NCBI GenBank assembly: GCA_951406725.2 | Contig: OX597823.1 | Location: forward strand, 16,492,001-16,556,000 | Length of the DNA stretch: 64,000 nt | Direction of reading: 5' to 3' | Origin: Octopus vulgaris | Taxonomy: Eukaryota | Shown here: positions 1 through 64,000 of the stretch, one piece after another | Numbering within the stretch: position 1 is the stretch's first letter | How the letters are laid out: every line of letters starts with the position of its first letter | Program-made: the position numbers and the translations under genes | The notes under the pieces: generated by a model | The model's database searches: none | Told to the model about the DNA's origin: nothing | The model's input: the letters and a program-made list of their open reading frames with translations, nothing else

Positions 1-35
1 ACCTATTAGATACATCAAATATAATAAATATATTA

Positions 36-666
36 AATCTTAGAGCGAGTTATAAACAGTAGCTGCAACACATCGTGACGTATATTTGCCATTTAAATAT
101 GGCTAACCCCTAATGGTGGATGCTACTGTAGTTTGTAGCCCCAGGAGGACACCTCCTCCAGCTGGCCATAGACACACTTTCTGTGCCCTATCAGTATTTG
201 CAAAGAGAAGCCATCCTTCCCGTCTTCAACTTATGATACACATGGACTCGAGTTTCTGGATATTGACCCGTCATCGGCGTGTGACAATCACAGTTGTCGA
301 TGAAAAGTAGGTTTCCTTTGCAAATACTTAACCCTTTTCCAGTATTGTACAGACACTGATATCGAAAAAGTGTAGACGAGCAATAATAAATCTTAGAGCG
401 AGTTATAAACAGTAGCTGCAACACATCGAACCTACTTTTCATCGACAACTGTGATTGTCACACGCCGATGACGGGTCAATATCCAGAAACTCGAGTCCGT
501 GTGTATCATAAGTTGAAGACGGGAAGGATGGCTTCCCTTTGCAAATACTGATAGGGCAAAGAAAGTGTGTCTATAGCCAGCTGGAGGAGGTGTCCTCCTG
601 GGGCTACAAACTACAGCAGCATCCACCCTTAGGGGTTAGCCATATTTAAATGGCAAATATACATCA
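36..666. repeat. ~238-bp inverted repeat (76-313 / 429-666) with a 40-bp direct repeat (36-75 / 389-428); Helitron-related sequence
   Basis: The arms are near-identical reverse complements, and ORFs 113..310+ and 432..626- give almost the same peptide. AATATGGCTAACC...TACTGTAG also occurs inside the Helitron at ~32525. Confidence 0.85.
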
Positions 667-898
667 TGGGCTTCTTTCAGTTTCTGCCTACTAACTCCAC
701 TCACATAGCTTTGGTCAGCCCAAGGCTAGAGTAGAAAACACTTTCCCAAGGTGCCACACAGTGGGACTGAACCTGGAACCATCTGGTTGGGCAGCAAGTT
801 CCTTATCACACAGTCACTCTTGCACCTATAAATTTAATATATTTAATGTATTTAAGGAATCTAATGTGTTTATCCACATAATTACTTCTCTCTCTCTC

Positions 899-938
<40 letters not shown>

Positions 939-1384
939 CATATACACACACACACACATACACACACGCACATACATGTATATATGTGTGTGAGGCAAAG
1001 TTGGCTTCGGTGGAATTTGAACTCCTAACATAAAGACGGATGAAGCATTTTACCTGGCATGCTCACAATCCTGCCAGCTTGCTGCCTCGTTATGTTCTAT
1101 TATTATTAAAATAAGGATGTACACCCAGTTGTAATTAACAAAAAGAAAAAAAAAGTTGTGAACTATGTTGATATGTTGTAAAGAGAAGAATTACCTGAAA
1201 TTTTAGGCTGAGCCCTTTACTAACGATATCAGTAATAAAGTTACACTGACAGTCTCACAAACTTGCCTTTAATATATTCACTCTAAACTAGTGTTAGAAT
1301 TATTACTAGTCTCCCTGAAATTTTGTGGTTATATTAGTGGTGACAGAGGAGGTTAAAGAGTCTGTTGTTTCAATGCTTTTAGAG

Positions 1385-1603
1385 CAGTGGTTTTCAACCA
1401 GGGTTCCACGGAACCTTAGGGTTCCGCCAGTACAGTCGAGGGGTTCCGCAAGAAGTTACAAAACTGCTAAAATCGACGGTAATTTTTAATTCTCCTGTGC
1501 AGATATGTGTGCATAAGACTATTAAATTATTGCACAGGGGTTCCTCGAGCCAGTGGAATGTTTCCTTGGGGTTCCACTCCAGCAAAAAGTTTGAAAAGCA
1601 CTG
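1385..1603. mobile_element. hAT-like MITE
   Basis: Termini CAGTGGTTTTCAA / TTGAAAAGCACTG, with a perfect 8-bp TSD TTTTAGAG (1377-1384, 1604-1611). Confidence 0.85.
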
Positions 1604-2000
1604 TTTTAGAGAGATCAGGAGAAGAAAGCAAGTGAACAAGAAACAAACAGAAAATATATTTGTGCTTACATCAGATGGTAATGTTCAGTTGTGATACAAG
1701 GCAGTCTTTGGTGGAATTAGACTAGGCAAGTTAAGGATAGTAAAAATTAAAGAACCTGCAAAAAAAAAAAATTAATGATAATAATAATAATAATAATAAT
1801 CCTTTCTACTGGAAGCAGAAGGCCTAAATTTTGGGGAAAGGATTAAATCGATTACATTGACCCTAGTGCATAACTGGTACTTATTTAATCGATCCTGAAA
1901 GGATGAAAGGCAAAGTTGACCTTGGCAGAATTTGAACTTAAAATGTAAAGACAGGCAAAATGCCACTAAGCAATTTGCTTGGTGTGCTAACAATTCTGCC

Positions 2001-2086
<86 letters not shown>
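2001..2086. repeat. (AAT)n microsatellite
   Basis: Pure AAT run; source of the poly-L and poly-N pseudo-ORFs. Confidence 0.95.
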
Positions 2087-2087
<1 letters not shown>

Positions 2088-2739
2088 TTTTTCCCACTAC
2101 AGGCACAAGGTCTGAAATTTTGAGGAAAGGAGCTAATCAATTACATCAACCCCACTGCTTAAATTATTGTACTTAATTTATTGACCCCGAAAGAAGGAAA
2201 GGTAGCATCAACCTCAGTTGAATTTGAACTCAAAATGTAAAGACAGACAAAATATTGCTAAGTATTTTGTTTGTCTTTGACTAATATTTTATTGGCTCCC
2301 CAAACAAAATAAGTTAAAGGTGTTCTTGGCAGGATTTGAACTCAGAATATAAAGAGCCAGAACAACTATCATAAGGCATTTTTCTCTAACATTCTAATGT
2401 TGCTGCTAATCCACCCGACTAGTTAATGATAATGATAATGATAATAATAATAACCTTTTGTTTATTGACCAAAAATGCCCATACATAAAATAAAAACATC
2501 ACTTAAAAGGGATTACAAAACATGTGAGTTTATAAATGTATGGTTGTAATAAACCAATGGTAACTTTCTGATCAGTTATATACCATAACCAACTATATAT
2601 TACTCAAATACTTAAAAATATAATTGCTCAAAATTTCTATTAGTGTGTCCTTTATATATATATATATAATATTATTCTTTCTTACTAAATATATAGAACT
2701 GCTTAAGAAGTGCTAGGGTCGAACCTGGGACAAAAGATA

Positions 2740-3395
2740 AGAATTAAAATATAAACTCAAATTAGTCAATCAACTTGTTATACATACACATACAGTTATA
2801 AACTTGACTTAAAATGCATATATATATATATATATATATATAAATACATATTGACACATATGAATATTTTTAAAAATATAAATACATATTGACATATATG
2901 AATATAGATAAAAATACAAGTAAATAGAGTCCTAAAATTGTCAAGAATGTGATTTTATGAGGATACCTTTCCTGGTGAAGGGGACAATGTCTGCATGGTT
3001 TGTAAGATTTCTATTAATTTTTCTACAAGGACATGAACTCTGGAAATGGCCGTAGAGAGTGGATTTCCTCAAATTGTATTATAAACTATTTATATATATA
3101 TTTTAAAAAAAAGATTCAATTTTATGGATCTTTTAATTGAAACTCTTAATCGCTCTTAATTTTAGTATGAAAAATATTTTTATCAGTTCTCTTTCTCACA
3201 CTTTTTTTTTCCATATATATCCCACATGGACACTACATGTATTTTTAACTATATTTATATATATTTATATTCTTTAAAATATTCATATATGTTGATATGT
3301 ATTAATATATATATTTATATATATGCATTTTAAGTTGAATTTATAACTATGAGTATGTATAAAAAGTTAATTGCCTAATTTGAGGTGATATTTTA

Positions 3396-3400
<5 letters not shown>
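2740..3400. repeat. degenerate inverted repeat (~2740-2885 / ~3250-3400)
   Basis: AGAATTAAAAT...TTAAAATGCATATA is mirrored by TATATGCATTTTAAG...ATTTTAATTCT. Confidence 0.65.

Positions 3401-3477
<77 letters not shown>
3400..3477. repeat. (AT)n microsatellite (one of many)
   Basis: Pure AT run. Similar runs at ~905, 5210, 6275, 13220, 15890, 16680, 19555, 30530, 34895. Confidence 0.95.
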
Positions 3478-3481
<4 letters not shown>

Positions 3482-3539
3482 GGAAAATAGGACAAGATAG
3501 AAAATGCTAAAATAATTTTTATCATGAACAACATTTTAA

Positions 3540-5035
3540 TACTGGCTTCAGTCTTTGCAACTTTTTCAACTTAGAGTAATGCATGAAAAATAATTAAATT
3601 GTAGAAAAATTGAATGAAATGTTTTTTTAAATATTTCCATAGTCTTCAAATAGATAGGACATTTTCCGCTTTTCTGTCTCTCTTTTACTTTTGTGAAGGC
3701 TCAGTAGGTAGGTAGGTTGTAACAGATCTGAAGAAATATTTAATATGAGAGATGTGGGTTCTTGGTTTTGATTGTTTAAGCAGCAGTAGCAGAGGAGAAG
3801 AAAAGGAGGAGGAAGAAGAAGACGAATTAAAATATAAGAAAAAACAGGAGTTGTATGACAGTAGTAGGTTGTGGATGGAGTCCTTTTTAATGGTCAAGTG
3901 ACCTAAAAGTGACCTGTTGTAGTGATTGGAATTGTTCTGAATAAATTCATTGGTAGTGACTGTTCTGAATATATCATTTTAAATATTTGTGTGGGTATTA
4001 TTCTAAGGCCCTTGAAGTAGTGTCATTTGTGATGGAAGCATTCAAAAGGGGTTATATTTTGCGATAAAACATAACTCCTTGCTAATGCACTGATTATAGG
4101 TTGCATCATCCCTGAATTTACAGGAGGAAAAAATTCTGAAGTTGGGTTGTTCATTACTGGCGCAAATGTCGATGTGTCCACTGAATGCTATTTTTCTGAA
4201 TACCCGAATTTTAATCTGGGATCTATGTAGGGTCTTCCTTTGGTGTGGACTATTTTTGGTTTGGCTTATGTATTGATTTCTACATCTTGAGCAAGTTAAT
4301 ACATATATTAGGTTTGCTGAAGCACACGTGAAGTTGTTTTTCATTGTAAAACACTGACCTTGTTTGAAGGAGAACTCCGATCCCTAAATTAGGTTGATTC
4401 ATATACCACAGTTAGGTCTTCTGCATTTTTTTACTGATAGCTTCAGTGTTGTCGCCGAGTGTATCTAGGCTTGTGTTAAGAGACTTTTCATAGACTTGGG
4501 TTGTCTTTTACTCTTTACAATGGTGTGCATTTGGAGGATTAAATTCATTATGTGGTCCCTTTTTAGTAGAGGAATGTTCTGGAGGATGGCATCGAAGGCT
4601 TCATTGTTAAAGGGGTTGTGTGTGGATATGTATGGTAGGGCTTTTGCTTGTAAATCCTTCTCTTATTTGGGATGACTGGGTTTGCGGATGTTGAGTTGCA
4701 AGCCTATATCAATTAGTGATGATGGGTAGTTCCTGGTGATGAGTGTATCCTTTAGTTCATGTAGTCATGTGTCCCTGGTGTTTGTATTAGAAACTATAGT
4801 ACAACTCCTTTTTGCCAAGTTGAAGGGGATATTCATTCTAGTGTGTCTGGGATGGCATGAACTGAACAGTAAATATTGCTTGGAGTCTGTGACCTTTTTG
4901 TATATATCTGTTTCTATTTTGTTGTTGGATTTCTTAATGTGGATGTTGGGGAATGGAAGTTGTCGATGGCTATATTCTATTGTAAATTGAATGTTTATGT
5001 CAAGTCCATTTATAAGTGCTTGAAATTATTTAAGT
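3540..5035 (-). pseudogene. decayed Penelope-like element (RT C-terminus plus GIY-YIG endonuclease and 3' region)
   Basis: ORF 4042..4344 FTCASANLIYVLTCSRCRNQYISQT...H has the GIY-YIG pattern with CxxC. Upstream minus-strand frame reads NIQFTIE..LPF...TDIYKKVTDSKQYLLFSSCHPRH..NIPF, typical of the PLE RT thumb. Stops and frameshifts are present. Confidence 0.85.
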
Positions 5036-5188
5036 TTCTCTATACTTTCATGCCAAAAAAACATTTCATTTCATTTTTCCACAATTTAATTGTTTTTCAT
5101 GCTATACTCTAAGTTATTATTTCAGTATTTTCTACCTTGTCCTATATTCCTTATACATATCAACTTGTGTGTTACTTTTCAACCTTCT

Positions 5189-5242
<54 letters not shown>

Positions 5243-5248
5243 ATGATG

Positions 5249-5293
<45 letters not shown>

Positions 5294-5360
5294 AGACCCC
5301 AGTTGAACCATCCAACCCATGCTAGCATGGAAAACGGATGCTAAATGATGATGATGATGA

Positions 5361-5405
<45 letters not shown>

Positions 5406-6270
5406 ATGCTGGAAGTCATTTCATCCTCTTGTTTTGCTTTTTGTCTGAGCTAGCTTTGTTTTTTATGCCCCCACTTTTTTCTTACTAGTTTTTCACTCTT
5501 GAAATACAATATAATAAGTGTAATGATAATAATTTCTTTTTATCACCACAAGAGTAACAGATGTGGAACATTACAAGGACAAAATACAAAAATTGCATGA
5601 GAGTCTACTTTGTGTTTGATAGGAGAAAATTATCATAATATGCAAATGTGAATGAATGTACATTCTAAGAAGTAAGTCACAATTTCACGTCTAAGCAGTT
5701 GAAATTTTGCATAGAAGCACATTGTTTCAAGAAGGTCATAGGCTATGGATTTTTCTGGTACTTTCTGAAAAGGGAAATTTAAAACTAAGAATATCATTTT
5801 CTTATATACGATATCTTTAATGGAGAGAAAAAAAAGTTATGCCTTTTAAATCTTCTTTAAATACCTCTATTAACATTTAAAGTCAGTCACTGATTTGGAT
5901 TCTCTTATTTGTCATTCCTGAGTTTGGCTAGCATTGAATCTGGGAGATGTCTGGATATAGTACCAAACAAAATATGTTAGAAACACATCTAAAATGGGGG
6001 GAAAATACTAATATATAACATGAATGAAGCCAAACATTTTACTTTTTGTACTTACTACATGAATCACCACTGAAATCTGTAACATCTACACCCCTACACA
6101 CATATGTTTATACATTAACATTAAACATTATTTATACAGCTGAGTGTACTGTATACACCTAGATGAAAACAGATAATCATAAATGGGTTATTCTTTTTCA
6201 CCAATGAAGTCACATGAAATACAATTTCAATTTTTATATTACTGCTCGATATTTTTTCTTATACATGTGC

Positions 6271-6330
<60 letters not shown>

Positions 6331-7204
6331 AGCCTGGTGCAGTCACCCCTCCACTGTGCTCAGCTTGGCACCTCTGGTCACATTATCCAACCCATGCCAG
6401 CATGGACAATGGTTGTTAAATAATGATGATGATGATAATGATGATGATGATACACAGACACACACACACATATACAGAGAGAGAGAGAGAGAGAGATGAG
6501 TGTGTGATATCTTTCTATTACTTGTGCCACTTATATACTGATGAATGGCATATGAGCTACCTATATTCAAGAATTCCTACCATAATTCTCATCACTCTAC
6601 CTCTCTTGCTCATCGTCATGATGTCCATCTATAAGAAACTGTTTTGGGCCTGCTTCTGTAGATTCATTGCCATCCATTACTTACTCTTGCCTCTGTCCTC
6701 CTATACTACTACTCATCACTCTCTCTACTCTCTTCACTCTGACTTTCTCTTTCTGCTATCATTCTCTTGCTTCCTTCACTCACCCATTCAAGTTTTGCTT
6801 CTACTATCACTCTCTATCTCACTCCTACTTGGTTGCAGTACAATGAGTGAACACACTCTTCTTGAAGTAGTGAGTATTCGTTATGTTTAAAATATGCAAG
6901 GCAACACTGTTTGCTGATGCCGTAACAAAATATATCGAGTACATTTCTGTAAAGTGGTTGGTGATCAGAAGGACATCGAGTCATAGAAACCAAGCCAAAA
7001 ATAGTGTGTGTATGTGTGTGTGTATGCATATATATATATATATATATATGCATATATATATATACATACATGACTGGGCCTGATGAAGCCTTCTGGCTTC
7101 ACAGACCCCAGTAGAACCGTCCAACCCATGCTAGCATGGAAAACGGACGCTAAACGATGATGATGATGATGATGATGATGATATATATATGCATATATAT
7201 ATCA

Positions 7205-7673
7205 TCTGTGCTAGCGGGACACATCCATGCTAGGTGTGAGCTAAGAGCACCATCTGAGCATGATCGTTGCCAGAGCAACTAACTGGCTTCCATGCTGGTG
7301 GCACATAAGGCATCGTTTGAGTGTGATCATTACCAGCGTCGCCTTACTGGCACTTGTGCCGGTGCTACGTGAAAAGATATTTGAGCGAGGTCATTGCTAG
7401 TGCCGCTGGACTGGCTCTTGTGAAAGTGGCATGTAAAAAACACCATTTGAGCGTGGCTGTTGCCAGTACCGCCTAACTGGCCCTCGTGCCGGTGGCACAT
7501 AAAAGCACCCACTATACTCTCAGAGTTGTTGGTGTTAGGAAGGGCATCCAGCTGTAGAAACACTGCTAGATCTGACTGGCCTGGTGCAGCCTTCAGGCTT
7601 CCCAGACCCCAGTTGAACCGTCCAACCCATGCTAGCATGGAAAGCGGACGTTAAACGATGATAATGATGATGA
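7205..7673 (+). mobile_element. SINE/RTE-tail family D with (GAT)n tail
   Basis: AAAAGCACCCACTA...AGGAAGGGCATCCAGC...CCCATGCTAGCATGGAAAGCGGACG, then a GAT-repeat tail. Short tail fragments also at ~5292, ~6345, ~7072. Confidence 0.8.
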
Positions 7674-7773
7674 TAGGTCATACAAAATGTATAAACAGAT
7701 GATGAGTTTAGGTTAACTGTTGTTATCCATAGATTTATTCCAGGAACTTTTCAGTGGCAGTTTGAGTAACAGC

Positions 7774-8009
7774 ATTAATAAAATAGAAGATGGAATGTGT
7801 ATTAGATGTTATTAAGTACAACACATGTTTCGACCCGTCGTTCTGGGTCTCTTCGTGTTTGATGGACAAATAACAGTAAGCAAACCAACACAAGAAATCT
7901 CTAGTGTGACTTTTTTATTGATGTAACCGAAGAGACCCAAAACAATGGGTTGAAACATGTGTTGTACTTAATAAAGTCTAATACACATTCCATCTCCAAT
8001 TTTATTAAT
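7774..8009. mobile_element. inverted pair of Penelope-type terminal repeats with hammerhead-like motif
   Basis: Arms 7774-7855 and 7928-8009 are reverse complements. Each has (A/C)CGAAGA-GACCC-N8-GGGT(C/T)-GAAA-CATG. Confidence 0.6.
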
Positions 8010-8283
8010 ACTATATATATATATATATAAATATATATATATAACTAATGTAGGATAAAATTTTTTTCGGGAAAAAAAATTTTATCAATGGCCAGCATAT
8101 CAAAAAATACCTTTAAAGGTTAAATTTATAAATAATTTACAAGATAAGGGCAAAAGAAAAATTCTAATGCCAAATACGCCGAAACCAAAAATTGCCGATA
8201 ACCATTATAATTTATGCGTCTCAAAACAAACCGATAGAAATCTCTAAAAAATTTGTTATTACCGTATTGGTCCAATTTCGGGG

Positions 8284-8315
<32 letters not shown>

Positions 8316-8319
8316 TAGC

Positions 8320-8745
8320 GGTGGCTTTAGCTTGTATCTGAGAATTCATTTTCTTCTTTGCTGGATGCTTTCTTTATGGTGATGTCATTGATGACTCTGT
8401 AGGCCAATTCTTGTATAGAAGCATCAATGGCATTGACTGCATGGCAATGTTGGTGGAGGACGAAGTTGATTTTGTCAAGTCTTTTTCACCTGGCATTTGA
8501 TTTCTTCCTTTGCTCTTCTGGTGGCTTTGAAGTTTTTGGTTCCAATGGTGATGGGACACCACCACTTGTTACGATCTTGGGCTTGTGTCTCAAACAATTT
8601 AAGCTCAATTCCAGTGGCTTCCAGTGTTGCTTTGATTTGGTCCTTGTATCTTCAAAGAGGGCAACCCTGTGGTTTTCTTCCTGAAGTGAGCTTACTGAAT
8701 AAGACTTGGCATGGGAACCTTGACTCTTCCATTCTTGCTACATGT
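8320..8745 (-). pseudogene. RTE-like LINE 3' fragment
   Basis: Minus-strand frame reads VGHVARMEESRFPCQVLFSKLTSGRKPQGCPL*RYKDQIKATL, the RTE post-RT region; poly-GAT-like context. Confidence 0.7.
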
Positions 8746-8948
8746 CCTACATACATGTGCATGTGTAAGTATGTATCTATTTGAAAATATGATTGACACA
8801 AAAATAGTATTGTGTTGGACAAAATACAGAACGGCGTTTAGTTTTCTTGTCCTTTAGATTTTGAATTCAAATCCCACAGGAATCAACACTACCTTTCATT
8901 CTTTCAGGATCAATAATGAAGTAAATACCAGTCATGCACTGGTGTTTG

Positions 8949-8954
8949 TTTATT
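8949..8954 (-). promoter_or_regulatory. candidate polyadenylation signal of the GT7 gene
   Basis: AATAAA on the minus strand ~230 nt past the stop codon. AT-rich context makes a chance match likely. Confidence 0.25.
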
Positions 8955-9185
8955 CAACTATCACCTAATCCATCCCACCCATCATGATAATGAAAAAAAT
9001 CACTATATTATGACTCAAGAGTCATAATATAGTAACACAACCCTATCATACAGAGACTCTCACTTTTGCTATGAAACTGATGTCTAGACCTGCAGATGAT
9101 ATCTTGCACAGTAACTGACTCTGCAGCATATTCACATTTAGATATTTTGCAAATTAATATCTAATGATATCATAATTTGCGACTT

Positions 9186-9462
9186 TTAAGCAGAGGAAAA
9201 GACGACTTTATTAACCCTGAATGGTAAATTAAAAGATGAAAACCCTTGTCCAGGTTCTAAAGGTTTTAATACATACCACCAAAGACTCTCCTGAACTGGG
9301 TTGGTTGGCTGCTTCTTGGGAACTGTGCTTGTACCAATATTAACCGTGATGTTGGTATAGAGTGGTCTATTATCCCTAGCCACAACTGTATAATTCATTC
9401 CTTCATGGTCATTCAGGCCATCAGCTGACCACCGACTCCGCCAACTTAAGAATAGTTCGTTT
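9186..9462 (-). CDS. GT7 gene last coding exon
   Basis: TTGCAG|A (G)NELFLSWRSRWSADGLNDHEGMNYTVVARDNRPLYTNITVNIG...FSSA*. Carries the DGLN and PLYTNITVxIG terminal motifs. The six exons sum to 1110 nt, i.e. 369 aa plus stop. Confidence 0.9.
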
Positions 9463-9944
9463 CTGCAAGAATAAACCTAGAGTTAGTTTTCACTTGATGA
9501 CATTGATAGTCAGGTATCTGTGTGTATGCATGCTTGCACTCATACACATAAGTATATAAACACACATACACTAACAGCAAGGCTGCCTCTATGAAGTTGC
9601 TTGACCATTTCTAAACAGCAGCCAAATCTCTTTTAAGTCAATACCCACAATCTTTAAAAAAAAAAAAAGGACATATTAAATAATTAGGTTAGTTCTAGAT
9701 ACCCCAACTGGACATACCCGACATTCATGGCTGTAATGATTTTGATCATAAGTATGCTTGTTCAGAATTAGTTTAGGGCAAAACAATAACACACCCTGAC
9801 AAACAGATATACATTAATATGCATGCAAGAATACATACATGTTACATGAAAACTCCAAATTCCCACAGAAACACATAACATGCATTAAAGATTGCATGCA
9901 CACACACACACAAACTTGCATATGAGAGTACATATATTTTTTTT

Positions 9945-10197
9945 CTTTTTTACTTGTTTTAGTTATTAGACTGTGGCCATGCTGGGGCATCACCTCGAAG
10001 AACCTTTAGTTGAATGACTTGGCTTCAGCACTTATTTTCTTTTTAAGCCTAGTATTTATTCCATCAGCCTCTTTTGCCAAACTGCTAAGTTATAGGGATG
10101 TAAACAGACTGACATCAGTTGCCAAGCAGTGTTCGAGGAGAAACACATACAAACATGCACACACACAAGCATGCATACACACACTTGCATACACACA

Positions 10198-10251
<54 letters not shown>

Positions 10252-10403
10252 ACAGGCTTCTTTCAGCTTCCATCTACCAAATCCATTCACAAGGCTTTGG
10301 TCAGCCTGAGGTTATAGTAGAAGACACTTGCCCAAGGTAGGACTGATCCTAGAACCATGTGATTGGGAAGCAAGCTTCTTACCACACAGCCATGCCTGTG
10401 CCT
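9945..10403 (-). mobile_element. tRNA-derived SINE family A (diverged copy)
   Basis: Reverse-complement match to the copy at 17104, with an internal CA microsatellite. Confidence 0.8.
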
Positions 10404-10973
10404 ATACATGTAGAATTTTAGAATTTAAAAGTATGTCTACGTTTTGGCAATGAGAAAAAATGCTGAACTGCAATGGGGAAAAATGTTAAGCTTGGTATTA
10501 TAGAACATATGTTAGTTCTAAAAGATAACGGTTTCTTCATAAAATGCCAAACTTCCTTGTGAAAAAAATTTTTTATCAATTTGTTTTATATCATGTCTTT
10601 TGGGAAGAATAGTGTCATTGGTTAAAAATTTCCAATGAGCCAGTCACAAGTTCACAGAAATTTTTAGGTGAAAATGACAAAGAAGGCTGTGAAACACCAA
10701 CAGAATAAATATCACAACATAATAATTTTGTTTGAAAGCACCAGTTTATCTGTTTCCTTGCTGTTGCTGTGTATGTGTGTGTGTGTGCATGCATGTGTGC
10801 ATACACATGCATGTATATGTGTGCATGTGCATGTATGTGTGTGCATGTGTATGCACGTGTGTGTATGCACATGCATGTGCGTACATGCACGTGCATGTGT
10901 GTTGCATGCATATGCATGTGTGTGTATGTGCATGCATGTGTGTGTGTGTGTGCATAAATATTTCAGCATTTAC

Positions 10974-11069
10974 CCATGTTCTGCTCGACTGTCTTTCACA
11001 TGCCGAACCATTTTATATCTGCCAATGTATTCCGGTGGCCTTGTTAGTAGTAATCCAGCACTCTTTGTC
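10974..11069 (-). CDS. GT7 gene coding exon 5
   Basis: CTCTAG|G (R)TKSAGLLLTRPPEYIGRYKMVRHVKDSRAEH GG|GTAAAT. Carries the RP...GRYKMxxH metal-binding loop. Not in the ORF track (<60 aa). Confidence 0.92.
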
Positions 11070-11477
11070 CTAGAGTAAAAAAAAGCACAAAAGGTGAAAG
11101 CAAAATCATTAATCAGATTCATTTTGAAATACAGTGTTTACCCTTAGAGTGTGTGCATGTGTGTGTGTGAAACTGATAGCTGAGTGGGAAAATCATAGGC
11201 CCCTAGATCACTAGATCTACTGAAATAAACCCTAAATATTTTTCTCTTCTCATCTCTTTGGTACTAGTATATTTTGTGAGACAATAAGACTATACCTGGG
11301 AAGCCTTGCTGCAGACTGTGGCAGAAGAGAGTTTCATCTCCAGGGATACAGGCCAGGCAAGTTTTTACAGAACCACCAGCAATTACCAATGCAGCAGGTC
11401 TCCTCTCTCCATCCCGCTTATGTTGTCCAAGCAAAGGGTAAGGGATAATACATCTTAGCACTAGTGCTTTTGGTGAT

Positions 11478-11790
11478 ATCATCATCATCGTTTAGCATCC
11501 GCTTTCCATGGGTTGGACGGTTCAACTGGGGTTCTGGGAAGCCAGAAGGCTGCACCAGTCCCAGTTTGATCTGGCAATGTTTCTACGGCTGGATGCCCTT
11601 CCTAACGCCAACCACTCCTTGAGTGTAGTGGGTGCTTTTTACGTACCACCGGCACAGGTGCCAGGTGAGGCTGGCAAACGACCACGATCGGATGGTGCTT
11701 TTTACGTGCCACCGGCATGGAGGCCAGGCAAGGCTGGCAACAGCCACGAATGGATGGTGCTTTTTACATGCCACCGGCACGGGGGCCGGA
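11478..11790 (-). mobile_element. SINE/RTE-tail family D
   Basis: CATCAT tail followed by the reverse complement of the family D body, with about three internal AAAAGCACC units. Confidence 0.8.
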
Positions 11791-12518
11791 TAAATATAGA
11801 GTGCAGCTGGTGAAATATTAGATGTGACTGATACAGCACCAGTCAGGATTCAGAATGGTAAGGAAAGACTGTATCACATGCAGACTTAATCTGTCATGTA
11901 ATTTAGTAGCACCACCTGGCCCACAGATGTCTTTAGCAGAGTCTACTTTCTTGCAAGCTTTTTAACCAAGTCTCTGGTCAGAAGATAATGTCCTTCCTTC
12001 ATCTTATCGGTTTCAGAATGATTCTGAATGCTAGCCTTCCACCTCTGATTAAGCCATTAAGAAATAAAGGTAAAAGACATGGGAGCTTCTACATGTTTTC
12101 CTGACTTGCTAGAATTAGTAGTCAAATCTTATTCTCTCTTGACTGTATTATATATAAAAAAGGAAGCAAACTCTCAATAATGCAGTCCAAGATATCCTTA
12201 AAAAGAATGGAATGGTCATGGTAGGAGTGCATTTGGTTGTGTGCCGGATCAGTGATGACCAAAGACTAAATAACAGTTATACCAAGATAAAAAAGTAAAC
12301 CAACAAGAAAAACTGCAAATGTTTGCTAATTTGCAACAAATAGCAATTTGTAACAAATTAGCAAACAGTTTCTTCGTTTAGAAAAAAATAAAGGACACAT
12401 TGAGTAATGTGAATAGTGTAATCCTAGATACAATATATCTTGAATAGCTTTGAGCATAATTTTACTTGACCTGAAATGACCTGAAATTAAAGAACAACAA
12501 GAACAGTAAAAGACTCAC

Positions 12519-12641
12519 CGTGCTGAGAGGTCATCATCTTCATTTCCCCAGCCCCAGTAGAAGTTGGAATAACCATTGATCTTCTTTACATTTTCCCTGT
12601 TGATAGCAATGACACCTCCAGCATAGTTGTAGAACATCACA
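12519..12641 (-). CDS. GT7 gene coding exon 4
   Basis: TTCCAG|T (H)VMFYNYAGGVIAINRENVKKINGYSNFYWGWGNEDDDLSA CG|GTGAGT. Carries the WGWGxEDDD catalytic motif. Confidence 0.95.
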
Positions 12642-12726
12642 CTGGAAACAGAGAGTTCCAAAAGTAAACAAATAGTTAAAGAAATCTTTTCCAGAAAACA
12701 GTAATCAAGAATACACACACACACAC

Positions 12727-12786
<60 letters not shown>

Positions 12787-12794
12787 GCATATGC

Positions 12795-13197
12795 TCTTTT
12801 ACATGTTTCAGTCATTTGACTGTGGCCATGCTGGAGCACCGCCTTTAGTCGAGCAAATCGACTCCAGGACTTATTCTTTGTAAGCCTAGTACTTATTCTA
12901 TCGGTCACTTTTGCCAAACTGCTAAGTTATGGGGACGTAAACACACCAGCATCGGTTGTCAAGCAATGTTGGGGGAACAAACACAGACACACAAATACAT
13001 ATACACATATATATATATATATACATATACATGACAGGCTTCTTTCAGTTTCCGTTTACCAAATCCATTCACAAGGCTTTGTTCGGCCCAAGGCTATAGT
13101 GGAAGACACTTGGCCCAAGATGCCATGCAGTGGGACTGAACCCGGAACCATGTGGTTCATAAGCAAGCTAGTTACCACACAGCCACTTCTGCACCTA
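12795..13197 (-). mobile_element. tRNA-derived SINE family A
   Basis: Full-length reverse-complement copy. Confidence 0.85.
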
Positions 13198-13215
13198 TAT
13201 CTTCATCATCATCAT

Positions 13216-13267
<52 letters not shown>

Positions 13268-13879
13268 CATTACATACACACACACACACATACACACACT
13301 CACACACATATATTCATATATACATTATATATATAAATATATCTTTTCTTTTAATAGTAGAGTGCTGTTTACCAATGGTTTCATGTTAATATTTTTTTCG
13401 GTTGTGGTTTGAGTAATAGCAACAATTATTAGTGTTATATTAACAGTACTCTACTAAGAAATTATTCATCCATCAGAATGGTGATGATCACTCATTCTTT
13501 AATTCATAGTGTGTGTGTATGCGCACGCGTGTGTGTGTGTCTGTGTGTCTGCGTAGGTAATGATCCAATGGTACATTACTAACAGTTTTCACACACACAA
13601 AAATCAATTTTATGGATAGTCCGGCCCTTCATTGCACTTCTTGCTCCTTTTTCTTCTTTGTCCTATTCCCCTTTTATTGCCATTGACCAAGTATTTCTCT
13701 CTCTTTCTCTATATTTCTTTTCAACACTATGTTCTCCCTTTCTCCCTTGCTTTCCCTTATTCATCTTCCTTCCCTTCTCTATCCACTCCCCTTTCAGCTC
13801 TTTTCTTCTTTTCCATCCTTCCCCTCCCACAGTTTTTTCTCTCCTATTTCCTTCCTTTTTACTTCAACCAAAGAGACAT

Positions 13880-15130
13880 TGTATTGTTGAACTAGGTTAT
13901 GGAAATTACAGAAAGAGTTATTGCAAAATTGATTATGGAAAAAGATTAGCCTGAATGAGATGCAGTTTGATTTTGTGCCTGGAAGAAATACCATCAATGC
14001 TCTTTCCTGGTGAGACAACTTCAGAAAAAGTACTTAGTTAGGAGTAAATTCCTGTACTTAGCATTAATCAAATTTAGAGAAGGGCTTGACAAGGTCTCTC
14101 ACTGTGGTTTGATGTCACTAAGAAAGTCAGGAGATGAGCAGACAAATGGCTTGTGAGGGTCATACAACCCATGTACTGTGGTGCAGTTAGTGAGCATCAA
14201 CAATGAATTCAGTAATGAATATAGTATGAAGATAGAGGTTCATTAAATCTCAGTTATCAGTCCCTTTTTGCTAATTATAGCCAACCAAGACATAAAAGAG
14301 GTGTTGAAGGCCAGCTGTTCAGGTTAAACTCATATATGCTGACAACCTCATAGCTGAATCTGAAGTAGATTTAGAGAAGGCTTTGAAGCAAAAGCTGGAA
14401 TTAAGAAGCCTCAAAGTAAACTTAGCAAAGACTAAAACTGTAAGAAGCAGAAAAGAAAAGAAGACAAGATATTGGCATCACTGGAGAAATGATCACACTC
14501 CATATGCAGAAAAAGATTAAAGAGAAATTCTAATCATTGTACCCAGTTTAAACAATGAACACATAAGTAATGTAGTGGTATTACAGACAGACAAACAGAA
14601 AGGATAGGATTCATATACAACAGGTATACAGAGGTTATAAATTCCAGAAGCACATGGGAAAGAGATTCTCTCAAATGTAAAAAAGGTTCCCAGGGAGATG
14701 ATAGGTTTTGTTATTTAGATCACCTAATTAGTAGCAGGATTGGACGTTTTGAAAGCATAGTGGCTTGTGTAAGAACAGGTTTTCAAAAATTTAGGGGGCT
14801 ATTACTTTTGCTATCAACAAAAGCTTCTTTCTCTGAAAGAAAGTTATATTGTAAGATTCTAGTGTACACAAAGTAATGCTGCATGGCAGTGAGATGTGGA
14901 CTTTAAATGAAGAGGATTTTCAAAGACGATAAAGAATTGTAAACATGCTTCACAGGATGTATAATGCTAGTGTGCATTGAACTACAGAATACAAAAGTGA
15001 GCTGAGACAAAAACTGGATACAAGTGGACAAGAATGAAGACTGTACTGATGTGGAAATGTGATGCAAGCAAAAATGACAGCTGGATAAAGAAGTGCCAAG
15101 TACTCAAAATGAATGGAATGTGAGGAGATA
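13880..15130 (+). pseudogene. heavily decayed RTE-like LINE reverse transcriptase
   Basis: Broken frames read MQFDFVPGRNTINA..VRQLQKKYL..LYLA, IYADNL and FCYL. Many stops. Confidence 0.7.
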
Positions 15131-15882
15131 TCATTGGTGATATTGCAAGGAGATATTATTGGTGATAACAAGGCCCAGTATTATTCTTGCTGGCTGCCTA
15201 CCAATACTCCCTCACAGAGTATTTGTTGATGACATCAATCCCTCTTTTTTGCCATTGCCCATTTCTATACTTTCCATTACTGAATCTCACTTTCACACTT
15301 ATAAGTGTGTAGTTGACATAACTGTCTCTCTTTCATTACTCTTCCAGAGCAGTTATGCTTTCCCAACGCTTGCTTCTTTCACCAACACACTCTGGTTTTT
15401 CTGTCATCACTCTCTTATCTATTTACTCTTCTTAGTCACACCATCTTGAACAAATTTAGTCACTGCAGAGTCAAGAGATCTCTTTAATGCTATTGGGGAC
15501 ATGATAACCTCTCAGGTGTTGGTGCCATGTTGAAATATACTAAATACTCTCTGTAAAGTGATTGATGATAGAATGATCATCCAGCCATAGAAATCACACT
15601 GAGAAAGGAATATATGAGTGAGATTATGGTTCTTCAACCTGTCTAAGGAGATTATAACTTCAAATCAGAAATGAGTTGGATCTTTGCAACCTGTCCAAGC
15701 AGTGTCTGCACCAAAACAGATGTAAACATATGTACACGGAAACATATACATACATATATATATATGTCACCATGATAAATTCGTTATCCACTACACACAT
15801 TTTACTAATACATCTGTTTGTTTTCTACACCACCTGTCTTCGTCTTTTGTTTTTTTCGTGAACTCTCCCCATACATATACAT

Positions 15883-15958
<76 letters not shown>

Positions 15959-15959
15959 G

Positions 15960-16666
15960 TCGGTGATATGTAAAAGCACCATCCGTTCGTGTCCGTTTGC
16001 CATGTCTGGCCCCCATGTCGGTGACATGTAAAAGCACCATCCGTTCGTGTCCGTTGCCTGCCACACGCCCATCCGTTCGTGTCCGCCCCCATGGCCCCCA
16101 TGTCGGTGACATGTAAAAGCACCGTCCGTTCGTGTCCGTTGCCAGCCTCGCCTGGCCCCCGTGCCGGTGACACGTAAAAGCACCATCCGTTCGTGGCCGT
16201 GTGCCAGCTCTGTCTGGCCCCCGTGTTGGTGGCATGTAAAAGCACCATCCGTTCGTGCCCGTTGCCAGCCTCGCCTGGCCCCCGTGCCGGTGACACGTAA
16301 AAGCACCATCCGTTTTGTGGCCGTGTGCCAGCTCTGTCTGGCCCCCGTGTTGGTGGCACGTAAAAGCACCATCCGTTCGCGTCCGTTGCCAGCCTCGCCT
16401 GGCCCCGTGCCGGTGACACGTAAAAGCACCATCCGTTCGTGGCCGTTTGCCAGCTCTGTCTGGCACCTGTGCGGGTGGCACGTAAAAAGCACCCACTACA
16501 CTCACGGAGTGGTTGGCGTTAGGAAGGGCATCCAGCCGTAGAAACACTGCCAGATCTGACTGGGCCTGACGAAGCCTTCCAGCTTCACAGACCCCAGTTG
16601 AACCGTCCAACCCATGCTAGCATGGAGAACGGACGCTAAATGATGATGATGATGATGATGATGATG

Positions 16667-16670
<4 letters not shown>
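15960..16670 (+). mobile_element. family D element with an expanded internal ~61-bp tandem array
   Basis: Nine GTAAAA(A)GCACC-anchored units, followed by the family D 3' body and a (GAT)n tail. Confidence 0.85.
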
Positions 16671-16733
<63 letters not shown>

Positions 16734-16839
16734 CAAACACACATACATATTCACATATGCACCCACATGTAAAATATCATTTGGTATAGAATAAAAAATA
16801 TGAATGCAAGTTAAAGAAATAAATCCTGAAAATACTAAC

Positions 16840-17027
16840 TGGTATCTCATTTCATCAATTGCTGATGCCAAATGTCTAGCATGTTGGTCACATAAATATA
16901 TATTTTTGTCGTTCTCTGGAATCAAATCAACATCGTGAAATACAAAACAATCAAAGCTATCATAGTCAAGGGCCTCCAAGTAACCAATGTTCATCAGCTT
17001 ACCTCGATTAAATGTACTAATTCCACT
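16840..17027 (-). CDS. GT7 gene coding exon 3
   Basis: TTTTAG| SGISTFNRGKLMNIGYLEALDYDSFDCFVFHDVDLIPENDKNIYLCDQHARHLASAIDEMRY CA|GTTAGT. Carries the FNRG.L.N.G and FHDVD (DxD) motifs. Confidence 0.95.
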
Positions 17028-17103
17028 CTAAAATTAGAAGAAAAGAAACATAGACATAGAGAAATAAGTGTAAAAATATAAAAAAAGAAAGCAAATAAAA
17101 TAC

Positions 17104-17517
17104 AGGCGCAGGAGTGGCTGTGTGGTAAGTAGCTTGTTTACCAACCACATGGTTCCGGGTTCAGTCCCACTGCGTGGCACCTTGGGCAAGTGTCTTCTAC
17201 CATAGCCTCGGGCCGGCCAAAGCCTTGTGAGTGGATTTGGTAGACGGAAACTGAAAAGAAGCCCGTCGTATATATGTATATATATATATATGAGCGTATG
17301 TGTGTTTGTGTGTCTGTGTTTGTCCCCCTAGCATTGCTTGACAACCGATGCTGGTGTGTTTATGTCCCCGTTACTTAGCGATTCGGCAAAAGAGACCGAT
17401 AGAATAAGTACTGGGCTTACAAATAGAATAAGTCCCGGGGTCGAGTTGCTCGACTAAAGGCGGTGCTCCAGCATGGCCGCAGTCAAATGACTGAAACAAG
17501 TAAAAGAGTAAAAGAGT
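17104..17517 (+). mobile_element. tRNA-derived SINE family A (reference copy)
   Basis: A-box TGGCTGTGTGG, B-box-like GGTTCAGTCCC, CORE-like CCTTGGGCAAGT, internal AT/GT microsatellite and a (GTAAAAGA)n tail. More than 12 copies in the window. Confidence 0.88.
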
Positions 17518-17733
17518 TTGAAAATTCATCAGATTTTTTTTTCATTTATTTCTTTTTATTAATTCTATATCTCAGTTTATGAACCAAGGCATCATTGGTT
17601 ACAGATTTTCAACAGATTAATTAATCACTGGTTCACTGGATTTTTGATAAAGTGACAAATACCTATAACATGATGCAGCATATACATAACAAAGGACTTT
17701 GAAGGGAAGCAGGTTTTAAGTTCCCTCATTGAT

Positions 17734-17737
<4 letters not shown>

Positions 17738-17813
<76 letters not shown>
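17738..17813. repeat. (CA)n microsatellite
   Basis: Pure CA run. Confidence 0.95.
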
Positions 17814-17815
<2 letters not shown>

Positions 17816-18295
17816 TTCATTTTGGAGTTGCAGATGTGGCTGTCTGGTTGAGAAGTTTGCTTCCCATCCATAAAGTTTCAGAGGTTCATCCTACTTCATA
17901 ACACATTGGGCAAGGTCTTCTACTATAGCTCTGGGTCAACCAAAGCCTTGTGAGTGGAAATGTTAAACAGGAACTGAAAGAACCCTGTCGTGTTTGTGTG
18001 TGTGTGTGCATGCATCAAGTGGCACTGCTCTTTGGCAAACATTTTATACTACAGCCTTAGGTCAAAACTTTGTGAGTGAAATTTGATAAAATGAAACAGT
18101 GCAGAAGCCTATTAGAGGGAGTTCCTCTATCAGCTGCCTTAAAAATTCCAGCTCCACTGCACAACACCTTGGGTGCCTTTAGCAGAGACTGCTTTGTTGT
18201 AAGTATTCTATGATCCAAAGATAACTCCCTGCTACCACTTCCTTTCATCAGTTTCAGAGGCCCTGTCAAAGGTCATAAGTATTCCTCTAGTAAAA

Positions 18296-18770
18296 TACCA
18301 TAAATCCTCAAGTATAGTCCGCCCTTGAGTATAAAATGCAGGGGATTTTTAGGGGGCTTTACCTCTGAAAACCTAAACCTTGTGTATAATACGCACCCCT
18401 TCTCTAAATTGAGTCAAGGAGGTCTATATAACGTCCTTGCTTTGTAAAAATGTATTCGGTAACGTCCGTTATTATTATTGTATATATAACATAATGCAAA
18501 TGTGTAGCTTTTTTGTACATTTTGTTTGCAGAAAATAAAGAAATAACAGTAATAACGTTTAATAAATGTTGCTTACTGCAATGATTTAAGGTATTTTCGT
18601 GCCCGACATCACAAAATGCATCTGAATAAACATTGCCGGACAACAAATAGAGACTCAGACATTGCTTAGAAAATAATTTTCATTTTTAACCTCGTATATA
18701 GTACACACTAGGGAATTTGACCTTTAAATTTGGGGAAAATAATGCGGATTATACTCGAGGATTTACGGTA
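18296..18770. mobile_element. Tc1/pogo-type MITE
   Basis: TIRs TACCATAAATCCTCAAGTATAGTCCGC / GCGGATTATACTCGAGGATTTACGGTA, TA-flanked. Confidence 0.75.
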
Positions 18771-19548
18771 CATAAAAAAAATATTTTCTATCCTATTCTT
18801 CTACTTCTTTCAATCAGTGAATGAATTTTCTAGAATGAAACTGAAAGAAGCCCAGTGTGTGTATGTATACACACACAGGGTTTCTTTCATTTGTAGAAGA
18901 CACTAGCCCAGGGTGCCACACAGTGGGACTGAACCTGAAAACATGTGGGTGGAAAGCAAAGCTCTTAACACACAATCATGCTTGCACCTATAATAATAGT
19001 AGAAAATATATGGTTATTTTAGGAAATAGGTACACAATTGGTATAAATAGACTGTTGGTAGCAGAATTTAAAATAGGAAATGTAACTGGAGTTTGTTATA
19101 GATTTTATAGAAGGAAAAACTGAAAGGAAAATAATTTTATCTTGTCTTGTAAGGAACATGGGAAGACTAGAGGAAGAGAGGGAGAGAGAGAGAGATTGAA
19201 AGAAAGAGAGAGAGAGAGGCATTGAAAGAAAAAGAGAAATAGAGAGAGTGGAAGAGAAAAAGAGTGAGGAAAGTAGAAAGTGAGATAGAAAGCATGGGGG
19301 AAAAAATAAGTTTGCTTTCCAAGGAATACATAAAAATATAGCAATGGAAAACCAGTCTGGGGAAGCATGAGTTAGATAAAGAGAGAGGGAGAGTGGGAGT
19401 GAGTGAGATAGAGAGAGAGAGAGAGAGAGAAAGAGATAGAGAAGAAAGAAGAGAAGGATATAAATCTGAGAACTTTGAAGATTTTTTTATCTCAGTTTGC
19501 ATTCACATTGATTAAACAGCCTTATGTACACAAATTGTTAACTTCATC

Positions 19549-19642
<94 letters not shown>

Positions 19643-19644
19643 GT

Positions 19645-19710
<66 letters not shown>

Positions 19711-20073
19711 CATGTATATATATATATGTATATATATATTGACATGCACACACACACGTAACAGTAGCATAATCAAAGACAAACATAGTTACTCGATTTG
19801 CTAAAAATAGCAGCCAAATCTTTCACTAACCACACCCTACCATCTCTAAAAGGAAAGGTATATTACATAACACAATCTGAAAAGAGGTTAATCACAACTA
19901 GAATGTCTTTGGTCATGGGTTGCTGGATCAGGGCTGACCTAGGGTTTGTACAACAAAAATATAGATTAGATGTCTCTTAATCACACACACTCACACACCG
20001 CACATACATGCAAGCATACATGCACAAGCTTACACAAACACACACAAGCATATATACATGTACATGTACATTT

Positions 20074-20306
20074 AAGGCGGCGAGCTGGTAGAAACGTTAG
20101 CACGCCGGGCGAAATGCGTAGCCGTATTTCGTCTGCCATTACGTTCTGAGTTCAAATTCCACCGAGGTCGACTTTGCCTTTCATCCTTTCTGGGTCGATA
20201 AATAAAGTACCAGTTTCGCACTGGGGTCTATGTAATCGACTTAATCCCTTTGTCTGTCCTTGTTTGTCCCCTCTATGTTTAGCCCCTTGTGGGTAGTAAA
20301 GAAATA
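20074..20306 (+). mobile_element. tRNA-derived SINE family B (Meta-domain-like core)
   Basis: GAGCTGG.AGAA A-box, GAGTTCAAATTCC B-box and core GCCTTTCATCCTTTC.GGGTCGATAAA..AGTACCAG. Other copies at ~1800(-), ~22360(-), 33338(+), 33905(-), ~40605(+), 42598(+). Confidence 0.8.
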
Positions 20307-20648
20307 TATATACATGTACACGTGCGCACATACACACACACACACATGCACGTACACGCATGCACACACATAAATATGCATGCAAACAAACACACACAGA
20401 CAAACATACACACAAGCATAAATAGGGGCATGAAGGAAAGCCTGCATAATTAATGATTTTTTAAAAATACTCTTGGATTATATAGCAGAAATTAAACCCT
20501 CCCCTAAACATGGTTAATATTAGAATGAACTCTACAAGGTTGATTTGACCCCCAGCTTGTCCCACATCCTGACTAGGTCCTCACTGGTATCCTAATTGTC
20601 CTGTAAAAGTTAGAGAACATTCACCTGAAGATTCTTTAGATCACCCAC

Positions 20649-20881
20649 CTGTTCTATAACAAATATTCGGTAGTCAGCTTTCTGTCGAGTGAGCATTGGA
20701 TGTAAACGGTTGAGTAATATTTTCAGATGTTTCCAGCGATCACGATATGGAATCACAATGGCTATTTTCTGCCAAGAATCACAAGTCATTGGTCTCCAAC
20801 TTCCGCCAAGCTTCACTTGTTTGTTTTCTTCTTGAATAAGTTTTATCTCAGGTTCATTGAAAATATCTATTTTTTTAATAC
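20649..20881 (-). CDS. GT7 gene coding exon 2
   Basis: TTTAG|GT acceptor; IKKIDIFNEPE...VKLGGSWRPMTCDSWQKIAIVIPYRDRWKHLKILLNRLHPMLTRQKADYRIFVIEQ|GTGGGT. Carries the GT7 motifs GGxWxP..C and AIVIPYRDR..HL. Confidence 0.95.
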
Positions 20882-21084
20882 CTAAAGTGGAAACAAAAAA
20901 TAAAAAGAATAAACTCACTTAGAAATTTTTTTTTGTTACTCAGTGAGAAGGCAAAGAAAAAGAACATCTTAGCAAGACTTGTTTGCTGCTGTTGTTTAAC
21001 CTGAGGTTAGTATTGACTGAGTAAACTTTGAATTAAAAGCATTCCAGTCATGATCATCCCATCGTATTTTCTTGGTATGGTCAT

Positions 21085-21975
21085 GTACTATGGATGGATG
21101 AGGAGAGATGTGTGAAGAAGTGCCACTCCCAAAATGTTGAAGGAATCCGGGGTAGAGATAGACCCAGGAAGACATGAGATGAGATGGTCAAACATGACCT
21201 TCAAACGTTGGGCCTCACAGAGGCTATGACAAAAGACTGAGACCTCTGGAGATATGCTGTGACTGCAAAGACCCCACAAATGAAGTGAGTTCATGGCTTG
21301 CAGGACGGCCTGCTGTGCTAACCTTGGATTGTACGGTGACCTGCTGTGCTTGAGGAGACCTATTGAGTCAAGTACATCAACATCAAAATAAAGAGCAATT
21401 GGATATTGTAGTTGTGATACCCATTCCGGTGACACGTTGGGCCTCACAAAGGCAATGACGAAAGACCGAGGCCTCCTGAGATATGCTGTGACTACAAAGA
21501 CCTGACAAATGAAGTGAGTTCATGGCTTGCAGGACGGCCTGCTGTGCTAACCTTGGATCGTAGGGTGACCTGCTGTGCTTGTGGAGACCTATTGAGTCAA
21601 GTACGTCAACATCAACATCAGAATAAAAATCAAATGGAAATTGTAGTTATGATACCCATGCTGGTGGCACGTAAAAAGCGCCATTCAAGTGTGACTAATG
21701 CCAGTGCCACCTGACAGGCGTCCATGTCAGTGACATGTAAAAAGCACCAACTGATCATGGCCGTTTGCCAGCCTCCTCTGGCCCCTGTGCTGGTGGCACG
21801 TAAAAAGCACCCACTATACTCATGGAGTGGTTGGCATTAGGAAGGGCATTGAGCTGTAGAAACACTGCCAGATCGGACTGGAGCCTGGCGCAGCCTCCTG
21901 GCTTCCCAGACTCCAGTCGAATTGTTCAACCCATGCTAGCATGGAAAACGGACGTTAAACGATGATGATGATGAT
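21085..21975 (+). mobile_element. RTE-like LINE 3' end continuing into the family D tail, with an internal ~230-bp tandem duplication
   Basis: GHV..MDE..CVKKC...GRPRKT-like decayed frame at ~21085-21200. Block 21205-21432 is repeated at 21435-21660. Family D tail ends in (GAT)n. Confidence 0.7.
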
Positions 21976-23689
21976 GGTGAGTGCAACATACCTAATGTAA
22001 CTGTCAAAAAAACAGAGTGAGATTTGAGGAAGAATTGGTGCTTAATTATAAGATGTCAAGTGGCTCCCTCATTGGTTGTAAAACAGTGATATGTGAGAAA
22101 TTTGGCTGCTATATTTAGCAAGTCATCCAACTACACAGAGGCCCTTTCAATAGCTTGAGTACAAAAGTGAGTTGAGAATGTGACTGTGCATCAGTGGCCT
22201 TGACTGATGAGCCAGCACATGTGCATATAATAGCAGTGTAGCATGTGTGCATGTGCATAATAAAGGAGCAGCTGTTGCAGAGTAGACATATAATGTGAGT
22301 GGATGAGTTATAGAATGTGACTAAAAATACATATCAGGAGCTATCAGTTATGGAAGTGGGCCCAAAATTTTGGGGAAAGGGGTCCAGTCGATTACATTGA
22401 CCCAGTACACAACTGGTACTTAATTTATCGACCCCCAGAAGGATGAAAGGTAAAGTCAACCTCGGCAGAATTTGAACTCAGAACGTAAAGACAGATGAAT
22501 TCCTGCTAAGCATTTCGCCCGGTGTGCTAATGTTTCTGCCATCTCGCCACGTTAAGGAAAGATACACAAAGAACTGGCAAGACCTGATCTGAGGATTTGA
22601 GTTTCACTGAAGAGATGACACAATTTCAAAGAAAGTGAAGATATCATATACTGCGAATTCAATCATCCATATGATCATTCGACCAGCTAAAAATAACAAG
22701 TAATTCTCCTTCAAGGTACACTATACTATATTTAAAAAAACAAAAAACAGAACACATTAGATAACGTAGTCCTGCAGAGACTGATCTAAGGATCTTTTCA
22801 GTTTAGCAGCCAATTTTCAATCTTTTCAATTCCTGCTTGAATTGATCTCATATTTGGTGTAATGATATGGTTTTATATGCTAATCACTCCTTTGAAAATC
22901 ATTTTTGCAATAAATCAATAAAGAGTTATTATCTTTTAAAGTTTGAAAATTTTGGGTAATTTTAGTCAATTGTAAGCCACAGACACAGTCATGCCTGTTT
23001 CTATAGTAACAAGCCAAACATGATAACTCTTTTATCTGCAAGATAACACATGTTGACAAATATACTCTACCCTGTGTTCTGCTGCTTGTATTCTGATTGA
23101 GAGATGTGCTAAAAATAACAACCAAATAGGCTTTAAATCATGTACCTCCCAATTTTTTTTTCTTTTTTGGTTTTTGCATAATTATTTGAATTCTTGAGTG
23201 AAGAATACAAATTCGCTAAAATTTTCTGAAAATTCCAAAAAGTAAAAGGGTTATGAGGGGTTATATGTTGTCTGTAAAGTAAAAGTTGATTTATTTACAG
23301 TTTCATATTAATCCCATGACATCGGTTGACATAAATTTATGTGTGCTGTGTACTCGCTTTGAATCAGATGACAACAATATATGCAACCCTATCTACTGTA
23401 GTTTTGTGCCTGTTTGTGTAGCAGTTGATATAAATATCCACTATCATTCACAGAATCGATAATAGAGGCCACCATGCAAATTTCAAGGAGTCTGATAGGT
23501 TTGTTAGACTCTTCATGAAAATATTTCCAACTCAGTTCAAGACTTCATCACCATAACAGTATAAAAGCAGCAGTTTTGGTGGATTACACAACCATTTACA
23601 CTATGACTTCCCATCAAATTCGTATGCATTCAGCAAATTCTTCTCACTCTGTGGAGGGATCTTATTTCAGCAGTAACACTACAGGAGCA

Positions 23690-24005
23690 TTTTGCCCAGT
23701 TGTTTGTTCCTTCTCGAGCCATGCCTGGCTCATAAGGGCCGGTTTCCCGGTTTCCTTGGCATATAGGTTCCTCACCTGGACGGGACGCCGGTCCGTCGCA
23801 GGTGAGCTGCAAGATGCAGGAGGAAATAATGAGAGAAAGTTGTGGCAAAAGAGTCAGCAGAAGTTCACCATTACCTTCTGCCGGAACACTGAGGAGCTTA
23901 GGTGTTTTGCTCATAAACACACATATATCACCTGGTCTGAGATTCGAACCTGCGACCCCTCGACTGCAAGTCCGCTGCTCTAACCACTAAGCCACGTGCC
24001 TCCAT
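23690..24005 (-). mobile_element. tRNA-derived SINE family C variant
   Basis: The reverse complement begins TGGAGGCACGTGGCTTAGTGGTTAGAGCAGCGGACTTGCAGTCG...GGTTCGAATCTC. Confidence 0.75.
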
Positions 24006-24512
24006 ATTTTGCTCAGTAGTGACAGTTTACATAAATAAAATGAGCTGCTTTAAAGTGGTTGAGGTAAATATATGCCAAACCATTGTCATGTGCTAATTGC
24101 TGATCTTGGTCACGGTAATTACTGTCAGTGCAACCTAGTTGCCTGATAGAAAAAAACCATAGTCATGAGTTTAAAACATATCACACACAAAATGACAGCT
24201 TCCAAATCTTGTTTTCTGACTGGGTGAAAATAATCAAACTTTAAAACTCTATAACTTTTTTTTAAAATTTTCTGAAAAAAAGTGAATCAGCTTGGAAAAC
24301 TACATTAATGTACCAAATTTTAAAATTTTCAATAAACTTTGAATTTTCGAAAACTGGCATCCAAACTGAAAAGATCCGTATACTCTCTTTACTCTTTTAC
24401 TTGTTTCAGTCATTTGACTGTGGCCATGCTGGAGCACCACCTTTGTTTGAAGTTGATAAAATGACTACCAGTTATATTTGGAGGTTGAATTCATCCAATA
24501 TATATCCCCAAA

Positions 24513-25075
24513 TGGATGCGTGTGGCTTAGTGGTTAAGAGTGTTGAACTCATGATTGTAAGGTTGTGGTTTCAATTCCTGGACTGGACGAAGCGTTGTGT
24601 TCTTGAGCAAAACACTTCATCTCACATTGTTCCAGTCCACTCACCTGGCAAAAATGAGTAATCCTGCAATTGACCAGTGTCCCATCCAGGTGGGGAATTT
24701 CTACGTCACTGAAACTGAGAAACTAGCCCTTATGAGCCTGGCATGGCTTGAGAAGGAACATTTTGTGGAGGCACAATGGCCCACTGGTTATGGCAGCGGA
24801 CTCGCAGTCAGAGGATCATGGTTTCGATTCCCAGACCAGGCATTGTGTGTTTTTATTGAGCGAAAACACCTAAAAAGCTCCACAAGGCTCTGGCAGGGGG
24901 TGGTGGCGACCCTTGTTGTACTCTTTCACCACAACTTTCTCTCACTCTCTCTTCCTGTTTCTTGAGTAAGGCTGCGATGGACTGGTGTCCCGTCCAGCTG
25001 TGGGGAACAAATACGCCACAGAAACCAGGAAACCGGGCCCATGAGCCTGGCTAGGCTTGGAAAAGGCAATGTTTA
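24513..25075 (+). mobile_element. two tandem tRNA-derived SINEs (family C relatives)
   Basis: Heads at ~24513 (TGGCTTAGTGGTTAAG) and ~24765 (GTGGAGGCACAATGGCCC), with a shared 3' ATGAGCCTGGC motif. Confidence 0.7.
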
Positions 25076-25954
25076 TCGTATATATCCCCAAGATTATCTT
25101 TGTGAAAAGCTGGAAATCATTACTGTTATTTATTAAGCCAAGCATTTATGAGATAGTTTTGCTTTATTTAATTCCTTTCAGACATTCCTTTAACTAAGTC
25201 TTGTAGGATACAATCAAATCTCTTCCGTTTTCATCCTCCGCATCATCATAAAAAAACTAACAAAAAAAAACATATCTTAAGTGAAGGCCCATCCATTACA
25301 GACAACACTAATCAAAAGATCCATACTTGGTGAGAAAACTATTATAATAGTTTTCTCACCAAGATCAACTGATGCTAAAAATCATTTATGCTTTTAATTT
25401 TCTATAAAGCAGAACAATAAAAGAACATCTTGATTGTACTTTTGTTAGTACGAGTGGTTGGTTGTGCGTGGGATTTATTTGCTTTCGCTACCGGTAAATG
25501 TCGTGGTTGTGCTGGGATTATCTCAGTTGTAGGAGCAGCTAATAACTAAGTAAATAGAATTGTTAAGATATTGATTAATAATGTAGACACAATACTTCAA
25601 ATAAGGACAAGGAGGTATAGTTTGATTATTTTATCAACCCCAGGAGTATAAAACCCAACATCATTCTTGGCAGAAAGGGAACTCAGAATATAAAGGGTTA
25701 AATATGGCAAAAAATTTTGTTTGCTGCTGTAATGATTCTTTCCAATGTTAAAAGCAGAAAATGCAGGTTTTATTGTTGTTTAGACTTAATTTAGTCCTGA
25801 TTGAGCAGAAGTGATGGTTGTGTTTCCTTTTTCTTTCTCAGGTATCCAGAACTATATTACCTAATCTTTTTCTTTTCAGTCTTTTTTGTTTGAAGAGGAT
25901 AAGGTTTGATATGACTGAGATTTGGTTGTTGTTCTAACAGGTTAAAGGATAGCA

Positions 25955-26365
25955 TCATCATCATCATCATTGTTCAACCGTGGTCGAGACAATGGAATTT
26001 ACCATGCTATGCCAGACTTCACGGTCCATCATGGCATTACGGAGGTCCTGTTGCTTGATGCCTGTATCCCTGGAGATTACATCAGGGTAGGAGAGTGTGC
26101 GCCCTCTGGTATTGCAAGTAGATGGCTTCCAGAGAAGAGTAGAAATTACCTCGTTTTCAGCTCTACAACAATGTCCAGTAAACTGGACTCTCCTTACCTT
26201 TCACAAGAGATGACACAGGTGGTAGTTTCCCATATATTTGCATTTTGGTTGGATGGCGCTTCCACGAGAAATTTTGAGCTCTCATAAGGAGGCGAGTGTA
26301 GGTTCCATCCAACTGCCTCTCAAGCTTCTTTGATAACGTCCAGGTTTCTGAGCCATATAGTAGAA
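25955..26365 (-). pseudogene. RTE-like LINE 3' fragment
   Basis: Minus-strand frame reads KVRRVQFTGHCCRAENEVISTLL..GRTL, followed by a (GAT)n tail. Confidence 0.6.
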
Positions 26366-26764
26366 GGATAGCATAGAGGTTTCTTTAATGAAGTTAGTGT
26401 GGCTGCCTTTTACAAAATAAAGTACCTAATGCCTCAGTATACAAGTTAACTTGTTCATGGAAACTGCTCATAAAATGAAAACTCATAAAGCGGAGCAAAA
26501 GTTCCCCACAGTAGCAATGTTATAAATCATAATTCGCTCCCAGAAAAGTATTTTTACCTATAAAATTCATAACACTCGTAAGTAAATGGCAATAAAACAA
26601 CAGTAGAAAGTAAAGAATATTTTATGTAAAGTAAAAAGAATGCCAAGCTCATTTATAATAAAGAATATTATTATCACATTATAGGGATGTACTTGCATAG
26701 CAAGTGACTTGATCTGCGATCGTGTACTAAAGCATAATCATAATTATAATGATAATCATAAATA

Positions 26765-27320
26765 TAATAATAATAATAATAATGAAATTATTGTATACAG
26801 TGCTCAGGTGCACCACAACTTGTCAGAAAGTGCATATAAAGTATATGCAGTAATGTACAAATGTCTGGAAAGTGAACAGTGTATGAGTCAGATACATGCC
26901 TATGTGTGTATGGAGGGGAGAAAATCAGGTGTAGTGTTGGCGAATCTCAGAAAGCATGGAAGTTTTGAAGGATGCAGTGCTCCGACAACTAACAACTGAT
27001 GCCAGCATTTTGTTCCATGCTTCAGCAACTCTCAGCGTGAAAAAATGTTTCCTGAAGTCATGGGAGCAGTGCTGTTTTCTGACTTTGTAAATATGTCCAG
27101 GGGTGTTAGATGGGTGGAGTTTGAAAAGGTGCTCAGAGTTATTGTTTGTACGATGGTTGATAATTTTATGAGTGTCTGCCAAGTCAGCTGCCAGACGTCG
27201 GAGTTTCAATGTGTCCATGCCCAGGGAAGCAAGGCATTCAGGATATGGCAAATGCCTGATGGAGGGTATTCTTTTGGTTGCACGTCACTGAACAGCTTCC
27301 AGACGATTGATATCCTGGGC
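26765..27320 (-). pseudogene. CR1-like LINE 3' end
   Basis: ORF 26925..27251 LASLGMDTLKLRRLAADL..THKII...HIYKV...RKHFFTLRVAEAWN matches the CR1 ORF2 C-terminus; (ATT)n tail. A short tail copy is at ~36500-36560. Confidence 0.85.
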
Positions 27321-28807
27321 AAGATAGGGGTTCCGGGCAAGATAAATCATAATCGTTTTCTGAATCACTTTCACTTGCACTAAACTTGTGTGCACCATCA
27401 CTTGTAGATGCTATCACCGATTCACAAGCACTCATAGATAGACTTGTAGATTTCTTTTTAAAAAACAAGTCTAGAGTTCTTTGCTTAGAAGAAGCTTTTT
27501 TTTTAACTCTCTATAAATTTCTCAATAGCATGCTGAAACATTTGTTATGATAGTAGACTCTTTTGCACTTCATTCAAAATTTGGATCTTGTGCTTGAAAA
27601 ATAAAACTCATAAACCTGGGGTCTCATAAAGCAGGTCCTCATAAAGTGAAGTATTACTGTATGTTAACTCTTTGTGAGACGAAAAGATGTCAACAGTCTC
27701 AGGCAGCATACTTTCTTCAGGAAGTGGACTGGCTGCCACATAGTTTCCATTTGCCAAATTTTACTCGTTAGGCTTTGGTTGATCTGAAGCTATGGTAGAA
27801 GACTCTAGCTAAAGAGGTTGCACAGTGGAACTGAATCCATTTGCTTGCTATTTCTCACAGGCCCAGCATTCGTGTGGAGATGTAAATTCATAAAGAAAAG
27901 CTAAGATGATAATTTAATCTATTGGCTAGATAATTTAATCTATTGGCTATGTATTTATCTATGTTGTTCAAATACATGCCACTGGTCACTCTGAGTTATT
28001 TCTCTAAGCTCATTTTTGTTTCAATTATACTAGGTAAGTTCTGAGGTTGATATAATCGATATATGAGACCATGCATCTTTGTCATAAATCATCTTCAACT
28101 CTTTTGATATCAACCTACCTGGGAGTGTCCCTGATTCTTAGATAGAAACCTCCCATTTTAACCCTTTAGCATTTTTTGTCACATATTTTCTGTACATTCT
28201 GAGCAAGTCCTGCTAGGATCAAGTTTTGATTTTCATAATCCCAGGGTCAACAAAACAGTATATCAAATACCAGACAAGTATATTAAATACCATTCAAAAT
28301 AAATTCTTGACTTCTTAAAATTATCTCCACCTCTATCAACTATGTCAACTATGATACTGTCAACTATGATACTCTGTAAGTATCATTACAGCAAAGCTAT
28401 CAATGTATCTCACCTATTGCCCAGTTTAACAACACCATTACCTTGTTATTGGGAGGTTTTACTATTCTACTACAAGCAACAATTCAGGTATTTGACCCAA
28501 GTATAGATGACCCAGTAGCAATGTCATGGTAATTATTTTCCTTTCTCTCTCTCCCTCCAGTTTTAGAAACCCTGCAAAGGTGGAGTGTTGTGTTTCTGAC
28601 AAAGCCAATTAGGTAAAAAAAACAACAAAAAAAACATTGGAAAACTTAGTAACTTGATTTAGTATGTTTGAATAAAAGAAGAGTGTGTCACAGATGTCTA
28701 TGGTTCATAAGCATTATCATCATCATCATCATTATTATCATCAACAACAACAAAGACACACTGGAAAATGTAATCCAAGATACGCAGTGGGACTGAACCC
28801 CCAATCA

Positions 28808-29170
28808 CATGGTTCCAGGTTCAGTCCCACTGCGTGGCACCTTGGGCAAGTGTCTTCTACTATAGCCTCGGGCCGACAAAAAGCCTTGTGAGTGGATTTG
28901 GTAGATGGAAACTGAAAGAAGCCCGTCGTATATATGTATATATATATATATGCGTGTGTGTGTTTGTGTCTGTGTTTGTCCTAGCATTGCTTGACAACCG
29001 ATGCTGGTGTGTTTATGTCCCCGTTACTTAGCGGTTTGGCAAAAAAGAGACCGATAGAATAAGTATTGGGCTTACAAAAGAATAAGTCCCGGGGTCGAGT
29101 TGCTCGATTAAAGGCGGTGCTCCAGCATGGCCGCAGTCAAATGACTGAAACAAGTAAAAGAATATAAAGA
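28808..29170 (+). mobile_element. SINE family A (5'-truncated)
   Basis: Matches the 17104 copy from CACATGGTTCC onward. Confidence 0.85.
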
Positions 29171-29436
29171 AAGAATAGAATACTGTATATTTGGTAAAAA
29201 AAGTAGAATTGTAAGAACTGGGAAATTTTTGATTGTACTTCTGCTCTAGTCCGAGATTAAACAATAACAGTAAGAAAAAAGACTAATGCCTAAAAATGGA
29301 AAGAATGATCTCAATTTTAATATCTTTGATCGTAGGTGTGAATAGCAACACAGTGGGAAAATCAATTCCCCTCTTCACAGAAATCCCAACATGTAAAAGA
29401 TGATATTTTAAAAATTGGTGTGAAAATTCAACTTAC

Positions 29437-29629
29437 CCAAAGCAGGAAAATCAATCCGGCATTTATTGAAATAGATTGGATCACTTAAATATCGATAATC
29501 AAGAACATCAGGCATAGTGGTACGACAACGCGAGTTATAATTGATCACTGAATATATTATTAATACCAGGTATATGGTTGCTAAAAATTTGATGAATATC
29601 TTTCTGCAATGCCTTAGCATCACTACCAT
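29437..29629 (-). CDS. GT7 beta-1,4-galactosyltransferase/GalNAc-transferase-like gene, coding exon 1 (cytoplasmic tail, TM anchor, stem)
   Basis: MVVMLRHCRK-IFIKFLATIYLVLIIYSVI-NYNSRCRTTMPDVLDYRYLSDPIYFNKCRIDFPAL: basic N-terminus plus hydrophobic anchor. Ends TTG G|GTAAGT (phase 1), matching the next exon. Polypyrimidine/TACAG acceptor upstream, so the exon starts at 29656. Confidence 0.8.
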
Positions 29630-29864
29630 TATGATGTAAATAACAGGCTGGAACCTCTGTATTAGAAAAAAAAGAAAGAAAAAAAAAAGAGATGAGTAAA
29701 AGAAAAGTATAGAAAAAAGTTTTTGTCACATATTTTCTGTACATTCTAAGCAAGTCCTGATGAGATCAAGTTTTGATTTTCATAATCCCAGGGTCAACAA
29801 AACAGTATATCAAATACCATACAAGTATATTAAATACAATACAAAATAAATTCTTGACTTCTTA

Positions 29865-30085
29865 AAATTATCTCCACCTCTAGAGGACACATCATAATTA
29901 CCAAATAGCAAGTAAGACCAGCTTCACTAGAGGTGGCAAGACATTAACTCTGTCCTTTTCCTTAATGGCATGTCAACTTTGGAGAAATTCTTCAATCTTA
30001 AGATTGTCTTCCCTTCCCAAATGGAGCTTGTCTTAATTGCCATTTGGTAATTATGGTACATCTTCTAGAGGCAGAGATAGCTTTA
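29865..30085. mobile_element. degenerate palindromic MITE-like element
   Basis: TATCTCCACCTCTAGAGGA..CATAATTACCAAAT is mirrored by ATTTGGTAATTATG..TCTTCTAGAGGCAGAGATA. Confidence 0.55.
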
Positions 30086-30301
30086 AAAAATTGTTCTTAA
30101 ATTTTTTAAAAAAGAATCTATGTTGTATAGTATTGGTTAAGAGCACGGGCTACTAACCCCAAGATTCTGAGTTCAATTCCAAGCAGTGACCTGAACATTA
30201 ACAACAACAACAACAACAATAATAATAATTGTACATAATTCCTCATCTCTTAAATATAGAACTGTACACTGCTTTTGTTTCAATTTAAAAATAATGAACT
30301 A

Positions 30302-30511
30302 CTCTTTTACTTGTTTCAGTCATTTGACTGTGGCCATGCTGGAGCACCACGTTTAGTCAAGCAAATTGACCCCAGGACTTATTCTTTGTAAGCCTAGTAC
30401 TTATTCTATTGGTCGCTTTTGCCAAACTGCTATGTTACAGGGACATAAACACACCAGCATCAGTTGTCAAGCGATGTTGTGGGGGGGACAAACACAAACA
30501 CACAAATATAT

Positions 30512-30587
<76 letters not shown>

Positions 30588-30730
30588 ACATATATACGAC
30601 GGGCTTCTTTCAGTTTCTGTCTACCAAATCCACTCACAAAGCCTTGGTTGGTCCAAGGCTATAGTAGAAGATACTTGCCCAAGGTACCACGCAGTGGGAC
30701 TGAACCTGGAACCATGTGGTTGGTAAGCAA
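30302..30730 (-). mobile_element. SINE family A
   Basis: Reverse-complement copy, 5'-truncated. Confidence 0.85.
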
Positions 30731-30770
30731 GAGTAGTACATTGTTTTTAAATTGAAACAAAAGCAGTGTA

Positions 30771-31130
30771 CAGTTCTATATTTAAGAGATGTGGAATTAT
30801 GTACATTATTTACATTTGAAAGATATTTGTCTTCGTCTTGTTTGTTGTTAACATGACAGGCATATGGCGTAGTGGTTAAGAGCACGGGCTACTAACCCCA
30901 AGATTCCGAGTTCACTTCCAAGCAGTGACCTGAACATTAACAACAACAACAACAATAATAATAATAATGATAACAACAACAACATCGAAAAATACCTTAG
31001 GACTGAGAACCCAGGTTCGAAATTTCCCCAAAACACCTGAAGAAGGCTGGAGGGTATATCAGCCGAAACGTGTTAACAACAAACAAGATGAGGAGAAATA
31101 TCCGTCAAATGTAAATAATGTAAATAATGT
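30771..31130 (+). mobile_element. tRNA-head/hammerhead Penelope-type module (family E): inverted 3' fragment plus full unit
   Basis: 12-bp TSD AAAAGCAGTGTA (30759-30770, 31131-31142). Inverted tail 30771-30853, tRNA-like head from ~30858, CTGAAGA at 31037 and GAAA at 31065. Confidence 0.85.
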
Positions 31131-31413
31131 AAAAGCAGTGTATTTCAACAAAAATTGATTAACAAAAGAGTGAAAGTGATCTAAATTAAAACCCTCCTTC
31201 ATAATTTCATGTTAATTTATGTTTCAAATACCAGCTTAATAATCCCTTTCTACTATAGGCACAAGGCCTGAAATTTTAGGGGTGGAGATTAATTGATTAC
31301 ATTGACACCAGTATTTGCGAAAGGATGAAAGGCAAAGTTGACCTTGGTGGAATTTGAACTCAGAACTCAATTCTGCCAGCTTGCTGCCTTATGCCAGCTT
31401 TATAATGACAGAT

Positions 31414-31804
31414 GTGGAGGCGCAATGGCCCAGTGGTTAGGGCAGCGGACTCGCGGTCGTAGGATCGCGGTTTCAATTCCCAGACCGGGCGTTGTGAGTG
31501 TTTATTGAGCGAAAACACCTAAAGCTCCATGAGGCTCTGGCAGGGATGGTGGTGATCCTTGCTGTACTCTTTCACCACAACTTCCTCTCACTCTTACTTC
31601 CTGTTTCTGTTGTACCTGTATTTCAAAGGGCCGGCCTTGTCACTCTCTGTGTCACGCTGAATATCCCCGAGAACTACGTTAAGGGTACACGTGTCTGTGG
31701 AGTGCTCAGCCACTTACACGTTAATTTCACGAGCAGGCTGTTCCGTTGATTGGATCAACCGGAACCCTTGTCGTCGTAACCGACGGAGTGCTTCTAAAAA
31801 AAGA
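31414..31804 (+). mobile_element. tRNA-derived SINE family C
   Basis: A-box TGGCCCAGTGG and B-box-like GGTTTCAATTCC. 10-bp TSD AATGACAGAT (31404-31413, 31805-31814). Confidence 0.88.
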
Positions 31805-32397
31805 AATGACAGATATTTTACTAAATTCTTCAATGTTTTCAAAATTTATTGAAGGAACATATCTCAGCAGAAATACAGTAACAAAAGAGTTAAATCAATA
31901 TATAACAAAATAGGCAGGGGTTGGTAGAAGTAAAGTGGAAAACATTGTGAGTTCCATCTCTTTATTGTTCTGAGTTCATATCCCACTGAGGGTTAACACG
32001 ACCTTTCACCTTTCCAGAACTGATAATGAAATAAAAACTGGTCAAGCACTATAATTAATCTAATCAGCTCATCTTCTCTTCCAAAATCTGCAGTTCAGTT
32101 AGATATTTTTATTAACACTTTTAATACCAGCCCACGTACTAATACAAATGTTTACATTTAAATTAAAATCTCAGTCCAGATCATATAGTGAGATTTTGGT
32201 CAACATCAAAGTGATAATCTATATATAAACTTGGAGATATTTTATTAAACCCTTTCAAAATATTGCAAATATTATATCAAAAATTAATCAAAACACATAA
32301 GTAGTCTATCCATTTGGAGGATTAACAGCATGAAGTTGCAAAGTAACATTTATCATCATGCTATTAAACATTTATGTATTTTTATGTGCATTTATAG

Positions 32398-32436
<39 letters not shown>

Positions 32437-32437
<1 letters not shown>

Positions 32438-32830
32438 TAGCAGTATCGCCCGGCGTTGCTCGGGTTTGTATGGAAAATAACTATATAAGCATTTTTAGAG
32501 ATGTAAAGTATAATAGCCAGCTCAATATGGCTAACCACAAAGGGGGGTGTTACTGTAGCTTTTTACGTTCTGAGATTTAATAATACATTTTTAGAGAGTT
32601 ACTTCCCTTATATAATAGCAAAAAAATGCATTAAAAATGGGAAAAAATGATGGTAAATTTTTTTTTAAATCGTAGACTCATCGTAGATGTGCGCTAATAC
32701 CCAGAAGGGCTCGATATGAATCACGACTATAAGATACCCGCTTTTGGTTACACTGCACCGCAAAATGTGGTGGTAGTTAGGAATCTAAATCGTAGGAGAC
32801 AGACACACAACTTCACTTTTATATATATAT
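32437..32830 (-). mobile_element. non-autonomous Helitron
   Basis: Minus-strand 3' end CCCGAGCAACGCCGGG hairpin, CGATACTG, CTAG|T. Same family as the copy at 38153. Confidence 0.8.
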
Positions 32831-33562
32831 ATATGGGCAGAAACCCTATGGACCTTAGTAAACAAAGAAAAAAGTGTGCGTGTGTCTGTATCTAAAGATA
32901 GTCATGCATCTGCAATTCATTGAAAAGTGAAGGAAATTGTAATACAATGATTACTTAATGCATTTCACATTTAAACTTTATGCACAATTTTATAGACTTA
33001 ATACACAGCACTCATAAAATAAATATTCACTTCAAAATTTACATGGTCACAATTTCATATCTAGAAACAAAACTTTTATAGTAAAAAAAATTGACATGAG
33101 CTTCATTAAAAAGGTAAAAAAAAAAAAAAGGAATCTATTGCTTATAAGCTAAGCAGCCAATTTCATTTCACATGAAATTAAATCATATTAACAGTTAAAA
33201 AAAAAAAAATAGAAATCAGAAAATACATTATAAAAATGATATGAATTGTCTGATATATTTTAAAAATCAAGGTCAGTGAATTAGTAAAAATGATTGAATT
33301 CCAACCAAAATGCCATGCAGTATATATATATATATATCAGGCGGGCTGGCAGAAACGTTAGCATGCTGAGCGAAATGCGTAGCCGTATTTCATCTGTCAT
33401 TACGTTCTGAGTTCAAATTCCACCGAGGTCGCCTTTGCCGTTCATCCTTTCAAGGTCGATAAATAAAGTACCAGTTATGCACTGGGGTCGATGTAATCGA
33501 CTTAATCCGTGTGTCTGTCCTTGTTTGTCCCCTCTATGTTTAGCCCCTTGTGGGCAGTAAAG

Positions 33563-33607
<45 letters not shown>

Positions 33608-34487
33608 TTTACATTCTGAGTTCCAATCTAATTAAAACTTACATCACTTTTCATCTTCCCAGAGTCAACAAGTACTAATCAATTACTGGAGGTAATAAAT
33701 TTGATGATACTCTTCCTCCAAATTTTTTTAAAGAAATTATTATTAATAAAAAGTTATGTATGGTTTTTAAAAGAAACCATTTGAAATATTTTGGTGTTTT
33801 ACTAACGGGGTCATTGGCTTGATCTCACAGTTCATGTGATGAAAATGAAGCAGTTTTGTTGTTGCACATTTTATGCACATCTACAAACTAATTACTTATT
33901 TCTTATTTCTTTATTGCCCACAAGGGTCTAAACATAGAGCGGACAAACAAGGACAGACAAAGGAATTAATTCGATTACGTCGACCCCAGTATGTAACTGG
34001 TACTTAATTTATTAAGCCCGAAAGAATGAAAGGCAAAGTTGACCTCTTGGAATTTGAACGTAATGGCAGACGAAATACCGCTAAGCATTTCGCCCACCGT
34101 GCTAACGTTTCTGCCAGCTCGCCGCCTTTCTACAAGCTAATTACTGGCACAAGTAACTAGGTTGTGGCTATTCAGCGAAACTTTTGATACTTTATATTAT
34201 ATGACATCATCATCAGCAGCAGCAGCATTATCATCACCACTCCCACCATCATTTTAAATTCCCTTGTCCATGCTTGCAAGCACCAGGCAGAATTTGTTGC
34301 AGTAAATGTTTATACTATGGCCTGATGTTCTTCCTGTCACCAATCTTCACCAGCTTCCAACTATGACAATATTTCCCCCATGACCAGATTGGAAACACAG
34401 GACACTGCTTGCACAACAATGACACTCATTTACAACCTTCACATGAGGTCAAGGTAAGGAGGATGATATATATATATATATATATAT

Positions 34488-34888
34488 AGGTACGGGTGTG
34501 GCTGTGTGGTAAGAAGCTTGCTTCCCAATCACATGGTTCTAGTTTCAGTCCCACTGCATGGCACCTCAGGCAAGTGCTTTCTACTATAGCCTTGGGCTGA
34601 CCAAAGCCTTGTGAGTGGATTTGGTAGGCGGAAACTGAAAGAAGCCTGTCATATATATTTGTATATATATATGTGTGTGTGTGTGTCTGTGTTTGTCCTC
34701 CCCACCACCACCACCACTACCATCGCTTGACAACCAATGCTGGTGTGCTTGCATTCCTGTAACTTAGTAGTTCGGCAAAAGAGACCAATAGACTAAGTAC
34801 CATTCTTACAAAGAATAAGTCCGGGAGTCGCTTTCTTTGACTAAAAAAAGGCAGTGCTCCAGCAACGGTGCACTCAAATAACTAAAAC

Positions 34889-34953
<65 letters not shown>

Positions 34954-35122
34954 TGTAGGAGTGGCTGTGTGGTAAGTAGCTTGCTTACCAACCACATGGT
35001 TCTGGGTTCAGTCCCACTGCATGGCACCTTGGGCAAGTGTCTTCTACTATAGCCTCGGGCCGACCAAAGCCTTGTGAGTGGATTTGGTAGACGGAAGCTG
35101 AAAGAAACCCGTCGTATATATG

Positions 35123-35155
<33 letters not shown>

Positions 35156-35370
35156 ATGTTTGTGTGTCTGTGTTTGTCCCCCCAACATCGCTTGACAACC
35201 GATGCTGGTGTGTTTACGTCCCCGTAACTTAGCGGTTCGGCAAAAGAGACCGATAGAATAAGTACTAGGCTTACAAAGAATAAGTCCTGGGGTCGATTTG
35301 CTCGACTAAAAAGGTGATGCTCCAGCACGGCCACAATCAAATGACTGAAACAAGTAAAAGAGTAAAAGAG
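34488..35370 (+). mobile_element. two tandem SINE family A copies (34488-34885, 34950-35370)
   Basis: Both match the family A consensus; the first is more diverged. Confidence 0.85.
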
Positions 35371-35434
35371 TATATATTAACAGAATGAGATAAAAATCCA
35401 AGGCTGTGAAAGATTTCAGAACATTTATAAATAG

Positions 35435-35482
35435 GTCTTACAGCTGTTTCTGAGATATTTTATATATCCCTTCATTGGAGAC
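35435..35482 (-). ncRNA. degenerate minimal type I hammerhead-like motif
   Basis: Minus strand: GTCT-CCAATGA-A-GGGATAT-ATAAA-ATATCTC-A-GAAA-CAGCTG-TA-AGAC. Stems I and II and the palindromic stem III are intact, but the core is mutated. Confidence 0.5.
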
Positions 35483-38152
35483 AGAGATTTTTATATCATT
35501 CTGTTAATTTTTATATATATATATGCATGCTGATATATGACCTACATTGAACTCCTCATTCGCATAATCCCCGAACCTGGAACTTAACTATAGTCTGTCC
35601 ATAGCACTTACTCAGCATTACCTGACACCTTTGGGTCTTCTTGACACCATTACCTCTCATAACCTCAATATATATACATACACACACACACACACACACA
35701 CACAAGATACTTCTTTCAATTTCTGTCTACAAACACCATTCACAAAGCTTTGATCAGACTGGAGCTATAGTAGAAGGCACTTGCCCAAGGTGCCACACAA
35801 AAAAAAACAATTTAACGGTGTATATGTGTTTCCAGTAGCTACCATGACTCATTCACAACAAAAATTTTTTAATAAAAAAAAGAAACTCATTTATTTTTAG
35901 ACAGCGTGGAGGAAATTTTCCAAAAGGTTAAGTAGGATTAAATATTTAATTTTGTAAAGATTTATTATTTTGTGTTTCTGACAGCATGTGATACAGCAGT
36001 TTAACAAAATCTAATGAGAATAACCATACTGCAGGAAGTGAATACATAAATAAATAAAATTAGCTATATACATAGAATTTGTTTACATGGGGATGTTCAA
36101 ATGATGTAAACTTCCTAAATATTCTGCATTTCTTGTTTATAAAAATACTATTTAAAAACAGCTGAAGTCAAAGGAAACTGGTTTCCTAGAAACGGATCCA
36201 TTTCTTTTTAAACATTTCCTCCATTATATATTTACACTGGTGTAAAGCAGGAAAGAGCCAGAGCTAACAACAGGCCTTCAATAAGGTTGTTTAACTTGCT
36301 AGAAGTAGGAAGCAAAACTTCAAACCATATCTTATTGGCTGAAAATAGCAAGAACACATTGGATGTTGTACTGTATACTCTATGCTAGAATAAAGATAGG
36401 ATGGGTACAGATAGAATATCATTGATCATAGGTGTGTTCAATCAAGACTGAACAGAGGCTAAAAAAAATAACCAATATGTAAAACTTATAATTATATAAT
36501 AATAATAATAATAATAATGTAATTATTGTATACAGTGCTCAGGTGCACCACAACTTGTCAGAGATTTTCAAGTGTATTTTGGTAGAAGATGGTATGTACT
36601 TTTAAATTATGTTTATTGTAGTTACATTACCCAGCTCACACTCTTTTAATCTTTTACTGGTTTTAATCATTGGATTCTGGCCATGTTGGGGCACCACCTT
36701 ATGGACCTTTTAAATCAATCATTTTGACCTTCCTTCCCATCACCAGTACTAATTTTGGTCTGGTACTTGTTTAATTAACCTCTATCAAATGGCAAAGGTA
36801 CACAACTTTTTGATGTAAAGGTACATAATTTGGCATACTCTTTTACACTGGCATACAGAGATACCTCTCTTCTGGCAAGCTGTTGCTGAGCTAGGTCTCT
36901 CTCTCTCTCTCTCCATCCCCATCTACCTTCCTCTTCCTCCTTCTTTCTCATTATGTGTTATGCCTCTGAAACCAGCTGGGAAGGCCAACAAGTATTTTCT
37001 CCCCCACTTTCCTTGGTTTCCCACTCATTTCTTTCAGTTTCCCATTCATCACCAATTGCCCAAGGATTTTTCTTCTCAAAGTGTCCAACATCTCCTTATG
37101 ATAAGTTTATTTGGTGGTCTTTGCTAATTTGAGCACTTTGATATTTGTTACTCTGCTTAGCACACCTTTAGCATCGATAAGTTGTTACATTTATCTGTTG
37201 ATGTTCCAGGTTACACAACCATATGTAATGATGGGTTCTATATATGCCCTGAGGGGTATTTTCCTCTCTCTCATTGATAGCTTTTTTTGATAATGTATGG
37301 TTGATCTCACCAGTTTTAGCTAGTCCAATTCTTCACTTAATTTTTTAGATGTTTCTTTCCTATCAGATGCATTCCTAAATGCTTAAAACTATCAACTTGT
37401 CTCAGTGTTGTTCCCTTAATTCTTAAGTTGCAAACTGGTGATACTTTCTGTTTTCTATGAGATTGCCATAGTCTCTGTGTTTTTGCCCTTAAGACCAAGA
37501 GACATCTTCTCACTTGTCATTAATAGTACGAACTGATATTTGTAGCACATAAACTATGCAGAAGATAGATTCTTGATGAACTGAGCTAAGTCAAGGCATG
37601 AGAGAAGAGGCTGAGGGCAGAGGAATAAAGTGTAAAACAGGGATGAGGGAGACGAGAGAAAAATGATGAGCTTCTTTGGTCTTGTTAATATTACAAGTAT
37701 TATTATTGTTATTATTATCATCATCATTAATATTTTTAAAGATTACTACATGTATTTCTTAACATTTGACATGCTTCGGAGGTCAGACAAAATTTACCCT
37801 ACATAACCCCTCCTCCCTTCCCGTTAAATTTAAATGGTTTGCAAACATGTCTCAGTAAGTGAAAATATTTCAAGTAAAAACCAAGAAAAAGACCCTCTAG
37901 ATGTTCCAGGTTACACACCATCATTGCTTGACAACCAATGTTGGTGTGTTTATGTCCCCGTAACTTAGTGGTGTGGCAAAAGAGACCGATAGAATAAGTA
38001 CTAGGCTTACAAAGAATAAGTCCTGGGGTCAGTTTGTTTGACTAAAAAGATGCTGCTCCAGCATGGTCGCAGTCAAATGACTGAAACCGATAAAAGAATA
38101 AGGTTGACAGAGGTGTTAAATACATAAGTATTGAATTGAATGTTATTGGGTA

Positions 38153-38458
38153 CTAGCAGTATCGCCCGGCGTTGCTCGGGTTTGTAAGGGAAATAGCTAT
38201 ATAAGCATTTTTAGAGAGTTACTTCCGTTATATAAAACCGAGCGAAAAATGGATTAAAAATGCGGAAAAATGATGGTAAATTTTTTTTTTAATCATAGAC
38301 TCATCATAGACACACGCTAATACCCAGAAGGGCTCGATATGAATCACGACTATAAGATACCCACTTTTGGTTAAACTGCACTGCAAAATGTGGGAGTAGT
38401 TAGGAATCTAAATCGGAGTAGACAGACACACACACAACTACAGTTTTATATATAAAGA
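38153..38458 (-). mobile_element. non-autonomous Helitron with both ends
   Basis: 5' A|TC..., 3' hairpin plus CTAG|T. Inserted between A and T with no TSD. Confidence 0.85.
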
Positions 38459-38785
38459 TTTGTCTATAGAATGCTAAACATGTACATAATGTATTAAATG
38501 TTACTTAATATTTGGCAGTAGAGAGTGTAAAACACAAGAAGCAATGCCTAAAACGTTGCTACACAATGATTCGCTTGAAAGATTCAATTAGTTTTGTTTC
38601 AGTTATTCCTGCTATTTTTATGAAGACTCAAAAAGACACTGTAAAATCAATAACACCTGTTCATATTCATCAAGATAGCGTTTTGTTTACTCAACTCCTT
38701 AACTGGGATCAATGCTTCTTTTTATAGCAGTTTAACCAATGGAGTCACTATGTAGTCACTTGGAATGCTAGAAATAGTAGCCAAA

Positions 38786-38833
<48 letters not shown>

Positions 38834-38891
38834 TCAAATCATAATTTAATGGTTAAAAAAAATATTGGGAAACATATAGGATAATGTAGTC

Positions 38892-39139
38892 AGTAAAAGC
38901 ACCATCCGTTCGTGTCCATTGCCAGCCTCGCCTGGCCCCCGTGCCGGTGACACGTAAAAGTGGCACCTGTGCAGGTGGCACGTAAAAAGCACCCACTACA
39001 CTCACAGAGTGGTTGGCGTTAGGAAGGGCATCCAGCCATAGAAACACTGCCAGATCTGATTGGGCCTGACGAAGCCTTCCAGCTTCACAGACCCCAGTTG
39101 AACCGTCCAACCCATGCTAGCATGGAAAGCGGACGCTAA

Positions 39140-39171
<32 letters not shown>

Positions 39172-39172
39172 A
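38892..39172 (+). mobile_element. SINE/RTE-tail family D
   Basis: Near-identical to the 3' part of the 15960 copy. Confidence 0.85.
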
Positions 39173-39624
39173 GGATAATGTTGTCAGAAATAAACAATGT
39201 TTGTAAAAACAGTAAATAGCTAGCCCAGCTGTCAACTCTTTAAGGGCTGACCTGGATTTAAACAACAAAAACTTTATAATAAAGATTAAGAAAACACCCT
39301 AACAACATCTTATTCTCATCACTTTCTTCATATCTGTCCTTTAAAGCATTGTTTTCTTTTGTGGCTACTGTTTAGCCCCAGGCAATCTCTGATCCAACAG
39401 AGCTATGGATGCAAGGTATCCAAGACATGTTGTATGTTGTTTTTATGGGAGTACCTTATCTAATGTACCCATGTATCTTTCTCTGTTGTTTCACTCAAAA
39501 GCAGCTCTGATCCCGCATTCCTGCCATAAAAGTCATTCAAGCAGTGACTATAACCCATTTTTTCTTTAATCAGACCTAATATATCTAGGACTATAATATT
39601 CCATGTATCCTCTTTTGAATAAGC

Positions 39625-39802
39625 ATAGGAATGGCTGCATGGTAAATAGCATGCTTACCAACCACATGGTTCCAGGTTCAGTCCCACTGCGTGGCACCTT
39701 GGGCAAGTGTCTTCTACTATAGCCTCGGGCCGACCAAAGCCTTGTGAGTGGATTTGGTAGACGGAAACTGAAAGAAGCCTGTCATATATATGTATGTGTG
39801 TG

Positions 39803-39862
<60 letters not shown>

Positions 39863-40068
39863 TGTGTCTGTGTTTGTCCTCCCATCATTTGACAACCGAT
39901 GCTGGTGTGGTTATGTCCCTGCAACTTAGCAGTTCGGCAAAATAGACTGGTAGAATAAGTACTTGGCTTAGCAAAGAATAAGTCCTAGGGTCGATTTGCT
40001 CGACTAAAGGCGGTGCTCCAGCATGGCCACAGTCAAATGACTGAAACAAGTAAAAGAGAGTAAAAGGG
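39625..40068 (+). mobile_element. SINE family A
   Basis: Match to consensus. Confidence 0.85.
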
Positions 40069-40825
40069 AGAGATGTAATCTGAAGGGAATTTACTTGCAA
40101 TATTTAGCATGGTGGGCGACTATATCAACATGCAATCATTTAGCTATTGTTCATAGCAATAATGATAACATTTATATTATCAATAATTTAATTGTTGATG
40201 TTGTTGTCGTTGTTGTTTAGACTAGAGCTGAATGAGCAAACTTATGATCAAAGACTTTCCAGTTATGACCATCCCATATTTTATATATACAGTAACTAGA
40301 CAGTCCAGTGAATCCTTTTAAGGACAGTAAGAGGAGATCTGTCTGGTATTTTTAGGAGGCTGAGCGATCTTGTGGAGGATTCCTTGTAGATGGTGGTATT
40401 TTGCACAGTAGTGATGATATAGTTGTTAATGTTGTTGTTGTAGTAGGCATGGTGATGGCATTTGTGTCAGTAGTGTCCCTGTAATAATGCTTTGAGTTGT
40501 GATAATGTTATTTGTGTCAGCAGTGCAACATCAGTGGTTGTCGTGATAGTAACTGTGTCAGTCATAATATTATTGTTGCTAATATTATTGCTGTATGAAG
40601 ACTGCAAGCCGGCAGAATCATTAGCATGCTGGCAAAATGCTTAGTGGCATTTCGTCTGTCTGCACATTCTGGGTTCAAATTCCGCCAAGGTCAACTTTGC
40701 CTTTCATCCTTTCAGAGATCAATAAATTAAGTATCAGTTGAACACTGGGGTAGATGGAATCAACAAGCACCCTCTCCCAAAATTCCTGGCCTTTCACCAA
40801 AATTTGAAACCAACATTATTGTTGT

Positions 40826-41700
40826 ATGAGGTGGTATCAAAAAGTTCCCAGACTAGTTATGTTTAATAAGATATAGCTTATTTAACTCAGTTTTAACATA
40901 ATCCCCTTCAAAATAGTCACCTTACACAACAATACACCAGTCCCAGTGTTCTTGGAATCCAGCTTGGAAATCGTTTTCTGCAAGCAAATGAAGGACCTTC
41001 TGTGTTTTACTCTTGATCTCAACAACAGTGTTAAAACAGTGACCTTTGAGTGTGGAGAGCTTGGTGACAGGGTGCATTGTCATCATGAAGAATCCAATTC
41101 TTTGCCCTCCACAGATCTGACTGCTTTTGCCAAAAGTTCTCCCTCAAATGCTTCAAAACATCACAGTAGAACTCTTGATTGATGGTCTGGCTCTGGGGAC
41201 GAATTCTCGATATCACAGTAGAATTCTTGATTGATGGTCTGGTCCTGGGGGACAAATTTTCGATGCACAATACAGTGGCTGTTGAAAAACACAATGAACA
41301 TGCTCTTGACTATGCTGTGGCCTTCTTCAGTTGGGGAGATGAAGAGCTCTTCCTGTGTGACTACAGCTGCTTCATCTCAGAGTCATACACGTAGACCCAA
41401 CTCTTGTCACTGGTGATGATCCTTGAAGCCAGTGGCACATTGACGGAGATTTTGACAGACTTCGATGCAATGTTCTTTCTGCTCAGTAGTCAACAGGCAG
41501 AAGACAAACTTGGCAGAGACATGCCACATGTTCAGTTCAGACATTAGGGTTGCTTGCACAGACCCATATGACAGACCGACAACATCAGCAATGCCATTGA
41601 TTGCCCTCAGTCAATCCTCTTACACAAGCTGATGAATTTTCTCCACATTTCTGGGGGTAACGCTCATGGTAGGTCTTCCAGATCACTCATCATTATCCAA
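40826..41700 (-). pseudogene. decayed mariner transposase with 3' TIR
   Basis: QTINQEFYCDVLKHLRE...WILHDDNAPCH. TIR-like TATGAGGTGGTATCAAAAAGTTCCC at ~40826. Internal ~51-bp tandem duplication at ~41160-41265. Confidence 0.8.
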
Positions 41701-41944
41701 ACTACTCCAGCTCTCTTTTAAGATTGTAGGGTGTTATACGAAGAATATTTGGCTACTATTTCTAGTAGGTCAGACACCTATACAGTGGTTCCTTGTTGTT
41801 CATATGCTGTGTGATTGCTTCTAATGAACGTGAGCAGTGGGCAATAGTTTGACTGAGTACATTCCACTTATAGAGAATAGTTAATGTGAAAAGATAAGAG
41901 GCAATATTTCTGAAGCATGGTTCATGAGTTTTAGCAGAAAGAAT

Positions 41945-41984
<40 letters not shown>

Positions 41985-42013
41985 CAGACAGACAGACAGA
42001 CAGACAGAGACAC

Positions 42014-42044
<31 letters not shown>

Positions 42045-42926
42045 CAGACAGACAGACAGACAGAGACAGAGAGAGACAAACAACAAACAATGAAAGAAAG
42101 TAAGGAAACAAAGCAAAAAAAAGAGAAAAGGGTATAAAAAGGGACTAAAATAAAAGAATGGAAAACAATAAAATAATAGACACAGAAAGCATGAGAGAGA
42201 GAGAGAGAGAGAGACTGGTTGAAATCGAGAGACAAATACAAAAGTAAAGAGAGAAAGAGGATAGTGAGAGTAAGAAAGAAAGTTAAAGAGAAACAGAGAA
42301 AGAAAGAAATCAAAAGAAATCAAAAGAAATCAATCAAAACAAAAAAACAACTAAAGAAAAAAACTGTTTTTAATGCATGAAACCAATCAAAATAGTGTAA
42401 AACTCTGAAACAATAACAGCACTTATTCCACTTTTTCTCCACCAATAATAGGGTTGTAAGGGTTTGAGTGAGTGAGAAAGAAAGAAAATTTGGCTGACAG
42501 CAGCAGCAGCAGCAACAAGGGAGTACAAAAAGTGGTTGCTCAACTTCTTAAAAATAGTAGCCAAACCTCCCTCAAATCATATACTTTTATGTCTTCTAAG
42601 GCGGCGAGCTGGCAGAAACGTTAGCACACCGGGCGAAATGCGTTGCCGTATTTCGTCTGCCGTTATGTTCTGAGTTCAAATTCCACCGAGGTCGACTTTG
42701 CCTTTCATCCTTTCGGGGTCGATAAATTAAGTACCAGTTACGCACTGGGGTCGATATAATCGACTTAATCCGTTTGTCTGTCCTTGTTTGTCCCCTCTGT
42801 GTTTAGCCCCTTGTGGGTAGTAAAGAAATATATACTTTTATGTCTTAAGAAAAGGGCAAGATGCAGTAAATTATACAGTCCTAGAAATATCAATCCTGCA
42901 AAAAAGTAAATAAATAAATGCAGTAT

Positions 42927-43370
42927 GGTGCAGGAGTGGCTGTGTGTAAGTAGCTTGTTTACCAACCACATGGTTCCGGGTTCTAATCCTACTGCGTCGC
43001 ACCTTGGGCAAGTGTCTTCTGCTATAGCTACAGGCCGACCAAAGCCTTGTGAGTGAATTTGGTAGACGGAAAGTGAAAGAAGCCTGTTGTGTGTATGTGT
43101 GTTTGTGTGTGTGTGTAGTGTGTGTGTGTGTGTGTGTAGTATGTGTGTGTGTTTGTGTTTGTGTGTCTGAATATGTCACCACACCATTACTTGACAACCA
43201 ATGTTGATCTGCTTATGTCCCCCATAACTTAGCGGTTTGGTAAAACAAACCAATAGAATAAGTACTAGGCTTACAATTAATAAGTCCTGAGATCAATTTG
43301 TTCGACTAAAAGTAGTGCTCCAGCATGGCCACAGTCAAATGACTGAAACAAGTAAAAGAAATAAAAGAAA
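42927..43370 (+). mobile_element. SINE family A
   Basis: Match to consensus. Confidence 0.8.
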
Positions 43371-44413
43371 AAGATGGTCACATTTGGAACGTCTTTGATT
43401 ATAGGTCTGTTTCATCAGGGCCACACTTCATCAGAGCTAAACAGCCTCAAGTCACAAGCACCACTGCCACTACCACCACCACCATTATTGCTACCATCTT
43501 GTCTTCTCTAGTATAATAAAAACTAACTAGAAAACAGAATAACCTTGATTAAGGTTGTATAGTAAGTAATGTAAGGATGAAAATTGATCCATGCTAGGAT
43601 TATTTTTTCCATAAGATGTTGCTAGTAGAAACAGGAAAGAAAGGAGAGAGGAAAAGGTGACAGAACGTTTTCTAAGATGTGAGAGGTTCAATTAAGAGTC
43701 GTTATTGTCCTCACTGTCCAGGCTATAGAAATCAATAATATAGATTTCTACTATAGACAAAAAGCCACAAATTTCATGTGAAAAGGAATACTTCATTAAA
43801 CCAAACCCAATACTTAACTATTATTTTAATTCGTTAACTCTCAAAGAATGAGAAATCAAACTTGGCTAAGATTTAACTTCAGATCATTAAGGAATGAATG
43901 ATATAAGGGATTTTTAATTGCATTCTACCAAGGGGAAAATAAAATGTTTCCAAGATGTAAGAGGGCTGAATTTTTTTAAATATATCAATAAGGATTTCTT
44001 AAAGACTCAGTTTATCAACTCCAATAACTGACTGGGACCTTAATTTATAAGCCCCCAAAGGATATCTTAGCAAACTTCAAACTCAAAATGTAGGGAAATA
44101 AAACCAAACACTCCTTAATAATAACATTCTTAATATAAATGAGGAATTTAGCAAGTATGGTTGATAAATTGATCCCTGTATTTAAATGACACTTAATTTT
44201 GGTGGCCCCAGAAAGATGAAAGGTGAAGTCAATCTTACATGGTTTGAACTCAGAACATGTAATTGATGTAGCTTAATACTATACACTAGTTTGCCTGACC
44301 TTACTGATTTTGACCCCAAAGAAGAAAACAATTTTTTTCCAAAATTACTAACTTTAATAAGGTCTTCCTATCATCACACCAGACTAAATTTTTTTAAAAT
44401 TATTAACAATAAT

Positions 44414-44579
44414 AGGTGCAGGAGTGGCTGTGTGGTAAGTAGCTTGTTTACCAACCACATGGTTCCGGGTTCAGTCCCACTGCGTGGCACCTTGGGCAAG
44501 TGTCTTCTACTATAGCCATGGGCCGACCAAAGCCTTGCGATTGGATTTGGTAGACGGAAACTGAAAGAAGCCCGTCGTA

Positions 44580-44623
<44 letters not shown>

Positions 44624-44848
44624 CATGTGTTTGTGTGTCTGTGTTTGTCCCCCTAGCATTGCTTGACAACCGATGCTGGTGTGTTTATGTCCCCGTTACT
44701 TAGCGGTTCGGCAAAAGAGACCGATAGAATAAGTACTGGGCTTACAAAAGAATAAGTCCCGGGGTCGAGTTGCTCGATTAAAGGCGGTGCTCCAGCATGG
44801 CTGCAGTCAAATGACTGAAACAAGTAAAAGGGTAAAAGGGTAAAAAGG
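44414..44848 (+). mobile_element. SINE family A
   Basis: Near-identical to the 17104 copy. Confidence 0.88.
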
Positions 44849-46019
44849 GCAATAATGATTATTAACAAAAACATAAGGATAGAAAAAATTTGGGAGAGAT
44901 TCTAGCTGAAATACTGATGCACACATTTTTATCTTTTAAACTGAAAGGGGTTTAACAACTAAAAGATTTAGATTTCAACTAAGTTGGGTCTTATCAACTT
45001 CAGTGCAACTACAAATATGTTTGTTTATTTTTAATGGCATAGACTAGAGAAAGGAGCTGTATTCAACCTTCATACTCTGTGACTGGAGAGAGATTGACAA
45101 CTGATATACTTCAACAGCTGACAGTTGGAGGGGAAAAAAAAAGAGAAGGAACCTCAGTGGATTGAAATTCTGGAAAGGAAGGACTACTCAGTCCTTAGTA
45201 TGGAGCCTGGAGGAAATGGGGTGAACAAAATATGGGTGATAAGGGAAGGTGAAGCAAATGTGTTAGGTAGGCCTGAGTAGAAATGACATGAAATCAGATA
45301 GATTCAAAGAACAGAGGACTCTGCTGCAGAAGAGATTGTGCAAAGAGATAGCATGCCTGTGAACCAGAGTTTGGAGTGTGTTGGTGAATGATTTCCAAAC
45401 TTTTTGGGGGAGGGAATGCATTAAAGGATTTTAGTATGAGTAATTAACAGTACTGTTACAGATGTAGGAGTTGTATTCCACCATGGGTCATTTTTGTATT
45501 GGAAAAGTAAAGGTTATTGCTGACACTTTATTTTGTTGACCTTAGAAAGATGAAAGGCAAAAATCAGTGCCAGCAGGATTTGAACTCAGAACAATTCCGT
45601 GGTAAATTATGTTGACAAGGTGGTTAGGTGAGTTGTTGGTCAGGTTTAGGACATAAATGGATAATTGGTAACATTGTAATTGAGTATTTGCAAACAACTT
45701 GCAAATACAATTGCTACCAGCTGAAAGTTTCACATACCAGACACTAGCAGGCTTAAAGAGATGTAAAAGAAAAAAAACAATGCCATCAGGATTTGAACTT
45801 CCACCCAAATGAGACTCAATTACATTCTACAATGAATTAAACCCAGTATTTATAATTGATACATTAGATCAATCATGATTTATGTGCATTTCACTTGGAT
45901 TCTATAAGCCACAATAAAATACAATGAACACAGAACAATACATTTTACATTAACTACCTAAGCACAAAACACCCATTAACTACCTATACACAAAACAAAC
46001 AAAAAAAAATACTAAAAAT

Positions 46020-46460
46020 AGGCACAGGAGTGGCTAAAGTAGCTTGGGTGCCCCTCCCATTTTTATTCATCTTTATTGTTATCATCCTCATCACATGAAT
46101 GTCCTTGTCCAGCCCGAAGCTACTCTGTGTACTGCCCTTGTGGCAAACTATGTGAATAAAAGTAGCTTGCTTACCAGCCACATGGTTCTGGGTTCAGTCC
46201 CACTGCGTGGCACCTTTGGGCAAGTGTCTTCTACTATAGCCTCAGGCCGCCCAAAGCCTTGTGTGTGGATTTGGTAGACGGAAACTGAAAGAAGCCTGTC
46301 GTATATATGTATATGTTTATAAATATATATGTGTGTGTCTGTGTTTGTCTCCCCAACATTACTTGACAACCGATGCTGGTGTGTTTACGTCCCCGTAACT
46401 TAGCAGTTCGGCAAAAAGAGAACAATAGAATAAGTACTAGGCTTACAAAGAATATGTCCT
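46020..46460 (+). mobile_element. SINE family A interrupted by a 112-bp insert
   Basis: Head at 46020-46046; the body resumes at 46159. Confidence 0.8.
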
Positions 46461-46904
46461 GGCTTAGTGGTTAGGGTGTCAGCACCATGATCGTAAGATT
46501 GTGGTTTCAATTCACCTGGACATATAAAGAGCGTTGTTGTTAACAATCTTCAATGCCCACAGTTTCTGTCACTACCTGAAAAACCACCTCCAAACACCCA
46601 GACATATGTGCAATACCTCAGAACACTACTACCCCAGTTTTCCAAAAACCCTATCTTTCCCACTAAGTTCAGATGAAAAAAAGTTACACACACACAGAAA
46701 TAGCTGCAACTTCAATAGTTTTACTGACCACCCTTACCCGCAAGACAGGATGCTAGGCTGAACACCACCAACACTAAGTGCAAAAGAATAGTAACTCCCA
46801 TACTTTTGACCAAGCCTGCCTTGCCTTTTACTGCTGTAGTGACTATTAGAATTTTATGAGTATATATAAATAGACTTTTTAGAGGAGAGTATGCAGTATG
46901 TCTG

Positions 46905-47150
46905 CGGAGGCGCATAGCTTAGTGGTTAGGGTGTCAGCACCATGATCGTAAGATTGTGGTTTCAATTCCTGGACCAGGCGTTGCGTTGTGTTCTTGAGCA
47001 AAACACTTCATTTCACGTTGTTCCAGTCCACTCAGCTGGCAAAAATGAGTAATGCTGCAATGGACTGGTGTCCCGTCCAGCTGGAGAGCACATGCAGCAA
47101 AGAAACCGGGAAACTGGGTCCATGAGCCTGGCTAGGCTTTAAAAGGGCAC
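46905..47150 (+). mobile_element. tRNA-derived SINE (same type as 24513)
   Basis: GGAGGCGCATAGCTTAGTGGTTAGGG...CTTGAGCAAAACACTT...GGACTGGTGTCCCGTCCAG. Confidence 0.75.
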
Positions 47151-47414
47151 ATTTATTATTTTTTTTTATGTGGTATGTCTAGACTGTCATACTGGACTCC
47201 AGTCAATTCATCACTGTATGAACTCAGCTAGGTGTAGTTATGTTATAACTGGGAAAATGGATCTGTGAGTAAAATCTCACATTCAGCTAGGTACCTATGT
47301 GCCATAGAGCTACATGATCAGGGTTTGTCTAGGGCTACACTACAATAGTCATCCCCTGACTAACTTATGGCACAAAATCATTTGCAGATAATGAATATAA
47401 GTCAACTGATTTGA

Positions 47415-47644
47415 ATATCCTTTCGTTACTGTATTTATTTTGAGATGCTCTGTGTTTCTTTCAATTACATTAAATATAACAAAGAATTTAGTAAAATAAC
47501 TTCATTATCATTCAGCTAGTGTTAGGAACATATATTGTGACTAAGGTTTGGTGGTGGAAGATTTTAATTCAAAACTTATGAAAACAAGACATTTGTATTC
47601 AGAGCCAGAACTGATTTCAGCCGGGTTGGTAACAAAAGGGTTAA
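47415..47644 (-). mobile_element. piggyBac-type (TTAA) MITE family 1
   Basis: CCTTTCGTTAC ... GTAACAAAAGGG-TTAA; reverse complement of the 53757 copy. Another copy at ~55775-56003. Confidence 0.75.
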
Positions 47645-48641
47645 GTTAATGGCTCTAGAAAGCTGTAAAGTAAATAGAATATGAAGAACAAGAACAATAA
47701 TAATAATGAATACTTTTCTTTGCTACAGAGGTGTTAGATGAAGGATGAGGTGAGGGCATTACAAAGACAGATTACAATTTATGTTGGGGAGGGGGTTGCA
47801 TTGGATGAGGAGGAAAAGTGGAAGAAGTGGATGAGATGAAATGTATACATGATATACAAAATCTAGAAATATATGAATGATATAGATCTCCTGATACAAT
47901 AGACCCTCCAATTAGGGCCAGTCAAAGAACCTCACAAATCCAAGATCACCATATCCCATCATCACCACTAACAGCAAGTACCATTTCTCATCTATTGTTC
48001 TCTGATCAACAGGCACATGCTTAGAGTAGTTCCATCCTCTCACACACACACATACACATACACACAGCAGGCTTCTGCTTGCCAAATTCCACTCACAAGG
48101 TTTTGTTCAACCTGAAGCTATAGTGTCAGTCACTTCTTACAGGATGTAATGTGATGAGATCAAATCTGGAACTACATGGTTGGAGAAAGAACTTCTAAAC
48201 CAACCATGCAGATACTTTCTTCACTGACCCCCACCCAGCAAAATGACTGAATTAACTAAGGTGAAAGTTAATCTCTGAACCTAAAGAAATGTTATTAAAT
48301 ATTGCTAAGTATTCATCCTCACATTCCATTATTTCTGACAATGCCCCACAACTATAACAATAATGATTACCAGCCAACAAGAGAACTTCAATGTGATTGT
48401 TTTAAGAGCTAAAAATATCAGTCAAATCTATTTCGATTCATATTTTTCTTTCTAGAAAAAGAAAGGAAAAGAAAAAAGAAACACGTTAGATAACGTAGCC
48501 CAAATAGGTAAACTATGCTTGAAATGGGATGCGCATGGATTGAATGTCTTTGGTTCATAGTCCTGTTCAATCAATATTAACCTGAGTTAAGAATTATTAC
48601 ACTGGGGAACAATTTTGAAAATAATTTTTCACTGGCTTTAA

Positions 48642-48862
48642 CCCTTTAGTATTCAGATTATTCTGTCAAATTTAATGCTTATGTAATCAAATTGTTTTGA
48701 ATTAATCATGCAAAAACATTATAGCATTGAAATTTTGAGGATGTGATTACTTATTCTTAGAATGACATTGTAGGATAAGTTTGCAAAGCCAGATCCGGTC
48801 AGTTTGAACATAGAACAGGTAGAATATTTAGGCCGGATATGGCCGGTTTAAATGCTAAAGGG
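48642..48862. mobile_element. piggyBac-type (TTAA) MITE family 2
   Basis: TTAA-CCCTTTAGTATT ... AATGCTAAAGGG-TTAA. Confidence 0.75.
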
Positions 48863-49003
48863 TTAAACTAAAATTGGCATACTTATTTCAAAACTACACT
48901 CAGTTTTCATCTATCACACCAGATTTCTTTCAACAATTTACTCTCTGAATAAACACAATTGTATTGTTTGTCTATAAGTGATAGGACTGTCCATAAGTGA
49001 TAA

Positions 49004-49417
49004 GACTGGGATGAAGTTAAAATAATAGACACAGGAAAATACGAAAACTAAGAGAAGCAGCACATATGCTAGGACACAACAACCTCCTAAGTAGACTGAG
49101 TGTGGATATGAGCAGCATAAGGGACCCAGTATTAAGGAAGGATAGGAAAATATTAGATTTATAAGCCCTAAAATTCACTCCATAATTGCCTATGGGCATA
49201 TGGCATATTGGTTAAGAGTGTGGGCTACTTACCCCAAGATTCTGATTTCAATTCCAATCAGTGACCTGAACAACAACATTGAAAAATACCTTAGGAATGA
49301 GAACCTAGGTTCGAAATTTCCCCAAGACACCTGATGAAGGCTGGAGGGTATATCAGCTAAAACGTTGTGTTAACAGCAAACAAGATGAGGACAAATATCT
49401 ATCAAATGTAAATAATG
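49004..49417 (+). mobile_element. 5'-truncated Penelope-like element: probable GIY-YIG C-terminus, then tRNA-like segment, then hammerhead motif (family E)
   Basis: DWDEVKIID / (frameshift) HRKIRKLREAAHMLGHNNLLSRLSVDMSSIRDPVLRKDRKILDL* (stop at 49164). Head GGGCATATGG from 49194; CTGATGA at 49331. Confidence 0.75.
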
Positions 49418-49429
49418 AAATAAGTTAGT

Positions 49430-50800
49430 CAAAAGACGATTGCACAGACTTTTACTTTTGTTTAGTGAAAACTTCAGGATATAACAAGAAAAATAAATGT
49501 GAAATTGAGTATTCTAGTCTACCATCAATTATACATTTAGTACCTCATTCAGTTGAAATCCCAGTGCCAATTTTCATTCAACTAACTGCTCTTGAAAATC
49601 TGAATAATGATGAAGAACTCAATGACAGCAATGATGCAGATTTTGAAATTGAAGATGACTCAGTTTGTAAGGGATTCAATCAGCATGAGTTGAATGATAT
49701 GGCATGAGACTTGAGATTATTAAAAATGGTCTCAGAACTCCTAGCATCAAAACTGAATGAGAAAAAAGCTGCTTGAAAAAGGAGCAAAGGTATCCTACTA
49801 TCAATCCAGAATAAGTGCATTTCTGAGACACTTTTGAAGTGATGGTAGGTTTGTATATTGCCATAACATGCAGGTTTTACTAGAAGAATTGGAATTTCCA
49901 ATCTACAACTTAACTGAATGGCAACAGTTCAGGGATAGTTCAAGCAGATCTTAAAGTGTGTCCTTCCTCCTCCACAATAGCAATTCATATAGTACAGTCC
50001 CAAATGGACATTCAATTTATCTTCAGGAAGAATATGGAGACACAGAGTTACTGAGTTGTTGCTGTATGACAAACACAATTGGATTATCTGTGTTGATCTT
50101 TAAATGGAATGTTTCCTTCTTGGTCAGCAACATGGATACACCAATTATCCCTGCTTGAGAGAAACCTTGAGTGAAGAGGAATTGGCTTCCCTGATCTGAT
50201 CTCAAACCTGGTGATCCCAACATTCTACATAAAGAAAATTATATTCCCATCCCTGCACAAGAAATTGGGTCTCATGAAACAATTTGTTAAAGCATTGCCA
50301 AATGAAGGTAACTGTTTCAAGTACCTTGTTTTGGCATTTCTTAGCCTGCCAATTAAAAAAAGTCAGTTCTGGCATGTTTGATGGTTTACAGATTCAGTAA
50401 CTCATCAAAGATGAACATTTCATTGGCACAATGTCAGAACTTGAAAAGAATATTTGGTTATCATTCAAAAACCTTGTCAAGAACTTTGTTGGACATACAC
50501 AAGAAAAGAATTACGTTAAAATTGTCCAGAAACTTATTGGAGAGTTACAGAATGCTCAGCTGCAACATGAACATAAAGTTGCATTTTCTGCACAGCCATC
50601 TTGCTAACTTCCCTGAAAACCTTGGTGAGGTTAGCAATGAGCAAAGTGAATGATTCCACTGAGATTTGAAAGTCATAGAGGAGTGGTATCAAGATAAATG
50701 AGATATAAATATAATGGCTGACTATTGCTGGAGCATGAAGTAAAACTGTCCACAGATTGAACATGCCAGAAAAAACTATAAATGTAAATTTTTACCTTAA
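49430..50800 (+). pseudogene. decayed DNA-transposon transposase (widespread invertebrate family; superfamily uncertain)
   Basis: IFPSLHKKLGLMKQFVKAL and MNIKLHFLHSHLANFPENLGEVSNEQSE*FH*D...ADYCW motifs, with many stops. Confidence 0.7.
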
Positions 50801-51237
50801 CAACTTGCACATCATTTGACTTACAGTGACAATGTCCTTTGTATGAATAAAATAAATTTGTACAAATATTAGTCAAGCAATGTTTTACTATAGTCCATTG
50901 TATGTAAATTTTTAAAATATTCTGTAAAATGAGCACGTTTTTTGAGACAAAGCAAAGGTATCCCATAGCTCAACAAGTTGATGAGATACAGAAAAACTGG
51001 GGTCAATTTTTTATTCTGGGGCTAAAAATTAGTCAAAAACAAGTGTCCAATCTAACTCAATGAAAACTGTATTCCCCAGTGTTATTTTTAAGATAAACAC
51101 AACATCACAAATTTTAGGAAGAGCATAGTTGATAAAATTGACACCAGAACAACTTGTACTTATTTTACAGACCCTAGAAGAATGAAAATCTTCTCTTCTA
51201 TTGAGGCTTGAAATCAAAATATAAAAGACACAAACTG

Positions 51238-51640
51238 GGCGCAGGAGTGGCTGTGTGGTAAGTAGCTTGTTTACCAACCACATGGTTCCGGGTTCAATCC
51301 CACTGCGTGGCATCTTGGGCAAGTGTCTTCTACTATAGCCTCGGGCCGACCAAAGCCTTGTGAGTGGATTTGGTAGACGGAAACTGACAGAAGCCCGTCA
51401 TATATATATATATATGCATGTGTGTGTTTGTGTGTCTGTGTTTGTCCCCGTAGCATTGCTTGACAACCGATGCTGGTGTGTTTATGTCCCCGTTACTTAG
51501 CGGTTCGGCAAAAGAGAACGATAGAATAAGTACTGGGCTTACAAAAGAATAAGTCCCGGGATCGAGTTGCTCGATTAAAGGCGGTGCTCCAGCATGGCCG
51601 CAGTCAAACGACTGAAACAAGTAAAAGAGTAAAGAGTAAA
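51238..51640 (+). mobile_element. SINE family A
   Basis: Near-identical to the 17104 copy. Confidence 0.88.
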
Positions 51641-52074
51641 CTGAATTATTTTGGAAGAAAGCAGAAGTGAGATATTACAATGTTGAATTACACTGTCTAT
51701 AATTGCAGGTTTTGTGAAGTGAAAAACCACATCAACCTGGAATTGAAACTCAGATCTCAGCCTCGACACACTTATGTGTGTATATTTTGTTTCATAAAGC
51801 TCTTCATAAAACTCATAAATACTGGGAGCAAATACGAAGTCAAGGCTTTCATGTTGTCCTCTACATCCATTAACAGCATCAATTCATATTTGTTTTCCAC
51901 TATGTTAACAAATAGAGTGACACTCCATAAAACCAGCCCTTAATGCAACATGAAATACTTGATGGAGACGATGTTGAGTCATCATCTAATTAAGCTAATG
52001 ATGGCTCGAGGGGAAATACATTTGCTGGTGGATGTGATAATTACAAAAAACCATTAGCAACACTTTTATTATCA

Positions 52075-52075
52075 T

Positions 52076-52120
<45 letters not shown>

Positions 52121-52127
52121 AACAATA

Positions 52128-52183
<56 letters not shown>

Positions 52184-52320
52184 AACAACAACAACAACAA
52201 CTACTACTACTACTACTACAACAACTACTACTACAACAACAACAACAACAACTACTACTACTACTACTACTACTACCACTCCTACTGCTACTGGTGGAGG
52301 TGGTGGTGGTGGTGGTGGTG
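52075..52320. repeat. (ACT/ACA)n followed by (GGT)n compound microsatellite
   Basis: Source of the poly-V pseudo-ORF. Confidence 0.95.
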
Positions 52321-53756
52321 GATTGGCAGAATTGATAGATAAAGCAGTTAGAATACTACATATTATTTAGCTGTATCATTCAACAAAGGAGTTGATTCTT
52401 TCCTCTTCAGTTACCAGTTGAGTCCTATGCTAATTAAATTATACTCTTCTCTTGTTAAATCTGAAGCTTTGTACTCATGTTTGAAATCATTTTTATTACA
52501 GGTGATAGATTAGCAGAATCATCAGAACATTGGAAAAAGTTACTTGCAGTATGTCATCAACTTTTTGTATTCTTGGTTCAAATCTTGTTGAGGTCAAATC
52601 TGTTTTATCCTTCTGGGAGTCAATAAAATAAAGTATCAGTCAAGTACTAGGGTGAATGGTATCAACTAATTTCCTCCCCTGAAAACTGCAGGGCCTTAAA
52701 TTAGGAACAGTTATTGTTATTATTATTGAGTGAGAGAGCAGTGCACGCCATCAAAGTGACACTGGGGTAAAATATACGAAGCCCAGTATACCCATCATGA
52801 CTACCCGTCTGATAAGGATACAATAACCACATGCATCACAACCATATGTGTGCAACACAGTGATCTCATATCAAGATAAACAGCACATGACCTTGCAGGT
52901 GGGGCCCAGTTAGAATCTTCTTCTGGTCGAGTAACCCATCACACTCAAAAGGTCCCTGAATAAGGGTTGTTTAAGGATGTTGAACGAAACACCCATGTTT
53001 CCAGAGGTGAATTATTTAAACCCCATTAAGGGTGGTAGATATAATCAAAACCAGTAAGAGACTACTAAATGACTTGTAGTATTTAGTTCCATCTCTTTTT
53101 ATACAAGTTTATGTTTTGCCACGATCTTCTTTTGACATTCAGTTCTCCTGCACTGACAAGGTAATTACCAGCTATATACTAAAGTCAATTAAACTGACTA
53201 CAGCCATTCTCTTCCTCCAGAAATCATCATCAGTACAGAGTGCATCAGTTTTTTGAAGACATCTCTTTCAAGAGCTCTGACTTCATTCTAACTTATTTCT
53301 TTTACTTTACTTTTCAGATAAATAATTTCAGACATTAGGTTGGCTCAGCAAATAAAATGGTACACTATAATCATTGCCTTCAGAGCACAACATAGTGATA
53401 CAGAGATAACTCCCTTCCCAAAAGTTGCCCAACCCTTCGTTGTCAAAGTTCAAAAGGAGCTGGAAGCTGCTGATAGGGATCCAACATCAACAGTTAAACA
53501 CAAAACACATGCACAGGATCCTAATAACACGAAACACATACACTGGATCAGAATACATAACTTTGTACAAAATGTCCAAGAAATAACTGATAAAAGCCCC
53601 AGAAAGTCAATCGGAGCCATTGCAAAGAACCCCAGGTTGTCAGAATGCACCATCAGAAGAGCTGAGCATAAAGATGCCCAGTACAAGTCGTATGTGATGC
53701 AAAGAGGTCAGTTGTGACAAGAGAGAATCATTCAATCTGTGCAAAGTGCTTGTTAA

Positions 53757-53979
53757 CCCTTTTGTTACCAACCCGGCTGAAACCTGCTCTGGCTCTGAGT
53801 ACAAATGTCTTGTTTTCATAAGTTTTGAATTAAAATCTTTCACCAAACCTTAGTCACAATTTATGTTCCTGACACTAGCTGAATGATAATTAAGTTATTT
53901 TACTAAATTCTTTGTTATATTTAAAATTAATTGAAAGAAATACAGAGCATCTCAAAAAAAAAATGCAGAAATGAAAGGG
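53757..53979 (+). mobile_element. piggyBac-type MITE family 1
   Basis: TTAA TSD (53753-53756, 53980-53983) with CCCTTT/AAAGGG termini. Confidence 0.85.
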
Positions 53980-54043
53980 TTAAACAAGTTAAAGCACCAA
54001 GAAGCTGGAATGCTTTGGTTTTTCTTTGATGAGAAGAACTTCG

Positions 54044-54525
54044 ATCATCATCATCATCATCATCGTTTAGCGTCCGCTTTCCATGCTAGCATGGGTTGGA
54101 TGGTTCAGCTGGGGTCTGGGAAGCCAGAAGGCTGCACCAGGCCCAGTCTGTTCTGGCAATGTTTCTAAGGCTGGATGCCCTTCCTAACGCCAACCACTCC
54201 ATGAGTGTAGTTGGTGCTTTTTACATGCCACCGGCACAGGTGCCAGACGGGGCTGGCAAACGGCCACGATCGGATGGTGCTTTTTACGTGCCACCAGCAC
54301 GGGGGCCAGGCGAGGCTGGCAACGGCCACGATCGGATGGTGGTTTTTATGTGCCACTGGCATGAGGCCAGTCGGAGCGGCACTGGCATGAGGCCAGTCGG
54401 GGCGGCACTGGCAACGGCCACGTTTGGATGGTTCTCTTACGTACCACCGACACTGGTATCACAGCTGCAATTTCCATTGATGTTGATCGATTTCGATTTC
54501 AATAGAAATTGCAGCTGTGATACCA
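54044..54525 (-). mobile_element. SINE/RTE-tail family D
   Basis: (CAT)n tail followed by the reverse-complement body. The 5' end has a short inversion (GGTATCACAGCTGCAATTTC / GAAATTGCAGCTGTGATACC). Confidence 0.8.
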
Positions 54526-56659
54526 AGGACCACAAAATAAACAAAAGGAATGACAGATGCTTATACAGAGACCCAAATGAGGTTCCAACAATCATGCATA
54601 TTAAGTTCTCAAAAACAATGATGGTTATGGAAGTCATCAACAACAAGGGAGATGTCATGCCTCTTCATTTTTTTTAACAGGGCTTAAGAGTCAATACCAC
54701 AGTCTACCTGGAGTACATAGAGGTGTTGGAGAAAGTTGTGAGAGCTTGGATAGACAGAATATTCAACAGAAGATTGTATGTATTCCAACTAGACTCTGCA
54801 TCACCTAATAAGGCTAAGAAATACCCAAGAATGGATGCATACCAATCTCCATTATCATATTCTCACCAGAACTCAGTCCACTAGACTATTACATATGACG
54901 CATAGTCAAGAAATACCCCCATAGCACCTTACAATCTCTGAAGTCTACCTTAATCAGCACTGTGTTCCAAATTGATAAAGATCATCTCATTCAGGCATGT
55001 CGACACTTCTAGCCCAGTGTTGAAGCAGCCATTAATGCTAATAATGGATTCATTGAACAGGTGTGAAAGAAGGATTCTTGAGATCATTTGCCCTAATTTG
55101 TTTTCATATATAGTTTTTATTTAATGAGGTATGGATTTTTTGGAAGTTAATACAAATGACCCAAAAAAAAAAACTGACACACCCTGTGATAGTAGTACTA
55201 TCATGAATTAGTGGATTTGAATACAGTACACTCACATTTTTGTCTATTAATTCTCACCTGAAGGGGCCTGTACACATTCTCTAATCCTGCTTGAGATAGC
55301 AGCCAAATCACCCTCGAATTACACCCTACTGTATTAAATATTATCAACTTAATCTTATATATACAGATTATATACAGGTCAAAGGTCTATGCAATCAGAG
55401 CTGACCTGCGATTACTAACACTACTATGATCAATGACCAAACAAGGTCTGATATGGCACTAAACAACAACATCCTTAGTTCTGTGGTACCAGTACCTAAA
55501 GAGGGTATTTTATGTGGTGTGTCAACAGTTTCAACCAACAAATTAGAAACATAGATTAGGTGAAATGGCTTTAGATCGAAAGAGAAAAATTGGTTCACAC
55601 AACTGATTGTTCTAGAAACTCTTATATTTCACTACTGCTATTTACATATTGCACATCTATGCAATTGGTTGACCTTCTAGAGGTAGCAGTCAAAACTCTC
55701 TCAATGCCCTGCTGTCATGAGAAAGGAAAAGAAAATGTTGGATAAAGATGAGATGGTTATGGCTGGAATGCTTTTAAGCCTTTCATTACTGTATTTATTT
55801 CGAGATGCTATGTGTTTCTTTCAATTACTTTAAATATAACAAAGAATTTAGTAAAAACAACTTGGTTATCATTAAGTTAGAGTTAGGAACATAAATTGTG
55901 ACTAAGGTTTGGTGGAAGATTTTGATTCAAAATTTATGAAAACAAGACATTTGTACTCAGAGCCAAAGACGGTTTTAGCCAGGTTGGTAATGAAAGGGCT
56001 AAACAGTACAGTTCTGGGGTTAAAAACCAACAAAATACTAGTTTTTCTTGATTTCACATAGAAACTACATATTTTAGAAGTAAGAAAAATGGGAAGTTAT
56101 GTTCTTTCTTTTCTCTGTGCTGGAAGCGAATGGTGAGATCAGATCTTGAGATACTGGGTATTATAAGCAAAATGAGGAATAAAACTTGATACATGTCAAT
56201 TTGCCAAGATGCAGACCCATCCATTACATACCAGCAAGAAAAAAAAAAAGAAAAAAAATTGGATGTTACAGGTCAATGGGGAAGTCTATGTGGCCTCTCA
56301 GTCTGATAGAAAAAGAAGTCAGATCTTCCTCCAAACACACAGCCATATTAGGAAGGAAAGATACTTTGGATAATGTAGTCTGATGTAAAGTATTATTGAA
56401 GTGGTAGGTCATGGGTGGAATGTCTTTTATCATAGGTCTGATTTTTCAGGGCTTGTCTAGGGCTAAACAACTGGAACAACAACTTTGCCTGTTAAAACAT
56501 TGGTGATGATGGTGGTGTTGATGGTGATGATGGTGATGGTGGCAGCAGTGGTAGCGACGGTGAGGGTGCCGATAAGAGAGATGATAATGATGATGGTGGT
56601 GATCGTAACAATGACTACTATGACAGGAGTAATGACGAGGTCAACAACAATGATAATTA

Positions 56660-57225
56660 TTGGGTTGTCCAGAAAGTTTGTGCCGATTTATAGTAGCTTA
56701 CCTTTCGACTTATTTTAGAACATGGTTGAGTCCATAAAATAGGATTTGACTCCACCTTCATTTAGAGCACAGTTTAAGCTATCTTTTTGTGGAAGAAGGT
56801 TTATGTTCCTATAACTTGTGTTAATTCTGTAACTCTTTAAAATGGAAGATAAGAAAGTTCATTTTTGGCACTTAATGCTTTGGGAACCAGACAAAAATTG
56901 CTGCAGCTTGGCTGGGATGTGTTACCCTACCCTCCATATTCACCAGATATTGCTCCTTCAGATTTCCACTTATTCAGGTCTCTGCAGAATAGTCTTAATG
57001 GTAAAAATTTCAATTCCTTGGATGACATAAAAAGATACCTTGATGAATTCTTTGCCATGAAACCACCTCAATTCTGGGAAGAGGGTATTTTCAAGTTAAA
57101 GGAAAGATGGAGACACATTGTGCAACAAAATGGTTTATATTTGGTTGATTAAAAATGTAATGGCAAGTATTTATTGACCCTTTTCTTTCCTTTAAAAATC
57201 AGTACGAACTTTCTGGACAACCCAA
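56660..57225 (+). mobile_element. internally deleted mariner element
   Basis: TIRs TTGGGTTGTCCAGAAAGTT / AACTTTCTGGACAACCCAA with TA TSD. Start MEDKKVHF is joined to the C-terminus LGWDVLPYPPYSPDIAPSDFHLFRSLQN. Confidence 0.92.
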
Positions 57226-58366
57226 TACAATGATAATAGTGATGATGATAATGATGATTTGTGATGCAAATAAAACAACTGAAACCAAACAAGGTTACTT
57301 GAGCTCTCAGATCCTATTCTATAAGTCATTTTGGTGACAATGGTAACGTGGTGCTGACTGTTGTCATTAGTTAGCCCCCAGGTAGACCTCTGATGAAAAG
57401 GCACCCAAGATATCACTTTCTTATCCTTTTTTCTTTCTTTTTTTTTCATGAATAATATACCCAATTATCCAATGTATCCATTATAAATTAGTAATGTGGT
57501 TTGAGGGAAATTTGGCTGCTATTTCTAGCTGATTGGGCAACTGCCTAACGATTCTTTTACTAGCTCAATGCTGTTTATTTTACATTATGAAAACTAACTA
57601 ACCTCTATATGGCCACTGAATATGCTAGAAATATCAAACAAATCTCAGTTAAATCACAGTCCACCATCTTAAAAGGAGAACATTGGATCATGTAGATTAA
57701 GATACACAATGTTAACATAGGAATCTACATGGTGACTTGACATGCTAGGGATAGCAATCAAATCTCCTTCAAATCATGCCATACCTCGTCTAAAAGTAAA
57801 AGATATAATGGATAAAATAGTCCTACATATACACTATGCCAACAAGGTAAATTTTACATGGTTGCTTAAAATCACACCCTACCATTTAAAGAAGAAAATA
57901 AGAAAGGACACAATGGATAATGTAGTCCTAGATACACTAAGTCCATAGTTGAAATGTCTGTATTAAAAGCCCTTTCCATTCAAAACTGATTTGGAATAGA
58001 ACAACATTAAAATGACAAACTAAAAATAATGTTTAAATCTGCTAATTAGGGAGCCTCAATATGGTTAAGCGATATGCTAGAAATAGCAAGAAAATTCCCT
58101 TCAAACCCTCTCACATCATCAAAAGAAAGTTAGGATACATTGGATAATGTAGTCCTGGATACAGTGTCCAAAAACATTTCGGATAGTCATGGCTGGAACA
58201 CTTTGATCATAGATCTGTTTGGCACTGACCTAGGACTATCCAACAAAAATAGAATGAACTATTTGAAGAGAGTCTTGTTTCAATCACATACACATACATA
58301 TACATCATGTGTGTATGTGTGTGAGTACTATATATATATAGACATGATACACATGCATACAGTATA

Positions 58367-59752
58367 TGAGAGTGGGTTGAAAAGTTCATAGGCTGACTAT
58401 GATGGAGTGATGCTATAGCTGTGAAATCTTGCATGCATTAATTTCAGCTCTCATCTAGAACTACATTGTTTCTTTCCAGATAAACTGGCATCTCACTGTT
58501 CAAAGAAGGCTTCAAAAATAACCAGAAGTGACTTCTCTTGAAAATGGTCAAAATTTGGTATCATGGTGTTATACTTGCATAAAAAAGGGTTTAAACCTCC
58601 AGCAATATTTGTGCTGACATTTTATGTTCAAACTAGTCAGATATGGTCATTCATAGCTACCTTATTGTGTCATTTTAAAAATAAAGAATCACATCATGGA
58701 AATCTCAAAGCCATGAAATGATGCAAGATTAATTTTACATGGTGTGAATACATAAGCTTTAATCTGAATGCAAAAGGGTTAAACCTCCAGCAATATTTGT
58801 GCTGACATGGTTGCTACAGTAGGGGATGACACTCCAACTTTATCAGCAGTGTAAAAGTGGCCAGTTGAATTTCACCACAGGTGATGGATGACAGGTGATT
58901 GACTATAAATCAAATAGCCAATGTCATTAGCATATCCCATGAGAGAGTTGAGAATATTCTACACAATGAACTTGGCATGATGAAGGTTTCTGCTCAGTGG
59001 CTGTCATGTCTTCTGACACCTGATCAAAAGCACACCAGACTGATAACATCACGGGGAAAATTTGACATTGTTTTGCAGCAGATCCTGCTGGTTTGCTTGA
59101 ATGTTTCCTAATTCAGGATGAGCATTCAGTTAATCACTTCGAGCCTAAGACAAAGACAATGCATGCTGTGGAAACACCCCTCCTCACCTGCTCCAAAGAA
59201 GGCCAAGATTATTTCATTTGCAGGAAAGGTGACGGCCACAATTTTTGAGGATGCAGAAGACATTGTATTTATTGTCTATCTTCAAAAGGGTCACACCCTC
59301 AATGGAAAGTACTATGCCAGCTTTCTGAAGCAGTTATGAAAGGCTATCAAGACCAAACACCCAGAAAACTGATGAAAGGGGTCTTGCTTCAAAAGGACAA
59401 TGCTCCTGCACACAAGTCCTTGGTTTCAATGGCTGCTGTGTGTGACTGTGGCTTTGGACTGGTTGATCAGCCTCCCTATTCTTCTGATTCTACCCAATCT
59501 GACTATCTTTTGTTTCCCAACATGAAAAAACACTTGGCTGGGAACCAGAATCACAATGATGATGACATCATGTTTGCTGTTGATGACTTTTTTTGATCAG
59601 CAGGAGGAAAGCTCCTTCACCATTGCAATCCAAGCAGTGCAACACTAATGGAAAAAGTGTGTGCACCACAAGGGGGACTATATTGAAAAACAAACCTCAC
59701 ACATCCCATGAAGGTATTTTGGTCAGCCTATGAACTTTCCAGCCAACACTCA
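58367..59752 (+). pseudogene. decayed mariner (irritans/Hsmar2-like) element with TIRs
   Basis: TIRs TGAGAGTGGGTTGAAAAGTTCATAGGCTGAC / GTCAGCCTATGAACTTTCCAGCCAACACTCA, TA-flanked. Motifs LGMMKVSAQW, AGKVTATIF, DNAPAH and PPYSSD..SDYLLFPNMKKHL. A MITE remnant lies at ~58590-58785. Confidence 0.88.
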
Positions 59753-60556
59753 TAGTTTGAAATATCAATCATTCATTTCCTTATTCTCTTTGAAGGGAAC
59801 TAACATAATTATTGTAGATCTAAGATAGAAATACATTCTTAAATGTACTTTGTTTTAATACTTTAGTCATCAAGAAGAGTCAGAGTCCATGTCATCTGCA
59901 GACCTTTCAGCATTCATGTGATCATGATATCTGCAAGAAAAATGTGAGGGACAGAGTTCCTGAGGTTTAAAACTCTGGTGAGGGAGAATTAGAAAAAGGG
60001 ATAAGTACATGCCCAAATGCAGCAACACAGTAAAGATGATGAAAGGAGGGAAAAATGTGTCAAGTAGGCCAGGGAGGAAATGATAGCTAGTTAAGAAAAG
60101 CAGAGGCCATTGTAGTAGTAATAGAATAGGAAGAGAAAAAGACAGGGTACAGTGTTGTTGTGGGCTGGTAAAGGCATCTTTGCTAATTAATTGAAAGGCA
60201 AGGATGAGTAACTGATCAAACCTAAAGTATTTCTGGTTCTATAAAAGAAGGCTAAATACTGACTTACAATTTGTACTTCTTTTATATACATGGGGTCACC
60301 ATGTATAAAACATAGTTATGTTGATAAGCAATTAGAGGAGCAGTGACCTGATCACAAGACCTGCTAAGAATAGCAGCAAAATTTCCTTCATGTCCCACTT
60401 TACCTAAATAGTGAGAAATAAAAAGGCACGACAATGAGGGTGAATGAGGCAGAACAAAGTACTAATTATAGTTCTATATCTAAGAGATGAGGAATTATGT
60501 ACATTATTTACATTATTTACATTTGATGGATATTTGTCCTCATCCTGTTTGCTGTT

Positions 60557-60602
60557 AACACAACGTTTCAGCTGATATAACCTCCAGCCTTCATCAGGTT
60601 TC
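60557..60602 (-). ncRNA. minimal hammerhead ribozyme motif (left arm)
   Basis: GAAAC-CTGATGA-A-GGCTG-N10-CAGCT-GAAA-CG-TT-GTGTT. The catalytic core is intact; stem I has one mismatch. Confidence 0.65.
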
Positions 60603-60649
60603 TTGGGGAAATTTCGAACCTGGGTTCTCATTTCTAAGGTATTTTTCAA

Positions 60650-60703
<54 letters not shown>

Positions 60704-60944
60704 CATTATTATTATTATTGTTCAGGTTACTGCCTGGAATTGAACTTGGAATCTTGGGGTTAGTAGCCTGTGCTCTTAACCACTATGCCATATGCCCGTG
60801 GACGTAGTGGTTAAGAGCACGGACTACTAACCCCCAAGATTCTGAATTTGATTCCAAGCAGTGACCGGAACAATAATAATAATAATAATAATAACATTGA
60901 AAAATACCTTAGGAATGAGAACCCAGGTTCGAAATTTCCCCCAA

Positions 60945-60989
60945 GACACCTGATGAAGGCTGGAGGGTATATCAGCTGAAAGTTGTGTT
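60945..60989 (+). ncRNA. minimal hammerhead ribozyme motif (right arm)
   Basis: GACAC-CTGATGA-A-GGCTG-N10-CAGCT-GAAA-G-TT-GTGTT. One stem III base is lost. Confidence 0.55.
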
Positions 60990-61349
60990 AGCAGCAAACA
61001 AAATGAGGACAAATATCCATCAAATGTAAATAATGTAAATAATGTAAAGTACTAATTAGTCAGATATTATTTATCAATCTCTATTTATACTTTTAATGAT
61101 AGATTTGTTCAGTCAGAATTGATTGAGAGTTAAACAACACCAACAATGGCATAGTTTTGCTGCATGATGAAATTAATATTCATATTGAGCTTTTAGCGGT
61201 ATAGTACTTGTATGAAGTGACTGTAAAGTTTAGAACTTTTTGAAGTTATCAATAGGGTTTAACTCATGCAGTTATGATGCTGAGAAAAAAAGACGGTATC
61301 TACTTCATATAGTTTGTGTATACTGGTGTTAGTTTGACACTCATTAAAT

Positions 61350-62140
61350 TGAGGATGATGATGAAAATGGATCAAAATGGTAATGAGAATGATAAAATTG
61401 ATGATGATGATGATGACAGCAGTGATGGTGAATGACGACAAAGATGACAATAACTGCAATTATATCAACAATAGTTATCAGGATGGCAATAGTAGTGATG
61501 ATGATAATAGTAACTGTGATTATTATTATGATAATAATTATGATAATAATTGGACAGTGATTATTATCAATATGATAATGATGATAATCATGACAATCAT
61601 TATTATGATGATGAAGCTGATGATAATGATAACTGATTATAATGATGATGATGACATGAGTGATGATGGGACGACAATGATGATAATGATGACGATGTTG
61701 ATATTCATTATGATATTGATGCTGCTGATGTTGGAGATGGGGTTGTCAAAGATTACAGTGATAGTGGTGGTTAAAAGAGAGAATGAGAAAGAAACTGTGC
61801 AAAGCTACCACGCCTGTTACAGTTGTCATGGTTAAAGTTCTTCCTGAACAGATGTGTTTAATCTTTGCAAACATGGATTAGAGATTAAAAGAACATTGAT
61901 AATAAATGACAACAGCGGTAATGATGATAGTGATAGTAATGATGGGTGTGATGACAATGAATACGACAAAGATGACGATACTGGTTTTAATGATGATGAC
62001 GTTGATGATGATGATATTACAATAGTGGTGGTGGCCATTATGAGAATGAGGATGACAATGACAGATGGATGATAGTTGTGAAGACAAGGATTGTGGCAGT
62101 GGAGGTGGTGGTGGTGGTGGTGGTGGTGATGATGATTTTT
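61350..62140. repeat. degenerate (GAT/AAT/GGT)n low-complexity tract
   Basis: Imperfect trinucleotide repeats that give M/D/N-rich pseudo-ORFs. Confidence 0.85.
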
Positions 62141-63316
62141 AACCATTATTTTTATCCTCTTGCTGTTACTGTTTCTAACACTGAATTATTGTCAAACATT
62201 GGGGTCATGTATAATTGATTAACAGACCCTTTCATTTTGACTGGTAATTATTACCTTGAAAGGGTCCCAGTAACTGCCTGGTATTTTATTTTATCAAAAT
62301 AAAGGGTAAAAGTTACAGTTGATCTTGGCAGGATTTGAACTCAGAACATAAAGCGCCAGAACAAAGGCTGCAAGACATCTTGTCCAATGCTCTAATGATT
62401 CTGCCTATCTGCCAGTCTAACAGCTCTCATAATAATCAAACTGAGGATGTCTTTGTTTTGCCATAAGAACAACAGATGAGGAAATATTACAAGGAGAAAT
62501 TGCAAATATGAAAAATGGAAAACAGAAATAAAGAAGACATAAGGAAATGAAATTGTCCCAGGAGGGTAACAGCCACTTACGGTCAGTCAGGAAACCTCAT
62601 AGATGAAGAATTATCCTGCTTACCAACAAGTGCCCTCTCCTAGTTGTGATCTTCAGCTTACAGTTACGTGCTGAGAATAGGGTAATTTACTTAAGCATTA
62701 TGTACCACTCTCATTCACCTTTCACCAGAGGGTAATACTCCTGCTTTACCCTTATCATCAGTTCCAGGATACTTACAGAAGCGGTGAAGGTTTGGATAAA
62801 GTACAAATTCTCTATTCTAAGTTTTCTCAATCTTGTTGTCCTCCACACAACTTTTGTTGTCATAGTCACAAGAAAGCAAACATTGTTTACATCTCCTTGC
62901 CAAAAGAAGGTGACAGAGCAAATATCATAATGAATTTAGTTAAAAATAATAACAATAAGTATTTATGTCACAAGTGCAAGGCTGTGTCTGTGGAGGAAGA
63001 GATGTAATCGGTTATATTGACCTTAGTATTTGACTAGTAATTATTAGACCGACCCTAGAATAACACAAAATTAGCTGCAACAGGATTTGAACTCAGAATG
63101 TAGATTTAACTAATTACAGCGATGTCTGTCACCTTACTCTGTTTGCCAATATATAAATATGCTAGTATCACCAGCTGTATATAAAAATGGCAACACCACT
63201 GATTGTATATAAAAATTGTAATATTGCCTGCTCTCTAATGATAACACTTCCAGCCCTTTGTAAAATCGACCAGCTGTTCAATAAAACTCTACTAGTCAGC
63301 AATTCTTAGACACTAA

Positions 63317-63701
63317 TGGAAGCACTCCGTCGGTTACAACGACGAGGGTTCCGGTTGATCCGATCAACGGAACAGCCTGCTCATAAAATTAACATGTAAG
63401 TGGCTGAGCACTCCACAGACACGTGCACCCTTAACGTAGTTCTCAGGGATATTCAGCGTGACACAGAGAGTGACAAGGCCGACCCTTTGAAATACAGGTA
63501 CAACAGAAACAGGAAGTAAGAGTGAGAGAAAGTTGTGGTGAAAGAGTACAGCAGGGATCGCCACCACCCCCTGCCGGAGCCTCGTGGAGCTTTAGGTGTT
63601 TTCGCTCAATAAACACTCACAACGCCCGGTCTGGGAATCGAAACTGCGATCCTACGACCGTGAGTCCGCTGCCCTAACCACTGGGCCATTGCGCCTCCGC
63701 C
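63317..63701 (-). mobile_element. tRNA-derived SINE family C
   Basis: Reverse complement of the 31414 copy. 13-bp TSD TCTTAGACACTAA (63304-63316, 63702-63714). Confidence 0.9.
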
Positions 63702-64000
63702 TCTTAGACACTAAACAAGTGTGTTGGATGACTTCAGTACCTTTCACACATCTTGGACAAACATGGCTATGGCACTATTCTGATTATAGAGTTTACTCTG
63801 AACTGGCAATATTCCCAAATAGTTATCAATATTGTCCTTAGTTACGAGGCTGAAAGTTCTCATGAAAAGATTATTCAGGTGATCTTTTTTAATGCCCAGA
63901 GTCCCTCACAAAGCATTGTCATTCTTCCCACCACAAAACCTACATAGAATGCAAGGGTTGGTGCGCCATCAATCATATTGCTCAACTGGTAGAGACCTGG

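Follow-up and report, generated by a model that had tools for sequence, protein, structure and literature searches.

A tRNA-derived head behind the endonuclease end of a Penelope-type element in Octopus vulgaris: a candidate promoter of short, SINE-like units

The stretch of Octopus vulgaris DNA analysed here (assembly GCA_951406725.2, contig OX597823.1, positions 16,492,001 to 16,556,000 of the forward strand; 64,000 nt, hereafter the window) contains, at 49004..49417, what looks like the end of an endonuclease reading frame of a Penelope-like element (PLE), closely followed by a tRNA-like head and a hammerhead motif. Is the head a part of the PLE, e.g., of its pseudo-LTR (pLTR), and which transcripts would it serve? 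A preliminary description of the locus, made from the sequence alone, regarded the head as part of an autonomous PLE's pLTR and as a possible internal Pol III promoter and explained the short copies of the module as truncation products. The reading preferred here, to which we assign a probability of about 0.7, modifies this proposal: the copy at 49007 would be a decayed, 5'-truncated member of an abundant Penelope/Poseidon-type element, in which a once-captured head works as a Pol III promoter, so that the element's tails behave as SINE-like units mobilised by the parental RT-EN protein.

The window consists of animal DNA that is rich in AT and in repeats. A short element at 48638-48867, presumably a piggyBac-like MITE, is bounded by TTAA and has CCCTTTAG as its terminal inverted repeats; a related copy is situated near 58620-58762. 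A decayed DNA-transposase ORF (CxDxYFC...MADYCWS), which we take to resemble Chapaev/CMC-type transposases, is situated directly behind the element under study, at 49430-50750, and a large palindrome (86.5% over 608 nt) spans 76-666.

The endonuclease end and its protein relatives

On the plus strand, 49007..49029 (frame +2) encodes WDEVKIID of a GIY-YIG domain, and 49030..49164 (frame +1) encodes the C-terminus of a PLE RT-EN ORF, comprising 44 codons and a stop. A tblastn search of the window with the protein P0001 recovered both parts, i.e., WDEVKIID at 49007-49030 (8/8 residues identical in P0001 and P0002) and a 44-aa match at 49030-49161 (75%, E 2.9e-17). The two peptides, the frameshift between them, the stop codon (TAA, 49162-49164) and the beginning of the head at 49194, after a 29-nt spacer, thus agree with the preliminary description. 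Its recognition by eye of a Penelope/Poseidon-type GIY-YIG C-terminus is backed by the match to P0001, so a PLE counterpart of the peptide does exist. It had, however, read the first peptide as DWDEVKIID; the homology begins at W (49007), and relatives have L in place of the D at 49004. Hence, the copy is 5'-truncated at 49007, and the preceding D is incidental. The frameshift at 49029/49030 represents a 10-nt deletion (23 nt present vs. 33 expected), and reads insert up to 10 letters at 49028-49029, i.e., at the deletion site.

With the open 47-aa frame as a query, P0001 (E 5.6e-13, 75%) and P0002 from O. vulgaris (76%) were matched out of seven candidates, and 49030..49164 was also aligned pairwise with P0043, an RT+EN protein of 806 aa (55%, E 1e-14). 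P0001 and P0002 display the arrangement Y-x-I-x-C-x-CG...H...H...WDEVKIID...EAAH, which we take to be the pattern of the PLE GIY-YIG domain; Pfam searches named no GIY-YIG domain. Among 27 longer relatives of P0001, nine carry the RT domain PF00078, and for one the source gives the name GIY-YIG. Members of the cluster reach 730-806 aa and combine RT, the DKG motif and EN, with RVT_1 detected in P0005, P0032 and P0043. The RT-EN linker is devoid of CxxC in all six relatives inspected, which points to the Penelope/Poseidon group and away from Neptune/Nematis by the criterion given in the excerpts of PMC8557442. Searches with P0001 in IMG/VR gave no match, and a PDB search with P0043 yielded weak group II intron-like RT matches only.

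Another PLE family has left a decayed fragment on the minus strand at 5070-3950, comprising an RT C-terminus, a linker cysteine motif and the start of GIY-YIG. It is 23-39% similar to the relatives considered here and is likely of the Neptune type, judging by its sequence.

The only named close proteins come from Octopus vulgaris and O. sinensis. One of them, P0029 (O. sinensis, 81% to P0001), reaches into the RT C-terminus, so the 5' ends in the family are staggered: at 49007 in the present copy, at the EN start in P0002 and in the RT C-terminus in P0029. Such staggering fits a long RT+EN parent, and the copies with the ORF end would accordingly be fragments of a full RT+EN element. A full-length octopus ORF was absent among the five longer proteins, and no sequence or contig spanning the distance from RT to the head was seen.

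Head, hammerhead motif and element end

The tRNA-derived head occupies 49194..49267 (+), with an A box at 49201-49211 and a B-box-like stretch at ~49243-49254, and its cloverleaf is decayed. It retains 19 of 22 positions that we assume to be the invariant and semi-invariant ones of tRNA, and the copies at 30865 and 60790 retain 20/22 and 21/22, respectively. In six shuffled windows, no site reached 20 of the 22 positions or more, and 11 sites reached 19. The tRNA fold itself has gone. ARAGORN in its default mode called zero genes in the window and did not call the head; with lowered thresholds, it reported tRNA-Ser(act) on one copy alongside spurious calls, and this result was set aside. Rfam matched neither a tRNA nor a hammerhead on any module copy, and single-strand folding ranked no copy above its shuffles (z from -0.96 to 0.72; 0.07 for the head at 49194). 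The positions of the A and B boxes are kept while the stems have decayed. The combination of preserved tRNA positions and the lack of a stable fold characterizes the head as a promoter-like relic and not a tRNA.

The head at 49194 is 84-85% similar to the heads of other module copies and 53-64% similar to heads of other SINEs in the window. The heads of other tRNA-SINE families are found at 23994, 24523, 24777, 31426, 46460, 46915 and 63688, with 20-22 of the 22 tRNA positions; those compared are 52-64% similar to the module head and, hence, not its direct source. A blastn comparison of the head with phages gave two chance matches only, and the whole unit had no match among plasmids.

Immediately downstream, at 49268..49280 (+), an alignment of six stretches of the window revealed a short AAC remnant of an (AAC/AAT)n tract, which is long in other copies. 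The remnant is likely the tail of a captured tRNA retrocopy or SINE.

The third component is a minimal type I hammerhead motif at 49327..49370 (+), found by a descriptor scan and likely inactive in this copy, where G12 is replaced by A. The descriptor selected four sites in the window vs. 1.45 chance sites per shuffled window. Three of its sites, at 49331, 60950 and 60597, belong to module copies; the mutated motif of the copy at 30859 was missed. The module hammerheads possess an extra base before helix II, a long helix II and a palindromic 15.2-16.2, and the same traits are listed for the minimal hammerheads of PLE in the excerpts of PMC4209133. Searches of GTDB genomes and IMG/VR with the hammerhead pattern returned zero matches. 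Elsewhere in the window, at 7774-8009, two hammerhead-like motifs of another family form a head-to-head palindrome, and Rfam assigned Hammerhead_1 to 7921-7972 (24.3 bits, E 0.17).

The element ends at 49371..49417 (+) with AATGTAAAT repeats and without a tail; P0002 matches this part in antisense at its N-terminus. There, 15 residues correspond to the reverse complement of the module 3' end (93%, E 1.3e-5) and are followed by the same EN. At this locus, a truncated copy is thus preceded by an inverted arm, which is the standard PLE geometry. Altogether, four of the 75 fetched proteins match the module in antisense (P0002, P0007, P0010 and P0050). The N-termini of P0007, P0010 and P0050 read the hammerhead region in antisense, including helix II (E 5e-6 to 1e-4); the EN of P0007 and P0010 is 67-68% similar to P0001, and P0050 belongs to the cluster of the 806-aa P0043. 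When the low-complexity filter was on and the whole window was the target, P0050 alone of the four stayed at E <0.01, so the support from hammerhead homology is moderate. Taken together, the junction of the module 3' end to EN in P0002 and the homologous region in three RT/EN relatives indicate that this lineage of PLE has the putative hammerhead and the 3' end as native parts.

More distant PLE served as an outgroup only. A search of JGI metagenomes with P0001 yielded 11 loci, ten of them distant PLE (39-44% over long matches), and one, L011, was dropped as a chance match. None of the ten features a tRNA-like stretch behind EN (best, 15-16 of 22 tRNA positions), and seven show a hammerhead-like end recognizable by eye or pattern. 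Given the native hammerhead and the lack of the tRNA positions in distant PLE, the best explanation for the head and its (AAC/AAT)n tract is that they were inserted into the 3' UTR, and the head was likely captured once. A GTTCGA-like word, reminiscent of a T-loop/B box lacking the canonical C61, is present at 49308-49315, shortly upstream of helix I, and before the hammerhead in L001-L004, L009 and L010; it may be a conserved feature of the PLE 3' UTR or a chance occurrence.

Junction, short copies and the role of the head

If the head is a part of the element, its junction with the ORF should recur elsewhere. From X1 (organism A), X5 (C), X11 (E) and X17 (organism A; its RNA label is a guess), all of them publicly available runs, 12,888 contigs were aligned to 48940-49270 at 80%. 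In the three DNA runs, the summed contig depth at 49193, which does not translate into a copy number, amounted to 326,942, 256,544 and 349,115, and that of the unique flank (48988-48999) to 94, 49 and 70; hence, the junction exceeds the flank thousands-fold. The depth is unbroken in all four runs, with no step at 49193/49194. This boundary is bridged, with at least 31 letters on each side, by 12 of the 32 pieces listed (two from X1, three from X5, five from X11 and two from X17). The bridging pieces are 13-20% different from the window and, consequently, represent other loci or copies. The 29-nt spacer at 49165..49193 (+) is, therefore, a 3' UTR segment common to the family, as evidenced by the continuous depth and the bridging paralogous contigs in all four runs. 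It follows that the junction is not unique to this locus, in line with the preliminary description, and that a PLE with an ORF has the head in its terminal repeat. The insertion of the head may have become fixed prior to the divergence of organisms A, C and E.

These findings bear on the simplest alternative, namely that a SINE-like module was inserted by chance beside an unrelated PLE fragment at this locus only. Such an accident would explain why, of the five copies with a head in the window, only one includes the ORF end and why no convincing TSD surrounds the whole unit (a 6-nt candidate around the copy at 49007 was rejected, being expected by chance in 27%). It is refuted by the bridging contigs, which occur in every run and under three organism labels, and it disagrees with the attachment of the module 3' end to EN in P0002 and with the hammerhead homology to RT/EN relatives, so we regard it as extremely improbable.

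The contigs are also informative as to the parent. At six of six residue-changing codons, the majority letter restores the residue of P0001 (by eye, from the contig table), suggesting that the endonuclease end was intact in the source element. The loose ends behind 49190 (17 and 14 contigs among the rows listed) begin head-like, with a mutual agreement of ~0.5, and none of the loose-end rows listed in the four runs contains an alternative 3' UTR, although a rarer version without the head may exist beyond these rows. Flanks that differ from one another ahead of 49194 are seen in 23 contigs of X5 and in none of those listed for X1, X11 and X17; the rows listed for the four runs show no dominant start site. 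The head-bearing element could, in principle, be a non-autonomous derivative made up of an ORF remnant, the head and the hammerhead, and served by an autonomous partner without the head. This would account for the want of an intact octopus ORF among the five longer proteins and for the read-through C-termini of P0012, P0013, P0020, P0022 and P0073, which lack a match to the head at E <0.01. Conversely, a consistent alternative 3' UTR, as expected from such a partner, is missing from the loose ends listed, the conserved residues are kept by the majority letters, and P0029 of the same family extends to the RT C-terminus. We consider this option, and with it a head-less autonomous partner, unlikely. 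The proposed location of the head in an autonomous PLE's pLTR thus holds to the extent that the head lies in the terminal repeat of a PLE with an ORF, but the full-length octopus copy is missing from the five proteins.

What the head does is better judged from the short copies. The window records three insertion events, i.e., the copy at 49007 and two short ones, and four of the five head-bearing copies are without the ORF end. The first short insertion (30772..31131) is composed of an inverted tail and 3' end at 30772-30855 (-) and a module at 30856-31131 (+), which starts 2 nt before tRNA position 1; its 12-nt TSD lies at 30759 and 31131. In the second (60470..61046), a module with a tail at 60801-60470 (-) is positioned head-to-head with a module at 60802-61046 (+), and the arms meet at a TGG/CCA microhomology. 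Here, the module at 60801 starts 4 nt before tRNA position 1, and the TSD (13 nt) is found at 60456 and 61046. TSDs of 13 and 12 nt have a chance probability of ~0.2%. In both of these insertions, two of the three events, the inverted arm has a 34-nt tail and the forward arm has none. An internally deleted derivative (head, AAC/AAT tract and tail) at 30130..30263 (+), 96% similar to 30869-30938, mirrors the insertion at 30856 and was counted as the same event. It is associated with an inverted repeat, 30240-30306 / 30795-30729 (95.5% over 67 nt); between 30240 and 30795, inverted duplicates of the tail and ~35 nt of the target flank surround another SINE of later origin, which suggests a fold-back that copied target DNA.

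Starts near the head in two of three events have a probability of ~0.002 under uniform truncation over 250 nt, a calculation chosen after looking, and none of the four copies contains a T4 run, a weak indication in itself. By their 5' ends, the short copies look like transcripts initiated at the head and not like random truncations. RNase P cutting of a long transcript is disfavored as their source: it would leave ends at position 1 and not at -2/-4.

The competing view keeps the head within an autonomous PLE's pLTR, as a passenger or acting on the long transcript, and derives the short copies from long RNA by 5' truncation, either random or due to stalling of RT at the tRNA-like stretch. PLE insertions are known to be highly 5'-truncated (PMC8557442, in excerpt), and this view is consistent with the staggered 5' ends within the ORF end (contigs, P0002 and P0029), with the lack of a dominant start site among the contig rows listed and with the lost fold of the head. 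Yet, both short events begin just upstream of tRNA position 1, as a Pol III leader would, and not at an obstacle on the 3' side; moreover, decay has spared the box positions but not the stems, and most head-bearing copies in the window are free of the ORF end. We rate truncation as improbable, if somewhat less so than the non-autonomous derivative. Hence, the preliminary view of the short copies as plain truncation products is probably wrong in part, given that the 5' ends in two of three events lie 2 and 4 nt ahead of tRNA position 1.

The function originally envisaged for the head also has to be divided. Pol III terminates at T4 runs and makes uncapped RNA. Since T4 terminators occur ~8.5 times per kb of one strand in the DNA of the window, Pol III could hardly produce the ORF mRNA, and it is most likely the short units that use the head. 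Thus, as a promoter of the short units, the head is a likely candidate; as a driver of the ORF, it is unlikely, and the proposal is probably wrong in this part.

Under the preferred reading of a captured Pol III promoter, a tRNA retrocopy or a simple SINE with an (AAC/AAT)n tail would have been inserted once into the 3' UTR of the PLE. Pol III would start 2-4 nt before the head and read through the hammerhead, the 3' end and the tail; the RT-EN protein of the parent would then mobilise the resulting short unit. Fold-back of the finished cDNA end may yield head-to-head pairs such as that with the TGG/CCA junction at 60801, and the ORF mRNA would still be transcribed by Pol II. The strongest version of this reading, an autonomous PLE with a working Pol III promoter in its pLTR and, hence, the first SINE family with a demonstrated PLE partner, born inside this partner and outnumbering it in octopus genomes, has even odds in our judgment.

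Comparison with known systems

According to the excerpts of PMC8557442, EN+ PLE of the Penelope/Poseidon type have RT followed by a C-terminal GIY-YIG EN, a DKG motif and a linker without a zinc finger, and PLE insertions are hallmarked by 5' truncation, an inverted upstream arm, a 30-40-nt tail and a TSD. A minimal hammerhead in the PLE pLTR is described in PMC4209133, and the mapped Penelope promoter is likened to TATA-less LINE promoters in PMC2377424 (both in excerpt). The present element is similar in its PLE-type GIY-YIG, the CxxC-less linker of its relatives, its insertion marks (two of three events and the P0002 locus) and hammerhead motif, and it differs by the tRNA head and the (AAC/AAT)n tract between the stop codon and the hammerhead.

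Pol III heads in terminal repeats are known from non-coding LTR elements. TRIMp3 elements (Cassandra, Helenus and Ajax) harbor a Pol III promoter derived from a small RNA in their terminal repeat, the proposed route being a SINE insertion, and in the excerpts of PMC10886601 their autonomous partners are argued to be unlikely to share the repeat. The likeness consists in the Pol III-type head inside a terminal repeat. At the same time, TRIMp3 are non-coding LTR elements with two LTRs, PBS/PPT and a 4-5-bp TSD, whereas here the head resides in a PLE repeat directly after a coding ORF, direct terminal repeats are absent and the TSDs are 12-13 nt long.

In Schistosoma, SMalpha/Sjalpha elements also combine a Pol III promoter with a type I hammerhead downstream of it (PMC6765202, PMC8490949). 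Their hammerhead is canonical, they form tandem arrays and no autonomous partner is named in the excerpts of these papers, in contrast to the minimal hammerhead, the dispersed copies with PLE insertion marks and the attached parental ORF seen here. Non-LTR retrozymes and non-autonomous PLE (MRC1) are non-coding, related to the pLTR and proposed to be mobilised by PLE (bioRxiv 10.64898/2026.07.22.740005 and PMC8557442, in excerpt). Retrozymes are described as promoterless tandem repeats (excerpts of PMC7761336 and PMC7229834), and the word 'tRNA' has zero occurrences in the retrozyme preprint. Their hammerhead units are arranged head-to-tail, whereas the copies in the window are single or head-to-head.

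Classical tRNA-SINEs unite a tRNA head with a 3' end shared with an autonomous LINE (PMC10886601, in excerpt). The short units described here likewise possess a tRNA head and a partner-shared 3' end, but the partner is a PLE that itself carries the head. Octopus repeat papers record Penelope and SINE families without linking them (PMC13282606 and PMC8967140, in excerpt), and the portions of SINEBase (PMC3531059) and PMC6685494 that were covered describe no such element. No description of a PLE with a tRNA head came up in the literature searched; the family may be catalogued in Repbase, Dfam, subscription journals or supplements, which lie outside this search.

SINEs are known as parasites of LINEs. 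If the preferred reading is true, a SINE would have been caught being born inside its parent, providing a PLE-dependent SINE with an identified partner. The integration reaction of PLE is poorly understood, and the short unit would offer a natural substrate of 270 nt for it, including the tail, the inverted arm and the role of the dimeric hammerhead. A part of the octopus 'SINE' fraction may then be Penelope-derived, and the element suggests a route by which SMalpha-like elements could originate.

Follow-up and report, generated by a model that had tools for sequence, protein, structure and literature searches.

The repeat at positions 60456-61058 of the window (the whole 64,000-nt stretch of Octopus vulgaris DNA analysed here, contig OX597823.1, positions 16,492,001 to 16,556,000) is built from a unit of tRNA-like head, AAT run, hammerhead and tail, and we consider it close to certain that this unit is the pseudo-LTR of a Penelope retrotransposon. 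Hammerhead, inversion and tail are already known Penelope traits. Unusual is that a tRNA-derived head with A and B boxes opens the pseudo-LTR, that most copies start exactly there, and that the sense strand of the ancestral sequence is devoid of TTTT over 2.8 kb. Judged from these features of the sequence, it is fairly probable that the element carrying this head was copied from RNA that RNA polymerase III (Pol III) had started.

Results

The insertion is flanked by a 13-bp target-site duplication (60456-60468 and 61046-61058, plus strand) and consists of two inverted arms that meet at 60801/60802, in agreement with the original prediction of a single insertion of two head-to-head units inside one duplication. 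The left arm lies on the minus strand. It includes a 32-nt Penelope tail (60469-60500), which runs on into the ORF in long copies and accounts for the roughly 32 extra nucleotides that had been noticed on one arm only; the right arm is without it. The adjoining body (60501-60651) represents the first Penelope ORF codons, with the ATG at 60631-60629, and holds a minimal hammerhead motif (60557-60602) with intact core, a stem I mismatch and a predicted cut after GUU. An (AAT)n run (60652-60720) separates this ATG from the complete tRNA-like head with its A and B boxes (60725-60797, placed by alignment to host tRNA-Arg-TCG), which is the 5' end of the pseudo-LTR, and four parent-element bases immediately upstream of the head (60798-60801) lead up to the inversion junction. 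On the plus strand, the right arm starts with a head that is 5'-truncated at about +10 (60802-60866) and continues with an (AAT)n run (60872-60894) and a body with a tail-less end (60895-61045; ATG at 60915-60917), whose hammerhead motif (60945-60989) has lost C15.2. The two bodies are identical at 143 of 151 positions, and both hammerheads have decayed, with a G-U pair closing the foot of stem II in each. The A box, the anticodon-like arm, the B box and the AAT run were all found where they had been placed, as were the CTGATGA/GAAA core and stem II. The supposed second B box is missing the final C of the B-box consensus, and it sits in the first ORF codons.

Further family copies occur in the window. 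At 49007-49423 (plus strand), the 3' end of an endonuclease coding region passes directly into head, AAT run and body. Another inverted insertion (30772-31131) combines a tailed short arm on the minus strand with a full unit on the plus strand within a duplication of about 12 bp. A copy at 30130-30263 (plus strand) has head, AAT run and tail with the body deleted; here, as in loci L154 and L159, the tail-proximal repeat follows straight on from the AAT run and the hammerhead region is wholly deleted, probably by microhomology. Just 3' of the insertion under study, a long degenerate GAT/AAT triplet-repeat tract extends over 61340-62130.

The order of parts in the parent element is head, AAT run, ATG, hammerhead, tail, rest of the ORF (about 835 codons, coding for RT and endonuclease), 29 nt and second pseudo-LTR. 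That the unit is the pseudo-LTR of this autonomous element follows from the ORF-head and tail-ORF junctions, together with the ATG inside the unit. Several tail-anchored loci have coding sequence directly before the head. The head follows the endonuclease in 16 of 20 loci, with a fixed place 29 nt past the stop in 15, and it comes after the ORF stop in 18/20 loci of a partly overlapping set. Reverse transcriptase (RT) motifs lie upstream of the endonuclease, and RT, endonuclease, head and body are continuous in 5 of 15 RT loci. At the other end, among 12 loci selected by the N-terminal part of the ORF, six have body and tail passing without a change of strand into that part. Of these six long copies with their 5' repeat, only one (L292) begins at the head. 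L295 and L298 have repeat parts at both ends.

The majority sequence of 70 natural fragments (2,833 nt) contains one open frame of 840 codons. Its first Met lies inside the unit body, 70 nt before the predicted cut, and the tail starts 122 nt after the ATG in the family majority, hammerhead and tail being coding sequence in long copies. A search with the endonuclease peptide of the window copy at 49007-49423 yielded 3,929 candidates, and among the 150 that were scored we found no intact ORF, the longest open frame being at most 362 aa. An RVT_1 profile matched above its cut-off (34.1 bits). The Pfam GIY-YIG profile (PF01541) gave no match to the family's own endonuclease piece, and the endonuclease was assigned by its motif and by homologues, two of which (P0025 and P0059) carry PF01541. 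Altogether 311 homologues of Penelope architecture were identified, the nearest with 53-66% identity, and one homologue cluster includes barnacle proteins. The element has a single ORF with RT followed by a C-terminal endonuclease and no N-terminal endonuclease, its pseudo-LTRs overlap the ORF start, and its 32-nt tail falls within the 30-40 nt known for one-end tails of the Penelope/Poseidon type. The zinc-finger linker of the Neptune/Nematis type is absent in L249 and present in the Neptune-like loci L091 and L096. By this architecture, the element is assigned to the Penelope/Poseidon type.

Young Neptune-like elements retrieved by the Pfam GIY-YIG search were considered as partners and rejected, as they show no similarity to the unit. 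In one Neptune-like Penelope family, a young one (L067, L072, L091, L092 and L103, e.g. L103:939-3281), many 781-aa frames are intact, the elements end in TA microsatellites, and a long upstream open frame overlaps the ORF start. A hammerhead-like motif with a U3-A8 core variant lies near the 3' end (L103, about 4155-4205). By eye, hammerhead-like motifs with altered cores are also found near the 3' end in other Neptune-like families (L096:3800-3850, L093:3980-4030 and L094:3555-3590).

In the host genome (2.8 Gb, 227 contigs), the hammerhead pattern has 4,219 exact matches and a 29-nt tail word 3,864, compared with none for the reversed and the word control, respectively. Since only 20 of 118 hammerhead-spanning arms match the pattern exactly, we estimate about 25,000 arms genome-wide. 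The arms have decayed to a median identity of 93% to the family majority. Among the first 90 tail matches on contig C1, 59 loci carry an inverted arm, and in just one of these 59 is the tail present on both arms. Exact flanking duplications of at least 8 bp were found in 33 of 50 loci with a measurable inverted body versus 0/50 controls; they are mostly 9-14 bp long, and one of the 33 is a TA microsatellite. The layout with two arms and one tail is a trait of the family and not peculiar to the window. Mobilisation by Penelope, as originally proposed, is borne out by the one-sided tail, the frequent inversions and the continuity with a Penelope ORF.

Short copies outnumber ORF-linked copies by about 5-7 to 1. 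No sequence private to short copies was seen, and in 150 loci examined the short unit formed no conspicuous head-to-tail arrays. In 77 of 90 loci, a TTTT run occurs no more than 300 nt from the tail. Bodies that lack a head are often found next to the AAT tails of other repeats, and a few LINE- or SINE-like repeats repeatedly have such bodies in their AAT tails (L168, L194, L206; L161, L207; L018, L171, L220, L287), which suggests preferred insertion into, or template switching at, AAT runs. Family words are present in sequencing runs of five organisms. Three raw RNA-seq runs of a single organism, examined together with one contig set, contain 6,835-10,122 family reads each, equally on both strands; these reads are mostly 85-95% alike and extend into flanks and inverted arms. 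As the reads are unstranded, stem from many loci and run into the flanks, they look like passive transcription of old copies. No pile of read starts or ends appeared in the three unstranded runs, a library type that can miss circular or cleaved monomers.

The hammerhead of the family majority displays every feature listed for the minimal fold, as had been predicted: the CUGANGA and GAAA core, the unpaired base before stem II, the G10.1-C11.1 pair, a palindromic stem III and an NUH cut site. In related loci of other organisms, the core motif occurs in 14 of 80, about 12 of them with a pairing stem II of different sequence. In a relative at 54% identity (P0006, P0125), the N-terminal peptide for which the hammerhead core codes is preserved. 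A search for other hammerhead families with the same core gave 99 matches versus 23 in the control, mostly mutated copies of the family under study. Within the family, copies of which were chosen by their tail and in which the region is also coding, core changes number 40 versus 55 expected (p = 0.02) and stem changes 117 versus 125, so that the stems, unlike the core, show no better conservation than their surroundings. The common core variant sits at the tolerant position 7, and no compensatory pair was seen. The 5' ends of copies coincide with the predicted cut in 7 of 48 cases versus 3.8 expected (p = 0.08), and we did not accept this as enrichment at the cleavage site. Because copies span the predicted cut and their 5' ends are not clearly enriched there, sequence being retained on both sides of it, the copied template RNA was apparently mostly uncleaved. 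The head-to-head arrangement places the two hammerheads on opposite strands, and therefore cannot provide the dimer, two motifs in tandem on one RNA, on which minimal hammerheads depend; possible sources of a dimer would be a full repeat-ORF-repeat RNA or two RNAs acting in trans. We regard the hammerhead as the usual Penelope motif, of predicted function, and found no support for self-cleavage or circular RNA.

The 73-nt head of the family majority has 49/75 identities to host tRNA-Arg-TCG at L121, in keeping with the predicted tRNA origin; for the head of the window copy the value is 43/74. This tRNA was the best of 35 distinct host tRNA sequences covering only 7 isotypes, which leaves the parent isotype unsettled. 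The A and B boxes of the head match the A/B-box consensus. They have changed slightly less than the remainder of the head, with 27 versus 35.5 and 24 versus 34 changes (p = 0.085 and 0.047). Rfam returned neither a tRNA match to the head nor a hammerhead match, and ARAGORN recognised no tRNA in the head, also with relaxed settings; the assignments as tRNA-like head and as hammerhead are based on motifs and alignment. With a strict pattern, no tRNA-like A/B-box head was found beside 80 related elements of other organisms. The host locus L112 is a tRNA-Cys gene cluster with variants, including copies with ACA and ACT anticodons.

Among 130 head-bearing arms, 80 start between -14 and +8, 38 within the head and 12 further upstream; the 11 arms at -14 are head-start junctions over-extended by BLAST into the inverted arm. 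Genome-wide counts of exact 20-mers fall from 5,148 in the head to 1,080 just upstream and 884 about 155 nt further up, or, roughly corrected for mutability, from about 19,000 to 2,600 and 1,600. Start positions and word counts together lead us to conclude that most copies begin at the head. In the parent, a hairpin of -9.6 kcal/mol spans the head start. The pile-up of starts could be explained by the start of the RNA, and in part also by this hairpin.

Pol III stops at runs of at least four T. The sense strand of the natural fragments (71,057 nt) has 23 TTTT runs versus 145 after shuffling (lowest of 100 shuffles, 116), and almost every one of the 23 is at a site private to its copy; TTT, by comparison, is found 403 times. 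TTTT is absent from the 2,833-nt majority, where about 3-5 would be expected, with P values for zero occurrences of 0.0045 (base shuffle), 0.031 (synonymous shuffle) and 0.035 (codon-order shuffle), and TTVTT occurs once versus 5.1 expected. Controls had more TTTT than expected: 54 versus about 25 in eight Neptune-like pieces of the same genome, 86 versus 63 in 37 unrelated open frames, and 340 versus 277 in 59 related Penelope elements of other organisms, 2 of which have none. The latter set comprises the elements with a coding match of at least 1.2 kb, leaving out 21 shorter ones, and a model fitted to it gives P(0) = 0.002. These numbers describe one ancestral sequence, as the family copies are not independent. 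GGGG is missing from the majority too (0 versus 3.7), and it is scarce in the controls as well (31 versus 48; 87 versus 102), whereas TTTT is not. We consider the depletion of T runs to be suggestive of Pol III transcription, not decisive.

Discussion

The tRNA-like start of the element, combined with the absence of stop signals over 2.8 kb, makes it likely that the element was copied from Pol III transcripts. Going further, an autonomous coding element might have switched to Pol III altogether, having captured a tRNA as promoter and purged TTTT, with tens of thousands of SINE-like solo copies arising from internal priming in the first repeat; we put this forward tentatively, as a possibility short of an even chance. 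In the likely course of events, which does not depend on such a switch, Pol III would start a few bases upstream of the head and, from the 5' pseudo-LTR, would read the whole element and through the 3' repeat, giving rise to full-length copies; alternatively, Pol III initiating in 3' or solo repeats would produce short RNAs that end at the first TTTT of the flank. Reverse transcription would then be primed inside the RNA by the element's own protein, at one or the other of the two tail edges, as has been demonstrated in Anolis Poseidon. Such priming would generate tailed as well as tail-less ends and drop the 3' trailer, and priming in the first repeat would yield SINE-sized solos. Head-to-head arms might form when the cDNA end folds back at the short palindrome of the head start or switches template by microhomology, and the hammerhead would stay uncut in those RNAs that were copied. 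Pol III RNA is uncapped; the simplest source of protein would be Pol II read-through RNA.

The element may have acquired its head by capturing a SINE made of a tRNA and an AAT run, an idea based on the headless bodies that often adjoin AAT tails of other repeats. A competing explanation takes this as the whole story: the head would be a fossil of such an old SINE, transcription would be by Pol II, and the hairpin would have caused the pile-up at the head by halting reverse transcription or by making the cDNA fold back. The parent has the hairpin across the head start and a self-complementary cDNA end, and the junctions are perfect palindromes around the head start; we find it plausible that the hairpin accounts for these palindromic head-to-head junctions through fold-back of the cDNA. 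Headless bodies in AAT tails illustrate how such joins form, GGGG is absent from the majority as well as TTTT, and the Penelope element of D. virilis has a Pol II-type promoter, described as LINE-like and internal (PMC2377424). On the other hand, the ends of many arms fall at -7 to +1 although the break in the partner arm is at another place, and, as the 3' foot of the hairpin is at +10, such ends fit the end of an RNA better than a stall. The A and B boxes are intact in the majority, and the lack of TTTT over 2.8 kb runs against the trend in the 59 related elements. We therefore deem a mere fossil rather unlikely and give preference to an RNA started by Pol III at the head.

An independent SINE/retrozyme hybrid, as originally proposed, would be a non-autonomous, self-cleaving and perhaps circular Pol III product mobilised by Penelope enzymes in trans. 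Short copies are in the majority, tailed solos could have turned into masters, and the core is slightly better kept than the flanks, with its common variant at position 7. The unit likewise resembles a SINE in several respects of the SINEBase definition (PMC3531059): it has at least 60% tRNA identity over 60 nt (49/75 columns), is shorter than 1 kb and interspersed, and is present in at least 100 copies. It departs from this definition in not being non-autonomous and LINE-dependent, since it is the terminal repeat of an autonomous element and holds its start codon. The unit belongs to that element at both ends, no sequence private to short copies was seen, head-to-tail arrays did not stand out among the 150 loci, and cleavage would leave head and priming region on separate pieces, although copies extend across the cut. 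An independent origin as such a hybrid is largely refuted, and we see very little chance for it. A tRNA SINE of the ordinary kind, mobilised by a LINE and resembling a hammerhead by chance, would explain the tRNA head, the simple-repeat-like end and the 9-14-bp target duplications, but is practically dismissed by the one-sided tail, the inversions in 59/90 loci, the continuity with a Penelope ORF, and the recurrence of this motif in related Penelope elements whose stem II sequences differ.

The closest known counterpart to the Penelope/Poseidon-type element described here is Poseidon of Anolis carolinensis (PAc; Frangieh et al. 2024, PMC11167929). According to the accessible parts of that paper, the ORF of PAc starts at the hammerhead, and reverse transcription starts internally (at 111-118, with priming sites about 110-150 nt into the ORF) at two sites bounding the tail, on an uncleaved RNA template. 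As in the octopus family, the pseudo-LTR overlaps the ORF start, the hammerhead lies in the first codons, the tail is ORF sequence, and RT is followed by a C-terminal GIY-YIG domain. The two differ in the distance from ATG to cut (70 nt in the octopus family, 26 nt in PAc), in the lack of an intact octopus copy among those scored, and in the octopus head, a tRNA-like head or Pol III promoter not being reported for PAc in those parts. Penelope-like elements with minimal hammerheads (Cervera and de la Peña 2014, PMC4209133; Craig et al. 2021, PMC8557442) share with the octopus family the core, the unpaired base, the G-C closing pair and the palindromic loopless stem III, as well as inverted 5'-truncated copies, a one-end tail of 30-40 nt and many solitary motifs; an A/B-box head and a terminator-free sense strand, as in the octopus family, are not described for them in the accessible text of either paper.

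As a precedent for a terminal repeat that holds a Pol III promoter, TRIMp3 come nearest (Cassandra, Helenus and Ajax; Kojima 2024, PMC10886601); their promoter is of small-RNA origin, and that of Helenus is tRNA-like. TRIMp3 are non-autonomous LTR elements of 0.3-1.3 kb whose autonomous partners are argued to need Pol II, whereas the promoter-like head of the octopus family lies in the repeat of an autonomous coding element itself. Non-LTR retrozymes (PMC7229834) and Schistosoma Sm-alpha likewise combine a short repeat with a type I hammerhead in animal genomes; retrozymes, however, are non-coding head-to-tail repeats with canonical ribozymes and circular RNAs, while octopus copies are dispersed or inverted, and coding. 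The octopus SINEs OK, OR1 and OR2, as portrayed in the accessible text of PMC4758252 and PMC4824008, have a tRNA head, fewer than 700 bp, tens of thousands of copies and target duplications, as has the short form of our family. One of them is a CORE SINE, the two sources differing on whether it is OR1 or OR2, and, unlike this one, the unit has no room for a CORE domain. The comparison with OK, OR1 and OR2 was by description only, and the short form may be identical with one of them. The accessible main text of a 2026 paper on O. vulgaris repeats (PMC13282606) makes no mention of hammerheads. In the literature, to which this comparison was confined, we came across no Penelope pseudo-LTR described as starting with a tRNA head.

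The accepted view is that Pol II transcribes autonomous non-LTR elements and that Pol III transcribes SINEs, which depend on LINEs (PMC3531059 and PMC10886601). The octopus family blurs this line, with a SINE-type head in the repeat of a coding element and a terminator-free coding strand. If Pol III indeed transcribed the whole element, the family would depart from the rule by which transcription of autonomous retroelements falls to Pol II, and it would open a route from a Penelope element to a SINE. Confirmed use of Pol III would mean that this enzyme can make a 3-kb transposition template, turning the route of translation into a question, and would explain how Penelope elements seed SINE-like families. 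Should Pol III not be used, the family would be an ordinary Poseidon-type family with a captured tRNA fragment. Repeat libraries may also list Penelope pseudo-LTRs among their unclassified SINEs.

As a side observation on T runs, two related Penelope elements on metagenome contigs, L317 and L340, contain 0 versus 3.8 and 1 versus 3.6 expected TTTT runs in the coding strand; neither has a visible tRNA head, and their 3' regions are T-rich.
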